The position numbers and the translations under genes were made by a program. This document shows positions 1 through 64,000 of a stretch of DNA of 64,000 nt, one piece after another. The DNA comes from Escherichia phage vB_EcoM-Pr121LW, in sequence record MH752840.1; one strand, 5' to 3'. Below the pieces are notes generated by a model. It searched no databases. It was given only the letters and a program-made list of their open reading frames with translations, and was not told the DNA's origin. Positions within the stretch are counted from its first letter, which is position 1; each line of letters starts with the position of its first letter.

Positions 1-1
1 T

Positions 2-2128
2 AACGGCGTGTTAGGAAGAAACACTGTAGACTCTGATGTTTACGGTGGCACAGATGATAACCCAGATTGGACAACATCCGGATTAAGTTGGTGGGTTGAG
101 TGGTATATAGCATGGGATGGTAATCGCTATTGGGCTAACGGTAGCATAGCTGATAGTGGTCATACGTCTGTAGAGTTTGGCACAATCCAATTACAAGACA
201 AGGGTGTTACAGGCAACCACAAAGTGACCTATTGTGTAAGATTACCTCAAGAGCAGGGTGGATCGGTGATCCCTGCTGGATCCCCTGTAATTGTGAATCC
301 TATAAACGTGGTTGCAGACAATCAAGCCCCAGAGTTGGATGGGGAAGAAATGTGGTGTGACGCTTGTTATCAACTCTACACCTTGACAGGTGAGGAAAAG
401 TATTACACCGCGTTTAAACAGTCTTACAACAAGTTGCTTAATTTCAGTGATATAAACGCTTACGACAAACTGTTTAGAAAGACCACGTTGATTAAGGCAC
501 CATTTACAGATGGTACTTGTCTTGTTGCAGGAACAGTTCCTGTCACGAGCAGAGACAGTGACGGGTATATCAATTTTAGAATGAACGCACGCCAGCCTTG
601 CGAAATAATTCAAAAAGGTACCACCTACAAAATAGGCAGAGATGCTGAAATTGTCATGAATTTCGGAGGAGAGGGGGTTCTGTTCCAGCCACATTTCATC
701 CTTAATGATGGCAACAATAACAAAAAACAGTACAGGATAGGTGTCCCTTTTGGAGGTGCAGAGGTAACAGAAATAGTTGCCAAGGTTACTGATTTCGTAG
801 AGGTAGTTGGTAAAGACGGTAATCCGTACCTCTTACCTAAAGAGGAAAACATTGCCGTGAGCGGTGGTGCCAGTGTTAGTATGCAGTACGATACTGACAT
901 TTACAACCACTCTGACAACTTCACCCGTTGTAATATAGCAAGAGGCAAAGTAACTTTCAATTTTGGAAGAGAGATTTCTTTAAACTCAGTAACTTATCGA
1001 TCAGATGATGAGATGGTAAGGGTCAAATTTCTTGACAAAGATAGGTGGTTATGGTATGCTGATCTATATGCCACTAATGGACAATGGATAACAGAAACTC
1101 TTACTCTAGGAGATTTCAAACTAGATCCGACACAACCTCATCACACTGAAGAAGAGATTAAACCTTTCTTTGCTAATCCTAAGGGACTCACCTCTGTAGA
1201 TTTCAGCCTAAGCGACAGACAGATAGGTAATGGCTTGTTTGATCTATATTGCGTCAACACACTGCCGCAATTCTATATTGCAGATAGGGATGCTTATCTA
1301 ATCTGGTTTAGCGTATGGATGGCAAGCAAGACAGAATCAACCGCTAAGGTTGGTGATTGCTATGTCAGAAACTACAAGCAAGGTGCATACAGGCACACTC
1401 CTGGTGTGTTCCCTGCCGGAAAGGTGATAGATAAGGAAAATTACCTCTTGGAGGAAAAGCCAAATTGGCCATATCCAGGTATGCAATACCCCGCAGTCTA
1501 CTGTATGGGTGCAGAAAACATAGATCGCTATAGGTTGTCAAATACAATAGGCTTTCTGTATGACGCTCAAGTCTGGTATAATAACACATTTAAGACAGAG
1601 GGTCCAGTCGCCTCACGTTATGTATGGCAGAGAGGTAATGAAGGATTAACTGGTTGGTGGGAGATGGTAGATAACTCTAAGCTCCAGTCAAGATCTTTTG
1701 TTGCTGCGTGCCGCACAATCTATGAGCTCAAGAAACATAAAGAACCTGTTGATGAAAGATTATTCCTGTTCTGCCAGAAATGGGCATGGTTCCTCAACAG
1801 ATTCCAGTCATCTCATTCAGGAAATCTACCTACAGACTTTAACACCTCTGGGGGATATTCTTATCAAGACAGAGGAGACAGGATGTGGGTGGTAGGTGAA
1901 TGGCTTGCAGGCTGCTGCTGGCTAGGTCTGTGCGGGTATTCAGAGACAATACCACAAATAGATATTGTTGTAGAAGCCTGTGTGAAGCTACTGCAAAAGC
2001 ACCACTTCATTAATGGTGATAATGTTTTAAACGGCTGCTGGGCAGTTTCTGATCCGGTGGGCTATCACTCTGGCGAAATCCTTCGCGGTCTGGGACTTTA
2101 TGCTCAATACCGTGGATTGTACCTTTAA
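2..2128 (+). CDS. tail-associated structural protein, 5-prime partial
   Basis: Long ORF open to the window edge (first in-frame start seen is GTG at 8); Trp/Gly-rich; directly upstream of tail-fibre gene; no catalytic motif recognised. Confidence 0.5.
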   Translation, partial: NGVLGRNTVDSDVYGGTDDNPDWTTSGLSWWVEWYIAWDGNRYWANGSIADSGHTSVEFGTIQLQDKGVTGNHKVTYCVRLPQEQGGSVIPAGSPVIVNPINVVADNQAPELDGEEMWCDACYQLYTLTGEEKYYTAFKQSYNKLLNFSDINAYDKLFRKTTLIKAPFTDGTCLVAGTVPVTSRDSDGYINFRMNARQPCEIIQKGTTYKIGRDAEIVMNFGGEGVLFQPHFILNDGNNNKKQYRIGVPFGGAEVTEIVAKVTDFVEVVGKDGNPYLLPKEENIAVSGGASVSMQYDTDIYNHSDNFTRCNIARGKVTFNFGREISLNSVTYRSDDEMVRVKFLDKDRWLWYADLYATNGQWITETLTLGDFKLDPTQPHHTEEEIKPFFANPKGLTSVDFSLSDRQIGNGLFDLYCVNTLPQFYIADRDAYLIWFSVWMASKTESTAKVGDCYVRNYKQGAYRHTPGVFPAGKVIDKENYLLEEKPNWPYPGMQYPAVYCMGAENIDRYRLSNTIGFLYDAQVWYNNTFKTEGPVASRYVWQRGNEGLTGWWEMVDNSKLQSRSFVAACRTIYELKKHKEPVDERLFLFCQKWAWFLNRFQSSHSGNLPTDFNTSGGYSYQDRGDRMWVVGEWLAGCCWLGLCGYSETIPQIDIVVEACVKLLQKHHFINGDNVLNGCWAVSDPVGYHSGEILRGLGLYAQYRGLYL

Positions 2129-2163
2129 CATAGGGGGCTGTTTGCCCCCTTTCAGGAGAAAGA

Positions 2164-5100
2164 ATGGCTGATATTAAAGTTGTCAGAATTGAATCTCTTC
2201 CTGCCACTACCGCAGTGACAGAGGATGATTACCTGGTTGTTCAACAACCAGACCTGACCCGTCGTGTAAAAATTGGCGATGTTGTCCATGTGGATGGGAC
2301 TGTTTCTCATGTAATCTCCTTTAAGGAAGGTGGTAAGTTAAACGGCCCAATGGATTTTGCCTACTTCGAAGAGGAAGACCTCTACCTGCGTTGGAAAGGC
2401 GAATTTCCACACACCGTTCCTGCATTGTCTTCACCGTACTCAGATGGTGGGATTACTGACGCTGCATGGATGGTATATACTGATCCGTCCTTAAGGGAGG
2501 AGCTGGAATCTACCATTGGCGCATCCATGATTATGACAGCTGAAGGTCAGTCTGTCCAGGATGTAATGGATGTTACAGTTAAGACCGCCAACGATGCTAA
2601 AGCACTTGCACAGCGGGTAGATTTTGGTACCGTGCACACTGTAGGCGATGTTATTCACCTTGTCAATTTTGTTGGCCCTGCAGTTATTGAAGAGGGAAGA
2701 ACTACTAACTACCCTTCTGTAGCAGCTGGTGAAAAATTCCTGAACGGTGTGGTATCTCGTCGTGATACTACAACTGTTGATGGTATTTTCCGTGGCGCTA
2801 CCTCCGGAGCTATGTATACCATTGCAGTAACCAACGGTGTAGCAACAACAAAAAGAATAGCACTTCGTGATGAATTTAAACGCCTAGAGGCAAACAACCC
2901 AACAAGAACCATTATTCGTGCTGGCGATGATGTAAACACAGCCGGGTACTTGCAGCTTGATGCAACAGGTCGTTGGGGCATGTGGAACCAACAGACATCT
3001 TCATGGCAACCTCTTGCTGTAGAGCAAGGTGGTACAGGTGCCAGAGATGCCGCAGGTGCACGTATTAATTTAGGAACTTTTTATAAACAACGTGCAGCCC
3101 TTGAGGCAAATTTCAATATCAATAATTTGACGGGTAATCAGGATGGTGTATACTACCAGCCGATGACTGCTAATGCAACTGAGGAAAATGGCTACCCTGC
3201 AGGTTCTGGTGCTGGTCACTTAATTGTTTGGCAGAACAATGCTAACGGCGGTGCAGGTTGTCGTCAGGAATACTATCCATTCTCTAACGTAGATGTTTGG
3301 TATTTGAGAACCTATCAGGCCAACACAAATCAGTGGACTGCATGGCAGCCTATGGTCAGACCTCGTAACGATGACACCTTCAGATCTCATATCGGCCTTG
3401 GTAAAAACAACTCACCAGCATTCGGGCACCTTTACTTAGCTCAATACTCTGGAGATGTTAAATCGGCCTCAGGTATTGTACACGGTGACAAGTATAATCG
3501 AGAAGGTACTCTTGAGCATGGATATCGTATCTACTCTGAAGTAAGAAACGATAATAAAGCTTGGTTAACAATACACCTCCATAAGGGAGCTACTGGTGCA
3601 GAAACACATAGATACCTCGGATTCAGAGAGGATGGTGTTTTAGATTGTCCTAAATATATGCAGGTTGGCGATCTAAATGGTCAGCTGGCAAACTGGGGAC
3701 TGGCAGAGTGGATCCGTAGTTCAGGCGCTGAAAGAGGTTTCTGGGGTTCCAAGAAAGCAGCCAAAATGGTTATCTGGGACGGAGGCATGGATGAGTCTGG
3801 TAACGGCACTCTGGAATGGGGTGTTTATAACAACCGGAAGGCCAAGTGGGAACCTTTACCTCAAGCCGCAGGTGGTACTGGAGCTACAACTCTGGCAGAA
3901 GCTCAAAACCTGTTTAGAATACCTATGGCAGCAGGTGTAAAAGATTTCTTAACACTGCCAAGAACAGCAGCCATGGTGGATGGTAAATATTACCCTGTTA
4001 TTGTAAGAACAGATCCGTACTATGCACCAGCTGTTGGTACAGATATTACAATAGTTACAAGATCCTCTTCTGGCAACGATCCTATGAACTGCGCAACACT
4101 CCAGTGTCATTACAGAACTGGTGGTTGGACAGACCGTGGAGACTCTTTTACTGGTGTTATAAACTTCTACCAGAACGAAAGAGCAATACTTGGTTGTGTT
4201 GCTCCTACTCGCGGAAAACAAGAGTATGTTGCTTTTTATGTAGAGGCCAGAGCTTTCCCAGTAAGCGTATATACAAGCCGAAACGTGCTTGAGGTATTTA
4301 CCAGGGAAAATGACTGGCAGGTAGGGAATGTAACTGACAATCAGGACGGTGTTAAGTTTTGTGCTCCGTTAGAGTCAGCAGACTTAAATCTTGCGATAAA
4401 GGGTGATAATGTAACTAACACCAGATCTCTTGCGGAGTTTAAAGGAACATCAGGTTTTTACACAGGCGGTGGTACTCAGTGGCACTACATCGGCACACCT
4501 GAACGCTATGCGGTCATGAGTAAAATGACCATGCCTAAAGTTGAGCTGTGGGCAGATGGTATCGACTACCTATGCCCTGGTAGCCAGACCACAAGGAAAG
4601 CACTGTTCTCTAATGCTGGATTCCAGGCAGCATCTGAAGGTACAGAGGACTTAATTAACAACACATTTACTTCCAAATGCGGCAAGGGTGCAGGTCTGAA
4701 AGGCCAGTCAGAGTTCAGGTCTACCCCAGAGGCTGGACAGGTAATTGTCAGAGATGTTGTTGGTTCTGCACATAAATTCTTTAACTTCAACAAAGACGGC
4801 ACATTCTACCCTCCTGGAGGTTATGTTTGCCAGACAGGTGCGGATTGGAACAATCAGTTTGGTAACACGAACCCGTCAAAAATAATGGCTGGTAATGTTA
4901 ACGGACCTGAAGGTTCCATGGTTGTAGCAGGGTTGTCGGTCGGTTTTTCTGGAAATTATGCATTCCAGATGGCTGGTCGTCTTGATCAGTTATACACTAG
5001 GTCTATTGAGGGTGGCAATCACAGAGCGTGGAACAAGGTAATCCAACACCGTGGTCAGGGCCTAGGGACAAACGATCTTAATGACTACAAGGGCGATAGA

Positions 5101-5970
5101 GAGGGTTTTTATCATCAAGAGGCCAACTCTCAAGCCACACCTGAGAGAAACTACCCATGCGGACAGGCAGGTACTCTCCTTATCTATAGAAACTATGCTA
5201 ACGTTCCAGAGAGTTGCGTACAGGAATATACAACATATCTTGGAGAAAAATTCCTGCGTTATGGAACAACGATAGGTGGTGTTTTCACATGGGGCCATTG
5301 GCAGCAGCTTGGTGGTAAGGGTATCACTTTAAAAACTCAAGGGTCCAATCTTGAACCTGAGTTCACAATACACACAGGTGGCGGTACTGATGTTACCAAC
5401 ACTTCAAACATGCCTTCTAATACAGGCAGGTTGTACTATTGGGGTAATGGCGCGGATAGGAAGAATGTGCTGGAGTTCCAGATAAGTGATGACTCAACAG
5501 CCGCCAGCTGGGTATTCCACTGTGGAGCTAAGACAGATGAGGCTAAATCAAGATATTTTGCTGTCAACGGCACGGTAGAATGTACCACTGTTAGCCAAAG
5601 TTCCGATAGAGACCTGAAGGATAATATAGAGGTCATACCTAACGCTCTGGAAGCAATTAGAAAGATGAAAGGCTATACCTACACCTTGAAAGAGAATGGT
5701 ATGCCTTATGCAGGCGTGATTGCTCAAGAGGTTATGGAAGCATTGCCAGAGGCAGTAGGATCTTTCGTGAAAAGGAAGGAAATAGAAGGTCCTACTCAAG
5801 ACGGTACTCCTCTGATGACCGAGGAAAGGTTCTATAACGTTGACTACGCAGCCGTAACAGGCTTGCTTGTCCAGGTTTGCAGGGAGCAGGATGATAAAAT
5901 AACTGCCCTTGAGGAGCAGGTTAAAAAATTAACGGAGGTTGTTACTGGGTTGCAAGAGAAACTGAAGTAA
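2164..5970 (+). CDS. long tail fibre protein with C-terminal intramolecular chaperone (peptidase S74-like) domain
   Basis: 1268-aa ORF with RBS aggagaaaga-ATG; C-terminus SDRDLKDNIEV...GYTYTLKENG...coiled coil matches the self-cleaving chaperone domain of L-shaped/endosialidase-type fibres; terminator follows. Confidence 0.75.
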   Translation: MADIKVVRIESLPATTAVTEDDYLVVQQPDLTRRVKIGDVVHVDGTVSHVISFKEGGKLNGPMDFAYFEEEDLYLRWKGEFPHTVPALSSPYSDGGITDAAWMVYTDPSLREELESTIGASMIMTAEGQSVQDVMDVTVKTANDAKALAQRVDFGTVHTVGDVIHLVNFVGPAVIEEGRTTNYPSVAAGEKFLNGVVSRRDTTTVDGIFRGATSGAMYTIAVTNGVATTKRIALRDEFKRLEANNPTRTIIRAGDDVNTAGYLQLDATGRWGMWNQQTSSWQPLAVEQGGTGARDAAGARINLGTFYKQRAALEANFNINNLTGNQDGVYYQPMTANATEENGYPAGSGAGHLIVWQNNANGGAGCRQEYYPFSNVDVWYLRTYQANTNQWTAWQPMVRPRNDDTFRSHIGLGKNNSPAFGHLYLAQYSGDVKSASGIVHGDKYNREGTLEHGYRIYSEVRNDNKAWLTIHLHKGATGAETHRYLGFREDGVLDCPKYMQVGDLNGQLANWGLAEWIRSSGAERGFWGSKKAAKMVIWDGGMDESGNGTLEWGVYNNRKAKWEPLPQAAGGTGATTLAEAQNLFRIPMAAGVKDFLTLPRTAAMVDGKYYPVIVRTDPYYAPAVGTDITIVTRSSSGNDPMNCATLQCHYRTGGWTDRGDSFTGVINFYQNERAILGCVAPTRGKQEYVAFYVEARAFPVSVYTSRNVLEVFTRENDWQVGNVTDNQDGVKFCAPLESADLNLAIKGDNVTNTRSLAEFKGTSGFYTGGGTQWHYIGTPERYAVMSKMTMPKVELWADGIDYLCPGSQTTRKALFSNAGFQAASEGTEDLINNTFTSKCGKGAGLKGQSEFRSTPEAGQVIVRDVVGSAHKFFNFNKDGTFYPPGGYVCQTGADWNNQFGNTNPSKIMAGNVNGPEGSMVVAGLSVGFSGNYAFQMAGRLDQLYTRSIEGGNHRAWNKVIQHRGQGLGTNDLNDYKGDREGFYHQEANSQATPERNYPCGQAGTLLIYRNYANVPESCVQEYTTYLGEKFLRYGTTIGGVFTWGHWQQLGGKGITLKTQGSNLEPEFTIHTGGGTDVTNTSNMPSNTGRLYYWGNGADRKNVLEFQISDDSTAASWVFHCGAKTDEAKSRYFAVNGTVECTTVSQSSDRDLKDNIEVIPNALEAIRKMKGYTYTLKENGMPYAGVIAQEVMEALPEAVGSFVKRKEIEGPTQDGTPLMTEERFYNVDYAAVTGLLVQVCREQDDKITALEEQVKKLTEVVTGLQEKLK

Positions 5971-5977
5971 CTGTTTT

Positions 5978-6004
5978 GCCCTCGCTTCGGCGGGGGCTTT
6001 TTTG
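5978..6004 (+). terminator. rho-independent terminator
   Basis: gccctcgcttcggcgggggc hairpin followed by tttttt. Confidence 0.7.
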
Positions 6005-6010
6005 TTTGTA

Positions 6011-6039
6011 TTGCGTATTAACTCAAAATCTGGTAAAAT
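6011..6039 (+). promoter_or_regulatory. sigma70-type promoter (TTGCGT-17-TAAAAT, TG-extended)
   Basis: -35/-10 hexamers with 17-nt spacer; shares caaaatNtggtaaaata with promoter at 11409. Confidence 0.5.
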
Positions 6040-6070
6040 AACTATCATGATTGTTTAACCTGGAGGCACA

Positions 6071-6661
6071 ATGTTTTTATGGGAAAGGCCTAGATACCTT
6101 CCAGATATTAGATTGGAGCTGCTGGCAGATATTGTTACGTTTAAAAGTCCGTTTACAGGTAAAACGCAAAAAGTAACCTATGCCACACCTAACTGGAAAG
6201 GCACTTTGACGGTTTCCAATATCAGCGAGTCACAGTTGCTAGAGCTTAAGAGCTTTGTTGATCAGGTGTATAAAGATGGGAACATATTTCTCATTAAAAC
6301 TTACGGTCACTCAGTAACAGCTAATGAGCCAATCGCCCTTGGGCCTACTGGTAACGACGATTTTTTGAAGACGGTTGGGTGGGAGCCAAACAGAGACATA
6401 GCTAGAGCTGGGGATAAAATATCTGTCAATGATGAATTGAAAGTGGTAACAGCTCCAGTACGCAGCGATGGTGTTGGGTCTGCTGTTATAAGCATATCTC
6501 CAAGACTTAGAAAACCTATTGCCGCAGGGGATACTATGAAGATAATAACTCAATCCCCAAAGGGTAGGTTTCATATCAGAGATATTTATAAAATTAAGCA
6601 AAAAGTCGATGCTATGCAAAAAGGTGATAATATAGTTATCAACTTCTTTGAGGATTTCTAA
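6071..6661 (+). CDS. minor tail protein (tail-tip complex)
   Basis: ORF after terminator and promoter, RBS ggaggcacaATG; position upstream of K-like and J-like genes. Confidence 0.5.
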   Translation: MFLWERPRYLPDIRLELLADIVTFKSPFTGKTQKVTYATPNWKGTLTVSNISESQLLELKSFVDQVYKDGNIFLIKTYGHSVTANEPIALGPTGNDDFLKTVGWEPNRDIARAGDKISVNDELKVVTAPVRSDGVGSAVISISPRLRKPIAAGDTMKIITQSPKGRFHIRDIYKIKQKVDAMQKGDNIVINFFEDF

Positions 6662-6662
6662 G

Positions 6663-7214
6663 ATGATTAGAGCGCCATTAGATAATTTATTTCTTGAGAA
6701 GCTGGAGCTTGATGGTGTTGAGATCTTAATTGCTGCAAAGCTAGAGCTACCGACAGGGACTGTCAGGGTGTGCTCAGGCACTGGTGTTGTAGTAATTGAG
6801 GGTCAACATTTTATAGGGATAGGTGGATCAGCAACATTAACTGCTGTGTCTGAGAAAGATGCCACCAACTTCGGATCTGTGGTAGCAACATTGAACGGGT
6901 TTGATCCTAAGTATGTTGGTGATCTACTGAAGACGGAGTATTCTGGTTGTCGTGCCACGTTGTACATTACCGCTATGGAGAATGGTCTGCCTGTTACAAC
7001 TAATGGTTTGTTTGACGGCCTTATAACAGATATGGCTATTCAGACAGGTGAGAACAGTGCTTTGTCCATATCCATCTCTTCCATCTTCAACAGTTGGTTA
7101 AGAGGTTTTCCTTATCGGTACACGGAGGAAAGCCACAGCTCAAGAAACGATAATGACAGATTTTTTAAATATGTGGATCAGGTGGCGAGCCGCCCGATCA
7201 TTTGGGAGGTTTAA
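6663..7214 (+). CDS. minor tail protein (tail-tip complex)
   Basis: ATG at 6663 with RBS gagga, coupled to upstream stop; synteny with lambda-type tip genes. Confidence 0.5.
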   Translation: MIRAPLDNLFLEKLELDGVEILIAAKLELPTGTVRVCSGTGVVVIEGQHFIGIGGSATLTAVSEKDATNFGSVVATLNGFDPKYVGDLLKTEYSGCRATLYITAMENGLPVTTNGLFDGLITDMAIQTGENSALSISISSIFNSWLRGFPYRYTEESHSSRNDNDRFFKYVDQVASRPIIWEV

Positions 7215-7639
7215 TGAGCACACATCCTCGTTTAGTAGATTGGCAAGAAAGATTGTGGAAAGTGTTTGACGAAGAGGCCACCATACCTTTTGAATGGGGA
7301 TTCCACGATTGTTGCACCTTTGCAGCCAAGTGTGTTGATGCCCAGTACGGAACAGATTTTCTTTCTAACTTCGAAGGAACGTATAAAACAGAGTTGGAAA
7401 GCAAAAGATGGTGCATGCTCCGTTTCAAAACCACACACCTGCCTACTATTTTTGATCTCTTTATGACTCGGCTGGATACTCATAAACAGGTTCAGCGTGG
7501 AGATATTGTCATTTTCGAAGGTCTGAACGGGCTCACCGCTGGTGTGTTCTGGAACAACCAGATTTGGGCGAAAGGTGATAAAGGGGTCTTTATGTTCGAC
7601 ATGAAAGATTCTATCGTTGTTGATGTCTGGAGGTATTAA
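7214..7639 (+). CDS. tail assembly protein, NlpC/P60-like (lambda K-like)
   Basis: ATG overlaps upstream stop (TAATG); FHDCCTF cysteine motif resembles NlpC/P60 active site; immediately upstream of J-like gene. Confidence 0.5.
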   Translation: MSTHPRLVDWQERLWKVFDEEATIPFEWGFHDCCTFAAKCVDAQYGTDFLSNFEGTYKTELESKRWCMLRFKTTHLPTIFDLFMTRLDTHKQVQRGDIVIFEGLNGLTAGVFWNNQIWAKGDKGVFMFDMKDSIVVDVWRY

Positions 7640-10600
7640 TGCCAATTGCAATGATTGATAACATCGTTGCTTCTGCAAGATCTTCAAGTTATGACTGGAA
7701 CGCATCCAAGGCAGCTCTGGCTGACAGCCTGAACACTGTTACCACCAGAACTCTGGATAAGATTTTTGAGGGCAACAAATCTTACAGAAGTCAGCAAGAT
7801 AGACAAAAGCTTCTCAGATCTTCTGCTGCACCCTGCTCTGTAGTGTATGGGAAGACACGCACGTCTGGGCTGCTTGCGTTTTTGGAGCAGGACAGAGACA
7901 GAACCCTCCATTGTGCCATTGTTCTTGCTAATCATCCTCTGGAAGGTATAGAAGACATACTCATCGACGGTAATCCTATTTCCTCGTATGGAGATCTGGT
8001 ATCGTGGGAGCTACATAACGACAGAAAAACATCTGATCCTTTCATGGGTACACACTGCCCATCGTGGTCACCAGATATGATAGGCAGAGGTATCAGTTGG
8101 CTGCGTGCCAGCTTCAAGTTTGACCCCAGTAAGTTTCCTTTTGGGTTGCCAAACGTTACACTGGTCAAGGTTGGTAAAAAATGCTATGACCCCCGCATCA
8201 GTAAAGAGGTGTATACCAATAACGCGGCCTTGGTGATCCTGGACTATTTAAGAACGTACCTTAAATGTCCTGACGAAACCATCAACTGGGAGTCCTTTAG
8301 GGAGGCTGCCAATATATGCGACGAGGCGGTAAAAAACGCTGACGGAACCAGTGAGCGACGTTACACCATTAACGGTGAGTTTGACATGGATGAGGCCCCA
8401 GCAAGTATTATGGCAGAAATGCTGAAAGCTTGCGGTGCAGACCTTAGTTATGTTGCTGGTAAGTATGGTTTGCTGGTTGGTGCATACTATGGCCCAGCAA
8501 CAATGACACTGAGTGAGGATTGTGTCTGTGGTGAGGTCAAGATCTATCCGGAAGCCTCCTTTGACAAGAGATCCAACACAATAACTGGCAGATTCACTAG
8601 TCCGACCAAAGGGTATTCTGAAACAGATTTTCCATCAGTGTTTGTCCCAGAGTGGATAGAGAAGGATGGAGAAAGAAAGATAATTGATATAGACTATCGC
8701 TTTGTTACCAGTCCTTATCAAGCTCAGCGTGTTTCTGCAATCTTCTTAAGACGTGCTAGAGCTGGCAGGATTATTGAAGTCACCTGCAATATGCGAGGTT
8801 TTAAATTTAAACCTGGCCGTTACGTTACAATGGACCTTCCAAGTATTGGTATAGTAGGCCAAGAAATGAGGGTTCTTGAATGGGAGTTCACCAAAAAGGG
8901 CGGTGTCAAGGTAAAACTTCGTCAAGATGCTAAAGAGTGGAATGATGCCACAGGGCAACTTCCGGATTCTGGTGATGTAGATATTCCGATATCTCCATCT
9001 GGTGTAGCTCAACCGCAAAACTTCAGATATTCCGTTCTCCAAGCCGGGGAAGTAACTCACGGTGTTTTGGCTTGGGACAACGTTGGAACTTACGCTCAAA
9101 ATATTGTGCAGGTAAGAAAGAACGGAGAGATTGTTTGGACAGCACAGACAGTTGAGCAGTTTGTCCGAGTAGAAGGCTTGACCAAAGGATCATACACAGC
9201 AACCGTGGTTGCAACATCTTATAAAGGTGGTGTATCTCCAGAAGCGTACTGCGAGTTCAACATTCAGGCACCTGAAGCTCCTGTTTCTGTGGAGGTTAAG
9301 CAGGGATACTTTGCTATTACCCTGATCCCGCACAGCAGAGACTTGGCTAGTGTAAGCACCCAGTACGACTTTTGGACATCTGGGATGACAAGATTGCCAG
9401 ATACCAGTGATGTAACAGTTACTTCAAAAGCCACTCGTATGGGTGTTGGTTCAACTTGGACATCTGAAGGTCTGCAGAACGATAAGATTTATTACTGGTA
9501 TATCAGGACAACAAATGCTTTTGGTTCATCTGCTTTTGTGGAGTGTGCAGCCCACTGTTACACATCCATAGAAGATCTTATGCCACAGATTGATGCTGAG
9601 TTCAAAAAGACAGAGACTTATAAAGAGCTTACCGCCAATCTTGATAATGCAGTCAAGGAAATGGATAAAAATGTTGGTGCAGTCAATGACCGTGTTACTA
9701 GCATTTTTGAAGAGCTTGGGGATACAATAGAGGGTGTTGTCAGAGAGACGACAGAAAAATTTACAGGGGTTAATGGAGAAATTTCTGCCCTTAACAGTAA
9801 GCTGGTAGCAGCTCAGCAATCCTTTGACGATAAACTTGCAGCAGAGTCTGGTAGGCTTGGGTCACTAATCGAGACAACAAATAGATCAACCGTTGATCTT
9901 GTTAATCGTAAAACTCAAGCATTGAGTGAGCAAATAACTGCAACTCAAGGTGCTCTGCGGGAAGAGTTGAAGAACACTGAGAGCAAACTTAACTCCTCTA
10001 TTCAAGAAACCAACAAGGCAACAACCGATCTGCTAAATAAGACAACGGAAGCTATTAAGCAGGATCTGGTGGCAGCTACAGGGAAGATCACCAAGCTGGA
10101 AGATGATGTGCAGAAAGAGGTTGCCAATCTGCAAGCATCTATTCAAGAAACTAATAGTACAACAGTTGATCTTGTTAATAATACAGCCACAGCGATCCGT
10201 CAAGAACTTACCTCTGCAAAACAAGAAATTGTTGACGAAATGGGTAATATTGATGAGCTCAGGGCTACAGTATCTAATACCTCTAAAGCTGTAACAACAC
10301 TTGAGGGTAAAATAGATGCTCAGTGGGGAGCTAAGATTCAGGTTGACAGCCATGGTAATAAATATGTGGCAGGTATCCAGCTGGGCATGGAGGGGTCTGG
10401 AGGACAAGTTCAATCATACTTCATGGTTAGTGCAAACAACTTTGCGGTATACAACCCCGGAAATGGAACAGCAACCCTTGCTTTCGCAATCAAGAACAAC
10501 CAAGCGTTCTTGAAAGACGCTTTTATAGAGAATGGCACGATCTCCTCTGCCAAGATCGCACAAGAAATTTCGTCAAACAACTACGATGGCAACGGGTACC

Positions 10601-11058
10601 ATAAATACGGTTGGTATATTAACAAGAACGGGCATGCCCAATTTATGGATGTGTGGGTGAAAGGCAACATCAACGCCAGTTCTGGTAACTTCACAGGGGC
10701 AGTTAATGCCACCAGTGGTACCTTCCGTGGAGATGTTTATGCCAATAATGGTAGCTTTAGAGGCACCATAGATGCAACCGGAGGTACATTCCGTGGTCGT
10801 GTAGAAGCTTCTGTTATCCGTGCTAACCAGTTCGAAGGTGCAATTGTTGCACACAGGACTTACGGAGATTGTGCTCCAGTGCATAACTCCCAGCAGAGGG
10901 TTTGCCGTTGGAGGTGGAGATACGTAGATAACGTTTCAGGTCAAGGTAAGAACGTAACATTCTTCTTTAAACTGAACGGTACTCGTGCCAACTCCCAACT
11001 AAATGCGTGGATAGCTGGTCATCAACTCCTTGCTGGCAAGAAGTACGGGAACGGATAA
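7639..11058 (+). CDS. tail-tip host-specificity protein (lambda J-like), truncated by stop at the junction of a 127-bp tandem duplication
   Basis: 1139 codons; motifs QGYFAITLIPH, QYDFWTS, YYWYIRTTNAFGSSAFVE, KYVAGIQLGMEG recalled as lambda J-like; stop TAA 11056-11058 sits exactly at repeat junction. Confidence 0.65.
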   Translation: MPIAMIDNIVASARSSSYDWNASKAALADSLNTVTTRTLDKIFEGNKSYRSQQDRQKLLRSSAAPCSVVYGKTRTSGLLAFLEQDRDRTLHCAIVLANHPLEGIEDILIDGNPISSYGDLVSWELHNDRKTSDPFMGTHCPSWSPDMIGRGISWLRASFKFDPSKFPFGLPNVTLVKVGKKCYDPRISKEVYTNNAALVILDYLRTYLKCPDETINWESFREAANICDEAVKNADGTSERRYTINGEFDMDEAPASIMAEMLKACGADLSYVAGKYGLLVGAYYGPATMTLSEDCVCGEVKIYPEASFDKRSNTITGRFTSPTKGYSETDFPSVFVPEWIEKDGERKIIDIDYRFVTSPYQAQRVSAIFLRRARAGRIIEVTCNMRGFKFKPGRYVTMDLPSIGIVGQEMRVLEWEFTKKGGVKVKLRQDAKEWNDATGQLPDSGDVDIPISPSGVAQPQNFRYSVLQAGEVTHGVLAWDNVGTYAQNIVQVRKNGEIVWTAQTVEQFVRVEGLTKGSYTATVVATSYKGGVSPEAYCEFNIQAPEAPVSVEVKQGYFAITLIPHSRDLASVSTQYDFWTSGMTRLPDTSDVTVTSKATRMGVGSTWTSEGLQNDKIYYWYIRTTNAFGSSAFVECAAHCYTSIEDLMPQIDAEFKKTETYKELTANLDNAVKEMDKNVGAVNDRVTSIFEELGDTIEGVVRETTEKFTGVNGEISALNSKLVAAQQSFDDKLAAESGRLGSLIETTNRSTVDLVNRKTQALSEQITATQGALREELKNTESKLNSSIQETNKATTDLLNKTTEAIKQDLVAATGKITKLEDDVQKEVANLQASIQETNSTTVDLVNNTATAIRQELTSAKQEIVDEMGNIDELRATVSNTSKAVTTLEGKIDAQWGAKIQVDSHGNKYVAGIQLGMEGSGGQVQSYFMVSANNFAVYNPGNGTATLAFAIKNNQAFLKDAFIENGTISSAKIAQEISSNNYDGNGYHKYGWYINKNGHAQFMDVWVKGNINASSGNFTGAVNATSGTFRGDVYANNGSFRGTIDATGGTFRGRVEASVIRANQFEGAIVAHRTYGDCAPVHNSQQRVCRWRWRYVDNVSGQGKNVTFFFKLNGTRANSQLNAWIAGHQLLAGKKYGNG

Positions 11059-11180
11059 CGTTTCAGGTCAAGGTAAGAACGTAACATTCTTCTTTAAACT
11101 GAACGGTACTCGTGCCAACTCCCAACTAAATGCGTGGATAGCTGGTCATCAACTCCTTGCTGGCAAGAAGTACGGGAACG
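10927..11180 (+). repeat. perfect 127-bp direct tandem duplication (copy 1 10927-11053, copy 2 11054-11180)
   Basis: Both copies identical base for base when read from the sequence; 127 is 1 mod 3 so the downstream reading frame shifts. Confidence 0.9.
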
Positions 11181-11365
11181 CCAACGATGGCATGTGTGCA
11201 ATTGGGATAACAGGTCTAGGTGAACAAACTATAGACATTATTATTGAAATCTACACCCCGTGGTCAACGTCAAACGTGACAGGTGTCACAATCTCCTGTC
11301 CCACTGTGATCGTTAGTCGTTCTAACTCAAGCTTCCAGGGACCTTGGAACGAGTCTCACGACTAA
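11054..11365 (+). other. displaced C-terminal coding segment of the J-like gene (+1 frame relative to 7639 ORF)
   Basis: Copy 2 is read in the same codon phase as copy 1 and continues 61 codons to a stop at 11365; deleting one copy fuses 7639..11365 into one ORF of about 1200 codons. Confidence 0.6.
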
Positions 11366-11372
11366 CCTTTAA

Positions 11373-11400
11373 AGCCCCGCTTCGGCGGGGTTTATTTTTA
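11373..11400 (+). terminator. rho-independent terminator
   Basis: ccccgcttcggcgggg hairpin followed by tttattttt. Confidence 0.75.
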
Positions 11401-11408
11401 TGCTCAGA

Positions 11409-11437
11409 TTGACTATTGTTACAAAATTTGGTAAAAT
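11409..11437 (+). promoter_or_regulatory. sigma70-type promoter (TTGACT-17-TAAAAT)
   Basis: Hexamers with 17-nt spacer; same core as promoter at 6011. Confidence 0.55.
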
Positions 11438-11470
11438 ACCTTGTAGAGATTTTCATACCGGAGGAGTGAC

Positions 11471-12961
11471 GTGGCTAAGTATGGATTGACAGAGGCTGGT
11501 TTCGTTATACCAACCCTAAATGACCTAATCGTTGAAACTAAGCAAAGCCTGATCCGTGCTTTTGGCGAAAACTTCAACGTACAGAGTAACTCCGTTGCAG
11601 ATAAGCTGACCACTATCTTCAACGAGCGAGAGTATCAACTTATTCTTATGGCAGCATCTGTATACGCATCACAGACGCTGTATGGGGCAGAAGGTATTTA
11701 CCTAGACGAACTTCTTGGAAGACGGGGTATTTACCGAAGAGGCCGTTCTAAATCATCAGGTACCTGCCAGTTGACGATCAACACAACTGTTCCGTACAAT
11801 ATGATTTACGATTCCAAAACTTATACGTTGGATAGTGGCAACTTTGTTCTTAGCAATGATGTGCAAGTAGCAGGGAATCTTATTGCTCACAGAATAAATG
11901 CTCCAGACCTAAGGATTGGTAAATACAACTTTCAAATTACCAACCAGACAGATGGAAGTATCAAAACAAAAAGTCTGGTTTTAACAGATAAGGCTCTGGA
12001 CTCTTCTGATCTGCCAAGCTTTTACGGAGAGATTAAGCAATTCATTGTCGATAATACAACTCTGTTGAACGACGATTTGATTCAGATCGATATGTTGACA
12101 GGAACGTTGTGGATAGGGTACAATTCGAATCTTGACCAAGTTGGACTTAATAGTAGGGTAGATTTCAGAGTATCCCCGATTGTAGGGGAAAGAACTATCA
12201 CCCTAGATGTTATCGCTAACGAGGCTGGTGAGCTGTCAAGAGAGGCAGAAACCGTGACAACAATGTCACCTACTCCCAGTGGATTTATCAAGCTTACCAA
12301 CCGAGAAAGATTCAATGAGGGAAGGGATGTTGAGAAAGACTCAGAGTACCGCTTAAGAGCTTCCAGCACAAAACAGTTAACATCTAAGGCTACCCGTCCT
12401 GCAATCCTTAGCGCTGTAAGCGAGGTGAAAGGTGTTGAGAAAGTGAGAGTGTTCTCTAACAATACCGATAAAACTGATGCTAAAGGTATACCTCCTTACA
12501 AGTTCCAAGTGGTTGTGTTTGGTGGTGCAACAGAGGACATTTGCCAAGCACTTTACCAAACTATAGCCTGTACGAACAGGACTTATGGTAATATTTTCTA
12601 CGATGTAACTACATCTGACGGTCAAACTGAAAGAATTTATTATTCCAAGGCAAATACCTACCGCCTGGATGTAAGAATTACCTACTCCGGTGCTGCGCTT
12701 TCCACAACCGAAAAAGATGCCATTGTAGAGGCTCTTTTGCAGGTTGTTAACGGACTGGATGTTGCAGATACGTTGTACAATATCCAATTGGTCGGTGCTG
12801 CATCTGCTGCTGTGTCGATAGGTAGATTTAATAGACTGGTAATTCAAGTTAAACCTGTGGGTGCTTCTGATGAAGCTTACACTGCAAACGATATTGTTGC
12901 AAACATGACCGAGGTGTTTGACCTCGATGAAAGTAATATAACTTTCCAACAAACTATTTAG
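11471..12961 (+). CDS. tail/baseplate structural protein
   Basis: 496-aa ORF, GTG start after RBS ggaggag, behind terminator and promoter; late-module context. Confidence 0.5.
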   Translation: MAKYGLTEAGFVIPTLNDLIVETKQSLIRAFGENFNVQSNSVADKLTTIFNEREYQLILMAASVYASQTLYGAEGIYLDELLGRRGIYRRGRSKSSGTCQLTINTTVPYNMIYDSKTYTLDSGNFVLSNDVQVAGNLIAHRINAPDLRIGKYNFQITNQTDGSIKTKSLVLTDKALDSSDLPSFYGEIKQFIVDNTTLLNDDLIQIDMLTGTLWIGYNSNLDQVGLNSRVDFRVSPIVGERTITLDVIANEAGELSREAETVTTMSPTPSGFIKLTNRERFNEGRDVEKDSEYRLRASSTKQLTSKATRPAILSAVSEVKGVEKVRVFSNNTDKTDAKGIPPYKFQVVVFGGATEDICQALYQTIACTNRTYGNIFYDVTTSDGQTERIYYSKANTYRLDVRITYSGAALSTTEKDAIVEALLQVVNGLDVADTLYNIQLVGAASAAVSIGRFNRLVIQVKPVGASDEAYTANDIVANMTEVFDLDESNITFQQTI

Positions 12962-12972
12962 GGCGGTGAGAT

Positions 12973-13659
12973 ATGGCAGAGATTAAGTCGGATGTTAACC
13001 ACATCCACACTCTGCCAGATTTTGTTCAGGGGGGTCTTGACTACCTGCCTGGAGATTTTCTGGCTGAGAAGGTTAATTTAGTCACATTCTTAACCGTGTA
13101 CCTTAAAAGGTTGGAGGATGTTGATAAGATGCTGGTAGGTTTGGCTGAAGGAAGATTGCTTAACAATGCCAGCGGAAGATACCTTGACGAAGTTGGTAAT
13201 CAACTCGGTATTCTTAGGAATGGACTTTCAGATGCTGATTTTCGTGCCACACTAATTATTCAGCAGGCCGCAGCATCAAGGGGCGGGACTCGCGAAGATG
13301 TCATCTCCACCTTGCGACAATTGTTCGGAAGAGACAATTTCGATACGTGGAAAGGAGACAACTTCAGGTTTGACATAAATATTAGAAAAACTTGCTTTGA
13401 CATATTGCAGTCTATTGATCAGATCTTAGACATGCTACCACTGCCTTGTCATTTGCGTCTTACAGAATCGCAAGGGCAAGCTTTTGGTTTTGAAGGTGAC
13501 TCTACAGCTCTTGGCTTCGGATCAGTGTGGGAAGAAAACCAATTCGGAGTTGGTGGGCTGGCTACTTTGCTGTATGTTCCTGACGTAAGACCTGATTGGG
13601 ACACCACAACCATTTATTGTGAAAGCATTACAGTAAACGCAACTAGACAGGAGGGTTAA
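12973..13659 (+). CDS. structural protein (tail-associated)
   Basis: 228-aa ORF, RBS ggtgag, tightly packed in late operon. Confidence 0.45.
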   Translation: MAEIKSDVNHIHTLPDFVQGGLDYLPGDFLAEKVNLVTFLTVYLKRLEDVDKMLVGLAEGRLLNNASGRYLDEVGNQLGILRNGLSDADFRATLIIQQAAASRGGTREDVISTLRQLFGRDNFDTWKGDNFRFDINIRKTCFDILQSIDQILDMLPLPCHLRLTESQGQAFGFEGDSTALGFGSVWEENQFGVGGLATLLYVPDVRPDWDTTTIYCESITVNATRQEG

Positions 13660-15731
13660 TGGCAACAGCTGTTTTTAAACCTTACCGTGATTACTCTACA
13701 ATGGCTGCACGGTTTCATTACCGCACAGTTCAGGATACTGCCGTTCCTGGTAGGGATTATGATCATGTTGAGGGCGATATAACTATCCCAGTTGGGGCAA
13801 CCAGTATTGAGATTCCAGTGGAAATTGTTGACAAATTACCCAACAGGTTACCAAGAAGCTTCTTTATGGAGTTTTCATCAAAATCTCAAGGGGTGATGAT
13901 TGGAACACAAAGGGCGAAATGCACAATAGTTTCAGATGAGAATCTTGACAGGATATCTTGGGATACTGTCGAGGAGAGAATGTTTCACCCAAGATATTGG
14001 GTTACAACTACTCAGCAGACTGAAAGTACCTGTATTGTTGCAGATGACAACTGTTGTATTAACCGTTTAGTGTCAAGAACATATGGAGGTATGGCTGGGT
14101 GCATTTGGGAAACAGTTGACAAGTATGACCATTTCGGTATTGGGTTTGATGATCACTATGAGATGAGAAACACCAAGCTTTGGTTCAGAATGTCAATAAC
14201 CAATGCCAGCAACTTCTCCACTCCTGAAAAGATGATTATGACTGTAGACCTTGTTGATGGTACAATCATCTATGTTCCTTTAGCTCAATATGCTGTCAGC
14301 ATCTCAGAGGATAAGAATGTTGCAGAGATTCATATTGATTTCGAGGACTGCGTCGGGATGGATCAGAACAACAACATGATGGGTGTTGATCCTCGACAGG
14401 TGAGAAGAATTTTAATACCGCTTATGCCTAAAGACTGGGTAAGTAATAGCACAGACCCGAGAACGGAAAATGTAGAGTGTGAGTTGCGCCTAGATCTGCT
14501 TCAGCCAGACACGGGCTGGAAAATGATGCAACTTAACAATATTCAGGTTAAAGAGCACGACGTTGGGATCTGCACCGCATATGACGATATGTGGAACGTA
14601 TCTCCTTTAAGGGTGTTGAACAATATCAAGCGTCTGGGCTATACCGGAACCATAAACCATTATGTTGGTATGAGTCATTATTATGACTACACATGGTCAG
14701 GAACCCAATGGTCTATAAACAGAACAGGGGCGCTAAACGCTGCAGCTTATAAATGGCATGATGATTTTATGTACAATGCCAAACGACATAACTTCGACGT
14801 TATGCAGTCTGTAAGTTTTGAGCTTTACAGCGATGCCTGCCCGTTGGAATGGACCCAAAGAGACTGGAATGATAACTACGCTAAAACAGGATATACACCT
14901 TGTAGCTACCTCCTGTCTCCAACCATTGAAGAGGGTATGAATTTCCTTACTGCAGTATTTAAGAATTTTGCATCAGCCGCTATGAGAAACAACCTGCCAG
15001 TGATTATGCAGGTTGGTGAACCGTGGTGGTGGTACAATACCGATACTCGTAGACCTTGTATTTATGATTACCCTACAAAACAGGCGTTTTATGATGAGAC
15101 AGGCGAGTATGCCTTAGATATTGGGACTATTGACGATCCTAAAACTGGAGGTGTTTACGACAAGTATGTAGCATTTTGTCGTGGTAAGCTTGGCGCTCGT
15201 ATTGCGGCTATTTCAAAGGCAATAAAGGCGCATGCTGCATCAGCTAAGATGACAGCTCTGCTGTTTTTCCCAACCATTATGGAAACCGAACTTACGCAAA
15301 AGCTTAACCTTGCTGACCAATATAAAAAAGAAGCAGGTGCTCTTGATTTCTTCTGCACTGAGTGCTACGATTGGGTGATGCAGGGAGGTATTGAAAAGGC
15401 AAAAGAGTCTGTAAACATACCTATCGTTAAGTTAGGTTGGCAACCGTCTGAAATACAATACCTTGCAGGGTTCGTTCCTAGTAAAGAGCTTGCTCCGGTA
15501 TATGGATACGACCCAACTAGGAATTACCAAGAATTTTTATGGAGATGTATTTGCGGAAACATGGCAACTATAGAGTATAGATACCCTGAGGTAAAACAGT
15601 ATGTGTGGGCATACCCGCAAGTAATGTCTGACAGCATCACTGTTACCGCTAGAGATTCTACCGTGCTTCATATGGGGCAGGTTGCTCTGAAAGGGTATGT
15701 AGAAGATGTTGTCCCGCCAGACTTCTCATAA
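13659..15731 (+). CDS. structural protein with Calx-beta-like motif
   Basis: 690 aa; N-terminal DTAVPGRDYDHVEGDITIPVGATSIEIPVEIVD resembles Calx-beta repeat; start overlaps upstream stop. Confidence 0.5.
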   Translation: MATAVFKPYRDYSTMAARFHYRTVQDTAVPGRDYDHVEGDITIPVGATSIEIPVEIVDKLPNRLPRSFFMEFSSKSQGVMIGTQRAKCTIVSDENLDRISWDTVEERMFHPRYWVTTTQQTESTCIVADDNCCINRLVSRTYGGMAGCIWETVDKYDHFGIGFDDHYEMRNTKLWFRMSITNASNFSTPEKMIMTVDLVDGTIIYVPLAQYAVSISEDKNVAEIHIDFEDCVGMDQNNNMMGVDPRQVRRILIPLMPKDWVSNSTDPRTENVECELRLDLLQPDTGWKMMQLNNIQVKEHDVGICTAYDDMWNVSPLRVLNNIKRLGYTGTINHYVGMSHYYDYTWSGTQWSINRTGALNAAAYKWHDDFMYNAKRHNFDVMQSVSFELYSDACPLEWTQRDWNDNYAKTGYTPCSYLLSPTIEEGMNFLTAVFKNFASAAMRNNLPVIMQVGEPWWWYNTDTRRPCIYDYPTKQAFYDETGEYALDIGTIDDPKTGGVYDKYVAFCRGKLGARIAAISKAIKAHAASAKMTALLFFPTIMETELTQKLNLADQYKKEAGALDFFCTECYDWVMQGGIEKAKESVNIPIVKLGWQPSEIQYLAGFVPSKELAPVYGYDPTRNYQEFLWRCICGNMATIEYRYPEVKQYVWAYPQVMSDSITVTARDSTVLHMGQVALKGYVEDVVPPDFS

Positions 15732-15743
15732 TCAGGAGATAAA

Positions 15744-16784
15744 ATGTCAAAACCTAGTTTTCCATTAGAGATTTGGGCAGAGGAGGATCAGGTTCTGCCT
15801 AACACCCACAGACAGAACAGGCTACGCCCGATTGATGATTTGTGGAGAAAAGGTTGGGATCTTGGTCAAAAGCCCTCATGTGAAGAACTTAACTATATTT
15901 TCAATATGCTCGGAACTTGGGCAAAATATATTGCTGACGAGCAGATCCCCGCTCAAGAAGGCCGTTATCTGGTACGCGATAATAACTTGAGTGATCTTTT
16001 GAACATTCCTGTTGCCCGTAGAAACCTTGGGATTATTACTAAGGAAGAGGCAGACGCCAGGTATGTAAAAGTTACAGGTGATACAATGACAGGCCCACTG
16101 GGTTTGCAACGTATCAACTTTAAAGCTGCCGAGACAGATAAGGCTTGGATAGAGACAACTATTGGCCCAGATAAGACAACTCTCGACTTTGGGTTAAGTG
16201 ATAATACCGGGTCGTTTGATGATGGTGGTACATCTACAGTAGATGCGTTTCGTTGGAGATTCCAGCCAACTCAACCGGATATCAATCCGGAGTTCACTTT
16301 GATGTACCTTAACGCGATCACGGCTAACCGTGCGCTGTTGAAAGTGATAGGCAATGTTGAAGTTGTCGATAACATGAGGTGCAATAACCTTACTATCAGC
16401 AATACAGCAACATTCACCAACTGTAATGTGGCTAGTCAGTTGACGGCTGGGTCAGTGTATGTTAATGGTGGTACAAGTTGTGACAGTATGGTTGTAAGAA
16501 GTCAGCACTGTGTTGTCGGTAACAGAAATGTGGTGCGCTCTGTGAATGGAGTGACGGCTAACGGTAACGGTGATGTAACAATCACTATCCCGCAGACAGG
16601 TGTGCAAGACATCAGAATCGGTGCAAGACTTGTTGACGGCGTTTCTGAATCTCCAATTCGCAACGGCTACGTTGTCACAGGCTGGCATTTCGGTGACAAA
16701 AAAGAGATGCGTGGTTCAACCTACTGGGCAGGACCTTTACAAAAACTTGTAAATGGTCAATGGATCACTGTTAATTATGCATAG
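15744..16784 (+). CDS. tail fibre protein (paralog 1)
   Basis: 346 aa; paralog of 17799..18842 along full length; followed by Tfa chaperone gene. Confidence 0.6.
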   Translation: MSKPSFPLEIWAEEDQVLPNTHRQNRLRPIDDLWRKGWDLGQKPSCEELNYIFNMLGTWAKYIADEQIPAQEGRYLVRDNNLSDLLNIPVARRNLGIITKEEADARYVKVTGDTMTGPLGLQRINFKAAETDKAWIETTIGPDKTTLDFGLSDNTGSFDDGGTSTVDAFRWRFQPTQPDINPEFTLMYLNAITANRALLKVIGNVEVVDNMRCNNLTISNTATFTNCNVASQLTAGSVYVNGGTSCDSMVVRSQHCVVGNRNVVRSVNGVTANGNGDVTITIPQTGVQDIRIGARLVDGVSESPIRNGYVVTGWHFGDKKEMRGSTYWAGPLQKLVNGQWITVNYA

Positions 16785-16798
16785 ATCGGAGGACTAGC

Positions 16799-17383
16799 AT
16801 GAAAATACTTCAAGAGTTTAAACTTTACCAACCGGGATCTGGCGAATACCACCCTAACAAGGGAACCAAGGAGCTGACCCCTCAAGAGGTTGAGGATTAC
16901 ACCGCATACACTGGGTATTTTTTACGTAATGATGATGGCGATTGGTATGTGCAGTCACGAACATTGCGACAAGAAAATCCGGGTTGTATCTTCCTACTTG
17001 TTGACGAGAAGGGAATTCTTAAGACATCTACAGAAGAACCTGATGCCCTATGGCCTGCTCCAGGTCTTCGTGTGGTTATCGCCAAAAAAGAAGAGGTACC
17101 AGAAAACATTATGCTTCACCACGACGCTTTGCGTTTAGTTGGTGATGAATTTGTCACAGACAATGAATTCTTTGTTCAACAGGCAGAGGGTGTCATAGAG
17201 ACAGAACTTGCTTGGGCTACTGCTAGAATTGGTGCCTATCAAGACATGATTGACCTTGAATATGATCTTACTGATGACCAGAAACGTAACATCAGAGATT
17301 TGAAAATGTACAGGGTAAAACTTCTTGAAATAGATACATCTAAAGCCCCTGACATTTTCTTCCCGGAGCGACCTACCCTCTAA
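16799..17383 (+). CDS. tail fibre assembly protein (Tfa-like chaperone)
   Basis: C-terminus KMYRVKLLEIDTSKAPDIFFPERP matches conserved Tfa motif (lambda Tfa ...YRVLLNRVDTSTAPDIEWP). Confidence 0.7.
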   Translation: MKILQEFKLYQPGSGEYHPNKGTKELTPQEVEDYTAYTGYFLRNDDGDWYVQSRTLRQENPGCIFLLVDEKGILKTSTEEPDALWPAPGLRVVIAKKEEVPENIMLHHDALRLVGDEFVTDNEFFVQQAEGVIETELAWATARIGAYQDMIDLEYDLTDDQKRNIRDLKMYRVKLLEIDTSKAPDIFFPERPTL

Positions 17384-17394
17384 GAGGAGGTGTT

Positions 17395-17709
17395 GTGGAG
17401 TTGGATTTGGCGGCATTGTACGGTATCTGCATGGGTACCGTTGTCCCGATCTGTGTATGGGCTTTCAACCAGTGGCACACCAAATGGAAAGGCATTTCCA
17501 AGAGGTTGGATGAACTGGAGAAAGACCTCATCTTAGTGAAAAACAGTATGGTTACAAAAGATAAACTTGATTCCGTTATCGAGACCCGGTTAAGCAAGCT
17601 AGAGGCCGATATTAACGACCTTAAGCAGGATGTCAGGACAGATGTCTCCGGTATCCGAGCTGATGTACAAAAGATTTTGCACATGCTCGTAGAGCATAGT
17701 AAAAGGTAA
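17395..17709 (+). CDS. membrane-anchored coiled-coil protein (i-spanin-like or fibre-associated)
   Basis: GTG start with RBS gaggagg; N-terminal TM helix LAALYGICMGTVVPICVWAF followed by heptad-rich helix. Confidence 0.4.
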   Translation: MELDLAALYGICMGTVVPICVWAFNQWHTKWKGISKRLDELEKDLILVKNSMVTKDKLDSVIETRLSKLEADINDLKQDVRTDVSGIRADVQKILHMLVEHSKR

Positions 17710-17798
17710 ACAAAGGTCAGGACGGAAAGGACTCCGTTCTTGCATTTTGTTCACTAAAGTGTTAAAATAGTCCTAAGGAATTTTCTCAGGAGAACGTG

Positions 17799-18842
17799 AT
17801 GACTAAACCAGTTATCCCTCTTGATATTTGGGCCAATCAGGATGTTGTGCTTGAAAATACGGGAGAATTGAATAAGTCCCAACCAAAAAAAGAAGAGAGA
17901 CTGAAAGGTTGGGATATGACACAAAGAGTGGCATGTGAAGTTGTTAACTTTGAACTTCACATGCTTTCTGCGTGGTTAAAGCATTTAACAGAAGATGTTG
18001 TCCCAGGATGGGATAATAGATTCTTAAGGGTCACTAATAATCTGGCAGACGTTCCAGACAAAGCTGCTGCACGTCAAGTTCTCAATGTATACTCGCCTGA
18101 AGAAATGGATGACCTTTATGTTGACAAGGCTGGAGACACAATGATCCAGACTCAAACTTTAGGTCTTCAAAGAATCGAGTTTGCATCCGCGTCAACAGAC
18201 AATGCGGCGATATACACCACCATAACTTCAGACAAGACGATGATGGATTTCTGGATTATGGACAACATCGGTGGTGCTGACGGCACAGACCTTGATGATC
18301 CCTCTCACCAAATAGACGGTTTCCGTTGGAGATTTCAACCTTCTGGTGGGCAGCCTGTGTTTTCAGCTATGAAGCTCAATGCTATAACTGCCAACCGTGC
18401 AAGACTGGCTATCCAAGGAAATCTTGAATGCAACGACGCAAAAAGTTCCTCTACAAATGCCAATGCAGCTACTATACCAAGAGCCACTGTTAATGGACAA
18501 CAATCCTGTGGAAGCGCTCAAATAGGTGGAAGAGTTGATTGCAACGATGAAACCGTCAGGGGCCAATATGCAACAGTTGGTGGAAGAAACGTGGTCCGCA
18601 GGGTAAATGGTAACAGCGCAGACGGTAGTGGTAACCTTACTATCCCTATGCCCAGCAGAGGGGTTGATGATGTGAGGATAGCAAACCGTTTCAAAACCAC
18701 CTACAGAGAGTCAAGAGTCTACCCTGGACATGTGATGTGCTCGGGTAACTACGCTTATAAACACCCTTATCAAGGTGATTACTGGACAGGTGCTATCCAA
18801 AAACTTGTAAATGGTCAATGGATCACTATATCTTATGCTTAA
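17799..18842 (+). CDS. tail fibre protein (paralog 2)
   Basis: 347 aa from ATG 17799; N-terminus TKPVIPLDIWANQD and C-terminus QKLVNGQWITISYA parallel paralog 1; last 30 nt before the final codons identical to 16741-16770. Confidence 0.6.
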   Translation: MTKPVIPLDIWANQDVVLENTGELNKSQPKKEERLKGWDMTQRVACEVVNFELHMLSAWLKHLTEDVVPGWDNRFLRVTNNLADVPDKAAARQVLNVYSPEEMDDLYVDKAGDTMIQTQTLGLQRIEFASASTDNAAIYTTITSDKTMMDFWIMDNIGGADGTDLDDPSHQIDGFRWRFQPSGGQPVFSAMKLNAITANRARLAIQGNLECNDAKSSSTNANAATIPRATVNGQQSCGSAQIGGRVDCNDETVRGQYATVGGRNVVRRVNGNSADGSGNLTIPMPSRGVDDVRIANRFKTTYRESRVYPGHVMCSGNYAYKHPYQGDYWTGAIQKLVNGQWITISYA

Positions 18843-18853
18843 AAAGAGGGTAA

Positions 18854-19120
18854 ATGAAACTAACTCAGTTTTTATGGGGACTGGTTGCGGCATCTGATGA
18901 CCCTACGAAAGTGTCCCAATCTAAGCTATGGTCAAACATAGGTATGGCGGTGATGACTGGGGTGTTTATTCATATGGGGTATAATGATACGCTTCCTGAA
19001 TGGTATGCGTGGATATATGCGCCTTCGGTAGCTTGCCCCCAGCTTATTAGCAAATTCATCTCGCTCCGGTGGGGTTGCCAGCACCCTGACCACGTTAAAA
19101 ACGAAGAGCAAAAAGCTTAA
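18854..19120 (+). CDS. small membrane protein
   Basis: 88 aa, hydrophobic segment IGMAVMTGVFIHMGY; RBS agagggtaaATG. Confidence 0.4.
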   Translation: MKLTQFLWGLVAASDDPTKVSQSKLWSNIGMAVMTGVFIHMGYNDTLPEWYAWIYAPSVACPQLISKFISLRWGCQHPDHVKNEEQKA

Positions 19121-19129
19121 GGAGAGATC

Positions 19130-20875
19130 ATGGCGCAAGACATGACAAGCTTTGAGCAGGCGGTAGATCAAGTAATTGTTGATTCTGAACGTTTGCACCT
19201 GATTGTCAACGGTAACGCTGTGGATGAGGTTGTCGTAGAGGATGGGACCACCATCCCTACGGTACGAAAAGCCATGCTTGACACCCTTTATTTTAAAACG
19301 CCGCCGATCCCTTGGGCGTATGGTGCATCCACAACAGTTTTTAACCAGCTATATGAGTTTAAAGGGGACACAGGGCCCCAGTGGTGGTACGCTCCCGCAG
19401 CATCAAAATCTAACCCGGTTAGAATGCCAGCAGATCCTTCACAATCCCCAAACTGGAGATTATATACTGACTCTGCAGTAATGGCAAAATACTACGCAAA
19501 ACTTAACAGCCCAAGGTTCGAAGGTGACCCGCGAGCACCTACACCCCCAATGGACGATAAGTCAGAGTCTATAGCAAACACAGAGTTTGTTGTTGACTAT
19601 GTTGATAGCATATTTAAAGCCATGGAGGGGATGAAAGTTACTGTAGGATCTTTGGTGGTAAAAGGTCTTACAGAACTCGCTAACACCATAGTTGGTGGCA
19701 CCCTTACCTTACATGGACCTGTTAATGGGGCAGATTCTACTGCACGCTTTAGGAATCTAATCCTCACGGCAAATACTTCTACACTTACTTTTGCGTGGAG
19801 CGATCCTAAGCATGCAGACTGGAGAAGTACAGAGCTGCAACCTCATGAAGTGTCCACCCACAGGGTTATAGCTGACACTATAACTTCTGGGAAACCAGTG
19901 GCTAATAATAACGATGTACATTTTGATGGTCTGGGTAATAACTTTTTTGACTACGTGTACATTCGTGGTAATGCCATGAAGGCAGCAACCGAACCGACAT
20001 TGCAGGTCGATGGGACCACCAGGGTTAAGAACCTTGAGGTGACAGGTACCGTTACAGGGATAACCTACTCTGTTGATGGCACCATGATCTACCCTAGCTA
20101 TATCGAAAGCACGGGTGATGCATTGATAAATGGCGATTTGGAGGTTGGCGGGTCTGTAGTTATTCGAGGTACAGCCTCTATCCAAAATATAGCTCTGAAT
20201 ACTCTAAGGGTCAATGAGCGTGCAACTTTTGAAGGAGAAGGGCTTACAGCCAATAAAGGTACAATTACCGAGCTGACCTCCACCACTTTGACTGCAACAA
20301 CTGCAAACTCTGAAAACTGCAACATTACCAGAAACTTGCAGGTAAATGGAGATGTTAGTTTAAACGCCGCAGGGACTGGCACCACCTACCTTCACAATCT
20401 TGAAATATCCGGCACAGTGACCGGGTGGCTGCCAGACTTCTCTAATGTCAACTTTGTCTGTAATGGTATTAACTCCAGTGGTAAGATAACCACCTCTCAA
20501 GAAATTGAGGCTGGTAAAACCATCACTGCCCCTACTTTCCACGCAGGGAAGGTAGATTTCGATTTAGAGGAGGTTGACGCGTCCAGTGGGACATGGACAC
20601 CTAACGGGCAGGCCAGTATGTATGTTGTCCACGCTAAAGGGGATTTTACAATAGGGCAGTGGCCTGGGACATCAGCGGAAGATAAACCTTATCCATTTAC
20701 TGCGGTTATCTATGTAATTCAGGATGCTGTAGGTCACAACGTGACTTTGCACGATAAGTATGCTATCCTGTCGGCAACACCTGTTATTAACAACAAGGCT
20801 AACAGTGTTACCTTGCTGCAATTAACGTATTGTGGTGTTGGTGATATCGTAGATGTAGTAATTGCACAACGTTAA
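19130..20875 (+). CDS. tail fibre/tailspike-like protein
   Basis: 581 aa, RBS aaggagagatcATG, late-module position; repetitive Gly/Thr-rich beta-like sequence; terminator follows. Confidence 0.5.
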   Translation: MAQDMTSFEQAVDQVIVDSERLHLIVNGNAVDEVVVEDGTTIPTVRKAMLDTLYFKTPPIPWAYGASTTVFNQLYEFKGDTGPQWWYAPAASKSNPVRMPADPSQSPNWRLYTDSAVMAKYYAKLNSPRFEGDPRAPTPPMDDKSESIANTEFVVDYVDSIFKAMEGMKVTVGSLVVKGLTELANTIVGGTLTLHGPVNGADSTARFRNLILTANTSTLTFAWSDPKHADWRSTELQPHEVSTHRVIADTITSGKPVANNNDVHFDGLGNNFFDYVYIRGNAMKAATEPTLQVDGTTRVKNLEVTGTVTGITYSVDGTMIYPSYIESTGDALINGDLEVGGSVVIRGTASIQNIALNTLRVNERATFEGEGLTANKGTITELTSTTLTATTANSENCNITRNLQVNGDVSLNAAGTGTTYLHNLEISGTVTGWLPDFSNVNFVCNGINSSGKITTSQEIEAGKTITAPTFHAGKVDFDLEEVDASSGTWTPNGQASMYVVHAKGDFTIGQWPGTSAEDKPYPFTAVIYVIQDAVGHNVTLHDKYAILSATPVINNKANSVTLLQLTYCGVGDIVDVVIAQR

Positions 20876-20883
20876 TATATCTA

Positions 20884-20910
20884 ACCGCTCCTGACGGGGC
20901 GGTTTTCTTA
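20884..20910 (+). terminator. rho-independent terminator
   Basis: accgctcctgacggggcggt hairpin followed by tttt. Confidence 0.65.
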
Positions 20911-20923
20911 TCTGGAGAACACA

Positions 20924-23900
20924 ATGCTTCCAATCCCTTTGCTAAAACTTGGTCGTCATTTCCTCGATAAGAGGGGTGGAATTAAGGAACTTGCTGTTCT
21001 GTCATACCCAATAGACAACAGTGATGGTACAAGCAATACAGTATCCTATGTAAATAGCTTAGCTATACTTTTTGATGATGGTCAGCTTAATATTACTGGC
21101 TATAATAGGTTCGGAGAGTGTCGGACTGGAGATCTTGATACAATAAACTATCCTAATGAGGCAGCTTGGAACGTAGACCATGTTTGGAGAGCTGACCGTG
21201 CATTTGTAATCCGCACATTCGATAATAAATTTTTCTATATTGGTTGCACAGCTGGTCTTATCGGATCTGAGGCAGCAGGTGGAAACGATGTTTGTGTCAG
21301 AGAGTGGACACCTTTGCCGGAACAGATTGTAACAGGGTTGCATTTGGACACCCATCCTGAGAGACTTGTTGAAGTAATGGGTGGCGTAAACAATACAGTG
21401 TGGGTAATTGCTGCACCAGAGGCTGATGGTATGCTTCACCTGTACGGCTCTGGCAATAATACTTACGGCTCTCTTCATGTTGACAAAAATCAACACGCTA
21501 CTCCAGTTAAGATTGGTGAAACATCTGAAAGTCCAGAGACAGGTCCTTGGAAAAATCCAAGAATTAATTGTGAAGTTCATGACAACTCGGTTATTTTTGG
21601 TGGTCCTAACGGATTCTGGATTGCAGGTTACGATTTCTTAAGAAATAACAGCAAAAACGCACTAGTTTATCCAGCCGAGCATGTGACTCTTGACCAGTTT
21701 AAAGGCATCCCAGTGGGCGAGACATGGAAAGGGTTCATGTGTGGGCCTAATGGTGCAATTATAGCCACAGAAAGGATGCACAAACCTGATGACCAACAGC
21801 TTGTTAATGTGTTTTATGGTCAGGATGTTTGGGGTGACGACACGTGGAGAAGCCTTAACATCACCTATACCCATGAAGTAATTATGGCTCGCGGGTACGG
21901 GACTAGTGGAATTTTCTTCAATAATGGTACAAAACAGTACCGTGGTTTCTCCAGAAACCTGTGTAACGATATTGGTGCTCAATCTGCTAATAATAATCCT
22001 AGGGCCAATTTTATTCATTACAGAGCGCTGGCAACAGCTAAGTTTGTTGAACAGACAGAGCCAGTAAGCTGGACAGAAAGCGTTTATTTTCAAGGGATCC
22101 ACAGGGAAGGTTTCTTAGGCACATTTTGTGTGGTAAATGGAAAGCTTTGGTGGTCAGGAATACCACGTGGTAGTTTTTCAGGATCTAATAACCTCTTTGG
22201 CGGCAGACTTAACAGCCAAGGGTTCACAGAGATTCCGGAGAATTGGTATAAAAATGTCCCGGTAGATAGCTGGGGTATCGAAGACATCTTTGATGTCAAT
22301 GGTGTGAGCAATGCTAGCAACATTTACATTGGAGATACTGTCAAGATGAAATTGAAACCTCAGCCGGAGGGTGCTACGTTCATTATTGACAAGATTGAGT
22401 TGGTAAATGCTGCAGGCACTGTTGTTACAGATGCAAACTATCAGTTCTCCACTAACTGGAACCATGGTGGTGCTAACGAAGTTGTGGTTACCCAGTATAA
22501 CCGTAACATCAACAGACGTGGTTTGTATTCTATCAAGATCACCTACCATGACAAGCATGGCACTGGAAGAACCTATACGACAAGGACTTTGAACTGGAAC
22601 ACTATAGTTCCTGCGTATCCGTCCGACGGCAAGTGGCATACCGTTGGTAGAAACAAGCAGTTCCATGTTAACGATACTGTATACTTTGGGCTGAATGGGA
22701 CCCAGCCTGCAGTAGAAGGGGATACATCGTATATGGTCAGACTCCACAGAATGGATGCTGGATCAGTCACTTATGATGTGACCCAAGAGATCTACGATCA
22801 AAGACGCGCCACGTATGACAATATTGTGAAAACACAAGCCTTGTGGGAGTTCAATCCCAATGGCAAGGGTGGTAAAATGTTGCAGGTTAATGAGCAGAAC
22901 GGAACGTCGTTGACTGTTCACGAACACCCAGACCCTTGGCCTGATCCTGGAAAACCTCACCCGGGAGCTCGTACACTGAAAATTGTCAGCCATGATGCAG
23001 GATATTTCGGAATACGCTGGGAAGCCACAGTAAGATATGCCGACGGGACAACAAACAACATAGGGATCACCCTTGGTGGCACTAGTGAGGATAACTCACT
23101 GAAAATTGCCTATACCCCTAGAGGCATCTCTATTGATAATATGGATGTTGTTCGCAACGGTTACGGTGATGTAAATGTCAAAGTTACTCTTGGTGAACAT
23201 CTCGGTGGGGAAAGGATCATCATGTATGCCTTTGATCATGATCCTCGCACCAACGGAACCTATGCAAATCAGGCGTGGAGTTACCTGATAAATGCACCTG
23301 AGCCGAATACTAAAGAGTTTTATTACGGTATGAAGCGGGATGTGTGCAAGAAAACAGGGACACATGATTGGATTGCTATCTGCGTTAAAGATGAACGAAC
23401 CGCTTGGGACGAGCCTGTTAACCGATGGTTCATAGGGATTCCCACCAGAAGTGATAAGTATGTCGCAGAATATATTGTGTGCATGGGCGGCACCAACCTG
23501 AACTTGTGTTGGAACGAGGATGCAAATAAATACTCTGATTATGACTATATGAGGGATATCTCTTGCAATCAGTGGTTTAGCCAATCAACAGGTTACCCTC
23601 CAAGACAGGCGAGAGTAAACCCTGCAATCTTCACAGACACGCAGGTTTTCTTGACAAAACAGGCCAACGAGGTTCAGACATTCAAGAATAAATACGATCC
23701 TAACAAGTGGTTCTACAACTGTTACGGCGCATTTTTCTGGGGACCTGGTGAGTTACCTGGTGGAGGATCTTGCTTGAATGAGGCAACTTACGCCAGTGAC
23801 TACATCATGGGGCAGGTCAAGAAGTATAAGATAATCCCCGGTCCTGAGACTTTGGGCAATGCCGTTGACCCTTATATCATCATGACTGCACTGAGATCAA

Positions 23901-26560
23901 ACATGGATGGGACATCCATGTCCATGCAAATTCCGGTAACAAACGGATACAAACGTGTTGTGATGATCATTAAGTGCGACCTGATAGGTAAACAAGTTCT
24001 TGCAGAAAACGGGACATCCACACATCCTTTTGAGATCGCTCTACACTATCAGTTTGCTGACTCACCTTTTGCAGGGGATAAGAGAATATCTGATACAGAC
24101 GCACAGCGTTGTAAGAAAGTATTGTTGGGTGCAGGTTGGTGGTGGTATGAGTTTGATTTAACAGATAAATTCACCGACACGTCTAAAGTTGTAACAGGAC
24201 TTCGTCTAGACTTTGGCGAGAACATGCACAAAGCTGTTTGTGATGGCACCTATGGTGACCCTACAATATACCTAAAATATGTTTCTTTTGAGCATCCGGA
24301 AGATGTTGTCTACGGTCCAAAACTGAGATTGTTTGGCAGCTGGATTGCAAAAGATAGGGTAGGTATGGGTAAGAAGGTAAGAGGGTTCTTGGTTGATGCA
24401 GGAACAGAAGACATGCTGGTTAATGCAGTATGGCCTGAATTACCTGGGACTCAGTGGGACAACTCAGCCAAATCTGTAAACTGGTTTAACATTCATAGGG
24501 CCATGTGGACCACTAACTGCTACTTGTGGAGAGAGCTTAACGATCAGGCCTTTGGCTTCAGCGATGGTAGAAGGATGGCGATCATTTGCTGGACAACACT
24601 GCAAAGATGTTATGACCATAACTATGAGATTGGAGGCAGGGAATGGAAAAATATCAGGGACAGAATCATAACCAATTTTGCAGACGACAACGGTGGCGGA
24701 GCACATAACTTTGGCACAAGCCGACTCATCCATTTGAACGGATCCTCAGCCTACAAGAAAGAAGGATACTCTGGGTCCATGATTGAGTGGGGTCTGGTAA
24801 AAGATGCTCGTGTGTTGATGGGTCAGCAACTTGCTGCTGCAATAGGGCCGAACGCAGTACAATCTGTTAAACCAGCGTGGTTCGATATCCCATTATGGTC
24901 ATCTGGAACACCAGGAACTGCTGCAATCAACCCTGCCACTGGGGATTTGGAAATCTCCTGGGAAGACTTGAAGCAGGTCGGTGGTTGGGACAAAACAGGG
25001 TATCAGGTTCAGTGGTGGAGAGCTGACGGATCTTTAGCCGCTGATGAGTTTGTTAAGGACAATTTCTACACCATGTCCTCTGCAAAAGCACAGGAATTGT
25101 TCGGTCAGGCAACTCCGTCAACGATCACCATGTCCATGTGCTGTAAAGACAACAGGACTGGAGCTTTGGGGCCAAGGGTTGCTAAGGTTTTCTCAGGTAT
25201 TAAATGGAATCCCTCTGTTCAAAGTGTTTCATGGAAGCAAATAGGTGATAACAAGCTGCTAGTTACCCCCGCCTGTCAGTTCAACGCAACTCTTAACGTT
25301 GATCCTGCTGCTGCGGCAAACTCAGCTAAAGCTTCTGACTTCTCTGTGTCTAACACTGCTATGGCAGATGTGAGGAAGATTGACACGCTGAACGCCAGAA
25401 TTACCTGTAAAAACACTTATGGCACATTCCAGATCATCAACAACTTCACAGATGCTGATTCTAAGGTAGTGAGGACAGCAAGCCAGACTCTGAGTTTAGG
25501 AACTCTGGCCTATGCAGCCCTGATCACTGAACAGTCGGCAACACTCCAAGGAGGTGGTGTAGGCAAGTCTATTACAACACCTGTGTGGAAGCCAAATGAG
25601 TGGGTTGTGTTTGATTTGACTGTGGACTTCTCCAGTGATAATAACTGGACATGGGTAAGGGATTGCTTGTCACAACTGATGGGTGGTCCAAGCTCCGTTA
25701 GTGATAGCCACGACTCCACTGACCCGAGTGTGTTTCAGGTGGGTAAAACTCACCCGGAGACTGGAGCAACTTTGCCTGACAGGAAGTATGCTTTGGTTTG
25801 CATCTCTTACGGAAAAGCAGATGTCACCTTCTCAGGAACACACACTTATAACGGTACATATAACTTCTCAAGGAAGTATAGTCTCAAGGCAGGGAACATT
25901 ATAGATGAGGTTGGTCCGTTATATAACCCTGGCAACGGGATAGGGATTGTAGGCGGCAAACTGCAGATGCAGGAACCTTCTATTACTCCTTCCAACGTGT
26001 CTGGGATCAGGAAGACTTGGGAAAGTAACAATACTGGCATCGCAACTGTGGATGCTACCACCGGACTGGTAACATTTAAAGCTCCCGGTGATGTCACTAT
26101 AACGTTTATAGTTACTGATGATGCAGGGCGCAAAACGTCTTCAACATCTTTTACTGTCAAACAGATGGCACCACAGTGGAGAATGTGGATAGGTACAGCA
26201 ACAAACGGGGCATACCCTAATCCGGCAGGTACTTCTGGTATGAAGACTTTCTCTACAAGCGAACCGATGGAGTACGGCAGCGGTCCTAAGGTAGGACAGA
26301 TGGTATACTTTGGTGCGTATATTCCTGAAATTATAGGGCTTCCGAGAAGTCAGCTTCAGTTGCTGTTTGGGGCTGGTGTTGACGATCTTGCCACTTTCGG
26401 GTATAGCGACAACATCGAGGCTGCAAGGAGTTCAGGATGGGTAGGGTTCAGAATGGAGTCTGGAAAGGAAGGCAGGATTCTAGGGACAGCCTCTATAGGT
26501 GTTATGTTCCCTGGTGACCAGCAGTATCGCCTGAAAGCCTACGCAACTTTCTCTCTTTAA
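20924..26560 (+). CDS. large structural protein (1878 aa) with Ig-like Big_2-type domain
   Basis: Longest ORF in window; near C-terminus ITPSNVSGIRKTWESNNTGIATVDATTGLVTFKAPGDVTITFIVTDDAGRKTSSTSFTV resembles bacterial Ig-like group 2 domain; ends at bidirectional terminator. Confidence 0.6.
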   Translation: MLPIPLLKLGRHFLDKRGGIKELAVLSYPIDNSDGTSNTVSYVNSLAILFDDGQLNITGYNRFGECRTGDLDTINYPNEAAWNVDHVWRADRAFVIRTFDNKFFYIGCTAGLIGSEAAGGNDVCVREWTPLPEQIVTGLHLDTHPERLVEVMGGVNNTVWVIAAPEADGMLHLYGSGNNTYGSLHVDKNQHATPVKIGETSESPETGPWKNPRINCEVHDNSVIFGGPNGFWIAGYDFLRNNSKNALVYPAEHVTLDQFKGIPVGETWKGFMCGPNGAIIATERMHKPDDQQLVNVFYGQDVWGDDTWRSLNITYTHEVIMARGYGTSGIFFNNGTKQYRGFSRNLCNDIGAQSANNNPRANFIHYRALATAKFVEQTEPVSWTESVYFQGIHREGFLGTFCVVNGKLWWSGIPRGSFSGSNNLFGGRLNSQGFTEIPENWYKNVPVDSWGIEDIFDVNGVSNASNIYIGDTVKMKLKPQPEGATFIIDKIELVNAAGTVVTDANYQFSTNWNHGGANEVVVTQYNRNINRRGLYSIKITYHDKHGTGRTYTTRTLNWNTIVPAYPSDGKWHTVGRNKQFHVNDTVYFGLNGTQPAVEGDTSYMVRLHRMDAGSVTYDVTQEIYDQRRATYDNIVKTQALWEFNPNGKGGKMLQVNEQNGTSLTVHEHPDPWPDPGKPHPGARTLKIVSHDAGYFGIRWEATVRYADGTTNNIGITLGGTSEDNSLKIAYTPRGISIDNMDVVRNGYGDVNVKVTLGEHLGGERIIMYAFDHDPRTNGTYANQAWSYLINAPEPNTKEFYYGMKRDVCKKTGTHDWIAICVKDERTAWDEPVNRWFIGIPTRSDKYVAEYIVCMGGTNLNLCWNEDANKYSDYDYMRDISCNQWFSQSTGYPPRQARVNPAIFTDTQVFLTKQANEVQTFKNKYDPNKWFYNCYGAFFWGPGELPGGGSCLNEATYASDYIMGQVKKYKIIPGPETLGNAVDPYIIMTALRSNMDGTSMSMQIPVTNGYKRVVMIIKCDLIGKQVLAENGTSTHPFEIALHYQFADSPFAGDKRISDTDAQRCKKVLLGAGWWWYEFDLTDKFTDTSKVVTGLRLDFGENMHKAVCDGTYGDPTIYLKYVSFEHPEDVVYGPKLRLFGSWIAKDRVGMGKKVRGFLVDAGTEDMLVNAVWPELPGTQWDNSAKSVNWFNIHRAMWTTNCYLWRELNDQAFGFSDGRRMAIICWTTLQRCYDHNYEIGGREWKNIRDRIITNFADDNGGGAHNFGTSRLIHLNGSSAYKKEGYSGSMIEWGLVKDARVLMGQQLAAAIGPNAVQSVKPAWFDIPLWSSGTPGTAAINPATGDLEISWEDLKQVGGWDKTGYQVQWWRADGSLAADEFVKDNFYTMSSAKAQELFGQATPSTITMSMCCKDNRTGALGPRVAKVFSGIKWNPSVQSVSWKQIGDNKLLVTPACQFNATLNVDPAAAANSAKASDFSVSNTAMADVRKIDTLNARITCKNTYGTFQIINNFTDADSKVVRTASQTLSLGTLAYAALITEQSATLQGGGVGKSITTPVWKPNEWVVFDLTVDFSSDNNWTWVRDCLSQLMGGPSSVSDSHDSTDPSVFQVGKTHPETGATLPDRKYALVCISYGKADVTFSGTHTYNGTYNFSRKYSLKAGNIIDEVGPLYNPGNGIGIVGGKLQMQEPSITPSNVSGIRKTWESNNTGIATVDATTGLVTFKAPGDVTITFIVTDDAGRKTSSTSFTVKQMAPQWRMWIGTATNGAYPNPAGTSGMKTFSTSEPMEYGSGPKVGQMVYFGAYIPEIIGLPRSQLQLLFGAGVDDLATFGYSDNIEAARSSGWVGFRMESGKEGRILGTASIGVMFPGDQQYRLKAYATFSL

Positions 26561-26571
26561 CAAGCGGTAAA

Positions 26572-26601
26572 TAAAAAGGGGCCAAATGGCCCCTTTCTTT
26601 T
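26572..26601. terminator. bidirectional terminator between convergent operons
   Basis: aaaaaggggccaaatggcccctttcttttt: GC hairpin flanked by A-run and T-run. Confidence 0.75.
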
Positions 26602-26606
26602 TATAA

Positions 26607-26807
26607 TTAGTAATATTCCCAACACGACCCATCTTCAGACGGCTGGACACGCTTGCCTTCATGATCGACATAGGTGTAACCGCAACCTTCGCAGATAACA
26701 GGTGCCGCATAACCTTCCTTCCACTGATCTTCTGTGATCAATCCTTCCAGATCTCTACAGTTAAAACCAAACAACTCTTCAGAACAATCTTTGCAAAAAT
26801 CAGCCAT
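26607..26807 (-). CDS. small zinc-ribbon protein
   Basis: 66 aa with CxxC ... CxxC spacing (CKDC / CEGC). Confidence 0.45.
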   Translation of the reverse strand: MADFCKDCSEELFGFNCRDLEGLITEDQWKEGYAAPVICEGCGYTYVDHEGKRVQPSEDGSCWEYY

Positions 26808-26810
26808 TTC

Positions 26811-27257
26811 TCAGTCCTCGCATTTAACAAATTTTTCTACAGATCCGCCAAGCACAGCTTGTTGCTTGATGGCACTTGCTTCATCATAGTGGATAGACTT
26901 ATGTTCCGTACCTCCAAACTTACCTGTGTGGAAGGTGTGCACCCAAATCTCTTTAGGAAGGGATTTATTCTCTTCCTCCACCAACTCCCACATACCCCAC
27001 AAGTGATCTGTGATATCTTTGATGAAATATCCCTCTCCTAGGTTTGTATTCACACTATAGGCCGATTCGTGATTTCCGCAAATATAACGGAAGGCAGTGT
27101 ACTCTTTTCCTGGTGTGAAGTGGGTATCCATTAGTATAGCTGTTAAAGAATAAGGGTCTCGAAAGCCCAAGAACTTTAGTTTAACAATTTCGACATTTAC
27201 ATCTGCAAGATTGTCCATGACGATCTCCTCTGTTTGGTTGGTGAGATAATCATACAT
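26811..27257 (-). CDS. hypothetical protein with GNHE motif (degenerate calcineurin-like phosphoesterase?)
   Basis: 148 aa; ICGNHES and later HTFHTG resemble metallophosphatase motifs III and the GH motif, but motifs I and II are absent and an in-frame stop lies upstream. Confidence 0.35.
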   Translation of the reverse strand: MYDYLTNQTEEIVMDNLADVNVEIVKLKFLGFRDPYSLTAILMDTHFTPGKEYTAFRYICGNHESAYSVNTNLGEGYFIKDITDHLWGMWELVEEENKSLPKEIWVHTFHTGKFGGTEHKSIHYDEASAIKQQAVLGGSVEKFVKCED

Positions 27258-27382
27258 AGATCTGATGTTAGGGTCAAGCTTAATTTTAAACTATTTTGGA
27301 GAGGTATTTTGTTCAGGAGGGTAATCACATAGGATAGGGCAATTTATGAAGGCACAGGCCTCTTTTGAGGCCTTAAAATCGA

Positions 27383-27763
27383 TTATGACACTTTGACGTA
27401 GCGCTCCGACAGAGCTGGAAAGCCAAAAGCAGTACCTATACTACCGTATGCTACCCACCATTGAAGTTCATCGTGACACCATTTTCCGATCAGGAAGGTG
27501 CTGGGGTAGCGGGTCAGTATTTTGGCATAAGCTTTAGGGTCTGCATCCTCTGGGATAATGATGCTTGGAACATCTTTGTTATGACCACAGCAGCAGTTTA
27601 GAGTTTTCAGTCCTGCCGCCCATAGACTCATGATAGGCTTAGCCATGCACTTATCAAGGCACACACGTTTTTTGCCGTCTCGAAGTTTTTTAGGCACATC
27701 AACGATAACATTTGGATGCTTGGCACCTTTCACTTTCCAATTATAGGATTTACACTTGCACAT
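27383..27763 (-). CDS. Cys-rich hypothetical protein
   Basis: 126 aa with CKC, CLDKC and CCCGH clusters, probable metal-binding. Confidence 0.45.
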   Translation of the reverse strand: MCKCKSYNWKVKGAKHPNVIVDVPKKLRDGKKRVCLDKCMAKPIMSLWAAGLKTLNCCCGHNKDVPSIIIPEDADPKAYAKILTRYPSTFLIGKWCHDELQWWVAYGSIGTAFGFPALSERYVKVS

Positions 27764-27796
27764 CGTTTAATCAGTCTCCATCTAGAAAGCAATACT

Positions 27797-27967
27797 TTAC
27801 TTAAAATCTTTGTCACCTATTACGATTGCACGAATCCACTCATTGTGATGTTCAATGGCGGTAAGGTGTAACATAATGTAGTGATTGTCATTACTAAACA
27901 CGGTGCGGTAAGCTTTAGCAGCACCATGATATAACTTCCACATCAGGTAATGATATCTTCGCCTCAT
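27797..27967 (-). CDS. small hypothetical protein (56 aa)
   Basis: Hand-translated ORF MRRRYHYLMWKLYHGAAKAYRTV... filling the gap between flanking minus-strand genes; below 60-aa track cutoff. Confidence 0.3.
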   Translation of the reverse strand: MRRRYHYLMWKLYHGAAKAYRTVFSNDNHYIMLHLTAIEHHNEWIRAIVIGDKDFK

Positions 27968-27972
27968 GGCTC

Positions 27973-28443
27973 TTACTCCGGTTCAGGATCTGGGTAATCT
28001 TCAATAATAAAGGTCCATCCGTTCCGCTTAGCCTCAGACTTATACTCAATCTCCTTCATTGCGAACTCTAACTGATTTTTAGCCGGAATACATGCCGGAG
28101 AATCATCAATCCAAATATCCGGGTAGATATCAAACTGCGCCAGATAGGCTGCCTTCTGAACACCGCCAGTATAAAACACACCAACATCGAGCTCCTTGCG
28201 CCAATACTCAATGTCCACGTTGTCTTGAGTGATGAATCGGGAAGTCACAAGGTATACTGTCCACCCTTCCTTTTTCAAGTCCCTAATCAGGCGGGAGAAG
28301 ATGAAAGGACTCGCATTAAATGTTCCATCAAAGTCAATGGCAATGATGTGTGTGCCGTGGCGAGTCTCGTATGGATTGCTTGTGGTAAGATTACTGTAGT
28401 TAAAAGGAACTTCTTCCCCGCAGTAGCTGTAGTCCATATTCAC
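27973..28443 (-). CDS. HAD-superfamily phosphatase / nucleotidase
   Basis: Motif I IAIDFDGTF (DxDGT), motif II VYLVTSR, motif IV IWIDDSP. Confidence 0.6.
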   Translation of the reverse strand: MNMDYSYCGEEVPFNYSNLTTSNPYETRHGTHIIAIDFDGTFNASPFIFSRLIRDLKKEGWTVYLVTSRFITQDNVDIEYWRKELDVGVFYTGGVQKAAYLAQFDIYPDIWIDDSPACIPAKNQLEFAMKEIEYKSEAKRNGWTFIIEDYPDPEPE

Positions 28444-28715
28444 ACCTTCTCGTTGATAAATTTACGGGCGGTTTGGTGAGTTGTTTCTGCTGTCTTCAGA
28501 ATGATATTAATTTTATTGTCAAGATCATTCATCTCTGCAGTTAATTCAGGAATCTCTCCAGCATGCATAGTGAAATCATACATAGACATGCCCAGAATCT
28601 CATTGATGCGACGGTTGCATTCTGCAGCACGCTGGTTCATTTTCCAAGCTAACACCAAAGCCTCCTGCGTAGCCTCTAGTGCAAAATCTAATACGTCTGC
28701 CTCTTCTTTCGTCAT
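28440..28715 (-). CDS. hypothetical protein
   Basis: 91-aa ORF, start overlaps upstream stop in operon. Confidence 0.45.
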   Translation of the reverse strand: MTKEEADVLDFALEATQEALVLAWKMNQRAAECNRRINEILGMSMYDFTMHAGEIPELTAEMNDLDNKINIILKTAETTHQTARKFINEKV

Positions 28716-28773
28716 CTCAGTCTCTCCTGTTGTATTGTTGGTAGGTGTATGAATACCTTATAACTCACCTTTT

Positions 28774-29340
28774 TTATTCAAACTGCAATAGTAAGTCCAC
28801 CACCGCGCTAGGTCTGTCAACAAATTCCCCAGGTCCACATGCCCACAGAGGGTATCCGTCCACATACCGCCAAATCCAACCTGCAGTGTGGAGTTCGAGC
28901 AGGGCAGTACCGTCCTTACTGTCAACCACTCTTTCCCACAGTGTTGGGCAGCGAAGCTTGAGAATCGGATCACCTCCCTTATACCCGTCCATGTAGATAC
29001 CTATTGCAAAGTTCAGCATCATCTTTTTGTGCACTGATCTCTTACTGAGGGTGCTCATCACTTCCTCTTTGTGAATGTTTGTAAGCTTCTCTTTGGCTAC
29101 CCGCAGATCGTTGCAACCATTGTTCAGCAGATCTTCCAGACACTTGATCCGGAGGTCGTGAATGTCTTTGTCGTGTACCGTTGGCACAGGGTCGTAGCGG
29201 TATAGCACTGTTGATACAAGGTTGCTCGGGTGTGGGTCTGACAGCAACCCATAACCCCAATACTCTTCTGTATCTGAAAGGACAAGACACCCAATGTCTC
29301 TGTCAAGCTTTCCTGTGTTGTAAGCCACATTGACCGCCAT
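28774..29340 (-). CDS. hypothetical protein
   Basis: 188-aa ORF in minus-strand operon. Confidence 0.45.
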   Translation of the reverse strand: MAVNVAYNTGKLDRDIGCLVLSDTEEYWGYGLLSDPHPSNLVSTVLYRYDPVPTVHDKDIHDLRIKCLEDLLNNGCNDLRVAKEKLTNIHKEEVMSTLSKRSVHKKMMLNFAIGIYMDGYKGGDPILKLRCPTLWERVVDSKDGTALLELHTAGWIWRYVDGYPLWACGPGEFVDRPSAVVDLLLQFE

Positions 29341-29342
29341 GA

Positions 29343-29588
29343 CTATAGCTCCACTAGCAAAGTGCTTTCAAAGTGCCGTTCATGCAGACCGTTGTAAGGG
29401 ACCACTTCCACAACACCATCACGGACATACGGGGCCATCATCGTGGTATAATCTCCAAACGGGTTGGTATTGTCACTAACCACAACCACCTTCTGCCCTT
29501 CCTTAGCAGAGTGCCAAATAGATCTACACTTCATCAGGTGTTCGAGAGCTCCAGGTAAAATTTTGTTACGTTCTTTACGGGTCTTCAT
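29343..29588 (-). CDS. hypothetical protein
   Basis: 81-aa ORF, tightly spaced in operon. Confidence 0.4.
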   Translation of the reverse strand: MKTRKERNKILPGALEHLMKCRSIWHSAKEGQKVVVVSDNTNPFGDYTTMMAPYVRDGVVEVVPYNGLHERHFESTLLVEL

Positions 29589-30034
29589 AACAGATATAGC
29601 TCCTTATGAAAGTGGTCTTTTAATTTCTCACTGAGAAACTTCTTGATACCTTCCTCTAAAGTGTTTTCGATGTAGTCCAGCTTAACTGCTTCGATGGACA
29701 TATCATAGATTGCCAGCTCTAAGCTGTCAAGTCCCATCATAGCATGAACCATAAGATTTTCATCTTCAGATACATTCAGGGGACTTCCTATAACATCTGG
29801 AGGCAGAATAGTTTCCCAATTATTCTGGGTGGTAGTTCTCCCGCCATCTACTTTACGGCGCAGTTCGAATGTGTTCTTAGTGTAGAACACTTCATAAGAA
29901 ACGATACGACTGTCACTCTCATAATAAACGAAGTTCAGGTAGGAGCCTAGCCGCAGTCGGCAAACTTCTACCCCAAACCATTGTTTCTTATAAGAATTCA
30001 GGCTAATGCTGTCGCATTCACGCTTGCTCAACAC
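29585..30034 (-). CDS. hypothetical protein
   Basis: 149-aa ORF, overlapping stop/start with neighbour. Confidence 0.45.
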   Translation of the reverse strand: MLSKRECDSISLNSYKKQWFGVEVCRLRLGSYLNFVYYESDSRIVSYEVFYTKNTFELRRKVDGGRTTTQNNWETILPPDVIGSPLNVSEDENLMVHAMMGLDSLELAIYDMSIEAVKLDYIENTLEEGIKKFLSEKLKDHFHKELYLL

Positions 30035-30050
30035 GGCTATCTCCTTTTTG

Positions 30051-30284
30051 TTAATCTTCGTAAATCAGGATTTCTGCTTTAGGTTTTCGTGCTTTCAAGT
30101 CCAGCTCTATCCAGTGCACCATGGCTGTTTCAAGAAAAACAGCTTGGATGCATCCGTCCTCAGCGTGCCCCACCAACATAACAAGATCTTCACCTTCATC
30201 ATCTGCATCACGAACATACAGAATCTCTCCAGATTCAAAGTCTTTCACAACCTGATTGCTGGATAATTTACGAATTTTTGCCAT
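30051..30284 (-). CDS. hypothetical protein
   Basis: 77-aa ORF in operon. Confidence 0.4.
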   Translation of the reverse strand: MAKIRKLSSNQVVKDFESGEILYVRDADDEGEDLVMLVGHAEDGCIQAVFLETAMVHWIELDLKARKPKAEILIYED

Positions 30285-30285
30285 A

Positions 30286-30549
30286 TCAGAAACCCTCTAA
30301 AAAGCTCTTGTAGAAAATAATTTCAGTGTCCACACCTGTCACGATCTTATCGTTTCGGATCTCATCTGTGAGGTAGGTATCGAAACGTAGTACTTGTGTG
30401 GTATTGTCACACATCCACTCAGCTGTGACCATAGCGAAAATCTTAGCATCTTCATTATCTGGTGTGAATGTTACCACCTCGCCGCATTTAAACTTTTCGA
30501 TAGGTTGTGTGTTAGCTTTCGGTTCTGCAATAGTGATTTTCGTGGTCAT
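30286..30549 (-). CDS. hypothetical protein
   Basis: 87-aa ORF in operon. Confidence 0.4.
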   Translation of the reverse strand: MTTKITIAEPKANTQPIEKFKCGEVVTFTPDNEDAKIFAMVTAEWMCDNTTQVLRFDTYLTDEIRNDKIVTGVDTEIIFYKSFLEGF

Positions 30550-30809
30550 TGCTCTTCCTCCATAGTTTCACCAAATACTTCGATACGAGCATCGAGCTCG
30601 GTTGCTTTCAGCTCCCCAACAAAATATTTTAGTTCTTTCTCGTCCAGATCGTAAGCCCACACACAAGAAGAACATGCCACAATCAGTAGCGTAGATACAC
30701 GACCTGGCTCTGTGATCATGCTCACAATGGTTCCCACAGGGAACGTGTTGATAGCTTTTTTAACTGGGCGTTCAGCTTTAATTACTACCTCTGTTGCCAT
30801 AAATAACAT
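30546..30809 (-). CDS. hypothetical protein
   Basis: 87-aa ORF, overlapping stop/start. Confidence 0.4.
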   Translation of the reverse strand: MLFMATEVVIKAERPVKKAINTFPVGTIVSMITEPGRVSTLLIVACSSCVWAYDLDEKELKYFVGELKATELDARIEVFGETMEEEQ

Positions 30810-30815
30810 CCTCTC

Positions 30816-32297
30816 TTACTTAGCGTACTCGATTAATTCCACAGTTTTACCAAAGCTAGGGATATAATTTTTATTATACCCTTCGGTTAGAACCCATAAA
30901 GTATCGTACTTTTTCCACTTGTTGTCAACAGCCTTTTGTTCAAAGTTATGCTCAAAGTATAGGTCGGTCAGGACGATGACATCTTTTGCATTCGGTATGT
31001 TAGCATCCAGATACTCGAACACGCAAGCAGCTGTTGTGCCCCATGTTGAGTGGACCTCATAGTTGATCATCTCGTCTATGTTGCCGCGAGTGTATACTTT
31101 AACCTCTCCAACCTCAGTTGACCAACAGAACATTGTAACCTTAAACTCTTTATACAGATTGCACAATCCTGTGATTTCATTGAACATTTTCTTTAAAGTT
31201 CTTTGAGAGATCGAGCCAGAAACGTCCAAAGCCACCACAATATCTATAGTGTTTTCCGGATTACGACCAGGAACAATAACGTGTTGGTTCTTGTTTATAG
31301 CTCCGACTTTTCGCATTGTGCTGGTCAAAGACCCAGATCGGCGACCAGGTTTTCTGTAGGTCAGTTCGGCCTTTCTTTTAGACAACATACGCTGCTTGAT
31401 GATGTCTATATAATTGATTACAGGCTTACCTCTATTCTTGACAAACTCACGAACCGCCTCAGGGCAACGACCTCCGGAAGCTTGCATTGCTGCCTCAAGC
31501 ATGTCACCAGAGTCCTGCATGGCCTGATCTTTATCAGATTGGCTGATTACAGGTTGTGGCTGATCATACCCCATCGCCTTTCCAAGATCATCACTAGTGC
31601 CACCGTTACCACTCATGTGATCGTCGGTTTGTCGTTTATCTCCTTGAGAGTTCTCGCCTTTACCGCTCTTACTTTTACCGTTATTCTGATCTCTTTGCTT
31701 ATCAAGAACTGCATAAACGTTCTCAGCAATCCATCCATGAAACTTCATGTCGCAGTAGCAGCTGGCTAAGAAGCCAAAAGGCTTACCTTTCACGAACGTA
31801 GTGCTTTTCCCCTTCGGGAAGAAAACACAAGGAGGTTTGCTAAAGTCAACCACAAGGCCTGTGTTGATAACGTGATCACAAGCAATATTGAACAGTTCCG
31901 GCTCAAAGCTTTTACCACGGACCAGGTGATCACAGATAATATGCCCCACCTCATGTGACAGAAGGAAGGCCACCTCTTTCACAGATTTTGGGGAATAGAA
32001 AACTTCAGCCATCTCAAACTGCTCGTCAGTTAGAGAAGCCTTAAGAATAGCCTTGCGTTCATCAGCCAATCCCATAATGAACTCAGGACTGTAATAGATG
32101 CGTTTATGGTCGGTTGCCATGGTGGAGCACCATGTGTGGTTTTCTACGAACTGCAACCCTGACAGTAGTGTGCCATAAAACGGCAGCTTTTCAAGGAGAT
32201 ACATACGTGCAGCCTGCAACATTCTCAGGGCATCATCTTTCTGTGAGGTAATGATTTCTGAACTTCTGCTATCCATTAAAACTCCAGAAGGGGCCAT
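30816..32297 (-). CDS. VWA-domain protein with N-terminal HExxH metallopeptidase-like motif (DUF2201-type)
   Basis: HEVGHIICDH zinc-binding motif in N-terminal half; IVVALDVSGSIS (DxSxS MIDAS) in C-terminal half. Confidence 0.65.
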   Translation of the reverse strand: MAPSGVLMDSRSSEIITSQKDDALRMLQAARMYLLEKLPFYGTLLSGLQFVENHTWCSTMATDHKRIYYSPEFIMGLADERKAILKASLTDEQFEMAEVFYSPKSVKEVAFLLSHEVGHIICDHLVRGKSFEPELFNIACDHVINTGLVVDFSKPPCVFFPKGKSTTFVKGKPFGFLASCYCDMKFHGWIAENVYAVLDKQRDQNNGKSKSGKGENSQGDKRQTDDHMSGNGGTSDDLGKAMGYDQPQPVISQSDKDQAMQDSGDMLEAAMQASGGRCPEAVREFVKNRGKPVINYIDIIKQRMLSKRKAELTYRKPGRRSGSLTSTMRKVGAINKNQHVIVPGRNPENTIDIVVALDVSGSISQRTLKKMFNEITGLCNLYKEFKVTMFCWSTEVGEVKVYTRGNIDEMINYEVHSTWGTTAACVFEYLDANIPNAKDVIVLTDLYFEHNFEQKAVDNKWKKYDTLWVLTEGYNKNYIPSFGKTVELIEYAK

Positions 32298-32309
32298 TGG
32301 CCCCTGTCA

Positions 32310-33353
32310 TTATTTAACGTGTTTGAAAATACCTGCCAACTCGGTCATTGTCATGCGGGTGGTCTTCATAAGATCTGTCATAGCTTTCTCCATAATTGGA
32401 GATACTACCATAAAGTTTCCTTTAGTGAAACCTTTATTCCAGTCGGTCACCAACAGTGGTTTAAGTCCAGCTCCGAGACGTTCACCAGTTAAAGCACAGC
32501 ATTTGCGAATATACGAACTCTTAAATTGGCTGAACGACAGATCAACTTTCATACCTGCATCGTAGAACGTTTGACAATAGAAAGTGTAAGCCTTAGCAAT
32601 CTCAACATCATCAGGCAGTGCAGGAACCTCTTCTGCAATCCCCTCTTCGACCTCCTGAGGCTCTTTTTCCTCTTCAGAGTTCTGTTCTTCAACTTCTTCT
32701 GTCACAGTCTCGTTCACGATGTCTGAAATGTGTTTGTTGGCTGCACGATCAGCCATGAAATTTTTAAAGTCCTGCATTGGTGACATATCTTCTTCCTCTT
32801 CGTCAAATAGTGCTAGTTTATCTTCTTCTGTCCCGTATTGCAAGATGAAATCTTCAAAAGTATAATCACCTTTCAATTTCTCCATACGCTCTTCGCTCAG
32901 GTGGAGCATCATCTGCTGGACAATTTTTCGATCAGTTTTGTCTTTAATCAGGATTGCAGTCTTTTTATCTACCAGACAGTCTTTCAGAGCATTGCACCTC
33001 AACCCTACCACACAACAATTGTCAATTGCGTAAGGACCTTCATCATCTATACGCTCCAAAGATGGGTAGAAAGGATTTCCCAGCCCGTTTTCATCTGTGT
33101 GCATGTCAAAAGGTATAAGGGTATAGTCGCATACTCCATCTCCTAAAAGTTTTTTACCAAATAGGAGGTATTCTTCCCATGACAGGTTGAACTCTATATC
33201 TCGTTTCCGTGCATTATTCTGTTTGCGTCTATATTTTTTAAGCAGGCGCTCTAACTCTTCTGGTGTATAATATTTTTCAAGATTCATGCGTTGTCTCTCG
33301 TGCTCTGTAAGTGAAGAAATCGTATCAATTGTTTCAATAGATGTCAACATCAA
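32310..33353 (-). CDS. hypothetical protein with acidic low-complexity segment; possible degenerate HNH-like region
   Basis: 347 aa; SLERIDDEGPYAIDNCCVVGLRCNALK loosely resembles an HNH core without the catalytic His; EEEEDMS / EEVEEQNSEEEKEPQEVEE acidic stretch. Confidence 0.4.
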   Translation of the reverse strand: MMLTSIETIDTISSLTEHERQRMNLEKYYTPEELERLLKKYRRKQNNARKRDIEFNLSWEEYLLFGKKLLGDGVCDYTLIPFDMHTDENGLGNPFYPSLERIDDEGPYAIDNCCVVGLRCNALKDCLVDKKTAILIKDKTDRKIVQQMMLHLSEERMEKLKGDYTFEDFILQYGTEEDKLALFDEEEEDMSPMQDFKNFMADRAANKHISDIVNETVTEEVEEQNSEEEKEPQEVEEGIAEEVPALPDDVEIAKAYTFYCQTFYDAGMKVDLSFSQFKSSYIRKCCALTGERLGAGLKPLLVTDWNKGFTKGNFMVVSPIMEKAMTDLMKTTRMTMTELAGIFKHVK

Positions 33354-33360
33354 AAACGTG

Positions 33361-33389
33361 TTGACTTTACTCTAAATCTCCGATATAGT
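33361..33389 (+). promoter_or_regulatory. sigma70-type promoter (TTGACT-17-TATAGT) in divergent intergenic region
   Basis: Hexamers with 17-nt spacer upstream of 33430 gene. Confidence 0.55.
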
Positions 33390-33429
33390 GCACCCATTCG
33401 AAAGAAAACTAACATAGGAGCACTTACTT

Positions 33430-34329
33430 ATGGCAAATCTTAACAGTTTTAGTACGCGGTGGAAACAGGACATAACAACCAATCTTTCAGCTGGGGACAT
33501 CCTTTCTGCAATTTACGAGGCTTTAGATGATAAAGCTACTTCAAAAGCGGTTTGTACCAACCCACTAATTCCTGTAGTGATGAAGGTTATTGAGCGTAGA
33601 TTGGTATCTGGGTCTGATAAGTGGACATATTTAGATAATGAAGGACACACCTATTCCAATGGGTATGTCGATATAAAAGTAGAATACGCGGTATCATACC
33701 GCCGGAGCGGTTCTGTAACTTTCAACTTCTCTGGAGGTTTTCGATCTCTGGCTACCTCACCTTTTGTTTCCTCAGAGGAGAAGTATGAGCTGCCATTTCT
33801 TTGGATGATGGCTAACGCGACAGGAAAAACCCCCGTTAGCATCCGAGTAAAATACAACTACAACGGATCTAGTAAGATCTATGCCGAAAGTGTCTCAGCA
33901 AGTTTTTATTTTGTGATGGGGGATGGAATCCTCAAACATATAAAGATGTGCGATATGCATGATGTTATAAATGAAGTGACTGATAAGAATGTTCTAGTGA
34001 AAGACCTCAACAATTTTTATACACCCGGAGACTATTACGTCAGCCGTCCACTGTGCATCTTTAATGCCGCACACCCTCTAGGTGAGTATTTGATCGCCAA
34101 TAGCGATATTGCCAATAACCGCTTCGAGGTAGCAAGAGTTCAGAATGAGGTATTGACATCTTGCAAGAGCGGTGATACGTTTACCGAAGAAGAGATGGGT
34201 GTTTTAGAAATGATGGGATATAAGTGTAGCCTTTGGGTAGATGAGGTGTTTAATGATTGCATCTATGGACAGGATATTTACCCATTAAAGAAGTATACTG
34301 ATACAAGTTTAATTTATGCGAGGGTTTGA
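33430..34329 (+). CDS. hypothetical protein
   Basis: 299-aa ORF, RBS taggag, first gene downstream of promoter 33361-33389. Confidence 0.5.
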   Translation: MANLNSFSTRWKQDITTNLSAGDILSAIYEALDDKATSKAVCTNPLIPVVMKVIERRLVSGSDKWTYLDNEGHTYSNGYVDIKVEYAVSYRRSGSVTFNFSGGFRSLATSPFVSSEEKYELPFLWMMANATGKTPVSIRVKYNYNGSSKIYAESVSASFYFVMGDGILKHIKMCDMHDVINEVTDKNVLVKDLNNFYTPGDYYVSRPLCIFNAAHPLGEYLIANSDIANNRFEVARVQNEVLTSCKSGDTFTEEEMGVLEMMGYKCSLWVDEVFNDCIYGQDIYPLKKYTDTSLIYARV

Positions 34330-34331
34330 CT

Positions 34332-34604
34332 ATGATGAAGGCATGTGGTAATGTATATTACGTCGGTGAACATGTTCAGGCAGACAGTGTGTGGAAATCT
34401 ATTAAGTCCACCACTGACGATGCCTTTCTGAGTGGACTATGTTTCCCCAATCCGGGAGACATCCTCCCTCATCCTGGAGATTTTGTTGTCAACAAGATGG
34501 ACGGTTATACCGTGTGCCTGATGGTTGAAAAAATCTTTTTAGACACTAGACACAATCACCGTCTTGTGTTAAAATTTCAAGAATGTAAAATGACAATTGC
34601 CTAA
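34332..34604 (+). CDS. hypothetical protein
   Basis: ATG 34332 with gaggg 8 nt upstream; track start 34326 is TTG. Confidence 0.4.
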   Translation: MMKACGNVYYVGEHVQADSVWKSIKSTTDDAFLSGLCFPNPGDILPHPGDFVVNKMDGYTVCLMVEKIFLDTRHNHRLVLKFQECKMTIA

Positions 34605-34617
34605 GGAGACCTTACCG

Positions 34618-34974
34618 ATGTCTAAAGTTACTTATCGTGCAGCTATTTACTGCAATGAACACCCAATCAATAATGATGGTCACTGCCTTTTCAAAGAAAA
34701 TCAGTTGGGATGTATTGTCCTCCCTGATGAAGGGGAAGGTTATCTGATTGCATTAACAGGGTTTGAGCCTGAAGCTTTGGAAGCCAATCTGGACTACCTG
34801 GTAGAAGAGGGTGCTGCAGACCTGGTTGCCAATGGCTTCCCCGTAAGCCTTGACGAAGTGGAGCGCTTCATGGGCAATTACCGTGTAGTGCGTGAGTTTA
34901 CTATCGAGGTGGAAACTCCAGAGTGGGGCAGCCATGAAACTAATGCCGAAGAAAAAGAAGAGGGGGTAGAATAA
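34618..34974 (+). CDS. hypothetical protein
   Basis: ATG 34618 with RBS aaggag; track start 34597 is TTG inside upstream gene. Confidence 0.4.
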   Translation: MSKVTYRAAIYCNEHPINNDGHCLFKENQLGCIVLPDEGEGYLIALTGFEPEALEANLDYLVEEGAADLVANGFPVSLDEVERFMGNYRVVREFTIEVETPEWGSHETNAEEKEEGVE

Positions 34975-35231
34975 TGAAAGTGCAGATCTTGACTAATGCC
35001 GAGAAGATGTTTATCGAAGATACACCTTTTGAAGCTGGTGAGCTACAGTTCGTTTATTTTGTTGACTTAGATAAGGTGTTCCCTGCACTGAATCTGGGTC
35101 TGGATGAAGTTCCTCATAAGGTTTTGTGCCAAGTTGTTCGTGCATTAGCGGCAGATGGAGAGTTCCACACCCTTCAAGATGTCCAGACCTACGGGTATCT
35201 TGAACTACAACGAGAAGAAGAGGTGGACTGA
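34974..35231 (+). CDS. hypothetical acidic protein
   Basis: 85-aa ORF, start overlaps upstream stop. Confidence 0.4.
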   Translation: MKVQILTNAEKMFIEDTPFEAGELQFVYFVDLDKVFPALNLGLDEVPHKVLCQVVRALAADGEFHTLQDVQTYGYLELQREEEVD

Positions 35232-35233
35232 TA

Positions 35234-35614
35234 ATGGCCCGGTGGAAGACAACAATTGACCTGCATGATCAGTGGTTAGGACGCATCACTGAAGACGGGA
35301 AACTAGTGGAGTGGGACAATAAGCATGTTAGCGAGTTGGCAAGCATTGTGGCTGGCAAGTTACGCTCCAAGTTCCCTGAACAACTGGATCCTGATAATTC
35401 AAAGTTCGATCCTGAGTTGGAGGATGTTGTATACTACTTCGATACCGTGGATGACTACGATGCGTGGTTTGCAGCACGGGAGCTTTACCCACAAGGCTCT
35501 GCTATGCGCCAGATGGAAGAAGATTATCCTCCGTGCGAGCAATTTAATAGCGCAATGACTTGCCTCTACGATTGGGCAGATAAGAACCTTGTCTGGATTC
35601 GGACTGCATTTTAG
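35234..35614 (+). CDS. hypothetical protein
   Basis: 126-aa ORF, RBS aggtgga. Confidence 0.45.
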   Translation: MARWKTTIDLHDQWLGRITEDGKLVEWDNKHVSELASIVAGKLRSKFPEQLDPDNSKFDPELEDVVYYFDTVDDYDAWFAARELYPQGSAMRQMEEDYPPCEQFNSAMTCLYDWADKNLVWIRTAF

Positions 35615-35658
35615 TGGGCAGGAATGGCGGCAAGGATGCTGCTTAAGGAGTAGTAGAG

Positions 35659-35928
35659 ATGTTATACCAGCAATATGAACTTCGTGCAGAAAAAGAGTTA
35701 AATTTTGACAAAGATATTCACAGATATTATTATGGGAAAGTTAGAGGGCAAGCAAGAAAGTGTACTCCAACACTCTTTTATGCCAGCAGACGACTAGCGC
35801 CAGAAGAGGCAACAGCAGAAAGGGTTGCGTACAACTGGAGAGTCACGTATGATATTGACAGATCCGATGTGATATCTGTTTTGGAAAACTTTGAAAACAC
35901 TTACACACAAGTAGAGGACTTTTACTAA
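35659..35928 (+). CDS. hypothetical protein
   Basis: 89-aa ORF, RBS aaggag. Confidence 0.4.
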   Translation: MLYQQYELRAEKELNFDKDIHRYYYGKVRGQARKCTPTLFYASRRLAPEEATAERVAYNWRVTYDIDRSDVISVLENFENTYTQVEDFY

Positions 35929-37112
35929 TGTCAAGAAACGTATTTGAAAGTGGTCAAATCACTGTCCGTGAGTTGCCAGCTATCATTCAGTTTGCCCAGC
36001 GTCATAACCGATCTGTCCTGATTTTAGGACCAATGGGCGTGGGAAAGAGCCAAGTGATGAAGCAGATCGCCGATAATATGTTCGGTGAGCGAGATGATAA
36101 CTTGGTTGACGTGCGACTGTCAGATAAAGATCCTGCCGACTTATCTGGGCTACCTATCCCTGTAGAAGCGGATGGAACTACACGTACAGTATTTGCAATT
36201 CCAGAATTTTGGCCTGCGGATCCTGACTGGAGCGGAATTATCTTTCTGGATGAGCTCACTCATGCAGATAACTACCTGCAAAAGGTTGCAATGCAAATTA
36301 TGCTCGACCACAAGTGCGGTACCTATGCATTCCCTAAGGGTTCTGTTTTTGTGGCTGCTGGTAACCGTTCTACAGATGGTGCGGTTCTTTCGGCGCTCGA
36401 AGCCCCTCTGGCTAACCGTTTTATCATTGTAGAAGTTACAAGCAATGCAGAGGTGTTTATTGAGGACTACGCATTCCTTAATGGGGTGCACTCCTCTGTA
36501 ATTGGATATCTGAAAAGAGTTCCATCAGCTATCGATAATTATGAGGCCATGGCTGAGATTAATTGTCCATCTTTTGCCACACCACGATCTTGGGTTGCTG
36601 CATCTGATATCTTGCACGATTTTGACAGCGGTATTATTTCTGACGCTATGGCCCGTGTTCTTCTGCAAGGTGCTATCGGTCACACTGCAGCGGTAGAGAT
36701 CTGGACTTACCACACCAAGAAACGCAACTTACCGGAAATCGGTCGGATTATGGCAGGAGGTTGCAAAGAATATGTAGGTCCTAAACAGCCAGACATCTTG
36801 TGGATTCTTGGATCTGAAGGCTGTATCGCTATTCGTAATATGATGGAAAATGCAAGTATCTCCGACGAAGATCTTGTTAGCTGTGTGGCAAACTTCCTCG
36901 ATTTCCTTTGGGAAAACTTCAAGGACGAGAACCGAGATTTTGTATTCTCGGTCTTTATGGCGATGATGAAACCTAATGCCTTAGGAAATGCCTTGCTTAT
37001 CGGTAAAGGTCGTGACAAGATTGTTGCTCAGCTGATCAAAGCATACCCAAACCTGATGAAGATTGTAAAAGAGTTTGGTGAAGAGTTTAGCGCCATTTTG
37101 GCTAAAGCTTAA
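35928..37112 (+). CDS. AAA+ ATPase, MoxR/AAA_5-like
   Basis: Walker A LILGPMGVGKSQV and Walker B IIFLDELTHAD; size and layout typical of MoxR-type ATPases. Confidence 0.65.
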   Translation: MSRNVFESGQITVRELPAIIQFAQRHNRSVLILGPMGVGKSQVMKQIADNMFGERDDNLVDVRLSDKDPADLSGLPIPVEADGTTRTVFAIPEFWPADPDWSGIIFLDELTHADNYLQKVAMQIMLDHKCGTYAFPKGSVFVAAGNRSTDGAVLSALEAPLANRFIIVEVTSNAEVFIEDYAFLNGVHSSVIGYLKRVPSAIDNYEAMAEINCPSFATPRSWVAASDILHDFDSGIISDAMARVLLQGAIGHTAAVEIWTYHTKKRNLPEIGRIMAGGCKEYVGPKQPDILWILGSEGCIAIRNMMENASISDEDLVSCVANFLDFLWENFKDENRDFVFSVFMAMMKPNALGNALLIGKGRDKIVAQLIKAYPNLMKIVKEFGEEFSAILAKA

Positions 37113-37121
37113 GGAGGTTGT

Positions 37122-37502
37122 ATGGCTAAAGTAGGTAAGCGGGGGAACTACCTGGTGATATTGACCGAGGAGCCGGAGAAGGAGTATGAATGCAGCTCCA
37201 CTTGCGTGATCGATATCCGAGAAAAAGATGTAGATGAAATCTGGTTTAAAATATTGGACGCTTGCGATAGCAGTGATTATTTCTTCATCTATGTCAACGA
37301 TAAGGCTGGGTTCTTCCATGACGACGGAGAGTTGCCGTATGAAATCTATGAACTTGTAGAGGCTTGCCATCGTGGAGATGCGGAGTTGTTTGGCTTACGG
37401 CTGAAAAGCGGTAAATTCTTCTATCAAGATGAGTGCATGAATCTTCATAACTTTGTAGAGGGAACTTGCAACGATGGAGAGATTTTGGCACACTACGATT
37501 AA
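37122..37502 (+). CDS. hypothetical protein
   Basis: 126-aa ORF, RBS aaggagg; followed by terminator. Confidence 0.45.
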   Translation: MAKVGKRGNYLVILTEEPEKEYECSSTCVIDIREKDVDEIWFKILDACDSSDYFFIYVNDKAGFFHDDGELPYEIYELVEACHRGDAELFGLRLKSGKFFYQDECMNLHNFVEGTCNDGEILAHYD

Positions 37503-37514
37503 TTTCTAAGACCA

Positions 37515-37541
37515 CCCCGCTTCGGCGGGGATTTTCTATTT
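37515..37541 (+). terminator. rho-independent terminator
   Basis: ccccgcttcggcgggg hairpin (identical to the one at 11375) followed by attttctattt. Confidence 0.7.
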
Positions 37542-37550
37542 GGAGTTATT

Positions 37551-38051
37551 GTGAAAATTAAGATCTTTGCTATTATTTTGAGCGCATTTTTATCGCTGCC
37601 TGTTGTTGCAGCACCAAAACAAAAAGTATACCATACTTGCAAGCCATCAGATACTAAGGAAAACATTCTAGCATGCAATATCTACAGGGAAGCTAGAGGG
37701 GATGGCACGATGGGTATGCTGGCATCTGGGTTTGCCACCCTAAACAGGAAATCTCATCCCAAATACCCAGACACTATAAGAAAGATTGTCTACCAACCTA
37801 ATCAGTTTTCGTGGACAAACTACGGCAAAACTTTTAAGGTGACAGAAAAAGATTCATGGGATCACGCTAAAAGTCTTGCAAAGATGCTTCTAAAGGTCTA
37901 TAATAACAACCATGTTGCATACATGGCTATGGATATAACAGGTGGAGCAACACACTACCATACAACCAAAGTACGACCGAAATGGGCAAAAAAGATGCAG
38001 AGGACAGCTCAATTCGGGAGCCATATCTACTACAAGGAGCGCAATAAATGA
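37551..38051 (+). CDS. secreted cell-wall hydrolase (SleB/Hydrolase_2-like)
   Basis: N-terminal signal peptide MKIKIFAIILSAFLSLPVVAAP; NIYREARGDGTMGMLASGFATLNRKSHPKYPDTIRKIVYQPNQFSW matches Hydrolase_2 core. Confidence 0.55.
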   Translation: MKIKIFAIILSAFLSLPVVAAPKQKVYHTCKPSDTKENILACNIYREARGDGTMGMLASGFATLNRKSHPKYPDTIRKIVYQPNQFSWTNYGKTFKVTEKDSWDHAKSLAKMLLKVYNNNHVAYMAMDITGGATHYHTTKVRPKWAKKMQRTAQFGSHIYYKERNK

Positions 38052-40030
38052 TCGTAAACAGTAATGAAACTAAAGCGGTACTGACCGGGAATATGGAGGT
38101 AACCAGGGGATCAATTTCTCTGAACAAAGAGACTTTTGGGCTAATCATTAAAGGGATTTACGAAGATAAGGTGCTGGCAAGCTGCCGTGAACCAATCTTC
38201 AATGCTGTGGACTCTCATGTTGAGTCTGGACGTGGTGATGTACCGATCATCATTCACTCTCCTACAGACCTTGAACCATACTTCTTTGTACAGGACGTTG
38301 GATTGGGCATGTCAGAAGAGATGGTCCGCAACACTTTCATGAACCTCGGGGAGTCAACCAAGCGCAACAGCAACGCTCTGGTAGGTAATAAAGGTGTTGG
38401 TTCAAAGGCTCCGTTCAGCATGGTGGACACTTTCGATGTGATCAGCGTGCATAACGGTGTTGAAAGCACATATCTATTGTTCTTGGATCAGGGTATCCCA
38501 AACGTTACCAAGATCCGCGAGCGGAAGACTGAAGAGCACAACGGGGTAAAAGTTCAGTTCCATGTTAAGAAAGAGCATGTCCTGAAATATCGCACTGCTA
38601 TTGCATCGTGCTTACGCTATGCGAAGTTTCCGTTCACCGTCACCGATCCCATGACCAGTAAGATGTTAGAAGGTGACAAGGTTGAGGCACAGTATCGTTA
38701 CGAGAAGGATGGCTGGAAAATGACCATCCTGAAAGGTTATACCAGTTCTGATGAGAGCCGTGTTGTGATGGGTCACCAACCTTACCGCTCTAAGTTCCTG
38801 GAGACATTGACCGATTACCCTGCAATCTGCGTGGAAATTCCTATTGGGGATTGCAATATTAACCCTGGGCGTGAATGGACCATAGAGGGCCATGACGACG
38901 GTGGATTCCAGGATCGCCTGGAGGCCTTTGTCAAAGAAGGTATACGTCTTCGCGGGGCAGAAGTTGTTGCAGAACTGGAGACGGCAAAAACCTCCGCAGA
39001 AGCACGTGAAATGATGAAGAATAGTGGTGTGTTCGGACACATCTTCGGCAAAAACTTTATGTGGAACCGTTGGGAAGAAACAGGGCTTGGTGACTTAGGC
39101 GATTGTGAAATTTTCGCTGGCGGCTTAAATAAGGGCCGCATAGGCTATGCTCGTTACGGAAAGTCGGAGTTCTTACGAGGTGTATACCTTGTATTTAACG
39201 ACGGAGACGGCAAATATAACCGGAATAAGTGTAACTACTTAAGCGAGATCACCGGACGCAACGTTTTCTATTGCCGTAACACGGATCTGGTGGAAGAGTT
39301 TAAAGAAGCGGCACACCACCCGTTCTTTGCAGATACGGTCAAATTGTTATCAGAACTCCCTCGCCGACCTGTCAAGAAAGGTGAAACAAAAACTCGTTAT
39401 GAGCCAGGCTATTGGGTTAAAAAACTTGAGAAGGATGGTTACTTCCGCCGTGAGCGTATTACTAAGGCAGAGTTCCGGAAGATTAAACACTGCATCCCTT
39501 ATGAGGGTGATATCCAACGTGGAAGTTGTTGGCTGGGGCAGATGAGTAACATCTACCAGCAAAATTATGACCGTGTGCGTGCGGCACTTCAGATTCCTGA
39601 AGGTGAAGATCTGTACCTGGTATCAGAATCTCGTCTGCTTTGGACTGGTCCTGATTGCCAGTATGTTACAGAGAAAAATGTGGAACATTTGTTGAAAGAG
39701 GACGCCTGGCAATTCTTACTGACTCGCGCAGCAAATGAAACTTCATATGACAGCCTGTATAGACAATTAGGGAAAATTATCCCCATGCAAGATTTTGGAA
39801 ATTATCGGCCACATTTCCACAAGTGGGAAGGTAACACCGCGTGGAAGCACAGTGAGCTAAATCATCGTGCCAAAATCTTAATCGCTAACCGAGTCAAGTG
39901 CGGGAAGGCCTATATTGCAAGATTGGAAAAGAAATATCCGCTTTTGAAGCATGTGGGCTTGAAATATTGGGACACTCCTGCTATGATTGAATACCGTGAA
40001 CTGATCGACGCAAAGAATAACACCAAATAA
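38048..40030 (+). CDS. rIIA: rIIA-like protein with GHKL-type ATPase motifs
   Basis: N-box-like EPIFNAVDSH, G1-like VQDVGLGMSEEM, G2-like GNKGVGSKAPF; 660 aa; adjacent to rIIB-like gene. Confidence 0.55.
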   Translation: MIVNSNETKAVLTGNMEVTRGSISLNKETFGLIIKGIYEDKVLASCREPIFNAVDSHVESGRGDVPIIIHSPTDLEPYFFVQDVGLGMSEEMVRNTFMNLGESTKRNSNALVGNKGVGSKAPFSMVDTFDVISVHNGVESTYLLFLDQGIPNVTKIRERKTEEHNGVKVQFHVKKEHVLKYRTAIASCLRYAKFPFTVTDPMTSKMLEGDKVEAQYRYEKDGWKMTILKGYTSSDESRVVMGHQPYRSKFLETLTDYPAICVEIPIGDCNINPGREWTIEGHDDGGFQDRLEAFVKEGIRLRGAEVVAELETAKTSAEAREMMKNSGVFGHIFGKNFMWNRWEETGLGDLGDCEIFAGGLNKGRIGYARYGKSEFLRGVYLVFNDGDGKYNRNKCNYLSEITGRNVFYCRNTDLVEEFKEAAHHPFFADTVKLLSELPRRPVKKGETKTRYEPGYWVKKLEKDGYFRRERITKAEFRKIKHCIPYEGDIQRGSCWLGQMSNIYQQNYDRVRAALQIPEGEDLYLVSESRLLWTGPDCQYVTEKNVEHLLKEDAWQFLLTRAANETSYDSLYRQLGKIIPMQDFGNYRPHFHKWEGNTAWKHSELNHRAKILIANRVKCGKAYIARLEKKYPLLKHVGLKYWDTPAMIEYRELIDAKNNTK

Positions 40031-40040
40031 GGAGACAGCT

Positions 40041-41246
40041 ATGATTTTCATCTACGAACATTTCAAAACTCGTAAAGAAGCACGCGACCGCCGTGCAGAA
40101 CTTGAGAAGAAGGGTTTCACATGTGCTATTGAGAAAGGTACTACAACATGGACACTGGCAGTAGGTGCCCCAGAGCTGTTTGATCCTGACCGAGACAGTG
40201 TCTGCTATACCCGTGAGGATTTTGAAACCCGCGAAGAGGCCCGTTTATTCCGCTACGGACTGGAAGACAACGGTAAGTACGCCATGATCTTAGATTCAGG
40301 AGAAGGTTCCGTTAAACGTTGGAGTGTGGTATACCCACTGTGCGTTGTTCACGGTGTGGGGTTCACTGGAGTAGCAATCAAGTCAGAAGAACCTTCAGTA
40401 GAAGTCAAAGATCCGGTGCTGGAGGTGGTAAGCAGTGTTTCTCAACAACAGACTCGAAGCATAGAGCCTTTAGTAGTTATTTGTGGAGAACTTCTCCAAA
40501 TCACCTGCAACGAAGGTATTTTTGAAATTCGCCGCAGTGAAAGTGAAGAAGTTTACCAGAAAGTCTTCGACCATATCTCTGTTCAGAAATATGACGAGGC
40601 AATTGGTGAAATCCTTGTCTGGTTGGAACGCAAGAATGAGTTCACTACACTTGCAGACAACCTGATTATGAAAGATGGTAAGCTCTATTACTACGGTGTA
40701 GAGATGCAATCTACCATTGCAAAGAAAATTGAGGAAGATTATGTAGATGGAACACTGGACGACCGATATGTTAAATTCCTTGTCCGTCTGCTACGCAACC
40801 CGTCTGCAAAATCTGTGAACATGCTCTACGATTTCATGCAGGCTAATGACATCCAGGTTGCAGAAGATGGTCGAATCATTTGCTATAAAGGGGTTCAGTT
40901 TAACGGAGGCAAGTGGGTGGATTGGCACAGCGGTAAAGTTCCACAATACCAGGGTGCTTTTGTATCCATGCCTCGTAACTTTGTAGAAGATGATCCGGAA
41001 GCTGCGTGTTCTTATGGCCTGCACTGCGCCAGCAAAGAGTATGCAGCTGGCTATGGCACCGTAATGATGGTTATGGTTGACCCTGCGGATGTGGTTAGTG
41101 TGCCATACCAACACAACAGTGCTAAGTGCCGTGCATGCCGCTACGAAATCGTAGCAGCACCGGAATCACGCAAAGATGGCGATCCGATTGAATACGTAGT
41201 TGACCGTGATGGTAACATCATCGACATTATCTACGAGGAGGCGTAA
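40041..41246 (+). CDS. rIIB: rIIB-like protein
   Basis: C-terminal half (RLLRNPSAKSVNMLYDFMQANDIQVAEDG..., SYGLHCASKEY, VDPADVVSVPYQHNSAKCRACRYEIV) parallels T4 rIIB as recalled from memory. Confidence 0.5.
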   Translation: MIFIYEHFKTRKEARDRRAELEKKGFTCAIEKGTTTWTLAVGAPELFDPDRDSVCYTREDFETREEARLFRYGLEDNGKYAMILDSGEGSVKRWSVVYPLCVVHGVGFTGVAIKSEEPSVEVKDPVLEVVSSVSQQQTRSIEPLVVICGELLQITCNEGIFEIRRSESEEVYQKVFDHISVQKYDEAIGEILVWLERKNEFTTLADNLIMKDGKLYYYGVEMQSTIAKKIEEDYVDGTLDDRYVKFLVRLLRNPSAKSVNMLYDFMQANDIQVAEDGRIICYKGVQFNGGKWVDWHSGKVPQYQGAFVSMPRNFVEDDPEAACSYGLHCASKEYAAGYGTVMMVMVDPADVVSVPYQHNSAKCRACRYEIVAAPESRKDGDPIEYVVDRDGNIIDIIYEEA

Positions 41247-42616
41247 TGGAAAAAGGGCAGTATGACGTAGGCACAGATGCTGCCCTCATTGCAATCATGA
41301 GCGGTGAGAATGTCTTCGTTTCAGGACCCGCAGGTTGTGGGAAGACGTATCTCATCAACATGATCCAGTCCATGTATGGAGACTCTTGCATAACGGTTGC
41401 CCCGACAGGGGTAGCCGCATTAAACGTTAATGGAGCAACAGCACACCGAACATTCGATCTTGCAGCAGGTGTGAGCATGGAGTCGGACTGGACTGCAATA
41501 AGGGCAAAAACAGCAAAGCCTTTGAAAAGCAAGGCATTTACCATCCTAATTATCGATGAAATCTCTATGATCCGTGCTGATAAGTTTATAGAGATGGATA
41601 GGAAACTCCGCTTCCTTCGAAAAAATGACAAACCTTTCGGAGGCATACAGGTCATATTGTTTGGCGATTTTTACCAAGCACCTCCTGTTGTCTCTTCTAT
41701 GGAGAAGGAAGCCTACTTCAACTTCTACCATACGGACCTGTGTTGCTATACCGAATCTTGGAAAGAGCTTGACCTCCACAACATAGCCCTAGTAGATCAG
41801 TTCCGACAGGAGTCTATTCGATTTGCCACAATGCTCAACTGTGTTCGTGAGGGTCGTCGCATAAAAGAGGTTGTAGCAGAACTTAATGCTCGTTGTTACA
41901 AAGGCGGTGTACCAACAGACGCTCTCACAATTTGCGCCACCAACAAACAAGCGGAGGAAGTGAACAGAAGGTTCTATGATGCCATCAACGCCCCAGAAAA
42001 GGTATACACTGGTGAAATGAAGGGTAAGTTTCCCTCCACCCTGCCAGTTGAGCAGGAGATGAAGTTGAAAATTGGCATGAAAGTTATGATAACCGCCAAC
42101 GATGTTGACCCGACGCACAAAGTACCTTATTATGTTAACGGAACACGTGCCACAATTGTTAAATTTAAGAACAAGGCGGTGGTGGTAGAGCTTGAAGATG
42201 GAACACAGGTTGACATAGAACAGAGGTTGTGGGAGAATAACGAGTATAAGCCATCTCAAAGATACAACATTGCAGAAAGGAAGATGGAGAAGTTTATAGA
42301 GAGGGTAGTGATTGGATCATACAAGCAACTTCCTCTGAAATCTGGGTATGCCGTAACATCTCATAAAAGTCAAGGACTTACGCTAGATTGTTACAACCTG
42401 GACCTTGGAAAGAACGGAGCTTTCTCTCCTGGGATGACGTATGTTGCTTTGAGTCGAGTTAAGACAATACAAGGGATAAACTTGTTGCGTCCACTAAGAG
42501 AAGTTGATATTATTGTTGACCCGCGAGTCGTAGAGTTTTACAATACAACATTCCCTGACTTAGACAAAATTGTCAGGAAAGATTTTGAAACCAGAGCAGA
42601 AGAGGGGGACGTATGA
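41246..42616 (+). CDS. SF1B DNA helicase (PIF1/Dda/RecD-like)
   Basis: Walker A VSGPAGCGKTYL, Walker B ILIIDEISM, C-terminal SH3-like region; 456 aa. Confidence 0.7.
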   Translation: MEKGQYDVGTDAALIAIMSGENVFVSGPAGCGKTYLINMIQSMYGDSCITVAPTGVAALNVNGATAHRTFDLAAGVSMESDWTAIRAKTAKPLKSKAFTILIIDEISMIRADKFIEMDRKLRFLRKNDKPFGGIQVILFGDFYQAPPVVSSMEKEAYFNFYHTDLCCYTESWKELDLHNIALVDQFRQESIRFATMLNCVREGRRIKEVVAELNARCYKGGVPTDALTICATNKQAEEVNRRFYDAINAPEKVYTGEMKGKFPSTLPVEQEMKLKIGMKVMITANDVDPTHKVPYYVNGTRATIVKFKNKAVVVELEDGTQVDIEQRLWENNEYKPSQRYNIAERKMEKFIERVVIGSYKQLPLKSGYAVTSHKSQGLTLDCYNLDLGKNGAFSPGMTYVALSRVKTIQGINLLRPLREVDIIVDPRVVEFYNTTFPDLDKIVRKDFETRAEEGDV

Positions 42617-42954
42617 GTTTGTGGAGAAATATAGTTAACTACGTGTGTGGCAATCCAACTCCTGAAGAGAAGGATGTTGTGATTCACGATTTTACTAAAA
42701 GATCTCGTGAAAAAGACCTGCTGCTAACAAAGGTGGTTGATAAAGATCCTGCAGTCGGGGACTGGGCAGGTTTTGCGTTTACATCGGACAAATACACCTT
42801 TAACAAAGGTGACTATCTTGTTGTAGATTTTAACGAAGACATTGAGGGTGCTGAACCTTACTATCAGACCCTTATTATTGCAGGGTGCGTTGATCTCTCT
42901 GCAGGAATGCACAGTTTGATTCTTTTTGAGCTTGACTCTGAAGACCTTCAGTAG
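42613..42954 (+). CDS. hypothetical protein
   Basis: 113-aa ORF, RBS gaggggga, start overlaps upstream stop. Confidence 0.4.
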   Translation: MSLWRNIVNYVCGNPTPEEKDVVIHDFTKRSREKDLLLTKVVDKDPAVGDWAGFAFTSDKYTFNKGDYLVVDFNEDIEGAEPYYQTLIIAGCVDLSAGMHSLILFELDSEDLQ

Positions 42955-43014
42955 TAAGATGTTAGTCTAAAGGGGAGGCACTCCTCCCCACAAAAACTAA
43001 GGAAGCACTAAACG

Positions 43015-43317
43015 ATGAAACGTTATAAACCATACACTTTTGAAATCGATTTCGAACTTGACGATATGTTTACTGTGGAAGCTCAAGCAGTTGTCCAGTT
43101 GCCAGACTCGGAGTGCCGTGACTCTGATGTTGACTATTACGGATTTAGACAAATTACCGATGTGCGTGTTTACCACAACGGTGAAGAGGTGGACTTCCAC
43201 CAACTACCAAACGATATGCGCCACTCAATTTACAAACGTGCAGCCCGTGAACTAGAGTCCTATCTGGATGCAGCGACGACAGCAGCTGCATTTGCTGAAG
43301 AAGTTGGAGGTTTCTGA
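43015..43317 (+). CDS. hypothetical protein
   Basis: 100-aa ORF, RBS aaggaag. Confidence 0.4.
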   Translation: MKRYKPYTFEIDFELDDMFTVEAQAVVQLPDSECRDSDVDYYGFRQITDVRVYHNGEEVDFHQLPNDMRHSIYKRAARELESYLDAATTAAAFAEEVGGF

Positions 43318-43712
43318 TGATTACAGGTGTAAAGATTATCCAATACCACTTAACCAAATTGGAAGATGCTGAAAAAGAGCTTGCAGAAGTTCTGAATAGT
43401 GGATATACTTTGCTATCATGCGCCTGCTCAGATACCTACGCTGTGTGGACACTTACCCGGAAGGAAGAGCCTGCATGGGTCTTGGTGCCAAACCCTAAGA
43501 TTATTAGTGAGGTGGATGACTACCCTCAGGACGGCCTGTCAGAAGACTGGGAAGTATGGGAAGGTGGTGAAAACCCTGCACCAGGTAAGTGGGTAAAATA
43601 TAAACTACGTAGTGGTGCACAGTACGCTGACTACTCTGATAACCTAGACTGGAGTCATTCTTCACTAGGATCGTCTGCAAGTTCATATGATATCGTTGCT
43701 TTTCAGGAATAA
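43317..43712 (+). CDS. hypothetical protein
   Basis: 131-aa ORF, RBS ggaggt. Confidence 0.4.
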   Translation: MITGVKIIQYHLTKLEDAEKELAEVLNSGYTLLSCACSDTYAVWTLTRKEEPAWVLVPNPKIISEVDDYPQDGLSEDWEVWEGGENPAPGKWVKYKLRSGAQYADYSDNLDWSHSSLGSSASSYDIVAFQE

Positions 43713-43724
43713 GGAGAAGGTGGT

Positions 43725-44207
43725 ATGTCAGATTTTATGTGGAAAGTTGGTTATTCCTCCCCTGAAATGTGTAAGGCCTGTTTTGTGAAAATAGGTCGCG
43801 AAGATATCGACAAAGTGATCCTTAAGTTTCGTGATGTGGCTGTGATCGGCAACCGAGTGCTTAAGCACTTAAAGAATCTGAAGCTCACCAAAAAGAAATT
43901 CTTCGGACTTTTCGAAGAGAAAGTTGATGCTTGGACCCATTGCATTCAGGAAGCTAAATCTCACTACAGTGCTATCGTTACCCCAGAACGGGTAGCCAAG
44001 ATGGAAGGACTCATCAACAGCACAGAGTTTGAGTGTCTGAAAGCTGCACTCGATAGTTATCCGAAATGCCTCAAGCACTTGGACAAGTATGTAGAAAAGG
44101 ATGGGGAAATGTATCTCACCCTGGACGCATACTATGAGATGCAAGAAATTTTAAATTTAGATTTGACATTGGTATCCACCGAGTATACAATAGGTATCCG
44201 GGTTTAA
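43725..44207 (+). CDS. hypothetical protein
   Basis: 160-aa ORF, RBS aaggagaagg; terminator follows. Confidence 0.4.
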   Translation: MSDFMWKVGYSSPEMCKACFVKIGREDIDKVILKFRDVAVIGNRVLKHLKNLKLTKKKFFGLFEEKVDAWTHCIQEAKSHYSAIVTPERVAKMEGLINSTEFECLKAALDSYPKCLKHLDKYVEKDGEMYLTLDAYYEMQEILNLDLTLVSTEYTIGIRV

Positions 44208-44213
44208 CACTAG

Positions 44214-44240
44214 GCCCTGCCCGAAAGGGTGGGGCTTTTT
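44214..44240 (+). terminator. rho-independent terminator
   Basis: gccctgcccgaaagggtggggc hairpin (with G-U pairs) followed by ttttt. Confidence 0.7.
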
Positions 44241-44258
44241 GCATTAGGAGACAGCAAA

Positions 44259-45023
44259 TTGAAATTTATCTACAAAGAACACTACCACAAAGGTGTTGTG
44301 TGGAGTCTATTTGACGGGTCTGGTGGTGCAGTCATTGACTGGGCAAAAGCTGGGTACCTGTGCCTGTGCTTTAATGCAGAAGGTGCTGATCACGGCAGTT
44401 ATGCAGAGGTGATAACCGATCATCCCAACATTCACTATGTGGATTATTGGATTGACCCATGGTTCCCTCAGGAAACTTTTTGCATGTACCCAGCTCCAGA
44501 CTTTATTCTTGCATTTCCTCCGTGCACGCATTTAGCGGTATCAGGTGCTGCACATTTTAAGAAAAAGCTGGCTAAGGACCCTATGATCCAAATTAATGCT
44601 GTAAAGGATGCTCGGGTTGCGGAAGAGCTGGGAGAGATTTACGATTGCCCGTGGCATGTAGAGAATCCTGTAGGTGTTATGTCCACACTGTGGCGCAAAC
44701 CTGATTACCGTTTTCATCCTTCTGACTATGGCGGGTATTTACCGGAGGATGATGTAAACCCTTGGTTTCCTGAATTTATAGCTCCACGCGATGCCTATCC
44801 AAAAATAACTTGCGGCTGGATAGGTAATGGATTTATAATCCCGGCCACAAAACCTGTCCCGCAAATAGTTGACGCGGTTAGCGGGTATTCCATGCAACAC
44901 GCTAAGCTAGGTGGAAAAAGTGCAAGGACGAAGATGATTCGAAGCCTCACACCCCGTGGCTGGGCAAAAGCCGTATTCTTAGCAAACGAGCCTGTAGTAA
45001 GGAGCAGAATTAATGGGAAGTAA
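44259..45023 (+). CDS. DNA cytosine-5 methyltransferase-like protein (short form)
   Basis: Motif I-like LFDGSGGAVIDWAKAG, motif IV-like FPPCTHLAVSG, motif VI-like HVENPVGV; start ambiguous (TTG 44259 after RBS aggag, or GTG 44229 inside terminator). Confidence 0.4.
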   Translation: MKFIYKEHYHKGVVWSLFDGSGGAVIDWAKAGYLCLCFNAEGADHGSYAEVITDHPNIHYVDYWIDPWFPQETFCMYPAPDFILAFPPCTHLAVSGAAHFKKKLAKDPMIQINAVKDARVAEELGEIYDCPWHVENPVGVMSTLWRKPDYRFHPSDYGGYLPEDDVNPWFPEFIAPRDAYPKITCGWIGNGFIIPATKPVPQIVDAVSGYSMQHAKLGGKSARTKMIRSLTPRGWAKAVFLANEPVVRSRINGK

Positions 45024-47091
45024 ATTTATGGCATCTGCATATAACCGTTTCGGTGAGCCAAACCCGAAAGCAACTAAGTATAAAAGTGGGGGAAGTGTGA
45101 AACGAGACTATCGTGATGAAAAAGAAGTTGAAACTGTAGAGACTGTTTTAGAAAATACTAAAATCGTCCCTGTCCCACAACAAAATATTGGTCTGATGGC
45201 TGCACAATATTTTGGTGTGCGATCAGCATTGTCCCAAGAAGACGGTGTGACAGTTACTGCAACATATTTCCCATATTACGACCGCTACGGGAATCTGTCC
45301 GGTTTCAAAAAGCGTGACTGGACGATCCCCAAAGAGCAACGTGGGCACTTTACGACGGTTGGGATCGTAAAGGCTAACTCCCAGATGTTTGGGCAAAAGC
45401 TGTGTGCATCTTCTAACAACCGTAAGCAGATTAACGTTTGTGAGGGGGAAGGCGATGTTATTGCAGCATGGCAGGCTGCATATCAGATACAAGTAAAAGG
45501 GATTCTCACCAACGCTAAAGCCCCGGCAAAGGTGAAACAGTGGGCTAAAGAGGTCCAGGACGGGATCGATGCAGTTATCAACGGGGGTGATCTGGCAGGA
45601 AAACCCTGCCTACCTTTTGTTGGAATTAACTGTGGATGTGCAAACGCAGTAGATACTTTTGCAAACAATGAGAAATTTATCCGTAGCTACGGAACAGTGG
45701 TCCTTGCAATGGACAACGATGCAGCTAACGAGGTAGAGAAGCAAAAACACGTTATCAAAGGTGTTGAAGCCACACATAATATCGCGGCATTTTTGATGGC
45801 TGATAACGTTTACCACGTGGAATACCCCAGCGAGGTAAACGATCCTGACGGTGTAAAAGATATCCGTGACATGCTGAAGGCTAAAAAGCTGGAAGATATT
45901 GTCAACATGTTCCGTCACCCAGTCAAATATGTGCCCGATGCTGTATCTGATTTAGAAGACTTCTCCATTGAATCTCTTCGTAAGAAGACTTCTAATGGCG
46001 TAGATATCAGCGCGGAGTTCCCTAAATTACAGAAGATGCTGAAAGGACTCCACAAAGGCACCTTGATGATGCTGACAGGCCCATCTGGCGGTGGTAAAAC
46101 AACTGTAGCCAAGAAACTAGAGCACTGCATTGCAAAATACTTGATGGATCCGACATGCCCTAAAGCCGATGATTATGAAGAGGATGATCGCCTGTGTCTG
46201 ATTCACCTTGAAGAGGACCCTGAGGAAGCAATTAACTCTCTGTACGCCAACCAGTTGGGGTTTGATGTTAAAGAGTTTGTTGAAGACCCTAGTCAGTTCC
46301 TGACTGATCAGGAGCATGCTGAGATTCACCAATCTTGGGCCAAGGCTGGAAAAATCAAAGTGTTCAAGCATTTTGGGTCTATTCCTGTAGATGAGTTGAT
46401 CACTAAGCTTAAACAAATGGTGTGTCTGTATCACTGCCGTTACATTGTGCTGGATCACCTGTCCATGGTAATTTCAGGGCTTAATGTTAAGGATGAGCGC
46501 AAAGAACTTGACATGGCTATGACGCAACTAGCCGCGTTCTGTAAGCAGTTTAATGTATTTATCTTGGTGATCGCTCACCTGAAACGCACAGAGATTGTGC
46601 CTCCAAAGGACAAGGATGGGAATCCGTTACCTTTCTGGTATCCTGTACGAAAAGAGAACCTTCGGGGTAGTGCCGGATTGGAGCAACTTAGCTGGGTAGT
46701 TGTTGGGGTGGAGGCAGAAGAGATGGTGGATCGTTCCCGTGGACGTGTCCGACTGGTAGGTCTTAAAAACCGCCCAGCAAAAACGTTAGGCATTGCGGAT
46801 ACCTTAGTTATGGATCCCCACACAGGTAAGTTCCATGATGCCAGCAACTGGTACTGGGACAAAGAAATGCAGATGTTCACAGACGGCGAAGGTGGGGAAG
46901 TTGTTTGGAGACCTCAAGCTATGTTTGAGGATCAAGAGCACGCAGTTGTAGAAACACCTGTAGGTAGGGTTGTGGCTGATAAGGTTGTAACTCCTACTGT
47001 TAACCCTGTTGACACACAGGAAGACCTTCCGTATGATGATCCGTCCTCTGACCCTGTTCCTGGCTTTGAAGACGATGAAACACCTTTTTAA
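45013..47091 (+). CDS. bifunctional DNA primase / DnaB-family helicase
   Basis: Toprim-like EGEGDVIAAW in N-half; Walker A MLTGPSGGGKTT and helicase motifs in C-half; 692 aa. Confidence 0.75.
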   Translation: MGSKFMASAYNRFGEPNPKATKYKSGGSVKRDYRDEKEVETVETVLENTKIVPVPQQNIGLMAAQYFGVRSALSQEDGVTVTATYFPYYDRYGNLSGFKKRDWTIPKEQRGHFTTVGIVKANSQMFGQKLCASSNNRKQINVCEGEGDVIAAWQAAYQIQVKGILTNAKAPAKVKQWAKEVQDGIDAVINGGDLAGKPCLPFVGINCGCANAVDTFANNEKFIRSYGTVVLAMDNDAANEVEKQKHVIKGVEATHNIAAFLMADNVYHVEYPSEVNDPDGVKDIRDMLKAKKLEDIVNMFRHPVKYVPDAVSDLEDFSIESLRKKTSNGVDISAEFPKLQKMLKGLHKGTLMMLTGPSGGGKTTVAKKLEHCIAKYLMDPTCPKADDYEEDDRLCLIHLEEDPEEAINSLYANQLGFDVKEFVEDPSQFLTDQEHAEIHQSWAKAGKIKVFKHFGSIPVDELITKLKQMVCLYHCRYIVLDHLSMVISGLNVKDERKELDMAMTQLAAFCKQFNVFILVIAHLKRTEIVPPKDKDGNPLPFWYPVRKENLRGSAGLEQLSWVVVGVEAEEMVDRSRGRVRLVGLKNRPAKTLGIADTLVMDPHTGKFHDASNWYWDKEMQMFTDGEGGEVVWRPQAMFEDQEHAVVETPVGRVVADKVVTPTVNPVDTQEDLPYDDPSSDPVPGFEDDETPF

Positions 47092-47149
47092 TGTTTAACC
47101 AAGAGTGGGAGGGGTAGTACAACCGCCTCCCCTTTAAGGAGAACACTTT

Positions 47150-49927
47150 ATGAGTATGTATAGCTTCGATTTTGAGGCCTCTGGGCTTTTGGAAGATCCA
47201 GACCTTTATTATCACTGCGGCCTGTTTAAAGCGTTGAATAAGAACCGTTTTATGCTGTTCCTTCCTCTGAATGACCGCACACACTACTCCGAGGAGGATA
47301 TAGAGAAGGCTAAGAACTTTATTCTGGCAAAGAAAACTCTTTATAAGGATTTTGAAGTTCGCATAGCAGATTTTTCGGAGTTGGAAGGTTGGCTTACAGG
47401 AAATTCTGACTGGTCACCAACAGCTTTGAACTGCCATAACTGCTACAGTTATGACTTTATGCTGATGGAGAGATTGTCCGGTATTCATTTTGATATGTTC
47501 CGTGACCCTAAGTGTATGGGGACTATCAACGACCACCAGGTTAATCTGTTTGATACGTTGGCGATGAGCCGAATCTTGTGGCCTGATCGCCCTTTACCAA
47601 AAGGTTGTCCGGACTCTGTATTCAACCCGGTTACTAAGAAAATGCAGCCTGTTGGTCCTCACGGACTTATGGCATGGGGCTACGCCCTTGGTAACCAGAA
47701 AGTTCAAATTGATGACTGGCGCGATCTTCCGTTGTGGAAGTATGTGGATCGTGTATTCGAGGACGTTATCATCCAGGAGCTGCTCTGGAAAGAGCTGGTA
47801 GCGGAATCAAAAGGTGTATTCTACGGCAAATCTGACATGCAGAACTTTATGTACGATCCTGCCAAAGAGAAGCCGAAAGGGTTCAAGAAGATCACCTGGA
47901 AGAACGCATTACGCCGAGGCATGCTGCAGCACTTCCTGATGGAACTGCAGGCCCGTCAGGGTGTGTATTTTGACATAGATGGAGCTATTGCTTTACGTGA
48001 CCGTTGCGATGCGTGGATGAAAGAAATCGCTGATCGTGTTGAACCTCAACTTCCTTTAAAAGAGTTATCAATATCTCAGCGGCCCAAGTTCCCTGAAAAG
48101 CCGTTTAACCAAGACGGGACAATCTCTAATAATGGTTGGAAATGGTTAAAAGATAAGCTTGGCTATCCTGTAGACATGAGCGCTTTAGATTTCAAATCCC
48201 CGCCTAAGCGAGCATTTACCTCTACAGGAGATGTCAGCAAGATGGGGATAAAATGGTGTGAAGAGATGGGCTGCAAAGACCCCGATAAGATGGCTGATTT
48301 CTTGAGAGGCTATATTAAGGGCACTTCCACACCTCACCCTTTGCCTAAAGAGCTGATGGATCAGGCAATAAGTGATCTACAGCAGAAGCGAATGCCGGAC
48401 TGCAAGATACCTATGAAAATCAGCAATCAGGACGACATTAAGCGGTATCTGATCAGTGCTGGCTGGCTACCGACAATGTGGAGAACTAAGGATGTAACTA
48501 AAGATAGCAAGAAGAAAGCTCTACCTGATGCGGATGTTGATGCACGAGTATATGCATATATGGACGAGCTTTTAGAGTCAGAGTATTGTGACCTGATTAT
48601 CAACTTCTGGAACAAAACTGATGCCAAGTTCCAGACAACTGTGCACAAGTTCCGAAGCTTTCCTAACTCTGAAAGGATTAAAAAGGAAGTATTCGGGAAA
48701 ATACGTAGAAAAGCCAGAGCACTTATTACTTCTCCGCAACTGAAAGATACGTTTGGACACCTGTGTCCGAATCTTGAAAAATTGAACGGAGAGATGGCTA
48801 AAGATATCGTCTTGTGGTTATCATTGCGAAACCGCAGATCAGTCCTTGACCCAATCAAGGAGGATAAGGTTGATACTGGTCTTCTTAATCACCCACGTTT
48901 GAAGATTGACCATAAGCTTCCTGCTAAAAGCTCTGGATTAACAAACACTTCCAGACAGAAACACAGTATTTGTGCAAACATGCCTAAACCATCCCCCAAA
49001 GTGGTTATGGGTAAAGAGATGCGCAGTCTGTGGGGTGTTCCTCCTGGATACTTTCAGATCGGTATTGACGGGTCCAACTTAGAGCAGCTTATCGGGGCTT
49101 GGGGTGCCTTTGAGTTCGACAACGGCTTGTATTATGATGTTGTAAGTAACGGGGACGCACACCAAAACAATGCTGAGGCATATACAAAAGTAGCAGGCAG
49201 AGAGGTGTCTCGTAACGACGGTAAACCTATCACGTATGGGGTTATGTACGGGGCACAAAAAGATAAAGTTGCAGATATGCTGGACATCTCTCCAGAGTTG
49301 GGACAAAGGGTAATCGATGCACTCTGGGATGCCAACCCTGGTCTCAAGGGGCGCAAAGAGGATCTGGAGAAATTCTGGGAAGCAACTGGTAAGAAGTTTA
49401 TCTACTCTTTTGATGGTCATGCTATCTGGACCAGATCTAAACACTCTTTACTTAATGCATACCAACAGAATGGTGGTGCATCGCTGTGTGACTTAGTTGG
49501 GATACTTATGCACCACCAGATGGTGAAGCGTGGGTGGTACGATGAAGGTGTTCGTCGTATTATCTATTACCATGATGAGTACCAACTTCAGGTCCCTGAC
49601 ACTCCTAAGTATAAGACTGTGTACACCTTCGACACAATTGAAGAACTGGAAGCATTTAAGGCAGAGCAGGAGGCCAAACTTCATGTGTTCGACGGTCATA
49701 AGTACAAAAAGGCACGCAAGGATGAGGACGGAAACGAAGTGGTTGACAGAGACGGAAACACGGTGTACGATCCTATCCTGAACGATGACGGAAAGCTTGA
49801 ACTTATCTGGAGCCCTGTGGGTGAAATGGTGGTGCATTGCTTCTGGCAAGCTTCTAAAATGATGGGAGTCCCGTTCCAGATCACAGGTGAATACTTGTGT
49901 GGTCGTAACTGGGGTGATTGTCACTAA
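47150..49927 (+). CDS. family A DNA polymerase with 3-prime to 5-prime exonuclease domain
   Basis: Exo I-like FDFEASG; motif A IDGSNLEQL; motif B RNDGKPITYGVMYG; motif C YYHDEYQL; 925 aa. Confidence 0.8.
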   Translation: MSMYSFDFEASGLLEDPDLYYHCGLFKALNKNRFMLFLPLNDRTHYSEEDIEKAKNFILAKKTLYKDFEVRIADFSELEGWLTGNSDWSPTALNCHNCYSYDFMLMERLSGIHFDMFRDPKCMGTINDHQVNLFDTLAMSRILWPDRPLPKGCPDSVFNPVTKKMQPVGPHGLMAWGYALGNQKVQIDDWRDLPLWKYVDRVFEDVIIQELLWKELVAESKGVFYGKSDMQNFMYDPAKEKPKGFKKITWKNALRRGMLQHFLMELQARQGVYFDIDGAIALRDRCDAWMKEIADRVEPQLPLKELSISQRPKFPEKPFNQDGTISNNGWKWLKDKLGYPVDMSALDFKSPPKRAFTSTGDVSKMGIKWCEEMGCKDPDKMADFLRGYIKGTSTPHPLPKELMDQAISDLQQKRMPDCKIPMKISNQDDIKRYLISAGWLPTMWRTKDVTKDSKKKALPDADVDARVYAYMDELLESEYCDLIINFWNKTDAKFQTTVHKFRSFPNSERIKKEVFGKIRRKARALITSPQLKDTFGHLCPNLEKLNGEMAKDIVLWLSLRNRRSVLDPIKEDKVDTGLLNHPRLKIDHKLPAKSSGLTNTSRQKHSICANMPKPSPKVVMGKEMRSLWGVPPGYFQIGIDGSNLEQLIGAWGAFEFDNGLYYDVVSNGDAHQNNAEAYTKVAGREVSRNDGKPITYGVMYGAQKDKVADMLDISPELGQRVIDALWDANPGLKGRKEDLEKFWEATGKKFIYSFDGHAIWTRSKHSLLNAYQQNGGASLCDLVGILMHHQMVKRGWYDEGVRRIIYYHDEYQLQVPDTPKYKTVYTFDTIEELEAFKAEQEAKLHVFDGHKYKKARKDEDGNEVVDRDGNTVYDPILNDDGKLELIWSPVGEMVVHCFWQASKMMGVPFQITGEYLCGRNWGDCH

Positions 49928-49976
49928 TGTAAACTATCAGCACAGGGAGGTGCTGTCAAGCAAAGAGGAAACTTTT

Positions 49977-50261
49977 ATGGTAGTAGAACCAACAAAAACA
50001 TTTACATCCATGACTATTCCTGTTATTATGCAGGTGGAGTGTGTTCAGGTATCTCAAGTGTGGCCTGGCACCAAAATCCCAACAGGGCCTGATTTCTTTC
50101 AGGTTGGGAAAGTGTACAATGTCTGGAAGGCACCAGATTGTTACCCTTTCATTAAAGATGACCGTGGGATGCTGTGGTACCTTGGAAATGACTTGACACT
50201 GCACCTTGGGAATACTATTATTGCAGTATTCAGACTTAACAAGAAGGAGACCGATCAATGA
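49977..50261 (+). CDS. small protein, paralog family member
   Basis: ATG 49977 with RBS aagagga; shares FxxGKxY ... KDDxGxxWY motif with neighbours. Confidence 0.4.
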   Translation: MVVEPTKTFTSMTIPVIMQVECVQVSQVWPGTKIPTGPDFFQVGKVYNVWKAPDCYPFIKDDRGMLWYLGNDLTLHLGNTIIAVFRLNKKETDQ

Positions 50262-50485
50262 CGACTTTGGTTAAAGCTACCTTTGTAGAAGAAAAGATGA
50301 CAGACCTGTCATTCTTTAAAGAAGGAAAGACCTACGAGGTTTATTACGATAAAGCTCGTGCAAACAAAATGATTAAAGACGAGGAAGGGGTTGCCTGGTA
50401 TATCTCTCACCTGGCAAACGGTGAGTATCATATCTACGGGACCACTTTGCTTGCCAAGTTTGTAGTTGTTGAAGAGGACCTATGA
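50258..50485 (+). CDS. small protein, paralog family member
   Basis: FFKEGKTYEVYY ... IKDEEGVAWYI. Confidence 0.4.
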   Translation: MTTLVKATFVEEKMTDLSFFKEGKTYEVYYDKARANKMIKDEEGVAWYISHLANGEYHIYGTTLLAKFVVVEEDL

Positions 50486-50676
50486 AAGCAAAGTATCTTG
50501 CTGAAGGTATGAATAGGTATTTTACCCTTGGTGAAGAATATTGGCCCTTTACAAACAACGGCGATGTCTACGTGAAAGATAATTTCGGCACGCCGTGGTT
50601 TCTGCACTCTAATGGGCTGGGATACTCTATTTACTGCGGTGCAGTGAACAACACAACTCTTGCAGAGTTCGTTTAG
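50482..50676 (+). CDS. small protein, paralog family member
   Basis: FTLGEEYWPF ... VKDNFGTPWFL. Confidence 0.4.
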   Translation: MKAKYLAEGMNRYFTLGEEYWPFTNNGDVYVKDNFGTPWFLHSNGLGYSIYCGAVNNTTLAEFV

Positions 50677-50686
50677 AGGAGGTAGG

Positions 50687-51058
50687 ATGCTAGTAAAAGG
50701 TACCCACACAGTCAAACAACGTATTGAAGTTGAGATTGATGACTGTGAGCTGAAGCATATTTTACGGTCATGCTCCAACGTTTTGCTCCTTAGTATTCTT
50801 CAGGAGCGAGCGGAGAACGAGTTCTTAAATGCATTGGCAGGCCGTCCAGGTGACTTTTGTGTGCGTAAGCGTGGTGACAACAAGTCATGGTTGTGGGAAA
50901 TCGATGCCGACTGGGATTACCACAAAAATGAGGGCATAGATGAGCCTATTCGTGAACTGACGGACAAAGAGATTCAGATGTACAATGAAGTTTGTCATTG
51001 GGCAACACGCCAACAAATTTACCTAGACCCTGTGTGGCTGATTGAAAATAGCCATTGA
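50687..51058 (+). CDS. hypothetical protein
   Basis: ATG 50687 with RBS gaggagg; track start 50660 overlaps upstream gene. Confidence 0.4.
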   Translation: MLVKGTHTVKQRIEVEIDDCELKHILRSCSNVLLLSILQERAENEFLNALAGRPGDFCVRKRGDNKSWLWEIDADWDYHKNEGIDEPIRELTDKEIQMYNEVCHWATRQQIYLDPVWLIENSH

Positions 51059-51134
51059 CAAGAAGTAAGATTAGATATAAGATGCTTCACACAAACAAAG
51101 CGTTGATTTTTAAATAACTAAGGAGACTGCCAAG

Positions 51135-51389
51135 ATGAAAATTACTTTGAAGCCAGAATGCGTTGCAAATGACCGAGCTTTTAAAGATTGCACAGTCGGT
51201 GCAATCTATGAAGCAGAGTTTTGTGAGAACCCTCTGGTAAAAGCCCTTCTGGAAGAAGGGGCCCCTTTATCACAAGAAGAGATTGATGAGCTGGAAAACT
51301 CAGCACAGTGCCTTACCTTTAAAGATGATGAAGGAGACTCTGTCTGGTGCACTGTTAATGAGGTAGTTTTTGTAAAACCTGAACATTAA
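51135..51389 (+). CDS. small protein, paralog family member
   Basis: AFKDCTVGAIYEAEF ... FKDDEGDSVWCT; paralog of 51453 ORF. Confidence 0.4.
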   Translation: MKITLKPECVANDRAFKDCTVGAIYEAEFCENPLVKALLEEGAPLSQEEIDELENSAQCLTFKDDEGDSVWCTVNEVVFVKPEH

Positions 51390-51392
51390 TAC

Positions 51393-51430
51393 TTGACAAC
51401 AGTGATAGGGCCTAATATAATGGCCCTATC
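51393..51430 (+). promoter_or_regulatory. consensus sigma70 promoter (TTGACA-17-TATAAT) embedded in 9-bp perfect inverted repeat
   Basis: -35 51393-51398, -10 51416-51421; palindrome gatagggcc (51404-51412) / ggccctatc (51422-51430) centred on the -10. Confidence 0.6.
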
Positions 51431-51452
51431 AAAACGAAAGGGGACCACAGCA

Positions 51453-51725
51453 ATGACCAAACAATATCAACGAATTAAAGCCAAGGTTAAGCCAGACTAT
51501 CTGGAGAAAGACTCTGCTTTTCGGGACTGCACAGCCGACAAAGTTTACACAGGGGCCGTCCTGTTGAACGATGAACTTGAAGTAGATATTCTGGGTAAAG
51601 AGGCCACTATTAAGGACGACCAAGGCGATTATGTTTGCTGCACCACACGTGAGCTAGAAATCTTAGAATACTTCGGTGAAATCTTCACCTCTCTTGATGA
51701 TTACTTAGATGATGAGGAAGCGTGA
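51453..51725 (+). CDS. small protein, paralog family member
   Basis: ATG 51453 with RBS aaagggga; AFRDCTADKVYTGAV ... IKDDQGDYVCCT. Confidence 0.4.
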   Translation: MTKQYQRIKAKVKPDYLEKDSAFRDCTADKVYTGAVLLNDELEVDILGKEATIKDDQGDYVCCTTRELEILEYFGEIFTSLDDYLDDEEA

Positions 51726-52114
51726 TGAAAAATATTTGGGATATCAATATCTTTGAAGCCTCTAAGCTTGATGGTGCTGATGGAGTGATTATGGTATCTG
51801 ATGGCAAGGCAACACTAACTTCCGGAGATATCATCTATGCCTTGGACGAGCTGGCGCTTCTGAAATCTACCGGTAACACTCTAGAGGAGCGTCTTCAAGG
51901 CTTCGCCTTCAAAGAAGGTACAAATACAGCCATGATGTGCACCACACGGACAGTTCAGATGGGTAACGGTGTCTATATGATTATTGCTGTGTGTCCTAAA
52001 TTCAGCAACGTCAACAAAGATGATGCTGACGCGGTGAACGATGTGGTTGTTCTCTTCGTGGGTGACGCTATGGCAGATCTGATGAATGCAGGGGAAGCAG
52101 CAAATGAAGACTGA
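51725..52114 (+). CDS. hypothetical protein
   Basis: ATG 51725 overlapping upstream stop (GTGATG). Confidence 0.4.
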   Translation: MKNIWDINIFEASKLDGADGVIMVSDGKATLTSGDIIYALDELALLKSTGNTLEERLQGFAFKEGTNTAMMCTTRTVQMGNGVYMIIAVCPKFSNVNKDDADAVNDVVVLFVGDAMADLMNAGEAANED

Positions 52115-52406
52115 AAACATCACCCCAGCAGGGTTCTTAAAAGTATACCGTGAACTGCTGTATACTACAGAGGACAGTGTTCTAGAGTATCCAGAATATC
52201 TCTTGCTGTATAAGTATCTGCAGGAGGCTGGTGAAAATCTGCCAGTTAGTGCAGAAGGCGGTCCGAACTGGGTATACAGCGCATGGAGAAAGGTTGACAT
52301 TATCCCAGACCCAGGCAAAGATATGGTAGTTTGGCAGCTTATCAACAACATCGGGATTCCAATCTTTGATGAAGCTGTTAAAATCTATTTTGAACTTGAC
52401 GATTAA
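52104..52406 (+). CDS. hypothetical protein
   Basis: ATG 52104; track start 52086 overlaps upstream gene. Confidence 0.4.
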   Translation: MKTENITPAGFLKVYRELLYTTEDSVLEYPEYLLLYKYLQEAGENLPVSAEGGPNWVYSAWRKVDIIPDPGKDMVVWQLINNIGIPIFDEAVKIYFELDD

Positions 52407-52423
52407 TATCAGGAGACCTTAAG

Positions 52424-52669
52424 ATGACTGAAGTAGTTGCTCGCGCAGGACAGAAAGTACGTTGTGTTGAAGTAGGTTTTGGTGGCAAAGGGTGTCAAAA
52501 CTTGACTCAAGGTAAGGAATACGCTGTTATCTCTGGTGGTGGCGACGAAAGTATTGTGTTCGAGGGCCACATCCTGGATGCTGAAAACTTTGAAATCTTT
52601 GACGACGATGGGGATCCGATCACCTGCCTGCTGGACGGGAATTGGGGAACTTTCGAAGTGATTGGCTAA
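52424..52669 (+). CDS. small protein, paralog family member
   Basis: LTQGKEYAVIS ... FDDDGDPITCLL; RBS aggagacc. Confidence 0.4.
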   Translation: MTEVVARAGQKVRCVEVGFGGKGCQNLTQGKEYAVISGGGDESIVFEGHILDAENFEIFDDDGDPITCLLDGNWGTFEVIG

Positions 52670-52752
52670 CAAATACCTATTGTAATTTACAGAAGGGGAT
52701 GCTAAAATAGTGTCTCCTTCTATGTTGTTCAAATAAAATCGGAGATTCCATA

Positions 52753-53118
52753 ATGGAACAAATGAACGATCAAGAGTCGGTTGCGATGAACGAGCAAGAA
52801 CAACCTCAAGAATTTTTCTTAGGGTTAAGTAAAGATCAAGTGTCTCTTTTGCTAGTGCTTTCTTCTTTCATGGGAAGACTTCAGGAGCTCACACAACAAC
52901 CGGAGGCTGAACAATTATTTCAGGCTCTGCGTGAAGAAGAAAAATATCGTCGTTTGGACTATGCCTTAGGTTGGGTAGCTCAACAACGAGATATGCTAAT
53001 GGCCCTCTCTGGGACCACAAGTTTTGCAATGGGCCTATTGGCTCAAGTTCAGGACAAATTAATTCAAGCAGGGTTTGCACACACGGCAAACACTAACGAA
53101 GAACAAGGAGACAAATAA
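52753..53118 (+). CDS. hypothetical protein
   Basis: 121-aa ORF, RBS cggaga, immediately upstream of SSB. Confidence 0.4.
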   Translation: MEQMNDQESVAMNEQEQPQEFFLGLSKDQVSLLLVLSSFMGRLQELTQQPEAEQLFQALREEEKYRRLDYALGWVAQQRDMLMALSGTTSFAMGLLAQVQDKLIQAGFAHTANTNEEQGDK

Positions 53119-54344
53119 TGAGCGTTATTCAACAATTTGCTAACCCGATGAATCCGCGTGAAACTGTTTTACTGGCTCACGGTATGATCAAGCGTGTTAG
53201 CATCAAACCTATTAAAGGAGCTGATCCTGCAACAGGTATTAAAACCACCGTGTGGCAAGGTAAGAAAATTGAATCCAGCCACACCATCTCTTTACTGATT
53301 TCTGAACTGGATTCCTCTGATAACCTACTTCAAGGCGGTGAAGAAGTCTGGATCAGCATGGGTGATAAGCTGCTTAAACCTGGCCATCAAGACTCTGTCT
53401 CTGTTAAGATTGATGACAAGTGGGAAACCGTAACGCCAGGATGGATCGTAAATATTCCTTTGAAGGCAAACGAGCATAACGGTAAGACCTATTACAAAGG
53501 CTCACTGGCTAAGATGGTCAAGCTGGGTGCAGGAGAGGCTCCAGCAGCGACTCAGCAGCAAAAACAGCAACAAGGTGCACAATCACAAGGCCAGAAGCAG
53601 AAACCTCAGCAGAATGCCAATCAGGACGTTTTACGCATCTATGGCGATGTGACTCAGATTGTTGGCAACGTGGTTACTGTTAATGACCACAAGATCGGCG
53701 AAGGTGCTATGGTTGTCACGGATGAGCAGCTTAAAGACCTGGTGGTAGGTGGTCGTGTTGCAGCCATTGTTGACAAAGACACCGGAAACATTATCAGTGG
53801 TTTCAAAGCCTATCCACCTAAGGCAGAGAACGGCACCCAAGGTTCTGGTGGCAAGCGTAAATCCTCTTACGACCCTATTGGTGTGGAGACTGGGCATAGC
53901 ATCAATGCGTTGCAAATCATCCTGGATCGCGGGTTTAAGGTAGACGACCCACTAGGTGTGGCTAAAGCACTGCACGTAGTCACCATTGAGCTTAAGAAAG
54001 AGTATGCTCAAGCCACCAACCGAACTGAAGATGAAGTAGGTGCCAGTGTCGGTAATGCGGTGTTGAACGCTTGTCGCCGTATTGACAAGAAAACGAAAGT
54101 TGATGATTTTGCAGCGGCAATTACTGCAGAAGCAAAAGATGTGTTGACTAATCTGGCTGAGCCGTTGTACGATTGGATCAAGAACGGTGCTGGGTCAACT
54201 GACCATCAAGAACCTCAGGCTGCCAAACAGGAAGCAGCTCCACAGCAAAACACTGTAGACGCTCCTCCTGTAAATGATGGGGAAGACGACCCGATGGATC
54301 AGAATCCAGCACAGTACGCCTTTGATGATGACATCCCCTTCTAA
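53118..54344 (+). CDS. ssb: single-stranded DNA-binding protein with acidic C-terminal tail
   Basis: C-terminus ends YAFDDDIPF, matching the DDDIPF partner-binding tail of bacterial SSB; Gln-rich linker; replication-module context. Confidence 0.6.
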   Translation: MSVIQQFANPMNPRETVLLAHGMIKRVSIKPIKGADPATGIKTTVWQGKKIESSHTISLLISELDSSDNLLQGGEEVWISMGDKLLKPGHQDSVSVKIDDKWETVTPGWIVNIPLKANEHNGKTYYKGSLAKMVKLGAGEAPAATQQQKQQQGAQSQGQKQKPQQNANQDVLRIYGDVTQIVGNVVTVNDHKIGEGAMVVTDEQLKDLVVGGRVAAIVDKDTGNIISGFKAYPPKAENGTQGSGGKRKSSYDPIGVETGHSINALQIILDRGFKVDDPLGVAKALHVVTIELKKEYAQATNRTEDEVGASVGNAVLNACRRIDKKTKVDDFAAAITAEAKDVLTNLAEPLYDWIKNGAGSTDHQEPQAAKQEAAPQQNTVDAPPVNDGEDDPMDQNPAQYAFDDDIPF

Positions 54345-54359
54345 CATCTAGTTAACATA

Positions 54360-54389
54360 GCCCTGCCCGAAAGGGTGGGGCATTTTTGT
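54360..54389 (+). terminator. rho-independent terminator
   Basis: gccctgcccgaaagggtggggc hairpin (same as 44214) followed by atttttgt. Confidence 0.7.
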
Positions 54390-54406
54390 ATAAGGAGATC
54401 TGAAAA

Positions 54407-54823
54407 ATGACATTAGAAGATATCATTGTTAAACCTGAGAACTATGACCAATACAACCTGTCAACTCAATCTGTAGACCTTGGATGCGCCACAGTCAGTG
54501 CGTGGCTGGTTAACGGAAAAGAGCTGGACAAGTGCTTAGAAGCTCACATGTCTGTTAACAAGTTTCTGGATGAAAATACTCACTGGCTTGAGGGTGCTGG
54601 AGTATATGCTTCATGGTTGGAGAGCATGGGCTTTGACTATCAATCTGATGAAGGGTGGTGGAGCTATCTAGCTATCTGTCCAGAAACACTGCAATGCTTC
54701 ATGAAATATTCTGAAGATTTGGAGTACCGGGCGGTGGTTGATAGTGCTATTGCCCGTTATAGCCGTAAACCTTTTTCCCACGACATTAAAACTGTGGAAG
54801 AGTTTGTTGAAGTTTTCTGTTGA
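54407..54823 (+). CDS. hypothetical protein
   Basis: 138-aa ORF, RBS aaggagatc after terminator. Confidence 0.4.
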   Translation: MTLEDIIVKPENYDQYNLSTQSVDLGCATVSAWLVNGKELDKCLEAHMSVNKFLDENTHWLEGAGVYASWLESMGFDYQSDEGWWSYLAICPETLQCFMKYSEDLEYRAVVDSAIARYSRKPFSHDIKTVEEFVEVFC

Positions 54824-54918
54824 CACAGGTTGAAAGGTGTGCAATTATAACTTCATAGACTGGAGGACGTGATGAACGAAGAAAACTGGGATGTATAACT
54901 AACAGGAGGCCACTGCCC

Positions 54919-55116
54919 ATGATTTATCGAATCCGTGTAAGAGAAGATGCACCAGGCTGTTACTTTGACTGGCGTGGGTGGTGGTTTCTCCACCCAATGG
55001 ATGGACTCACAGATAGAATGCTGGATGCTGCCTTTTATACAGATACCGACATAGAATATAATCTCTATCTGAAAGACGGTATAGATAACGGCCTGTTTGA
55101 AGCAATTCCTGTGTAA
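54919..55116 (+). CDS. hypothetical protein
   Basis: 65-aa ORF, RBS aggagg. Confidence 0.35.
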   Translation: MIYRIRVREDAPGCYFDWRGWWFLHPMDGLTDRMLDAAFYTDTDIEYNLYLKDGIDNGLFEAIPV

Positions 55117-55184
55117 GAGACTGTGATAGCTATGTTTTATGATCTTCCTGTAGCACCACCACCTGTTGAACCCGGAGAACTAAG

Positions 55185-55610
55185 ATGATCTATGAAATGC
55201 CAAAACTGATTCATGACGATGCCCAAAACGCTCACACCATTATTATGGGTAAGCGCATGGATATTATTTGTCATAAAGATTTCTGGGAAGGGAGTTACTT
55301 CACGGAATATTTTGGTAAACTGGATAATGGTCTGCTGATCCAGTTCTACACCGATGCGGAAAACAATATCTGCTGGGAGTTCGAAACTGAAGATATCCAT
55401 AAACTTTTCACCTTCCTAGGTATTAAGGTTGAGGCCAAGTTCGAAGAAGGTGAGTGCGACGATTGTGGATTCTACGAGGTAACAGATTTCTATCTCCCAA
55501 GTGGTGAGAACCTTTACTATGAAAGCCACTTCGGCAACTCAAATATGCCACAAGGTTGGGATGAGTTTTTTGAAATTGTGGAAGAGGAGCTGGCATACCG
55601 TGATTATTGA
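55185..55610 (+). CDS. hypothetical protein
   Basis: 141-aa ORF, RBS ggagaa. Confidence 0.4.
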   Translation: MIYEMPKLIHDDAQNAHTIIMGKRMDIICHKDFWEGSYFTEYFGKLDNGLLIQFYTDAENNICWEFETEDIHKLFTFLGIKVEAKFEEGECDDCGFYEVTDFYLPSGENLYYESHFGNSNMPQGWDEFFEIVEEELAYRDY

Positions 55611-56058
55611 TACTGTAGAGGGAGATTTAATCTCCCTTTTTAAGAGCGGCGCTGGTCACCTGATCCACGGTTGTAACTGCTTCCACACAATGGGCAAGGG
55701 GATAGCAAAACAGATTGCCCGTGAGTTCCCTCAAGCATTGGCAGCTGACAAAGAGACCAGACATGGTTGCCTAAGTAAACTGGGTGCGTTCTCCCGATGG
55801 GAGCACTTATCTCCGAGAGGTATTGTCTACGGAATCAATCTGTATACTCAGTTCTACCCAGGACCTAATGCTGAATATTTCTCAATCCTGAAAGGCTTTG
55901 AGCTAGTCAATGAGGTATTCAGTGGATCGACTTTACCATTCTACATCCCTAAGATCGGGTGCGGCATAGGCGGTTTGAAGTGGGAGCACGTAGAGGACGT
56001 TATTAACCTTGCCACTTTTGATATGAATATTATCGTGGTGGAGTACAAAAAGTGTTGA
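55600..56058 (+). CDS. macro-domain protein (Macro_2-like, ADP-ribose binding/processing)
   Basis: GTG 55600 with RBS gaggag 12 nt upstream; HGCNCFHTMGKGIAKQI and IPKIGCGIGGL match macro-domain phosphate-binding loops. Confidence 0.6.
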   Translation: MIIDTVEGDLISLFKSGAGHLIHGCNCFHTMGKGIAKQIAREFPQALAADKETRHGCLSKLGAFSRWEHLSPRGIVYGINLYTQFYPGPNAEYFSILKGFELVNEVFSGSTLPFYIPKIGCGIGGLKWEHVEDVINLATFDMNIIVVEYKKC

Positions 56059-56083
56059 CAGCGGGTTTTTGAGATGGTATAGT
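56055..56083 (+). promoter_or_regulatory. sigma70-type promoter (TTGACA-17-TATAGT)
   Basis: Hexamers with 17-nt spacer. Confidence 0.5.
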
Positions 56084-56111
56084 CACCACAACGATTGAGA
56101 GAGGGAGCACT

Positions 56112-56282
56112 ATGGAGACTAAAATCTTAATTCTGGCTGTGATAGATACAACCGAAGGGGCTGTGTTCGAATCTGCAGGAGGGTATTTCTACCTACCCTA
56201 CGGAAAAAGAACTGCTGAACCAGGTAAAGATTCAATCATCAAAGTGTTCCCGTGTGCTTTCTGGCTGGATATTTTGGTATAA
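56112..56282 (+). CDS. small hypothetical protein (56 aa)
   Basis: Hand-translated; follows promoter 56055-56083 and RBS gagagggag. Confidence 0.3.
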   Translation: METKILILAVIDTTEGAVFESAGGYFYLPYGKRTAEPGKDSIIKVFPCAFWLDILV

Positions 56283-56308
56283 GATTGCAGAGGATTTGGG
56301 AGAGAATT

Positions 56309-56503
56309 ATGAGAAACAAGAGAGAGCTTTACTCTGGCGAGTGGATAAACGATCAACAGGTTGGAGAGGTAACCTGCTTCCGGTGTTTTACTCGGTACAA
56401 TCTTAAAACTGCACCAAAAAGTGTTCCAAAGACTGATGGTTATTACATAAAAGAGCCTCATTGCCCGAAATGTAAATGCCGAGTATACTGGAGTAACCTG
56501 TAA
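56309..56503 (+). CDS. small zinc-ribbon protein
   Basis: ATG 56309 with RBS ggagaga; CFRC ... CPKCKC cysteine pairs. Confidence 0.4.
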   Translation: MRNKRELYSGEWINDQQVGEVTCFRCFTRYNLKTAPKSVPKTDGYYIKEPHCPKCKCRVYWSNL

Positions 56504-56507
56504 AAGA

Positions 56508-56535
56508 TTGACATCTGAAAACTGCGGTGTATAAT
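56508..56535 (+). promoter_or_regulatory. sigma70-type promoter (TTGACA-16-TATAAT)
   Basis: Consensus hexamers with 16-nt spacer. Confidence 0.6.
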
Positions 56536-56566
56536 ACAAACATAAACTAGCAGAGAGGGATATATT

Positions 56567-56758
56567 ATGGTAATTTTTAATCGAGACGGTATCATAGTCA
56601 GGCAGCACCCATTCCTTGAATACTATCAAATTGAGCAATGGTGCTACGGAGATTGCAGTCACTCCTATGGGCAAAGTTGGGGATATCGCACAGTTTTTGA
56701 ATCAACAGACCTTGACAAAGTAAGACAGAAAGTTTTAGAACTTATTAACAACAAGTGA
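56567..56758 (+). CDS. hypothetical protein
   Basis: 63-aa ORF behind strong promoter 56508-56535 and RBS gagaggga. Confidence 0.4.
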   Translation: MVIFNRDGIIVRQHPFLEYYQIEQWCYGDCSHSYGQSWGYRTVFESTDLDKVRQKVLELINNK

Positions 56759-56768
56759 GTATCGTGCC

Positions 56769-57101
56769 ATGGTAACATTGGAAAGACGTAAAGCTATCGC
56801 CGCCACACTGGCAGACATCTTTTGGGATTGCAACTTAAAAGATACCCGAAATTGTGGCGCATCTGTAGATGTATTATTCCCACGGCCTACCATTGTTGCA
56901 ATGGGAAACCTGTCAAACGTAGTGTACGGAGCATGGGACAAAGAAGGTGGATTCTATATCTGGCAACCTGACTACGGAGCCTGGAAAGAGGTAAGGGGTG
57001 CGGTTGACTTTGGGCCTACAAGTGCTAAGATGGATGGCTGGGAAATTTATGTTGGAAACGACATGAAGCTGAAAGGCGAGATTGTTTACTGGTTGCCTTA
57101 A
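56769..57101 (+). CDS. hypothetical protein
   Basis: 110-aa ORF. Confidence 0.4.
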   Translation: MVTLERRKAIAATLADIFWDCNLKDTRNCGASVDVLFPRPTIVAMGNLSNVVYGAWDKEGGFYIWQPDYGAWKEVRGAVDFGPTSAKMDGWEIYVGNDMKLKGEIVYWLP

Positions 57102-57121
57102 GAACGTGCAGGAGATAAAGT

Positions 57122-57367
57122 ATGAACAAAGGGTGGACATTCGTAGACGGCGTTAAAAACATGCCTCTTGGAAAGTATATTGTAGCCATGGCAGATGAGA
57201 ATGGCAAGGTGGATTTCGGAGTTTGCGAGGTTGTTCTTGCAGGATCTGGCGACTATGTGCACAAAACTGGGATAATTAACGGTCATTTCTACTTTGATTA
57301 CAACCCTGTTGTGGCGTATATGGCTATGCCAGAGTTTAAGTTCCCAAAGGAGGGTGCTGATGTTTAA
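57122..57367 (+). CDS. hypothetical protein
   Basis: 81-aa ORF, RBS aggagataaag. Confidence 0.4.
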   Translation: MNKGWTFVDGVKNMPLGKYIVAMADENGKVDFGVCEVVLAGSGDYVHKTGIINGHFYFDYNPVVAYMAMPEFKFPKEGADV

Positions 57368-57557
57368 GCTTAAATCCGCATGGAACATTGCTGTAGGTGA
57401 CGAGATCCGTATTCCCGGTGGAGAAACTATTATGAAGATATCTCGTATCGAGTATGAAGGTGACCGTGTATTCCACATCTTTGCAGAAGATGGTCGAGAA
57501 ATTTATATACAGGCAGGCTCTCACATCTATATCCGTAAGAAAGGGGACGACAAATGA
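57360..57557 (+). CDS. hypothetical protein
   Basis: ATG 57360 with RBS aaggaggg, overlapping upstream stop. Confidence 0.4.
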   Translation: MFKLKSAWNIAVGDEIRIPGGETIMKISRIEYEGDRVFHIFAEDGREIYIQAGSHIYIRKKGDDK

Positions 57558-57886
57558 CAGAGATCATCGTTTCAACTGCAGGGTATGTATTCCTGACAAT
57601 CATTGCGCTGGCTATTCTGGTGGCGGTGTATGGATTTGTTATCCTGCCTATTCTTGAGACATTTAGTTTGTGTCGGTGTTGGAGAAAAGCTTACGGACCA
57701 CAACCGTGGAAAGACTGGTTCCATTTGGTGCGTATAGCGTTCTCTTATGCCTATGACCACTCTAGCAGTGCATGCGTAACCGGGTACCATGCCTACAACT
57801 GGAACTGGGAAGGGTTGGGGAGATGGACTGTTACAAAAACTATACCCTTACGGTTGTACAAAGGAAAGAACAAACTGGGCACCTGA
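57554..57886 (+). CDS. membrane protein
   Basis: Hydrophobic segment YVFLTIIALAILVAVYGFVILPIL; last gene before non-coding region. Confidence 0.45.
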   Translation: MTEIIVSTAGYVFLTIIALAILVAVYGFVILPILETFSLCRCWRKAYGPQPWKDWFHLVRIAFSYAYDHSSSACVTGYHAYNWNWEGLGRWTVTKTIPLRLYKGKNKLGT

Positions 57887-58901
57887 TATTTTAAGTTATC
57901 AGGTTCCCAGAGATCAGGAGGATTTCTAAAATGGATTTCCTCCTTTTGATATTTCACCGGACCAGATATTTTAAAATTCTTAGAAAATCAGAAAATGGAT
58001 CGAAAACTAAAATGGATTTTTTCAACACAGGCGCGGAAAATTGTGCCAATCTATCTAGCCGTTTGCACCATATTCGAAATCACCGTTCCAGATTTCCCAC
58101 ACATACACACCTCCCCGCCATACCTTTCTCCACTCACTCTTAGTGATTTATGACGGAAAACCCATCACTATCAGTGAGTTGCGGTACAATTTTTCCAGTA
58201 CTCGATCTACTTTTCATTTCATGGTTTGGATTTTCTGAAAATTTTTCTCGATAAATTTCTCAGTACTCGATCTGTTTTTCGTTTTCTGAATCGGATTTTC
58301 TGGAAATCGTTCCGGCTCTCGACCTGAAATTTTTGGGGACGAAATCGATTTTTCGTTTTCAGAAATGGATTTTTAAAATTTCTATATGGGAATATTTTAT
58401 GGGGTACTGTTTTATAGGAAATTGTTACGGATGGTAATTAGCATGCTAATTAAATTTATTAAATGCGAGGAGTTCTCATTTAGAATTTTGAATGATAATC
58501 ATTCTCGTTTGCAGAATAACGGGCAGGCCCGGTGATTGTCTCCCGGCCCCTACTGCCCCGGCTTGCTATTATAGTAACACACAGGACAAAGAAAGCAAGA
58601 AGTTTTTGCATAAATTTTTAGACGATAATGATAATCGTTCTCATTTCATGCAGCGCCCATCCCCGGTGGTTGTCTCCCCCGTCACCGGTGCCTGCCGTCC
58701 TTTCGATAGGTATATTGTGCCACCTGGCGGGGCCGCTGTCAACACTTTTCAAAAAATTTTTCTAACCTGATGCGCTAACCGCTGCAACCTGGCGGGGCCA
58801 GCCTGGCAGTACCTAACTGACCAGGTAGGAGAGAATGAAGGCTTGTAAACCTGGTGGGCCTATGCTATAGGATAGGTAACAATTGAAGAGGAGGTACAAA
58901 A
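57887..58901. other. about 1-kb non-coding region with several families of short direct repeats
   Basis: Four aaaatggat copies, two cagtactcgatct copies, two tttcgttttc copies, two gataatcNttctcNttt ... cccggtgNttgtctccc units (58493-58565, 58623-58700), two cctggcggggcc copies; no ORF with credible coding character. Confidence 0.6.
57916..57955 (+). terminator. hairpin aggagga / tcctcct with T-rich tail (possible terminator)
   Basis: 7-bp stem with 15-nt loop followed by tttgatattt; just after last replication-module gene. Confidence 0.35.
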
Positions 58902-59078
58902 ATGAAAGGTAATATAATCCCCCTGGAAAATGTAGCTATTAATGACGCTGAGGCTATCGCCCTGGTTGAAAAGGCTATGGCGGGAGCGTTGGAACATAAA
59001 GAAGAGTACGAAAAAATGATGGTTAACCTGGCAGGGGCGGCGGCTGGAGAATTCTGCCCAAAAAATAATTTTACATAA
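58902..59078 (+). CDS. small early protein (58 aa)
   Basis: Hand-translated MKGNIIPLENVAIND...; RBS gaggagg 6 nt upstream; below track cutoff. Confidence 0.4.
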   Translation: MKGNIIPLENVAINDAEAIALVEKAMAGALEHKEEYEKMMVNLAGAAAGEFCPKNNFT

Positions 59079-59081
59079 TGG

Positions 59082-59110
59082 TTGACAGCTCGGATAGTTC
59101 TTGTTATTCT
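59082..59110 (+). promoter_or_regulatory. early promoter (TTGACA-17-TATTCT)
   Basis: Hexamers with 17-nt spacer. Confidence 0.5.
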
Positions 59111-59162
59111 TATCCTCGCAAGGTGAACAACACCACACTAATTAACAAAGAGGATAAAAATC

Positions 59163-59360
59163 ATGAACGCATACGGAATCAAAGTACGTCGCAACACTCG
59201 CCAGGTGGTCACCGACCAAGTGATTTGCCGGGTGGATGTAACCATCAACAACGGGCAAGGCCTTTATAAATTTCGTCGCGGTCATAGCTATACCCTGCAA
59301 CAGCTTAACCGTTGCGCCCTGACAAAAGGTCAGATCAACCACTGGTTTAATAAAAAATAA
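59163..59360 (+). CDS. small basic early protein
   Basis: 65 aa; own promoter 59082-59110 and RBS agaggataaaaatc. Confidence 0.45.
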   Translation: MNAYGIKVRRNTRQVVTDQVICRVDVTINNGQGLYKFRRGHSYTLQQLNRCALTKGQINHWFNKK

Positions 59361-59363
59361 ATA

Positions 59364-59392
59364 TTGACATATAGTCTGACACAAAATATACT
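59364..59392 (+). promoter_or_regulatory. early promoter (TTGACA-17-TATACT)
   Basis: Hexamers with 17-nt spacer, A-rich upstream. Confidence 0.6.
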
Positions 59393-59424
59393 GAAATCAC
59401 AAAAGACACTAAGAGGATAAAATC

Positions 59425-59823
59425 ATGAAAACCACAACCTTTAATTTTGATAATGCCGACTTCTCTTTTTCTGATGTCAAGAACTGCCGCCGTGATCGTG
59501 GATTTTACAAGGCTTATAATCTGGTGGGCCTGGACGATGACAATAATTTGCACGAAGTAGCTGAGATCCGGTATTATGCCGCCTCCAGCGGTAACACTCA
59601 TTATTGCGTCTTTTGGATGCACGACAGCAAGAACAACAAGTACGGTTATACTGGTGGCAAGGCGAGCGGTCACGGTTATGATAAGGCCAATGCAGCACTT
59701 GAAAGCGCGTTAAATGCTATGGGGATCACTGCCAACGGCTGGATCTATGAAGATGAGTTTTTGTCAGCACTTGCTGCCCACCTGGGGTATAAAAAGCACA
59801 TTGTGACATGCGCCCACGAATAA
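59425..59823 (+). CDS. early protein, unknown function
   Basis: 132 aa; own promoter 59364-59392 and RBS. Confidence 0.5.
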   Translation: MKTTTFNFDNADFSFSDVKNCRRDRGFYKAYNLVGLDDDNNLHEVAEIRYYAASSGNTHYCVFWMHDSKNNKYGYTGGKASGHGYDKANAALESALNAMGITANGWIYEDEFLSALAAHLGYKKHIVTCAHE

Positions 59824-59838
59824 AAAAAAAAAAAATTA

Positions 59839-59866
59839 TTGACACGCTGCAAAATTAAAGTAAACT
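59839..59866 (+). promoter_or_regulatory. early promoter (TTGACA-16-TAAACT) with upstream A-tract
   Basis: Hexamers with 16-nt spacer; a14 run at 59822-59835. Confidence 0.55.
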
Positions 59867-59876
59867 AGACACAAAA

Positions 59877-59895
59877 GGCGGGAATGTTTCCCGCC
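59877..59895 (+). promoter_or_regulatory. 5-prime UTR stem-loop
   Basis: ggcgggaatgtttcccgcc, 7-bp GC stem about 10 nt after the -10. Confidence 0.5.
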
Positions 59896-59914
59896 AACAC
59901 AAAGGAAAAAGATC

Positions 59915-60310
59915 ATGAATAAGAACGTACGCCGCATCATGAACGAACTGGCAAACGATGAAAAAATTATTGATATGCATTTGGTCAACATTTGCCGCCG
60001 TTGTGTAACATATAACAACCGCGCCGCAAAAGCGCGTGAGATGAACGCAAAAGGCACCTTAAAGCCCTTTCAGGTGGTTGTAAAATCTATAGCTAATGCA
60101 GCAGGCCAGGCGCATGACCACAACAACGAGAGCACTAATATTGATCCGTCTTACGTAATGAAACGGATCCGGACTTGCAAGAATAAAGAGCAGGTGTATA
60201 ACGTCATAGATTGGCTGGACTCCATGGGCGATGTGGTTTATAATAGGTTTTCTGCAGCTATCGAGATCCAGCTTGACAGACTGGACGGGAAAGTACTGAA
60301 AACTTACTGA
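59915..60310 (+). CDS. early protein, unknown function
   Basis: 131 aa; own promoter 59839-59866 and 5-prime UTR hairpin. Confidence 0.5.
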   Translation: MNKNVRRIMNELANDEKIIDMHLVNICRRCVTYNNRAAKAREMNAKGTLKPFQVVVKSIANAAGQAHDHNNESTNIDPSYVMKRIRTCKNKEQVYNVIDWLDSMGDVVYNRFSAAIEIQLDRLDGKVLKTY

Positions 60311-60311
60311 G

Positions 60312-60358
60312 TTTATTTTTAGATGGCCTTGACTCCAGGGCCATCAATAAAGTAAACT
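60312..60358 (+). repeat. 47-bp intergenic cassette, copy 1
   Basis: tttatttttagatggccttgactccagggccatcaataaagtaaact; T-run, inverted repeat gatggcc/ggccatc, TTGACT-18-TAAACT promoter-like hexamers. Confidence 0.7.
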
Positions 60359-60389
60359 AACCACAGTTGAGCGGAAAGGGGGCTTAAAG

Positions 60390-60509
60390 ATGAGTACTAC
60401 ACGCCAGCACACAAAGGTAACTATTATCGTTTGCATCATTGGTTACATCCTGGCGCAAATGTTGATGGGTAGCGCCAACGGTATCGCAAAATTTTTCTTA
60501 AACTTTTAA
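60390..60509 (+). CDS. small hydrophobic peptide (39 aa)
   Basis: Hand-translated MSTTRQHTKVTIIVCIIGYILAQMLMGSANGIAKFFLNF; RBS aaaggggg; downstream of repeat-cassette promoter. Confidence 0.3.
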   Translation: MSTTRQHTKVTIIVCIIGYILAQMLMGSANGIAKFFLNF

Positions 60510-60537
60510 TTGACAAGCTAACTTAGATCAGTATACT
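60510..60537 (+). promoter_or_regulatory. early promoter (TTGACA-16-TATACT)
   Basis: Hexamers with 16-nt spacer. Confidence 0.6.
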
Positions 60538-60587
60538 AAACACATAAACGGGAAAACTTCCCAGAACACACAAAAGGAGAAAACACC

Positions 60588-60929
60588 ATGACTACTATGA
60601 CCGCCGCAGAAAAAGCTATGCAGATCGCTGCGCTGAAAAAACAGATCGCAGACCTTGAGAACAAGATCGATAACTTTGAAATCGACGAGGACAAGTACGA
60701 CGAAAACTATGATGAATGGTTAGACGAGATCTACGGCGAAATTATGATCGGAAACATTTCTTTTCTTCCGTCGCGTATCCTCAAGGAGCTAGATCCTATC
60801 GCTTACCGCTGCGGATTTAGCGACTACATCGACAGCCTGGATATTGAGGACGATGAAGAATACCAGGAATTGCAGACAGAGCTTGAAGAAGTGAAAGAAG
60901 AGCTTTCAGAGCTGGAAGAAAACGAGTAA
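60588..60929 (+). CDS. acidic early protein
   Basis: 113 aa, strongly acidic C-terminal half; own promoter 60510-60537. Confidence 0.5.
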   Translation: MTTMTAAEKAMQIAALKKQIADLENKIDNFEIDEDKYDENYDEWLDEIYGEIMIGNISFLPSRILKELDPIAYRCGFSDYIDSLDIEDDEEYQELQTELEEVKEELSELEENE

Positions 60930-60930
60930 A

Positions 60931-60977
60931 TTTATTTTTAGATGGCCTTGACTCCAGGGCCATCAATAAAGTAAACT
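60931..60977 (+). repeat. 47-bp intergenic cassette, copy 2 (identical to 60312-60358)
   Basis: Exact repeat read from sequence; a degenerate third copy lies at about 61264-61315. Confidence 0.7.
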
Positions 60978-61018
60978 TTACACTGTTAACACTGAACTAA
61001 TACAGAGGAGTTAAAACC

Positions 61019-61264
61019 ATGGCCGCACTAATTACCAAATATTACGCCCCTACCAACACCAAAAGCGCCCGTATCATGGTAAAAGGCTTCGGACGTAAAA
61101 AGGTTTACACCTGGGATTATTCCCTAGACATGGAAGACAACTACACCAACGCGATGACCGATTTTATTAACGAGCTGAATACGCGGATCTTAACAAATTA
61201 TAAAATTACCGACATTGCTTATATAGGTGAAGGCGGGATCTGTTTTGTAGGCATTGTGAAATAG
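61019..61264 (+). CDS. early protein, unknown function
   Basis: 81 aa; RBS agaggag; downstream of second repeat cassette. Confidence 0.5.
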   Translation: MAALITKYYAPTNTKSARIMVKGFGRKKVYTWDYSLDMEDNYTNAMTDFINELNTRILTNYKITDIAYIGEGGICFVGIVK

Positions 61265-61339
61265 TTATTTTTTCGGTGGTCCTTGCTGCAGGGCCATCTA
61301 TAAAGATAATTTACTAACACCATGAAAGGAGAAAGTAAC

Positions 61340-61693
61340 ATGATCAGCGGGGCTAGTTTTATTATTGGCGCTATTGCTACGGCTTTAATTGTAAACAAGA
61401 TCCAGGATAAAAAGGAAAGAGGAAGTACCGCCCTTGCAGAATATCCATTTTGGACATTCAACGATAACGAAGATTATATTGTAAAGTATAAAAATAAAGA
61501 AGGTTACCAAGTAACACCGCGACCGATCCCTGCTTACAAGATGCAGGAAACACTATACCGCCTGGAGGCGGGGGGCGCAAAAATTGTAGACTTTTGGGGA
61601 TACGATCACACAGATCAGGAAGCTATAAAGCGACGTATCAGGGCTATTCAGGCCAATATTGAAGTTAGCAAGGGGGGAATATATGAAGATTAA
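61340..61693 (+). CDS. membrane-anchored early protein
   Basis: ATG 61340 with RBS aaaggagaaag; N-terminal hydrophobic ISGASFIIGAIATALIV. Confidence 0.45.
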   Translation: MISGASFIIGAIATALIVNKIQDKKERGSTALAEYPFWTFNDNEDYIVKYKNKEGYQVTPRPIPAYKMQETLYRLEAGGAKIVDFWGYDHTDQEAIKRRIRAIQANIEVSKGGIYED

Positions 61694-61880
61694 TTTTGAG
61701 AAAATTGTAAAGCGATCTCATGATTCCGAAGAGCTGCCGGAACGCCGCCAGCGTAACAATAAACTGAATAAGCCAAAAAGATTTGGGAAGATCTGGCGGA
61801 ATCATTATGATCGTAAATTGCCGGGCCTCCTTTTGGAACGTGAACGGCAGGCGGAACGATACCGCCACAAAGGCAACTAA
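61683..61880 (+). CDS. small basic protein
   Basis: ATG 61683 overlapping upstream gene; Arg/Lys-rich; terminator follows. Confidence 0.4.
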   Translation: MKINFEKIVKRSHDSEELPERRQRNNKLNKPKRFGKIWRNHYDRKLPGLLLERERQAERYRHKGN

Positions 61881-61888
61881 CAACCAAC

Positions 61889-61917
61889 GCCCCGCCATAG
61901 TGCGGGGCTTTTTATTT
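61889..61917 (+). terminator. rho-independent terminator
   Basis: gccccgccatagtgcggggc hairpin followed by tttttattt. Confidence 0.7.
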
Positions 61918-62039
61918 CTATCCTACGAATAGCGCCCCTGGTTGGCCCTGTAAGCGCCAAAAAGCCCCCCCACCTATGCAATCGCCCCCTTTAACCTGAA
62001 AACATCGCCCAGGGCCGTTTTATGGCGTTAAAAATATCA

Positions 62040-62067
62040 TTGACATCGTCAACAGGTTAGCTATACT
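62040..62067 (+). promoter_or_regulatory. early promoter (TTGACA-16-TATACT)
   Basis: Hexamers with 16-nt spacer. Confidence 0.6.
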
Positions 62068-62099
62068 AACCACATCAAAGAGAGAAAGGAGTAAACGCC

Positions 62100-62360
62100 A
62101 TGCGTAAATTAAAAAATTTTGATAAAGTTGATGTTATCCTGAATAATTTCTACTACTGCAACAACAAGGCTATTTGGTGGCGTGATAGTTCCACCGATAA
62201 AGTCAAGGCGCGCTTTCTTCAGGGGCATTGGCAAGGCCGCCCAGTGATTAAAATCATGGGGCAATTGGTAGCGTTTAAAAATTGCCGCCGTGTTGATGAC
62301 GTTGAGGAGATTTTAAACATTTTGCGCCACAATAATTTAAAAAATAGTGTTGACAAGTAA
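62100..62360 (+). CDS. early protein, unknown function
   Basis: 86 aa; own promoter 62040-62067 and RBS aaaggag. Confidence 0.5.
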   Translation: MRKLKNFDKVDVILNNFYYCNNKAIWWRDSSTDKVKARFLQGHWQGRPVIKIMGQLVAFKNCRRVDDVEEILNILRHNNLKNSVDK

Positions 62361-62377
62361 ATCTCAATAAGTATAAT
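62350..62377 (+). promoter_or_regulatory. early promoter (TTGACA-16-TATAAT)
   Basis: Consensus hexamers; -35 overlaps stop codon of upstream gene. Confidence 0.65.
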
Positions 62378-62387
62378 TAAACACACA

Positions 62388-62406
62388 GGCGGGAAAACTT
62401 CCCGCC
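62388..62406 (+). promoter_or_regulatory. 5-prime UTR stem-loop
   Basis: ggcgggaaaacttcccgcc, near-identical to hairpin at 59877. Confidence 0.5.
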
Positions 62407-62434
62407 ACCAACAAAGAAAACAGGAGAAAATATC

Positions 62435-63058
62435 ATGACCACCGTTAACATTACCACAGGTTACAATTTATCTTTCGACGTGCTGACCGACGAACAAAAA
62501 GAAAAAGCCGTTGAAATGGTCCGCGAAAGAGAAGAACACAGCGGGGATAACTTTTTTGCAGAAAGTGTAATTGAATACTATAAAGAATATGTTTTTCCAG
62601 AGTACGGGCTTGAAGATACAGATGTACATTGGTCCGGCTTTTGGTGCCAGGGCGACGGCGCGTCAATTAGCGCTGAAAATGTAAACTTAGAAAAATTCTT
62701 GCGTAAAGTCAAGTCTTTGACTAAATTCCGCTCAATTCGTCACTTGTTCGGCACAATGCACGATGGCGAGCTATCCGCAAGCGTTGAGCGTATCCCGTTT
62801 AGCCATTATCACCACGAAAACACAATAGGCGGGTGCATCGATACCAATTGGCTAGACCTGACCACCAAGCAAGAGGATAAAGTTGAAGAGCTGGAAGAGC
62901 TGATCACCGAGACGGTACGGGAGCTATCCCGCAAGGTTTACGTAGACCTGGAGCAAGCCTATCTTGAACAATTCACTACCGAAAACCTGATCGGCCTTAT
63001 CGAGGCCAATGATTGGCGGTTTGATGTGGATGAATATGGCGAGATGACTTTTTCATAA
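62435..63058 (+). CDS. early protein, unknown function
   Basis: 207 aa; own promoter 62350-62377 with UTR hairpin; RBS caggag. Confidence 0.5.
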   Translation: MTTVNITTGYNLSFDVLTDEQKEKAVEMVREREEHSGDNFFAESVIEYYKEYVFPEYGLEDTDVHWSGFWCQGDGASISAENVNLEKFLRKVKSLTKFRSIRHLFGTMHDGELSASVERIPFSHYHHENTIGGCIDTNWLDLTTKQEDKVEELEELITETVRELSRKVYVDLEQAYLEQFTTENLIGLIEANDWRFDVDEYGEMTFS

Positions 63059-63066
63059 ATAAAGTG

Positions 63067-63094
63067 TTGCAATAACCTAAAAACCTGCTATATT
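63067..63094 (+). promoter_or_regulatory. early promoter (TTGCAA-16-TATATT)
   Basis: Hexamers with 16-nt spacer. Confidence 0.5.
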
Positions 63095-63103
63095 AAAACT
63101 CAA

Positions 63104-63127
63104 GGGGGGCAAGACGTTTGCCCCCCC
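63104..63127 (+). promoter_or_regulatory. 5-prime UTR stem-loop
   Basis: ggggggcaagacgtttgccccccc GC-rich hairpin just after the -10. Confidence 0.5.
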
Positions 63128-63151
63128 ACACAAAACAAAGAGGAAAACATC

Positions 63152-63532
63152 ATGAAAAACACTACTAAAGCTATTGACACCGTCATGTTTAACCTGGTTA
63201 CCTTTCGCGAGGATATGAAAGATCTTCCACGTGAAACAGTGTGCGATCACATTGAAAACTATCGCAAACTAATCAAAGAGTTGCCTTTAAAACGTGACCA
63301 GTATGCGGCTAACGCTATGCTCAACGCCATGATCAAAAAGATGATTCAGTGTGATTTAACCATGGCCTATGATTATGCAGGTGGTCGTTTTGCAGTATAC
63401 AATCAGCCCGTGCCTGGTATGGGCACCACCGAAGAATTGCACGCGCTCAATCTAAAACAAGACGTGTGGGATAGTATGCCCCGCGTGGTGGTGTGGGCAG
63501 AAAGCGGAAAGATTTACGGCGATAATTTTTAA
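63152..63532 (+). CDS. early protein, unknown function
   Basis: 126 aa; own promoter 63067-63094 with UTR hairpin; terminator follows. Confidence 0.5.
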   Translation: MKNTTKAIDTVMFNLVTFREDMKDLPRETVCDHIENYRKLIKELPLKRDQYAANAMLNAMIKKMIQCDLTMAYDYAGGRFAVYNQPVPGMGTTEELHALNLKQDVWDSMPRVVVWAESGKIYGDNF

Positions 63533-63542
63533 TCAGGTAACA

Positions 63543-63568
63543 GGCGGCATATTTGCCGCCTTATTGTT
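63543..63568 (+). terminator. rho-independent terminator
   Basis: ggcggcatatttgccgcc hairpin followed by ttattgtt. Confidence 0.65.
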
Positions 63569-63596
63569 AAACAGAACTGCAAAAGAGGTACATAGA

Positions 63597-63968
63597 ATGG
63601 AATTTATTATTTTGGCTGTATTGGTTGCCTTGTTTAACGCCTGGATCGCTGGCAAGATAGGTAGATCCGCCTTTTTATGGTTTATTATATCTATTTTCCT
63701 GGGGGTGGTTGCAACTATTGTATTGGTTATCCTTGCAATTGTTGACAAGGGGAATAATAGAAAGGGTAAAGTATTTTCAGACCTGTACGACGCTCAAACG
63801 TTTGTCAACGCCTATTATAGTGATCTTCCAGTCTCCCTACGCTGCAGCCTGGCACAACAGGTTTTTGATGAGGCTAAAACCAGAGATCAAGCCCACGAGA
63901 TATGTTTAACTGAGGCGGATCGCCTATTTGAGAGGAATAGAAAATATGTGGGCCAACCGTTTAAATAA
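63597..63968 (+). CDS. membrane protein
   Basis: ATG 63597 with RBS aaagagg; two hydrophobic helices. Confidence 0.45.
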   Translation: MEFIILAVLVALFNAWIAGKIGRSAFLWFIISIFLGVVATIVLVILAIVDKGNNRKGKVFSDLYDAQTFVNAYYSDLPVSLRCSLAQQVFDEAKTRDQAHEICLTEADRLFERNRKYVGQPFK

Positions 63969-64000
63969 TGCCACGTTAATTAATCCCTTTAGTGAAGATT

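Follow-up and report, generated by a model that had tools for sequence, protein, structure and literature searches.

The locus and its divergent transcription

The window, by which we mean the whole 64,000-nucleotide stretch of DNA that was analysed, is from a Vequintavirus (rV5-like) genome, and both genes considered here are already annotated in GenBank records that are 97-98% identical to it. The two open reading frames were confirmed as listed, at 30816-32297 on the minus strand (493 aa) and 35928-37112 on the plus strand (394 aa), with a gap of 3.6 kb between the genes. They occupy the two arms of a divergent region, which switches strand at about 33.35-33.43 kb, where GC skew also flips sign.

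30816..32276, minus strand: gene for a DUF2201_N (HExxH zincin-like), linker and DUF2201 VWA/MIDAS protein, 486 aa from its likely start
32310..33287, minus strand: Srd-like "anti-sigma factor" gene, heading the leftward arm directly 5' of the VWA gene
33319..33389, both directions: divergent promoter region, a back-to-back sigma70-like pair, in keeping with promoter P11 of the rV5 record
33347-33319, minus strand: sigma70-like promoter of the leftward arm, TTGACA-17-TACGAT with TG
33361-33389, plus strand: sigma70-like promoter of the rightward arm, TTGACT-17-TATAGT
35705..35733, plus strand: sigma70-like promoter upstream of the ATPase, TTGACA-17-TATTAT, 11/12 matches
35928..37112, plus strand: gene for a MoxR-class (NorQ/CbbQ-like) AAA+ ATPase, 394 aa

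The original prediction placed the ATPase and VWA genes in different, divergently arranged transcription units, and their positions on opposite arms with back-to-back promoters bear this out. The promoter nearest the ATPase lies inside a small upstream ORF, about 195 nt 5' of the ATPase start, at the position of promoter P4 in the rV5 record, and the ATPase start itself overlaps the stop of a preceding 89-aa ORF (TAATG). On the other arm, the Srd-like gene likely starts at M23 of the listed ORF.

A MoxR-class ATPase

As originally proposed, the 394-aa protein is a MoxR-class AAA+ ATPase, and it is of the NorQ/CbbQ-like type: its motifs, its homologues at 31-35% identity and its fold agree, despite every one of its own Pfam matches falling below the gathering threshold (the bpMoxR model reaches 15.4 bits against a cut-off of 27).

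36027..36593, plus strand: catalytic motifs, key residues invariant in 36 sequences
36027-36050, plus strand: Walker A, GPMGVGKS
about 36150-36197, plus strand: helix-2-insert beta-hairpin
36243-36254, plus strand: Walker B, FLDE
36354-36368, plus strand: sensor 1, AAGNR
36408-36422, plus strand: Arg-finger motif, LANRF
36576-36593, plus strand: sensor 2, ATPRSW

Walker A, Walker B, sensor 1, LANRF and ATPR are the elements invariant across those ATPase sequences. Fifteen homologues at 30-33% identity match AAA_3/AAA_5, and the family profile matches Midasin AAA domains (1.4e-10). The predicted model (pLDDT 83.7) has both the helix-2-insert and the pre-sensor-1 hairpins, and in the PDB its fold is matched best by NorQ (E 4e-8, TM 0.60-0.67), CbbQ2, the MoxR protein CHU_0153 and cso-CbbQ.

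A zincin-like and VWA partner

The prediction that the protein on the opposite strand combines an HExxH motif with a MIDAS-bearing VWA domain also stands: it consists of DUF2201_N followed by a DUF2201 VWA domain with the full MIDAS motif, and both of its Pfam matches, PF13203 (3.4e-28, 99.4 bits) and PF09967 (3.6e-11), are above cut-off. The two-domain DUF2201 family is large, with 33,249 representatives at 50% identity (E <= 1e-3).

31941..31955, minus strand: HEVGH (HExxH) motif, residues 115-119 of ORF 30816-32297
31593..31673, minus strand: low-complexity linker rich in Gly, Ser, Asp and Lys, residues 202-228 of the 486-aa protein
31332..31343, minus strand: RRSG, within an R-P-x-R-R motif that is nearly invariant and shortly precedes the VWA core
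30960..31226, minus strand: MIDAS residues, namely DVSGS (31212-31226; residues 358-362 of ORF 30816-32297), the Thr of GTT (31032-31040) and the Asp of TDL (30960-30968)

In an alignment of 34 homologues the H, E and H of HExxH are invariant, as are a His five residues past the motif's last His and the Asp of an ACDH motif. The MIDAS is likewise complete, with D-S-G-S...T...D invariant in 34 sequences, and structure searches with the VWA fold return BatB, integrin I domains and the VWA domain of NorD. The same type of search matched the fold of the N-terminal domain to none of the solved peptidases, and we regard the protein as a putative peptidase. The linker separating the peptidase-like domain from the VWA region is predicted to be disordered (pLDDT < 50) and is gapped and variable in the alignment. 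The RRSG/R-P-x-R-R segment is a candidate ATPase-contact or "finger" region, a role that we infer. Insertions specific to their lineage are present in the Vequintavirinae proteins, one (about 45 residues) following the first beta-strands of the peptidase-like domain and another (about 17) preceding the VWA core.

Pairing of the two genes in other genomes

Homologues of both genes lie within about 7 kb of each other in 15 of the 16 other loci examined, in most cases adjacent, and the loci with both are found in bacteria, in N4-like, jumbo, cyano- and Bacillus phages and in Certrevirus. In Sulfurivermis a homologous ATPase (31% identity, E 4e-37) adjoins a DUF2201 gene, and the same direct adjacency occurs in N4-like phages, uncultured phages of about 150 kb, Certrevirus CR3, W70, S-TIM5, Bacillus phage BpSp and two metagenomic contigs; in KLEP7 and one further metagenomic contig the pair lies within about 1 kb with small ORFs between. 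In one locus (L012) the 10 kb to either side of the VWA gene contain no ATPase.

Co-occurrence was examined by tblastn against 50,697 phage records. Counts by genus are near-equal for the two proteins (Escherichia 211/213, Pectobacterium 26/26, Cronobacter 17/17), as are the records at >= 95% identity (118 vs 117), while the record totals are 812 for the ATPase and 670 for the VWA protein. Furthermore, divergence of the two proteins tracks across lineages, with VWA/ATPase identities of 61/73, 45/50, 37/37 and 34/35%, and catalytic and MIDAS residues are intact in both genes in every split lineage examined. Gene neighbourhood elsewhere argues strongly that the two proteins are cognate partners despite their separation here, as had been suspected, and they would presumably interact physically in phage Pr121LW.

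An inversion separated the pair

The divergent arrangement is shared by SSE121, Ro1, KNP2, the 61%-identical relatives and all Vequintavirus genomes, and the phosphohydrolase-to-ATPase block of SSE121 is inverted relative to that of CR3, which like W70 keeps the two genes side by side. The split is a derived inversion common to Vequintavirus, Seunavirus and relatives. Ancestrally, the VWA gene would have come straight after the ATPase gene, on the same strand. On the branch leading to Vequintavirus and Seunavirus, an inversion, one breakpoint of which lay in the short intergenic spacer of the pair, would have moved the ATPase block onto the other arm of the divergent early-gene region, leaving each gene intact and downstream of host-type sigma70-like promoters.

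Relation to known systems

Because the pair is a long-annotated module of the N4 gp24/gp25 type, it is of a known kind and not a new observation. The named equivalents are gp24 (AAA ATPase) and gp25 (vWFA) of N4 and the N4-like phages (Schitoviridae), where the module is found among early or middle, DNA-metabolism genes and is functionally uncharacterised (PMC2784036, PMC10783043). Two N4-like loci (L004 and L005) encode an ATPase at 27-30% identity together with a homologue of the DUF2201_N + DUF2201 partner. The N4-like pair is adjacent or nearly so and co-directional, whereas the Vequintavirus genes are 3.6 kb apart on opposite strands. Bacterial COG0714/COG3864-type pairs, a MoxR-like ATPase with a DUF2201 "predicted metal-dependent peptidase", share this two-gene architecture, Sulfurivermis fontis being one example; the genes are cellular, of uncharacterised role and about 22-31% identical to the phage ones, and the one bacterial locus that was read showed no defence or counter-defence context around the pair.

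The best structural matches for both phage proteins are NorQ-NorD and CbbQ-CbbO, MoxR ATPases of the CGN subfamily with VWA partners. They share with the phage pair the helix-2-insert hairpin of the ATPase and, in the partner, the succession of N-terminal domain, flexible linker and C-terminal MIDAS VWA domain, and for NorQD a "finger-in-pore" twisting mechanism has been described (PMC13036017). Sequence identity is only 16-20%, however, and the phage ATPase continues at its C-terminus into an additional helical region of about 120 residues. The N-terminal domain of the phage partner is an HExxH zincin-like domain that NorD and CbbO lack, and the clients of NorQD and CbbQO (cNOR and Rubisco) are irrelevant to a phage.

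In MoxR-vWA ternary conflict systems, the couple acts as an ATP-driven switch or chaperone, sometimes with vWA-fused peptidase domains (Kaur et al., eLife 2020, PMC7159879). Unlike the phage pair, those systems include a third component (VMAP, iSTAND, beta-propeller or FtsH) and serve host defence. A PADLOC search returned no meaningful match. The pair of Acidianus two-tailed virus, also an ATP-driven MoxR-vWA couple, is the one viral MoxR-VWA pair reported to have a role, in tail development.

A probable counter-defence role

Functional data come from Tn-seq of phage Bas54 in a 2025 preprint (HIDEN-SEQ), which is not peer reviewed (bioRxiv 10.1101/2025.11.20.689424). Its anti-DS-28 factor bas54_0063 ("MoxR ATPase") is almost certainly the ortholog of ORF 35928-37112, judging by synteny, gene length and genus-wide near-identity, as the genus, the gene order and the lengths of the two genes (1185 and 1461 nt) are the same. 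Both genes are non-essential on K-12, where 60/64 and 81/86 TA sites were hit. On host CFE311 the MoxR gene has a log2FC of -7.23 (q = 0) and the metallopeptidase/VWA gene, in the supplementary table only, one of -2.20 (q = 0.009), a depletion about 30-fold less; the supplementary sheets labelled CFE303 and CFE311 contain an identical run. Loss of the ATPase specifically sensitises the phage to cloned DS-28, which is composed of a hypothetical protein and a HEPN family nuclease, and besides the ATPase the hit validated for DS-28 is bas54_0140 rather than the VWA gene. The preprint considers the ATPase by itself, drawing no link to the metallopeptidase/VWA gene bas54_0055 and offering no mechanism.

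These published transposon data suggest that the module helps the phage overcome a bacterial defence system, and the depletion of both genes on one host hints at their partnership. The earlier remark that the substrate of such phage pairs is unknown is still true, but incomplete now that the ATPase has a reported DS-28 phenotype.

We consider it somewhat probable that the two genes are separated halves of one conserved ATPase and VWA/zincin module, split by inversion and acting in this phage as a counter-defence factor. The VWA protein, with its zincin-like domain, flexible linker and C-terminal MIDAS VWA domain, would be the cognate adaptor of the ATPase. By analogy with NorQ-NorD, CbbQ-CbbO, RavA-ViaA and Midasin, an ATPase hexamer would grip the VWA domain and spend ATP on twisting or pulling it; a target protein would be bound through an acidic residue at the MIDAS site and cleaved or clamped by the zincin-like domain. 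The module would be dispensable on E. coli K-12 and have a counter-defence role in this phage group, with the ATPase required to overcome DS-28 and the VWA gene contributing on the same host, so that the VWA protein, too, would presumably be involved against DS-28.

Alternatively, the two functions may have become uncoupled, with the ATPase acting against DS-28 alone or with another partner, such as the bas54_0140 product, and the VWA-zincin protein having a minor separate role. Because depletion of the VWA gene is weaker and the second hit is bas54_0140, the ATPase may act largely independently of the VWA protein against DS-28. The separate promoters, a terminator-like hairpin just upstream of the VWA gene, the larger number of phage records with the ATPase and the L012 locus fit this possibility as well. 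Yet both genes are kept with intact catalytic and MIDAS residues in the split lineages and diverge in step, adjacency is the rule elsewhere, the VWA depletion on the same host is still significant, and NorQD needs its VWA partner for target remodelling (PMC13036017). We accordingly judge uncoupling the less likely explanation, albeit one of some weight.

A housekeeping role is unlikely. The pair could be a maturation chaperone, for example for metal-cofactor insertion into, or assembly of, a phage replication or nucleotide-metabolism enzyme or a virion part, with DS-28 sensitivity arising indirectly; a parallel is the reported part of such a pair in the tail of an archaeal virus. The characterised relatives NorQD and CbbQO are maturation chaperones, the vWFA gene belongs to the core gene set of the N4-like phages, S-TIM5 has an Hsp20 gene directly upstream of the pair, and neighbours in other phages include thymidylate synthase, dUTPase, dCMP deaminase, 5'-3' exonuclease, RNA polymerase and helicase genes. 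However, insertions are tolerated at about 94% of TA sites in both genes on K-12 with the fitness class unchanged, and therefore no essential enzyme or virion part depends on the pair under standard conditions; moreover, the phenotype of the ATPase knockout is confined to a single cloned defence system.

The VWA start codon and an intergenic hairpin

The original prediction also put the VWA start codon in the loop of a GC hairpin that might regulate translation.

32289..32305, minus strand: GC hairpin AGGGGCC-AAT-GGCCCCT, between the Srd-like stop (32310) and the VWA gene ribosome-binding site
32282..32285, minus strand: Shine-Dalgarno GGAG, 5 nt upstream of the likely start ATG (32276-32274)

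The hairpin is real, with a perfect 7-bp stem and, for a 53-nt RNA stretch containing it, a folding energy of -18.9 kcal/mol (z = -3.1), and its loop does take in the A and T of the first in-frame ATG (32297-32295). The start codon itself is most likely elsewhere: because a GGAG precedes 32276, BASEL annotations begin there and the loop ATG is not conserved, the protein is most likely 486 aa, starting 21 nt downstream of the loop ATG, and the hairpin most likely an intergenic, terminator-like or mRNA-end stem-loop. The loop reads ATT in a 95%-identical relative, losing the ATG, and TTTG or TTTT in the 61%-identical relatives, whereas the downstream start is kept with GGAG(G), as ATG in closer relatives and GTG in the 61%-identical ones. 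That the hairpin sequesters the start codon and Shine-Dalgarno is accordingly very doubtful, even though it is stable, is conserved in position and has both an AGGGG stretch and the first in-frame ATG inside it. At this position SSE121 has a canonical terminator, complete with T-run, and the window has 11 GC hairpins of this type against 2.6 expected, several sharing the AGGGGCC/GGCCCCT stem, so the hairpin is better seen as a generic intergenic element.

Membership of a widespread MoxR-VWA module

The vWA and ATPase genes of the window are a member of a known, widespread and already annotated MoxR-VWA module. The original prediction, which treated a MoxR ATPase and a VWA protein as partners, is borne out by the company these genes keep: both lie within about 7 kb of each other in 15 of 16 loci, the exception being IMGVR_UViG_3300045988_163358. 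Their distribution among phages is also nearly identical. A tblastn search of 50,697 phage records at an identity of at least 95% found the two proteins in 118 and 117 records, and the tblastn genus counts for the two proteins were 211 and 213 for Escherichia, 26 and 26 for Pectobacterium, and 17 and 17 for Cronobacter.

The closeness of the two genes takes several forms. An AAA_5 gene whose product is 31% identical to the ATPase (E 4e-37) lies directly upstream of a DUF2201 gene in Sulfurivermis fontis, and ATPase homologues stand beside DUF2201 genes in two N4-like phages and in uncultured phages of about 150 kb. The pair overlaps by 4 bp in cyanophage S-TIM5, is separated by one small ORF in Pseudaeromonas phage KLEP7, constitutes gp083-gp084 of Bacillus jumbo phage BpSp, and is adjacent, about 1 kb apart or reversed in order in three more metagenomic contigs. 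At the S-TIM5 locus (L022, 3024-5659), the pair is directly preceded by a gene for a small heat-shock protein (Hsp20), in keeping with a role in protein remodelling; helicase genes adjoin the pair in Pseudomonas N4-like phages and on contig L043. The N4 equivalents have been named gp24 (AAA) and gp25 (vWFA), the latter a core gene of N4-like phages, with no function given (PMC2784036, PMC10783043). Our literature search found no characterised member of the DUF2201-type pair and no characterised DUF2201_N peptidase. The genes and their family labels in GenBank were already known, as was an uncharacterised conserved pair long noted in N4-like and many large phages; we add explicit evidence that the divergent Vequintavirus genes are a cognate pair, probably split by an inversion.

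A divergent arrangement and its probable origin

Both ORFs lie where they had been predicted, at 30816-32297 on the minus strand and 35928-37112 on the plus strand, and the minus-strand product does combine HExxH and DxSxS motifs in one protein, as HEVGH at residues 115-119 (nt 31941-31955) and DVSGS at residues 358-362 (nt 31212-31226). The divergent arrangement likewise holds, with the genes on two arms, and both GC skew, which is below zero between about 26 and 34 kb and above it in the rest of the window, and back-to-back promoters concur with it. Rfam and tRNA scans of the window were empty. The predicted promoters are as follows.

33347-33319, minus strand: sigma70-like promoter, back-to-back with the plus-strand promoter at 33361-33389
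33361-33389, plus strand: sigma70-like promoter, back-to-back with the minus-strand promoter at 33347-33319
35705-35733, plus strand: extra promoter for the ATPase gene, an 11-of-12 match at the position of promoter P4 annotated in rV5

A megablast search with positions 30000-38000 matched 121 phage records, 113 of which align over 80% or more of the query, with identities of 90-98%. The matching records are rV5-like E. coli myoviruses of the genus Vequintavirus (SophiaRose, 98.0%; AlexBoehm/Bas56, 97.7%; rV5, 96.9%), and the ATPase protein is 100% identical to that of phage phita32. Because both genes are annotated in related GenBank records, the objects of this finding were already in public databases: the plus-strand ORF is labelled 'MoxR ATPase' or 'ATPase', and the minus-strand ORF 'putative metallopeptidase' or 'VWA-like domain containing protein' or, wrongly, 'HNH endonuclease' or 'anti-sigma factor'.

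Within the Vequintavirinae, the pair is adjacent and co-directional, some 67-110 nt apart, in Certrevirus CR3 (gp112 then gp113) and phage W70. It is divergent, with the Srd-like gene ahead of the VWA gene, in Seunavirus SSE121, Ro1, KNP2, the 61%-identical relatives and all Vequintavirus genomes. In SSE121 the block running from the phosphohydrolase gene to the ATPase gene lies beside the switch point in the orientation opposite to that of CR3, as would follow from a single inversion, one of whose breakpoints fell between the ATPase and VWA genes. This comparison of gene orders suggests that the divergent layout arose by a lineage-specific inversion. Both genes are intact after the split, and their divergence tracks across lineages.

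A divergent MoxR-class ATPase

We accept the ATPase as a divergent MoxR-class, NorQ/CbbQ-like AAA+ protein with an extra helical C-terminal region. Pfam models on the protein itself all scored below their cut-offs (AAA_5, 16.7 bits against 22; bpMoxR, 15.4 against 27), a single-sequence PDB search with the ATPase yielded P-loop matches to Clp proteins alone, one with the partner yielded nothing, and NCBIfam and PADLOC gave no meaningful matches. The assignment draws on its relatives, motifs and predicted structure. A large protein search recovered 5,693 relatives, which carry AAA_3 (the MoxR family model) and AAA_5 from about 35% identity down; 15 of 36 aligned homologues match AAA_5 and AAA_3, with E-values down to 2e-9, and a profile built on the family finds Midasin AAA domains at 1.4e-10. 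The protein carries GPMGVGKS, FLDE, AAGNR, LANRF and ATPRSW, and the 36-homologue alignment is invariant at Walker A (GxxGxGKS), Walker B (DE), sensor 1 (AGNR), LANRF (arginine finger) and ATPR (sensor 2).

In the AF2 model (pLDDT 83.7), strands 75-81/84-90 after helix 2 form a predicted beta-hairpin insert, and a short pre-sensor-1 hairpin is predicted at residues ~128-133. The best Foldseek matches in the PDB are the NorQ hexamer and NorQ-NorD complexes (E 4e-8 to 4e-7, target TM 0.60-0.67), with CbbQ2, the MoxR protein CHU_0153 and cso-CbbQ among further top matches. The adjoining VWA partner expected of a MoxR protein is displaced in the window, where it lies 3.6 kb away on the other strand, and is in place at the homologous loci of at least 11 other lineages. 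VWA adjacency is typical of the MoxR family, not obligatory.

A zincin-like VWA partner

Profile searches placed the partner in the predicted family, with both DUF2201_N and the DUF2201 VWA domain over their cut-offs: PF13203 (DUF2201_N, putative metallopeptidase) scored 99.4 bits against a cut-off of 23.2 (E 3.4e-28), and PF09967 (DUF2201 VWA-like) 43.7 bits, well over its own. Both domains occur in all 54 homologues among the matches listed, and the two-domain family, spread over phages and bacteria, numbers 33,249 representatives at 50% identity (E <= 1e-3). Across 34 diverse sequences, the H-E-x-x-H motif, a His five residues past its last His and the Asp in ACDH (H117 and D134, 486-aa numbering, both candidates for the third zinc ligand) are invariant, as are the MIDAS residues D351, S353, (G354), S355, T414 and D438; an R-P-x-R-R motif ahead of the VWA core is nearly so. 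In the structural model (pLDDT 84.3), the N-terminal domain is helical, and a low-complexity linker predicted to be disordered (residues 202-228) leads to a compact VWA domain with the Rossmann-like fold of that family. PDB fold searches matched no solved peptidase to the N-terminal fold because VWA matches dominate, and the weak sequence hints for this domain are to M48 and minigluzincin proteins. We regard the partner as a putative peptidase.

Many records describe this protein otherwise. The 'HNH endonuclease' label (phrog_1314 and many RefSeq records, e.g. NC_011041 and NC_017974) is an annotation error: a Pfam scan at E <= 0.1 found no HNH domain, and DUF2201_N, linker and VWA fill the whole length. 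We also reject the labels 'anti-sigma factor' and 'DNA repair ATPase' given to some homologues, and others are mislabelled 'tail protein' or 'metallo-phosphohydrolase'. In rV5 (DQ832317, 3823-5284), the partner is split between two overlapping CDSs, ORF12 (1326 nt) and ORF13 (246 nt), rather than given as a single one of 1461 nt, which points to a frameshift or a sequencing mistake close to the 3' end of the record.

The hairpin upstream of the VWA gene

The VWA gene had been proposed to start within the loop of a GC hairpin that might regulate its translation. The hairpin is real: AGGGGCC-AAT-GGCCCCT at 32289-32305 is perfect, the enclosing 53-nt RNA folds at -18.9 kcal/mol (z = -3.1), and its loop holds the A and T of the ATG at 32297. 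That ATG is itself an unlikely start. Another, at 32276, lies 21 nt downstream, preceded by GGAG (32285-32282) at 5-nt spacing, and BASEL annotations begin the gene at this downstream ATG to give a protein of 486 aa. A 95%-identical relative has ATT in the loop and hence no ATG there. Among the 61%-identical relatives the hairpin takes the form AAGGGGGC-TTTG-GCCCCCTT, followed by GGAGG and a GTG start; the stem is thus altered on both sides, and the loop is without an ATG. At the equivalent position of SSE121 stands a canonical terminator, with a 9-bp stem and then TTTTTTATTT, right before GGAGAG-ATG.

Perfect GC hairpins of at least 7 bp number 11 in the window, against 2.6 expected from shuffles, and several share a nearly identical AGGGGCC/GGCCCCT stem (e.g. 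26576-26595). They seem to form a family of terminator-like elements scattered between genes, comprising these four and seven more:

2132-2150: perfect GC hairpin, at least 7 bp
26576-26595: perfect GC hairpin, at least 7 bp
32289-32305: perfect GC hairpin, at least 7 bp, ahead of the VWA gene
63105-63125: perfect GC hairpin, at least 7 bp

Because the downstream start is favoured, the loop ATG is lost in relatives, SSE121 has a terminator here and 11 similar hairpins occur in the window, the hairpin at 32289-32305 is a conserved generic intergenic terminator-like or RNA-end element between the Srd-like and VWA genes. We therefore reject a riboregulator built around the VWA start codon, and the hairpin/start-codon idea is removed from the account of this locus.

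Published genetics and a possible counter-defence role

The HIDEN-SEQ preprint reports transposon sequencing of Bas54 (bioRxiv 10.1101/2025.11.20.689424), a Vequintavirus whose gene order and gene lengths match those of the window. On K-12 both genes are non-essential, with 60 of 64 TA sites hit in the ATPase gene and 81 of 86 in the metallopeptidase gene (bioRxiv 10.1101/2025.11.20.689424). Bas54 lacking the MoxR ATPase (bas54_0063) is specifically sensitive to DS-28, a defence system cloned from E. coli CFE311; of the pair, such sensitivity on gene loss is reported for the Bas54 ATPase ortholog only, and deletion of the unrelated small gene bas54_0140 confers the same DS-28-specific sensitivity (bioRxiv 10.1101/2025.11.20.689424). 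The DefensePredictor study describes DS-28 as a two-gene system, 'hypothetical protein, HEPN family nuclease'.

Resampling of K-12 versus CFE311 gave log2FC values of -7.23 for the ATPase (q = 0), -6.32 for a DNA helicase and -5.48 for bas54_0140; the metallopeptidase/VWA gene (bas54_0055) was depleted at -2.20 (p = 0.0009, q = 0.009), and its immediate neighbours were unchanged (bioRxiv 10.1101/2025.11.20.689424). In Extended Data Table 8, Data S6 (K-12 vs CFE303) and Data S7 (K-12 vs CFE311) are one TRANSIT run, BW versus 311, and the command line of these duplicated sheets names the 311 sample. The HIDEN-SEQ authors did not comment on the VWA depletion. We draw the link that they left undrawn: the host on which the phage cannot do without the ATPase is also one on which the VWA-zincin gene is depleted, and this gives the first genetic hint, a modest one, that the partner takes part in the ATPase's process.

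How the two proteins might act together is suggested by NorQ-NorD structures, in which the VWA domain sits in the hexamer's concave face, with its finger reaching the helix-2 inserts and its C-terminus on the post-sensor-1 loop; ATP binding turns the VWA domain relative to the N-terminal domain, the linker being stretched, and the proposed client-holding element is the MIDAS site (PMC13036017). Like NorD, the phage partner runs from N-terminal domain through flexible linker to MIDAS VWA domain, but within this NorD-like layout its N-terminal domain is zincin-like, and we therefore propose an adaptor-peptidase. For the pair we show homology, motifs, predicted folds and neighbourhood, and the phenotypes are published. 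We infer that ATPase and VWA protein interact and that the pair has a peptidase activity and a target. The MIDAS site of such an ATP-driven adaptor-peptidase would bind a specific protein, the bound target would be cut or dismantled, and the activity would serve counter-defence in this phage group. A more specific version, which we regard as speculative and rather unlikely, is that the split pair is an ATP-driven VWA-zincin machine whose MIDAS site recognises a component of DS-28, taken as a HEPN-nuclease abortive-infection system, or the phage protein that triggers this system, and which then cleaves or dismantles what it has bound.

Alternatively, the ATPase may by now work independently of the VWA protein. 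On CFE311 the two genes differ about 30-fold in effect size, the second validated hit against DS-28 is bas54_0140, and the pair occupies separate transcription units; the modest VWA depletion is the hint that the partner is nonetheless involved. The pair may also be a housekeeping maturation chaperone with an indirect DS-28 phenotype, but its dispensability on K-12 argues against an essential client. The remaining interest of the adaptor-peptidase proposal is a possible role of this common module as an AAA+-powered counter-defence protease. Should the pair prove to act jointly against DS-28, this very common phage module would acquire its first function, along with a tractable test system in Bas54 and K-12 carrying cloned DS-28; and if the VWA-zincin machine exists, the N4 gp24/gp25-type module would be a counter-defence protease of general occurrence, powered by an AAA+ ATPase and without precedent.

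Neighbouring genes and database records

The listed TTG-start ORF of the Srd-like gene (32310-33353, minus strand) overruns its own sigma70-like promoter at 33347-33319; the likely start is the ATG at 33287 (M23), as in the BASEL annotation. The 89-aa ORF at 35659-35928 (plus strand; phrog_13164) is labelled 'ATPase' though far too small for one. Its terminal TAATG overlaps the ATPase start and the ATPase promoter lies inside it; it is conserved alongside the ATPase gene among the 61%-identical relatives, and no copy was found in SSE121, CR3 or W70. The 299-aa ORF at 33430-34329 (plus strand) is called 'putative alpha 1-3 fucosyltransferase' in relatives, a label resting on old weak similarity: it has no Pfam match at E <= 0.1, its sole strong match is a PHROG of unknown function, and a thymidylate-kinase PHROG matches marginally (E 0.0095).

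The ORF at 41246-42616 (plus strand) occupies the position of the 'DNA helicase' gene of AlexBoehm, directly after rIIB; bas54_0068, with the same label and position, is the helicase gene with a log2FC of -6.32 on CFE311 (bioRxiv 10.1101/2025.11.20.689424). Finally, 16 unannotated MG0656xx 'Campylobacter phage' records (host C. jejuni) share 97% identity with E. coli rV5-like phages across this 8-kb stretch, and their host labels look doubtful.

Follow-up and report, generated by a model that had tools for sequence, protein, structure and literature searches.

A predicted exported SleB-like hydrolase and the rIIA/rIIB genes of an rV5-like coliphage are probably accessory neighbours by descent

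Introduction

In Escherichia phage vB_EcoM-Pr121LW (MH752840.1), a gene for a cell-wall hydrolase stands directly upstream of a gene pair of the T4 rII type, which raises the question of whether the three act together in host lysis or entry or are simply neighbours. The window, that is, the whole stretch of 64,000 nucleotides analysed here, comes from a Vequintavirus, an rV5-like coliphage. A first-pass annotation, made from the sequence alone, had put the hydrolase forward as a possible lysin or entry-associated enzyme. The naming of the trio is already known from the rV5 annotation, available since 2013, and from more than 100 genomes. The three genes are orthologues of rV5 genes 2 (hydrolase), 1 (rIIA) and 238 (rIIB), and these products, with identical sizes of 166, 660 and 401 aa, appear in Table S3 of the rV5 paper. 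The signal peptide of the SleB-like protein and its subfamily-wide conservation were described in 2020, and essentiality data for the trio are contained in a 2025 preprint (bioRxiv 10.1101/2025.11.20.689424).

Results

Identity of the three genes

Three + strand ORFs were found at the coordinates given beforehand (37551-38051, 38048-40030 and 40041-41246), and the locus comprises the following features.

37515..37541, + strand: intrinsic terminator, CCCCGC-TTCG-GCGGGG then ATTTTCTATTT, from a terminator scan and direct reading of the sequence.
37542..37553, + strand: Shine-Dalgarno GGAG (37542-37545) and GTG start (37551-37553) of the hydrolase gene, from the sequence.
37551..37610, + strand: predicted Sec signal peptide (aa 1-20), MKIKIFAIILSAFLSLPVVA with cleavage before the following A, so that the mature protein would start at 37611; from hydropathy and pLDDT.
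37611..38051, + strand: mature SleB/CwlJ-type (Hydrolase_2) lytic-transglycosylase domain, from Pfam, phmmer, AF2 and Foldseek.
38048..40030, + strand: rIIA homologue, 660 aa, from PHROG 612, HATPase_c_3 and BLASTP against T4.
40041..41246, + strand: rIIB homologue, 401 aa, from PHROG 609, BLASTP against T4, alignment A2 and AF2.

Over this locus, 119 Vequintavirus records are 94-98% identical at the nucleotide level and are annotated as cell wall hydrolase, rIIA and rIIB; the hydrolase protein is 97.6-99.4% identical in the six closest records among the matches listed. The hydrolase gene is placed among early/middle replication genes, a long way from those for tail and baseplate, as the first-pass annotation had remarked of the tail genes. 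Profile searches were run for rIIA, rIIB and Hydrolase_2, and the Pfam and PHROG matches back all three of its family calls.

The rIIA homologue matches PHROG 612 ('RIIA') with an E-value of 1.4e-123, residues 1-656 covering profile positions 1-722 of 725, and Pfam HATPase_c_3 with 34.9 bits (cut-off 25). Its GHKL ATPase domain is N-terminal, at about aa 26-190. BLASTP against T4 rIIA gave 28% identity over the N-terminal 198 aa (E 3e-21), and in this alignment the N, G1 and G2 boxes are conserved as ExxxNxxD (REPIFNAVD), DxGxG (DVGLG) and GxxGxG (GNKGVG). The GHKL-type motifs noticed at the outset are borne out by HATPase_c_3 and the T4 alignment.

The rIIB homologue matches PHROG 609 ('RIIB') at 2.3e-60, and PF26926 is the Pfam family precomputed for its homologues. 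The earlier rIIB call proved correct: BLASTP against T4 rIIB gave 36% identity over the C-terminal 204 aa (aa 172-371; E 3e-38). The conserved C-terminal domain spans aa 132-375 in alignment A2, and the N-terminus (about aa 1-103) is lineage-specific, with two beta-alpha-beta-beta repeats in the AF2 secondary structure. A SPOR domain was considered for this N-terminus and rejected, as Pfam SPOR reached 18.2 bits (cut-off 21) and matched only 2 of 15 family members; the Foldseek match to the SPOR domain of CwlC (1X60) covered only 42 residues with E 1.3.

The hydrolase is a single-domain protein of 166 aa. It matches Pfam Hydrolase_2 (PF07486) with 69.5 bits (cut-off 27; 4e-19; profile positions 2-100 of 100) and PHROG 938 ('endolysin') at 3.6e-27. 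The phmmer comparison with SleB (PDB 4F55) gave 4e-6 and placed YREARGD opposite YGESRGE. The AF2 model has a pLDDT of 88.3, with the domain above 90 and residues 1-20 at about 50. In Foldseek, SleB 4F55/4FET came out on top as the sole significant PDB matches (probability 1.00, target-normalised TM 0.72-0.79, E 1e-5 to 9e-5). Glu47 of the YREARG motif is nearly invariant in alignment A1, and its SleB counterpart would be the catalytic Glu157. Assignment to SleB proper was rejected: the NCBIfam equivalog TIGR02869 was matched at profile positions 83-201 only, with 47 bits where the cut-off is 236.5. As judged from sequence and predicted fold, the likeness to SleB is confined to the catalytic domain.

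The signal peptide proposed by the first-pass annotation also held up on manual inspection. The N-terminus reads MKIK, a 15-residue hydrophobic core and then PVVA-A, with a Kyte-Doolittle maximum of 2.62 over residues 5-19 and low pLDDT over residues 1-20. The strongly hydrophobic core IFAIILSAFLSLPVV (KD 2.6) followed by VVA-A resembles a cleavable signal peptide. AXA-type signal peptides are present in the homologues of CR3, Spc35, phAPEC8, AV124 and EC152, and most of the 78 scored IMG/VR homologues have an N-terminal signal, SAR-like or lipobox segment, the SAR-like N-termini occurring in more distant homologues.

Expression signals

The terminator lies between the end of the upstream gene (37502) and the ribosome-binding site of the hydrolase gene. 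It is identical to t003, for which the rV5 paper (Table S4) gives a delta-G of -16.0. Mydovirus AV124, Seunavirus EC152 and Certrevirus CR3 have at the same position a GC-rich hairpin with a T-run whose sequence differs, so the position upstream of the hydrolase is kept across four Vequintavirinae genera. TTG is the start codon of the orthologues in AV124, EC152, phAPEC8 and Nernie. The upstream terminator, the GTG start and the absence of a recognisable promoter of the gene's own make a low hydrolase level probable, and the weak start right behind the terminator likewise suggests low expression.

Essentiality and virion composition

Genetic data were available from HIDEN-SEQ transposon sequencing of the Vequintavirus Bas54/MaxBurger, whose locus is 95.1% identical to that of the window; the data come from a preprint and cover one laboratory host and a few clinical isolates (bioRxiv 10.1101/2025.11.20.689424). 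Insertions hit 32 of 36 TA sites in the hydrolase gene bas54_0065, 90/101 in rIIA and 56/59 in rIIB, and all three genes are non-essential, the K-12 host being without RexAB. The gene for the lambda-R-type lysozyme (bas54_0202; 0/24 sites hit) and those for the Rz/Rz1 spanins (0/29 and 0/19) are essential in the same data set. Because the hydrolase gene tolerates insertion at most of its sites and the lysozyme gene at none, plaque formation neither requires the hydrolase nor can rely on it alone, and a role of the enzyme as principal endolysin is not supported by the genetics of the Bas54 orthologue. In 2013, gp89 had been named as the lysin (Kropinski 2013). In the close relative CarlMeissner, the gene annotated as 'endolysin' matches lambda lysozyme (PDB 1AM7) with E 1e-56, and a lambda-R-type lysozyme gene is present in 109 records of the genus. 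Genes for this lysozyme and for Rz/Rz1 are absent from the 64-kb window and so were out of reach of the first-pass annotation; in close relatives they are encoded outside the corresponding region. The two small membrane proteins near the tail fibres (17395-17709 and 18854-19120), earlier named as the only other lysis candidates, have orthologues classed as essential in Bas54, which gives that remark some merit. A Bas54 gene annotated as 'putative holin' is non-essential.

As for entry, the accessible part of the rV5 virion mass-spectrometry table contains no hydrolase peptides. For CB7, the accessible part of the virion analysis names proteins from the structural gene block, with CB7_55 as the sole exception mentioned, and does not name the hydrolase orthologue. 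Since virions assemble in the cytoplasm, a protein exported by Sec is unlikely to be a component of them. Together with dispensability in Bas54, this speaks against the entry-associated hydrolase that had been suggested as the second option.

Conservation and synteny

Values of dN/dS were 0.03-0.05 (about 0.04) in the hydrolase gene and 0.03-0.07 in the two rII genes. Such strong purifying selection implies that the hydrolase is of use to the phage under some circumstances, and every Vequintavirinae genus has the protein (PMC7344957). With protein identity down to about 50%, Vequintavirus, Mydovirus and Seunavirus still share the order hydrolase-rIIA-rIIB-helicase, and a small membrane-protein gene lies between hydrolase and rIIA in Seuna- and Mydovirus. 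Certreviruses have the hydrolase and no rII, and T5-like, phAPEC8/phi92-like, KPP10-like and pf16 phages have it without adjoining rII genes. Among 80 sampled viral loci, the hydrolase stood beside rII in 12, all close relatives; of 67 IMG/VR loci whose hydrolase is more distant, none has rII within 6 kb. The adjacency is a lineage-specific synteny and not a general module.

A small ORF of 51-62 aa with two TMDs (2-TMD) lies directly 3' of the hydrolase in Seunavirus EC152 and Certrevirus CR3/CB7, in Mydovirus AV124, whose record does not annotate it, and in 9 of 11 scored IMG/VR loci with 51-55% identity. No homologue of it was found in the window or in three CarlMeissner loci (up to 132 of 137.6 kb; best E about 0.1), and CR3_086 and the EC152/AV124 ORFs have no detectable homology to each other. 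In Seuna-, Mydo- and Certrevirus, hydrolase and 2-TMD gene together resemble an endolysin-holin pair, and the enzyme may there contribute to lysis more directly.

Discussion

We consider it probable (roughly three chances in four) that the locus holds an accessory, exported periplasmic transglycosylase beside accessory rII genes, and that they are neighbours by descent and not parts of one machine. The gene 2 product would be a SleB/CwlJ-family lytic transglycosylase, probably made at a low level, exported through Sec and probably cleaved after VVA, which would then act as a soluble periplasmic enzyme with a putative activity on the glycan strands of peptidoglycan through Glu47. SleB needs muramic-delta-lactam, which E. 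coli peptidoglycan does not contain; the substrate specificity of the phage enzyme must therefore differ from that of SleB. On this view it is neither the principal endolysin nor a virion enzyme for entry; host lysis depends on the separate lambda-R-type transglycosylase with the Rz/Rz1 spanins, and rIIA, with its GHKL-ATPase N-domain, and rIIB would be accessory genes of the T4 rII type. The benefit of the hydrolase would most likely be a conditioning or weakening of the sacculus, or an aid to lysis in hosts or growth states that E. coli K-12 in rich medium does not reproduce. The CB7 orthologue has been described as toxic when expressed (Buttimer et al., as data not shown).

Of the competing explanations, the one that deserves most attention, improbable as we judge it, is that the hydrolase is left over from an ancestral second lysis cassette of a signal-peptide endolysin and a 2-TMD holin- or pinholin-like protein; Vequintavirus would have lost the membrane partner, the enzyme now being redundant or kept for a side role. 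The 2-TMD ORFs downstream of the hydrolase in the other genera and their absence from the window and the CarlMeissner loci are what this predicts, but the low dN/dS speaks against a decaying remnant, and the small ORFs, partly without mutual homology, are only putative holins. Somewhat less probable still is that the hydrolase, possibly with translationally coupled rIIA/rIIB, serves the envelope or counter-defence under certain conditions only, being dispensable on E. coli K-12 and needed in particular hosts, in particular growth states or against particular defence systems. Purifying selection, dispensability in the laboratory, potential toxicity, the positionally conserved terminator and the weak start would fit such a tightly dosed accessory function. 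The T4 rII genes, which protect against RexAB-type abortive infection, offer a parallel, and a MoxR-like ATPase two genes upstream was recently reported as needed against 'DS-28'. Doubtful to a greater degree is a single envelope module of all three products, in which, for example, the exported transglycosylase would stay harmless as long as rIIA/rIIB keep the membrane energised, and depolarisation would trigger it. In its favour, the hydrolase stop and the ATG of rIIA overlap as ATGA, a sign of possible translational coupling, the gene order has survived in three genera, and all three genes share a terminator-attenuated transcript. Against it stand the many hydrolases without rII, from the Certreviruses to the distant IMG/VR loci, the T4 rII pair without such an enzyme alongside, and the membrane-protein gene that splits hydrolase from rIIA in two genera.

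Both roles proposed by the first-pass annotation are far less credible. That the hydrolase is the main endolysin, holin-independent by virtue of its signal peptide, with rIIA/rIIB setting the timing of lysis, would agree with the 'endolysin' label in PHROG 938 and several GenBank records and with the literature, in which CR3_087 is 'implicated in host lysis'. It is nevertheless largely refuted by the Bas54 insertions, and the gene sits behind a terminator among early/middle replication genes, with no holin-like gene adjoining it in Vequintavirus. Least credible of all is a virion-associated peptidoglycan hydrolase for DNA entry. Myoviruses often have a muralytic entry enzyme, but the locus itself yields no positive evidence for one; the Sec-type signal, the distance from the tail and baseplate genes, the dispensability in Bas54 and the virion data already given all count against it, and the baseplate cluster has candidates of its own in a gp25-like protein, a central spike 'tail lysozyme' and a DUF6950 protein.

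The value of this result is corrective, and it adds little as a discovery. The pipeline label 'endolysin', acquired via PHROG 938, misleads, since the essential lysin is the lambda-R-type lysozyme and the hydrolase is accessory. That rV5-like phages have two very different muralytic enzymes is relevant to lysin mining and to the engineering of lysis timing.

Comparison with known systems

With Bacillus SleB (4F55, 4FET) and the single-domain CwlJ, the hydrolase has in common the fold and the Y-x-E-[AS]-R-G motif with its Glu. SleB, however, has an N-terminal peptidoglycan-binding domain in place of which the phage protein carries its predicted Sec signal peptide, and sequence identity to SleB is only 21-24%. 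Exported endolysins are known in a signal-peptide type, Lys44 of Oenococcus phage fOg44, and in a SAR type, P1 Lyz and phage 21 R; these reach the periplasm via Sec and not through holin holes, as predicted for the hydrolase. SAR anchors are rich in Gly/Ala, whereas the hydrolase N-terminus, with an I/L/F core, Pro at -4 and VVA-A, is more like a cleavable signal peptide. In contrast to those endolysins, the hydrolase is dispensable, the essential lysin being the cytoplasmic lambda-R-type lysozyme, and has no partner gene in Vequintavirus. The SleB-fold T6SS effector T6EC3, whose toxicity in the E. coli periplasm requires the catalytic Glu (PMC11148199), has a similar domain but is delivered between bacteria by the T6SS and is accompanied by an immunity protein; it shows that domains of this fold can harm E. 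coli from the periplasmic side.

As in the window, rIIA precedes rIIB in T4, among early/middle genes, although the T4 pair has no adjoining hydrolase gene. Beyond the N-terminal domain, the two rIIA proteins have diverged past BLASTP detection, and the N-terminus of T4 rIIB matches HTH families, unlike the beta-alpha-beta-beta repeats seen here. The closest counterparts are gp2, gp1 and gp238 of rV5 and their equivalents in about 119 Vequintavirus genomes (e.g. bas48_0065-0067 and bas54_0065-0067), which have the same order, lengths and terminator t003; from the rV5-type orthologues, the trio differs by strain-level substitutions only.

Gene content of the locus

The three open reading frames (ORFs) claimed for 37551-41246 by the first-pass annotation are present on the plus strand at exactly these coordinates, in the following setting.

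35928-37112: MoxR-like AAA ATPase, upstream of the trio
37122-37502: acidic protein of 126 aa, upstream of the hydrolase; T5.083 homologue according to the rV5 table
37515-37541: strong intrinsic terminator, listed as t003 in the rV5 paper; follows the acidic-protein gene and lies immediately 5' of the ribosome-binding site of the hydrolase
37551-38051, plus strand: hydrolase, 166 aa, GTG start
38048-40030, plus strand: rIIA, 660 aa
40041-41246, plus strand: rIIB, 401 aa
41246-42616: Pif1/Dda-type helicase, downstream of rIIB

The hydrolase stop codon overlaps the rIIA start codon in the sequence ATGA. The 4.5 kb around the trio are 94-98.6% identical to about 120 Vequintavirus coliphage genomes, Escherichia phage MiataMamis being the best match. 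Since Vequintavirus records label the trio ‘cell wall hydrolase / SleB’, ‘rIIA’ and ‘rIIB’, and since Table S3 of the rV5 paper names the same genes (gene 2, cell wall hydrolase, 166 aa, Hydrolase_2; gene 1, rIIA, 660 aa, HATPase_c_3; gene 238, rIIB, 401 aa; Kropinski et al. 2013, PMC3606486), the observation is correct and already in the databases, and the trio is a known feature of rV5-like phages. Sixteen unannotated records (MG0656xx) that carry the name ‘Campylobacter phage’ and give C. jejuni as host are also ~95% identical to window 37000-41500; these are probably rV5-like coliphages that were wrongly labelled or isolated together with Campylobacter phages.

The hydrolase and its export signal

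The hydrolase call is borne out by the Pfam Hydrolase_2 profile (69.5 bits, cut-off 27) and by the structural model. A phmmer comparison with the catalytic domain of B. cereus SleB (4F55) gave an E value of 4e-6 and paired YREARGD with YGESRGE, and the glutamate of this motif, Glu47, is nearly invariant across the aligned homologues. SleB structures 4F55 and 4FET are the sole significant PDB neighbours of the AlphaFold model (pLDDT 88.3), with a probability of 1.00 and target-normalised TM scores of 0.72-0.79. The term ‘SleB-like’ fits the catalytic domain only: orthology with spore SleB was rejected, the protein scoring 47 bits against an equivalog cut-off of 236.5 and having no N-terminal peptidoglycan-binding domain.

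The N-terminus consists of MKIK, the segment IFAIILSAFLSLPVV (Kyte-Doolittle maximum 2.6) and a VVA/A site, and residues 1-20 are unstructured in the AlphaFold model. Distribution was surveyed by tblastn on phage genomes (1335 records) and in IMG/VR (258 confirmed relatives), which replaced a word-indexed protein search that had returned only 10 relatives. AXA-type classical signal peptides occur in all homologues checked from Certrevirus, Seunavirus, Mydovirus, phAPEC8-like and T5-like phages. Among the 78 IMG/VR homologues scored, most begin with a signal peptide, a lipobox or an SAR-like anchor rich in Gly/Ala, and about 11 are short forms (128-134 aa) with neither N-terminal extension nor export signal, these counts being approximate as the script output was corrected by eye. 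Because the homologues share such N-terminal signals, predicted export is a conserved trait of this hydrolase branch.

Lysin and entry roles

On present evidence, the hydrolase is not the lysin, one of the two roles first proposed for it. CarlMeissner, a close Vequintavirus relative with a complete genome in the BASEL collection, encodes a separate 156-aa ‘endolysin’ homologous to lambda lysozyme R (PDB 1AM7, E 1e-56), as well as Rz/Rz1-type spanins that adjoin the terminase gene. This lambda-R-type lysozyme is present in 109 Vequintavirus records and is the same enzyme as rV5 gp89, described as ‘an obvious lysin’ (Kropinski et al. 2013, PMC3606486); it maps outside the 64-kb window and was therefore invisible to the first-pass annotation. 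Bas54 (MaxBurger), a Vequintavirus with matching gene coordinates and 95.1% identity over the whole 3,696-bp trio, has been subjected to transposon-insertion sequencing (HIDEN-SEQ) in a preprint (bioRxiv 10.1101/2025.11.20.689424). In that study, the lambda-type endolysin (0/24 TA sites hit), the i-spanin (0/29) and the o-spanin (0/19) were essential, whereas the ‘putative cell wall hydrolase’ was hit at 32 of 36 TA sites and was non-essential, as were rIIA (90/101) and rIIB (56/59). The contrast between hydrolase and endolysin indicates that plaque formation on E. coli K-12 does not require the SleB-like enzyme and that this enzyme does not suffice for it. The mean insertion read count of the Bas54 hydrolase, 916, was the highest among its neighbours (148-416); its disruption may be mildly advantageous in the laboratory, or the gene may be an insertion hotspot.

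The other proposed role, that of a virion entry enzyme, is unlikely, because a protein predicted to be Sec-exported leaves the compartment of virion assembly. The gene also sits in the replication/early-middle block, outside the tail block. No hydrolase tryptic peptides are present in the accessible portion of the rV5 virion MS table, and the virion proteins that the accessible portion of the Certrevirus CB7 virion study names do not include the hydrolase orthologue CB7_83; that study gives CB7_55 as the only structural gene lying outside the structural gene region.

The baseplate/tail-fibre cluster encodes another product called ‘cell wall hydrolase protein’ (window 7214-7636, plus strand; 99% identical to bas48_0030 of a BASEL phage). 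In Pfam it matches DUF6950 only and no known muralytic family. The Bas54 orthologue was hit at 17 of 18 sites, being non-essential on K-12, and was depleted together with neighbouring fibre genes in a clinical isolate (bioRxiv 10.1101/2025.11.20.689424).

Holin candidates

A gene for a membrane protein of 51-62 aa with two transmembrane domains (TMDs) lies directly 3' of the hydrolase in Seuna-, Mydo- and Certrevirus, and the CB7 protein has been proposed as a class II holin (Buttimer et al.). The AV124 and EC152 proteins share 46% identity and belong to PHROG 24442. This gene has no counterpart beside the Vequintavirus hydrolase, which overlaps rIIA directly, and a tblastn search for a relocated ORF in the window and three CarlMeissner loci (covering the 137.6-kb record up to 132 kb) found none, the best E value being ~0.1. 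The genes considered are as follows.

L010:5036-5191 (Mydovirus AV124 locus): two-TMD gene, unannotated in GenBank
L011:5036-5209 (Seunavirus EC152 locus): two-TMD gene
L006:4977-5165 (Certrevirus CR3 locus): two-TMD gene
Window 17395-17709, plus strand: small membrane protein beside the short tail fibre genes; bas54_0037
Window 18854-19120, plus strand: small membrane protein beside the short tail fibre genes; bas54_0039
Window 63597-63965, plus strand: ‘putative holin’ of BASEL genomes; bas54_0115; 98% identical in amino acids to its counterpart in CarlMeissner

HIDEN-SEQ classed the Bas54 ‘putative holin’ as non-essential (27 of 28 TA sites hit), and the true holin of rV5-like phages therefore seems to be another gene. 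Both bas54_0037 (1/20 TA sites hit) and bas54_0039 (0/19) were essential in the same screen, although polar effects on essential downstream fibre genes could equally account for this. By analogy with T4, in which holin t directly follows gene 38, one of these tail-fibre-adjacent membrane proteins is a candidate holin.

Expression of the hydrolase

The rV5 paper lists no promoter between t003 and the next predicted one ~10 kb downstream. A GC hairpin with a T-run, differing in sequence, occupies the same position in AV124 (L010:4464-4484), EC152 (L011:4463-4486) and CR3 (L006:4404-4436), so that the position of the terminator, not its sequence, is conserved across four Vequintavirinae genera. 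Of five lineages compared, four have a GTG or TTG start codon in the hydrolase orthologue. As a literature search found no Vequintavirinae transcriptome data, expression timing is judged from gene layout, the terminator and the lack of a recognisable promoter. From sequence features, we infer that the terminator and the GTG/TTG starts may have been selected because they keep expression of an exported, potentially toxic enzyme low and dependent on read-through. Within the hydrolase ORF (window 37876-37904, plus strand), 144 bp before rIIA begins, there is a sigma-70-like site, TTGCAA-17-TATAAT (10/12); this candidate promoter, a consensus match only, could drive rIIA and rIIB independently of the terminator-attenuated transcript.

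The rIIA and rIIB proteins

Both rII calls stood. The rIIA protein matches PHROG 612 over its full length (1.4e-123) and T4 rIIA by BLASTP (28% identity, 198 aa, E 3e-21), and the alignment with T4 rIIA visibly keeps the GHKL N box (ExxxNxxD), G1 (DxGxG) and G2 (GxxGxG). The rIIB protein matches T4 rIIB (36% identity, 204 aa, E 3e-38) and PHROG 609 (2.3e-60). A sequence search found no solved structures of rIIA or rIIB.

The N-terminus of Vequintavirinae rIIB (window 40041-40349, aa 1-103) consists of paired beta-alpha-beta-beta repeats with the motif F-x-[TS]-R-x-[ED]-A-R ... W, unlike that of T4 rIIB, which matches helix-turn-helix families (HTH_7, 5.6e-5). A SPOR (peptidoglycan-binding) identity, which would have tied rIIB to the hydrolase, was rejected: it was sub-threshold in Pfam, few members matched and there was no significant fold match. 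In the phrog_609 ‘RIIB’ profile (1055 columns), positions 806-1045 match rIIB and positions 29-186 match the GHKL N-domain of rIIA (window 38048-38620, E 1e-23). The family thus seems to be mixed or to include rIIA-rIIB fusions, a possible source of mis-annotation.

Proposed role and synteny

The trio genes are accessory and not decaying; their dN/dS of 0.03-0.07 against three relatives denotes strong purifying selection. They sit among conditionally required accessory genes, since the MoxR-like ATPase orthologue bas54_0063 (window 35928-37112) is reported to be required against the predicted defence system DS-28 of E. coli CFE311, and the helicase orthologue bas54_0068 (window 41246-42616) is non-essential on K-12 but strongly depleted in a clinical isolate (log2FC -6.3). 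SleB-fold domains can show Glu-dependent lethality in the E. coli periplasm (PMC11148199), and the CB7 hydrolase orthologue is reported to be toxic when expressed (Buttimer et al., data not shown). The gene calls of the first-pass annotation are retained on profile, BLASTP and structure matches; its suggestion of a main lysin or entry enzyme is not supported. Most probably, the hydrolase is a low-abundance, Sec-exported periplasmic protein with a cleaved signal peptide, acting as a lytic transglycosylase that nicks glycan strands via Glu47, accessory to a canonical system of holin, lambda-R-type transglycosylase and spanins. The phage could plausibly lyse cells faster or more fully in hosts or physiological states that laboratory cultures do not mimic; a part in host-phage or phage-phage conflict is also plausible.

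The order hydrolase-rIIA-rIIB-helicase is kept, at ~50% protein identity, in Vequintavirus, Mydovirus (AV124) and Seunavirus (EC152). A small ORF stands between hydrolase and rIIA in Seuna- and Mydovirus, and the ATGA overlap may allow translational coupling of the two genes in Vequintavirus only. A two-gene module of the 126-aa acidic protein and the hydrolase was also considered and rejected, the two not being adjacent in T5-like, Certre-, phAPEC8- and KPP10-type phages. Certreviruses retain hydrolase and helicase without rII, and the hydrolase occurs elsewhere, with no neighbouring rII, in phAPEC8/phi92-like, T5-like, KPP10-like and pf16 phages. Among 80 sampled IMG/VR loci, rIIA lies within 6 kb of the hydrolase in 12, all with a hydrolase at least 51% identical to that of the window, and in none of the 67 with more distant hydrolases; rIIB is also present in 11 of the 12, the remaining locus stopping at a contig end. 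Since rII adjacency is missing from these phages and distant loci, and from T4, which, unlike Vequintavirus, has no hydrolase beside rII, the pairing is a lineage-specific synteny and no general module.

Follow-up and report, generated by a model that had tools for sequence, protein, structure and literature searches.

A phage-encoded Dcm-type cytosine methylase has been studied functionally in phage K42, a strain of KarlJaspers with 95.4% genome identity to Bas06 (bioRxiv 10.1101/2023.08.16.553469). The 711-bp K42 Dcm raised 5-methylcytosine (5mC) in the msDNA of retron Ec86, as measured by LC-MS, and a quadruple mutant (C82A/E128A/K175A/K176A), in which K175 was changed as a substrate-binding residue, gave no 5mC rise in msDNA. 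In the same study, expression of K42 Dcm was toxic only when the retron was present, and mutation of the CCTGG in the msDNA stem abolished defence. The authors modelled the enzyme on DNMT3A; its CCWGG specificity was assumed from E. coli Dcm, with the msDNA CCTGG mutation as the sole support (bioRxiv 10.1101/2023.08.16.553469). The Dcm result with retron Ec86/Eco1 is restated in PMC12640716, which cites the version of the study published in Cell Reports in 2024.

Canonical cytosine-5 (C5) methyltransferases of the Pfam family PF00145, among them M.HhaI (327 aa), M.HaeIII and E. coli Dcm, contain a large variable target-recognition domain. DNMT3A and DNMT3B have a very short target-recognition region. 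A further described enzyme, the phage DNA cytosine C5-carboxymethyltransferase CmoX (PDB 8YF3, 372 aa), is characterized by an SPPC motif and Arg350, and its gene adjoins those of CmoA and CmoY. Here, we describe a gene of Escherichia phage vB_EcoM-Pr121LW (MH752840.1), found in a stretch of 64,000 nucleotides (the window). The gene belongs to PHROG 757, a compact family specific to phages, and very probably encodes an active orphan SAM-dependent DNA cytosine-5 methyltransferase.

The region around the gene shares 99.9% identity with Escherichia phage LL12 and 97.4% with rV5 (Vequintavirus), and 115 of the 116 matching phage records carry this region, with the gene, in full. The gene is already known: its counterpart in LL12 (CPT_LL12_214) is annotated as ‘DNA cytosine methyltransferase’ and that in rV5 (gp226) as ‘DNA methyltransferase’, while the BASEL phages label it ‘Dcm-like C5 cytosine methyltransferase’. 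Sixteen records named ‘Campylobacter phage’, with Campylobacter jejuni given as the host in most, match positions 43700-45100 in megablast with a DNA identity of at least 90%, and one of them, MG065661.1, has 98.4% protein identity; these host assignments appear questionable, unless the preparations were mixed.

The coding sequence occupies 44259..45023 on the + strand, from a TTG start codon to a TAA stop codon (45021-45023), and specifies 254 aa. It is surrounded by a helicase gene (41246-42616), four small hypothetical genes, a primase/helicase gene (45013-47091) and the gene of DNA polymerase A (from 47150), so that an earlier reading of the DNA from its letters alone (the sequence-only reading) had rightly placed it in the replication module. 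The polymerase reading frame stops at 49927, within a gene of about 47150-50203; LL12 annotates DNA polymerase A as interrupted by an intron, in two joined pieces that end at about window position 50203. No restriction endonuclease gene adjoins the methylase in LL12 or rV5, where the neighbours are hypothetical proteins, helicase, primase/helicase and polymerase. A chromosomal homologue in a lambdoid prophage of E. coli adjoins Dam, and none of the neighbours of this copy matched a Pfam restriction-endonuclease family, many of them having no Pfam match of any kind. This prophage copy is on the E. coli contig JBRAPV010000005.1 (6494-8747), where it is found two genes downstream of a Dam-type adenine methylase, within the NinG/RusA/Q region; the genome of KarlJaspers also holds one methylase of each kind, Dam-like and Dcm-like.

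The sequence-only reading had left the start open between TTG 44259 and GTG 44229. Both codons do open the reading frame, but the choice can be settled in favor of TTG 44259, because a Shine-Dalgarno sequence, AGGAGA (44246..44251, + strand), precedes it by 7 nt, because GTG 44229 falls within a hairpin, and because TTG 44259 is the start in both the LL12 and rV5 annotations. The LL12 record also annotates a ribosome-binding site at the place of this AGGAGA. GTG 44229 sits on the 3' side of the hairpin stem; it lacks a ribosome-binding site, and the reference annotations do not use it. The hairpin itself (44212..44237, + strand) is GC-rich, with 11 pairs closed by a GAAA loop and followed by a T-run, and looks like a terminator of the upstream gene, a structure in the 5' leader of the methylase mRNA, or both.

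Further upstream, in the 3' end of the preceding ORF, lies a strong sigma-70-type promoter (44163..44191, + strand; TTGACA-17 nt-TACAAT, 11 of 12 matches), which corresponds to P231 in the rV5 annotation. Positions 44163-44258 thus hold, in this order, a promoter, a terminator-like hairpin with its T-run within about 20 nt, and a Shine-Dalgarno sequence. As P231 lies ahead of the hairpin, its transcript must either read through or begin with that structure, which could act as an attenuator or as a 5' stabilizer. The 108 nt ahead of the start codon, which contain all three elements, do not differ from rV5, in contrast to 23 differences in the coding sequence. At the other end, the last 11 nt of the methylase gene (45013..45023, + strand) overlap the beginning of the primase/helicase gene at its ATG, which suggests co-transcription of the two genes and makes translational coupling possible.

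The motif I-, IV- and VI-like stretches lie where the sequence-only reading had seen them. Motif I (LFDGSGG...; 44307..44354, + strand) spans residues 17-32, LFDGSGGAVIDWAKAG, and comprises the glycine loop after strand 1 and the next helix, a cofactor-binding element; in the predicted model, the strand covers residues 13-17 and the helix residues 23-30. Its F18-D-G20-S-G22 aligns to the FxGxG of M.HhaI, M.HaeIII, Dcm and CmoX, and the wider family, defined here by a conservation profile of 91 homologues with identities to the query down to 31%, has the consensus LFDxTG. Motif IV (FPPCTHLAVSG, residues 86-96; 44514..44546, + strand) contains the predicted catalytic nucleophile, Cys89 (codon 44523-44525), which is invariant in the 91 homologues and is aligned with the PC dipeptide found in canonical enzymes. 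Motif VI (HVENPVGV, residues 133-140; 44655..44678, + strand) is of the ENV type, here ENP, with Pro in place of Val: Glu135 (codon 44661-44663) is invariant and Asn136 and Pro137 are at least 90% conserved. Phe86, Pro87, Thr90, Lys182, Arg228 and Ser229 reach the same level of conservation.

The part of the family that is best conserved follows motif VI, at residues of about 136-195. Within it, a family-specific block at residues 145-195 (44691..44843, + strand) reads WRKPD..F.P.DYGGYLP...RDAYPK.TC.W.G.GF..P, and Asp178, Tyr180, Lys182 and Thr184 are conserved in at least 90% of the 91 homologues. Arg177 and Lys182, in RDAYPK(I/K)TC, are candidates for motif VIII (QxRxR), whose arginines touch the flipped cytosine, in a region over which no alignment was significant. 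The main variable stretch of the C-terminal half is a loop at residues 196-216 (44844..44906, + strand), which occurs in two subtypes, GYSxQHxKLGGKS (GYSxQH) and D(x)NPGWAKxGGKS (NPGW). It is followed by a C-terminal conserved block, LGGKSARTKMIRSLTPRGWAKAVFLAN (44907..44987, + strand; LGGKS.RTK.IRSLTPRGFA.AVF), in which conservation reaches 90% or more at Arg228, Ser229, Pro232 and Gly234 and for which the model has two helices (222-229 and 233-251). This single block, represented by IRSLTPRGWAKAVF, resembles both motif IX (RRLTPRECARL in E. coli Dcm) and motif X with the final helix; in C5 methyltransferases, these two motifs are the GN-type loop and the helix at the C-terminus by which the cofactor site is completed. 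The hhalign comparison of the C-terminal part to motifs VIII-X was not significant (E 0.46), and global alignment is unreliable there.

The relationship to known methyltransferases is apparent at the level of families. An HMM search of methyltransferase families, which the sequence-only reading had proposed as a check, was clearly positive for PHROG 757 ‘DNA methyltransferase’ (E 5.3e-87, residues 2-251 on profile positions 5-226 of 247); the window protein itself matched no Pfam family, PF00145 included, and no NCBIfam family. Among 34 homologues, however, five matched PF00145 at E 0.01 or better, and three homologues at about 56% identity exceeded the gathering threshold of 22 with 24.7-28.5 bits, their matches covering only profile positions 4-94, that is motifs I-IV. 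Homologues were found by tblastn in 1,505 phage records, in groups that include T1-like Drexlerviridae, Klebsiella Webervirus-type phages, Dhillonvirus, and Salmonella and Vibrio phages; a profile search returned 2,042 clusters at 50% identity, and among the matches listed the length is mostly roughly 210-260 aa.

When the 91-homologue profile was compared by local hhalign with four aligned sequences, those of M.HhaI, M.HaeIII, E. coli Dcm and CmoX, of which the last two came from database records, the probability was 90% and E was 1.5e-6. The local alignment paired LFDxTG with FxGxG and FPPC with (P)PC, and a global alignment also paired ENP of motif VI with ENV. Against the single sequence of E. 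coli Dcm, motif IV alone was aligned. Searches of PDB-chain sequences with the single protein and with the 34- and 91-sequence profiles gave weak matches (E 0.35-1) to M.HaeIII, DNMT3B and DNMT2 over motifs I-IV.

The predicted structure points in the same direction. The AlphaFold2 model, built from a 34-sequence alignment, has a pLDDT of 89 and a pTM of 0.88 and displays alternating strands and helices. The top Foldseek matches are the catalytic domains of DNMT3A and DNMT3B, at 13-17% identity to the phage protein, and the predicted Rossmann-like class I methyltransferase core is most similar to C5 methyltransferases. Fold and motifs I, IV and VI together uphold the earlier description of a C5-methyltransferase-like protein. 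In a library of viral structures, the fold recurs among phage ‘DNA-cytosine methylases’ and also forms one domain of helicase-containing proteins of more than 1,000 aa. Two large BFVD proteins of uncultured phages, A0A6J5SE15 (1397 aa) and A0A6J5NPY6 (1126 aa), have a domain of this fold at 23-27% identity; one of them is named ‘Helicase/UvrB, N-terminal’, and the arrangement is reminiscent of methylase-helicase anti-restriction proteins.

The small size stressed by the sequence-only reading is real, as the phage protein is about 70-220 residues shorter than E. coli Dcm, M.HhaI and M.HaeIII. Its further statement that the protein is too short for a target-recognition domain holds for a large variable domain, but is overstated in that residues of about 145-216 take this position and the best structural matches, DNMT3A and DNMT3B, also have a very short region there. 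The canonical variable domain between motifs VIII and IX has no counterpart: the region extends over at most about 70 aa and, unlike the canonical domain, is mostly the best-conserved part of the family, with variation at 196-216. The protein looks like a DNMT3-like minimal architecture, built by a short conserved segment (about 145-195) and one variable loop (196-216). It differs from DNMT3A/DNMT3B in having no regulatory domains and in C-terminal motifs that are unalignable by sequence, and from the canonical enzymes in having neither a PF00145 match nor a partner restriction enzyme. We infer that residues 145-195 may be the segment that contacts the DNA and the target base in place of a canonical target-recognition domain, with the loop at 196-216 as a candidate specificity determinant.

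A direct comparison is possible with the tested enzyme of K42/KarlJaspers. Over 235 aa, the product of bas06_0055 in KarlJaspers (MZ501090; 711 bp) shares 54% identity with the window protein (E 2e-86), so that the latter belongs to a family in which a DNA 5mC methyltransferase has been tested functionally. Both proteins belong to PHROG 757 and to the same length class, both are orphan and phage-encoded, and conservation extends to the catalytic Cys, the Glu of motif VI and the first of the two lysines in the PKK motif: C82, E128 and K175 of K42 Dcm correspond to C89, E135 and K182. In contrast, K176 is replaced by Ile183, the loop is of the GYSxQH subtype in the Pr121LW phage protein and of the NPGW subtype in K42/KarlJaspers Dcm, and the window protein has an N-terminal extension of 10-12 aa. 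The carriers also differ, a T1-like siphovirus in one case and a myovirus Vequintavirus here. Given the change at Ile183 and the different loop subtype, the specificity may differ from that of K42 Dcm.

The sequence-only reading had considered that the protein might be an inactive relic, a pseudo-enzyme that has kept the fold and lost the activity. The small size, the lack of a Pfam match for the window protein and motifs VIII-X that are unrecognizable by sequence would fit such a protein, but selection at the locus argues against it. The 23 nucleotide differences from rV5 translate into 22 synonymous codon changes and one non-synonymous change (M109L), which, together with the invariant Cys89 and Glu135, indicates strong purifying selection. 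The gene moreover has its own conserved promoter, and a homologue at 54% identity is active in vivo, where it makes 5mC; we therefore regard loss of activity as the least probable explanation, to be given hardly any weight. Almost as improbable is an enzyme with another substrate or another transferred group: a DNMT2-like RNA or tRNA m5C methyltransferase, an enzyme of free nucleotides, or a CmoX-like enzyme that transfers a carboxymethyl group from Cx-SAM for hypermodification. An RNA or nucleotide substrate is unlikely, as DNMT2 structures score lower than DNA methyltransferases in the structure comparison and the tested homologue acts on DNA. With regard to carboxymethylation, Arg228 is a candidate for the CmoX-type Arg (the position of M.HhaI Asn304) in a C-terminal hhalign of E 0.46; the phage protein differs from CmoX, however, in having FPPC rather than SPPC and in belonging to a family whose tested member makes 5mC, and no tblastn match to CmoA or CmoY below E 0.27 was found in the window.

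The rival explanation that has to be weighed most seriously concerns not activity but purpose, namely that the protein is an active DNA C5 methyltransferase whose main role is other than classical restriction evasion. It might mark phage DNA for the control of replication or packaging, act against a different defence system or modify the DNA of the host. The position of the gene, within the replication module and with an overlap into the primase/helicase gene, would suit such a role. In the BASEL study, the Vequintavirinae, which carry the gene, were ‘exceptionally susceptible’ to all six restriction-modification systems tested (EcoKI, EcoCFT_I, EcoRI, EcoRV, EcoCFT_II and EcoP1_I), and in the Drexlerviridae resistance to restriction was not linked in any simple way to methyltransferase genes. 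Both observations favor a role outside restriction, and the sensitivity implies that any protective benefit would be narrow. On the other hand, none of the six systems is known to recognize a CCWGG-type site, so that these tests would miss the relevant enzymes and the BASEL data are not contrary to an anti-restriction function; orphan phage methylases are, besides, classically protective. We consider a main role apart from restriction a possibility worth keeping, yet distinctly the less probable one. The anti-restriction use put forward by the sequence-only reading is accordingly plausible in kind, and must be narrowed in extent.

For an active DNA cytosine methyltransferase, the conserved chemistry of C5 methyltransferases would imply the following course. 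The cofactor would be held by motif I (FDGSGG) and by acidic or polar residues after strands 2 and 3, and the target cytosine would be flipped into the pocket. Cys89 of motif IV (FPPC) would then attack C6, with N3 protonated by Glu135 of motif VI (ENP); C5 would receive the cofactor's methyl group, and beta-elimination would free the enzyme. Its own sigma-70-type promoter and the overlap just upstream of the primase/helicase gene suggest that the enzyme is produced with the replication proteins, and it would probably methylate new phage DNA as well as whatever other DNA the cell contains. The benefit would most likely be protection from 5-methylcytosine-sensitive restriction enzymes.

The sequence methylated may be of the Dcm type (CCWGG). 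Methylation of this type protects against EcoRII-type enzymes and is not known to create a substrate for McrBC, and it might serve as a ‘safe’ mark in enterobacteria. The composition of the DNA gives no indication of the target: the window contains 105 CCWGG sites, at an observed/expected ratio of 0.67 that says nothing on the target, and the strong depletion of RCCGGY in the 64,000 nt (2 observed against 12.8 expected) is not target evidence either. The CG dinucleotide, CCGG, CTAG and GTAC each occur in the window at about 0.65-0.7 of expectation, and GATC, at 0.93, is not depleted. The literature searched yielded no usable methylome or restriction data, either for rV5-like phages or for the T1 ‘dcm’. 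Methylation also has a cost within the family, since 5mC can trigger abortive infection by retron Ec86/Eco1 (bioRxiv 10.1101/2023.08.16.553469).

As a discovery, the gene is minor, because it is annotated in near-identical genomes and a member of its family has been functionally studied. A bolder interpretation, which we regard as rather improbable, is that of a truly minimal C5 methyltransferase with no canonical target-recognition domain and possibly with one of motifs IX and X missing, in which the conserved core reads the target; the specificity in Vequintavirus might then not be CCWGG and the role not anti-restriction. If true, this would be the smallest known natural scaffold of a sequence-specific or low-specificity DNA cytosine methyltransferase. 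Specificity without a canonical target-recognition domain, in roughly 210-260 aa, is relevant to compact methylation tools. For the biology of these phages, a puzzle stands out: they are very sensitive to restriction and keep the gene under strong purifying selection, even though the same kind of activity can trigger retron Eco1.
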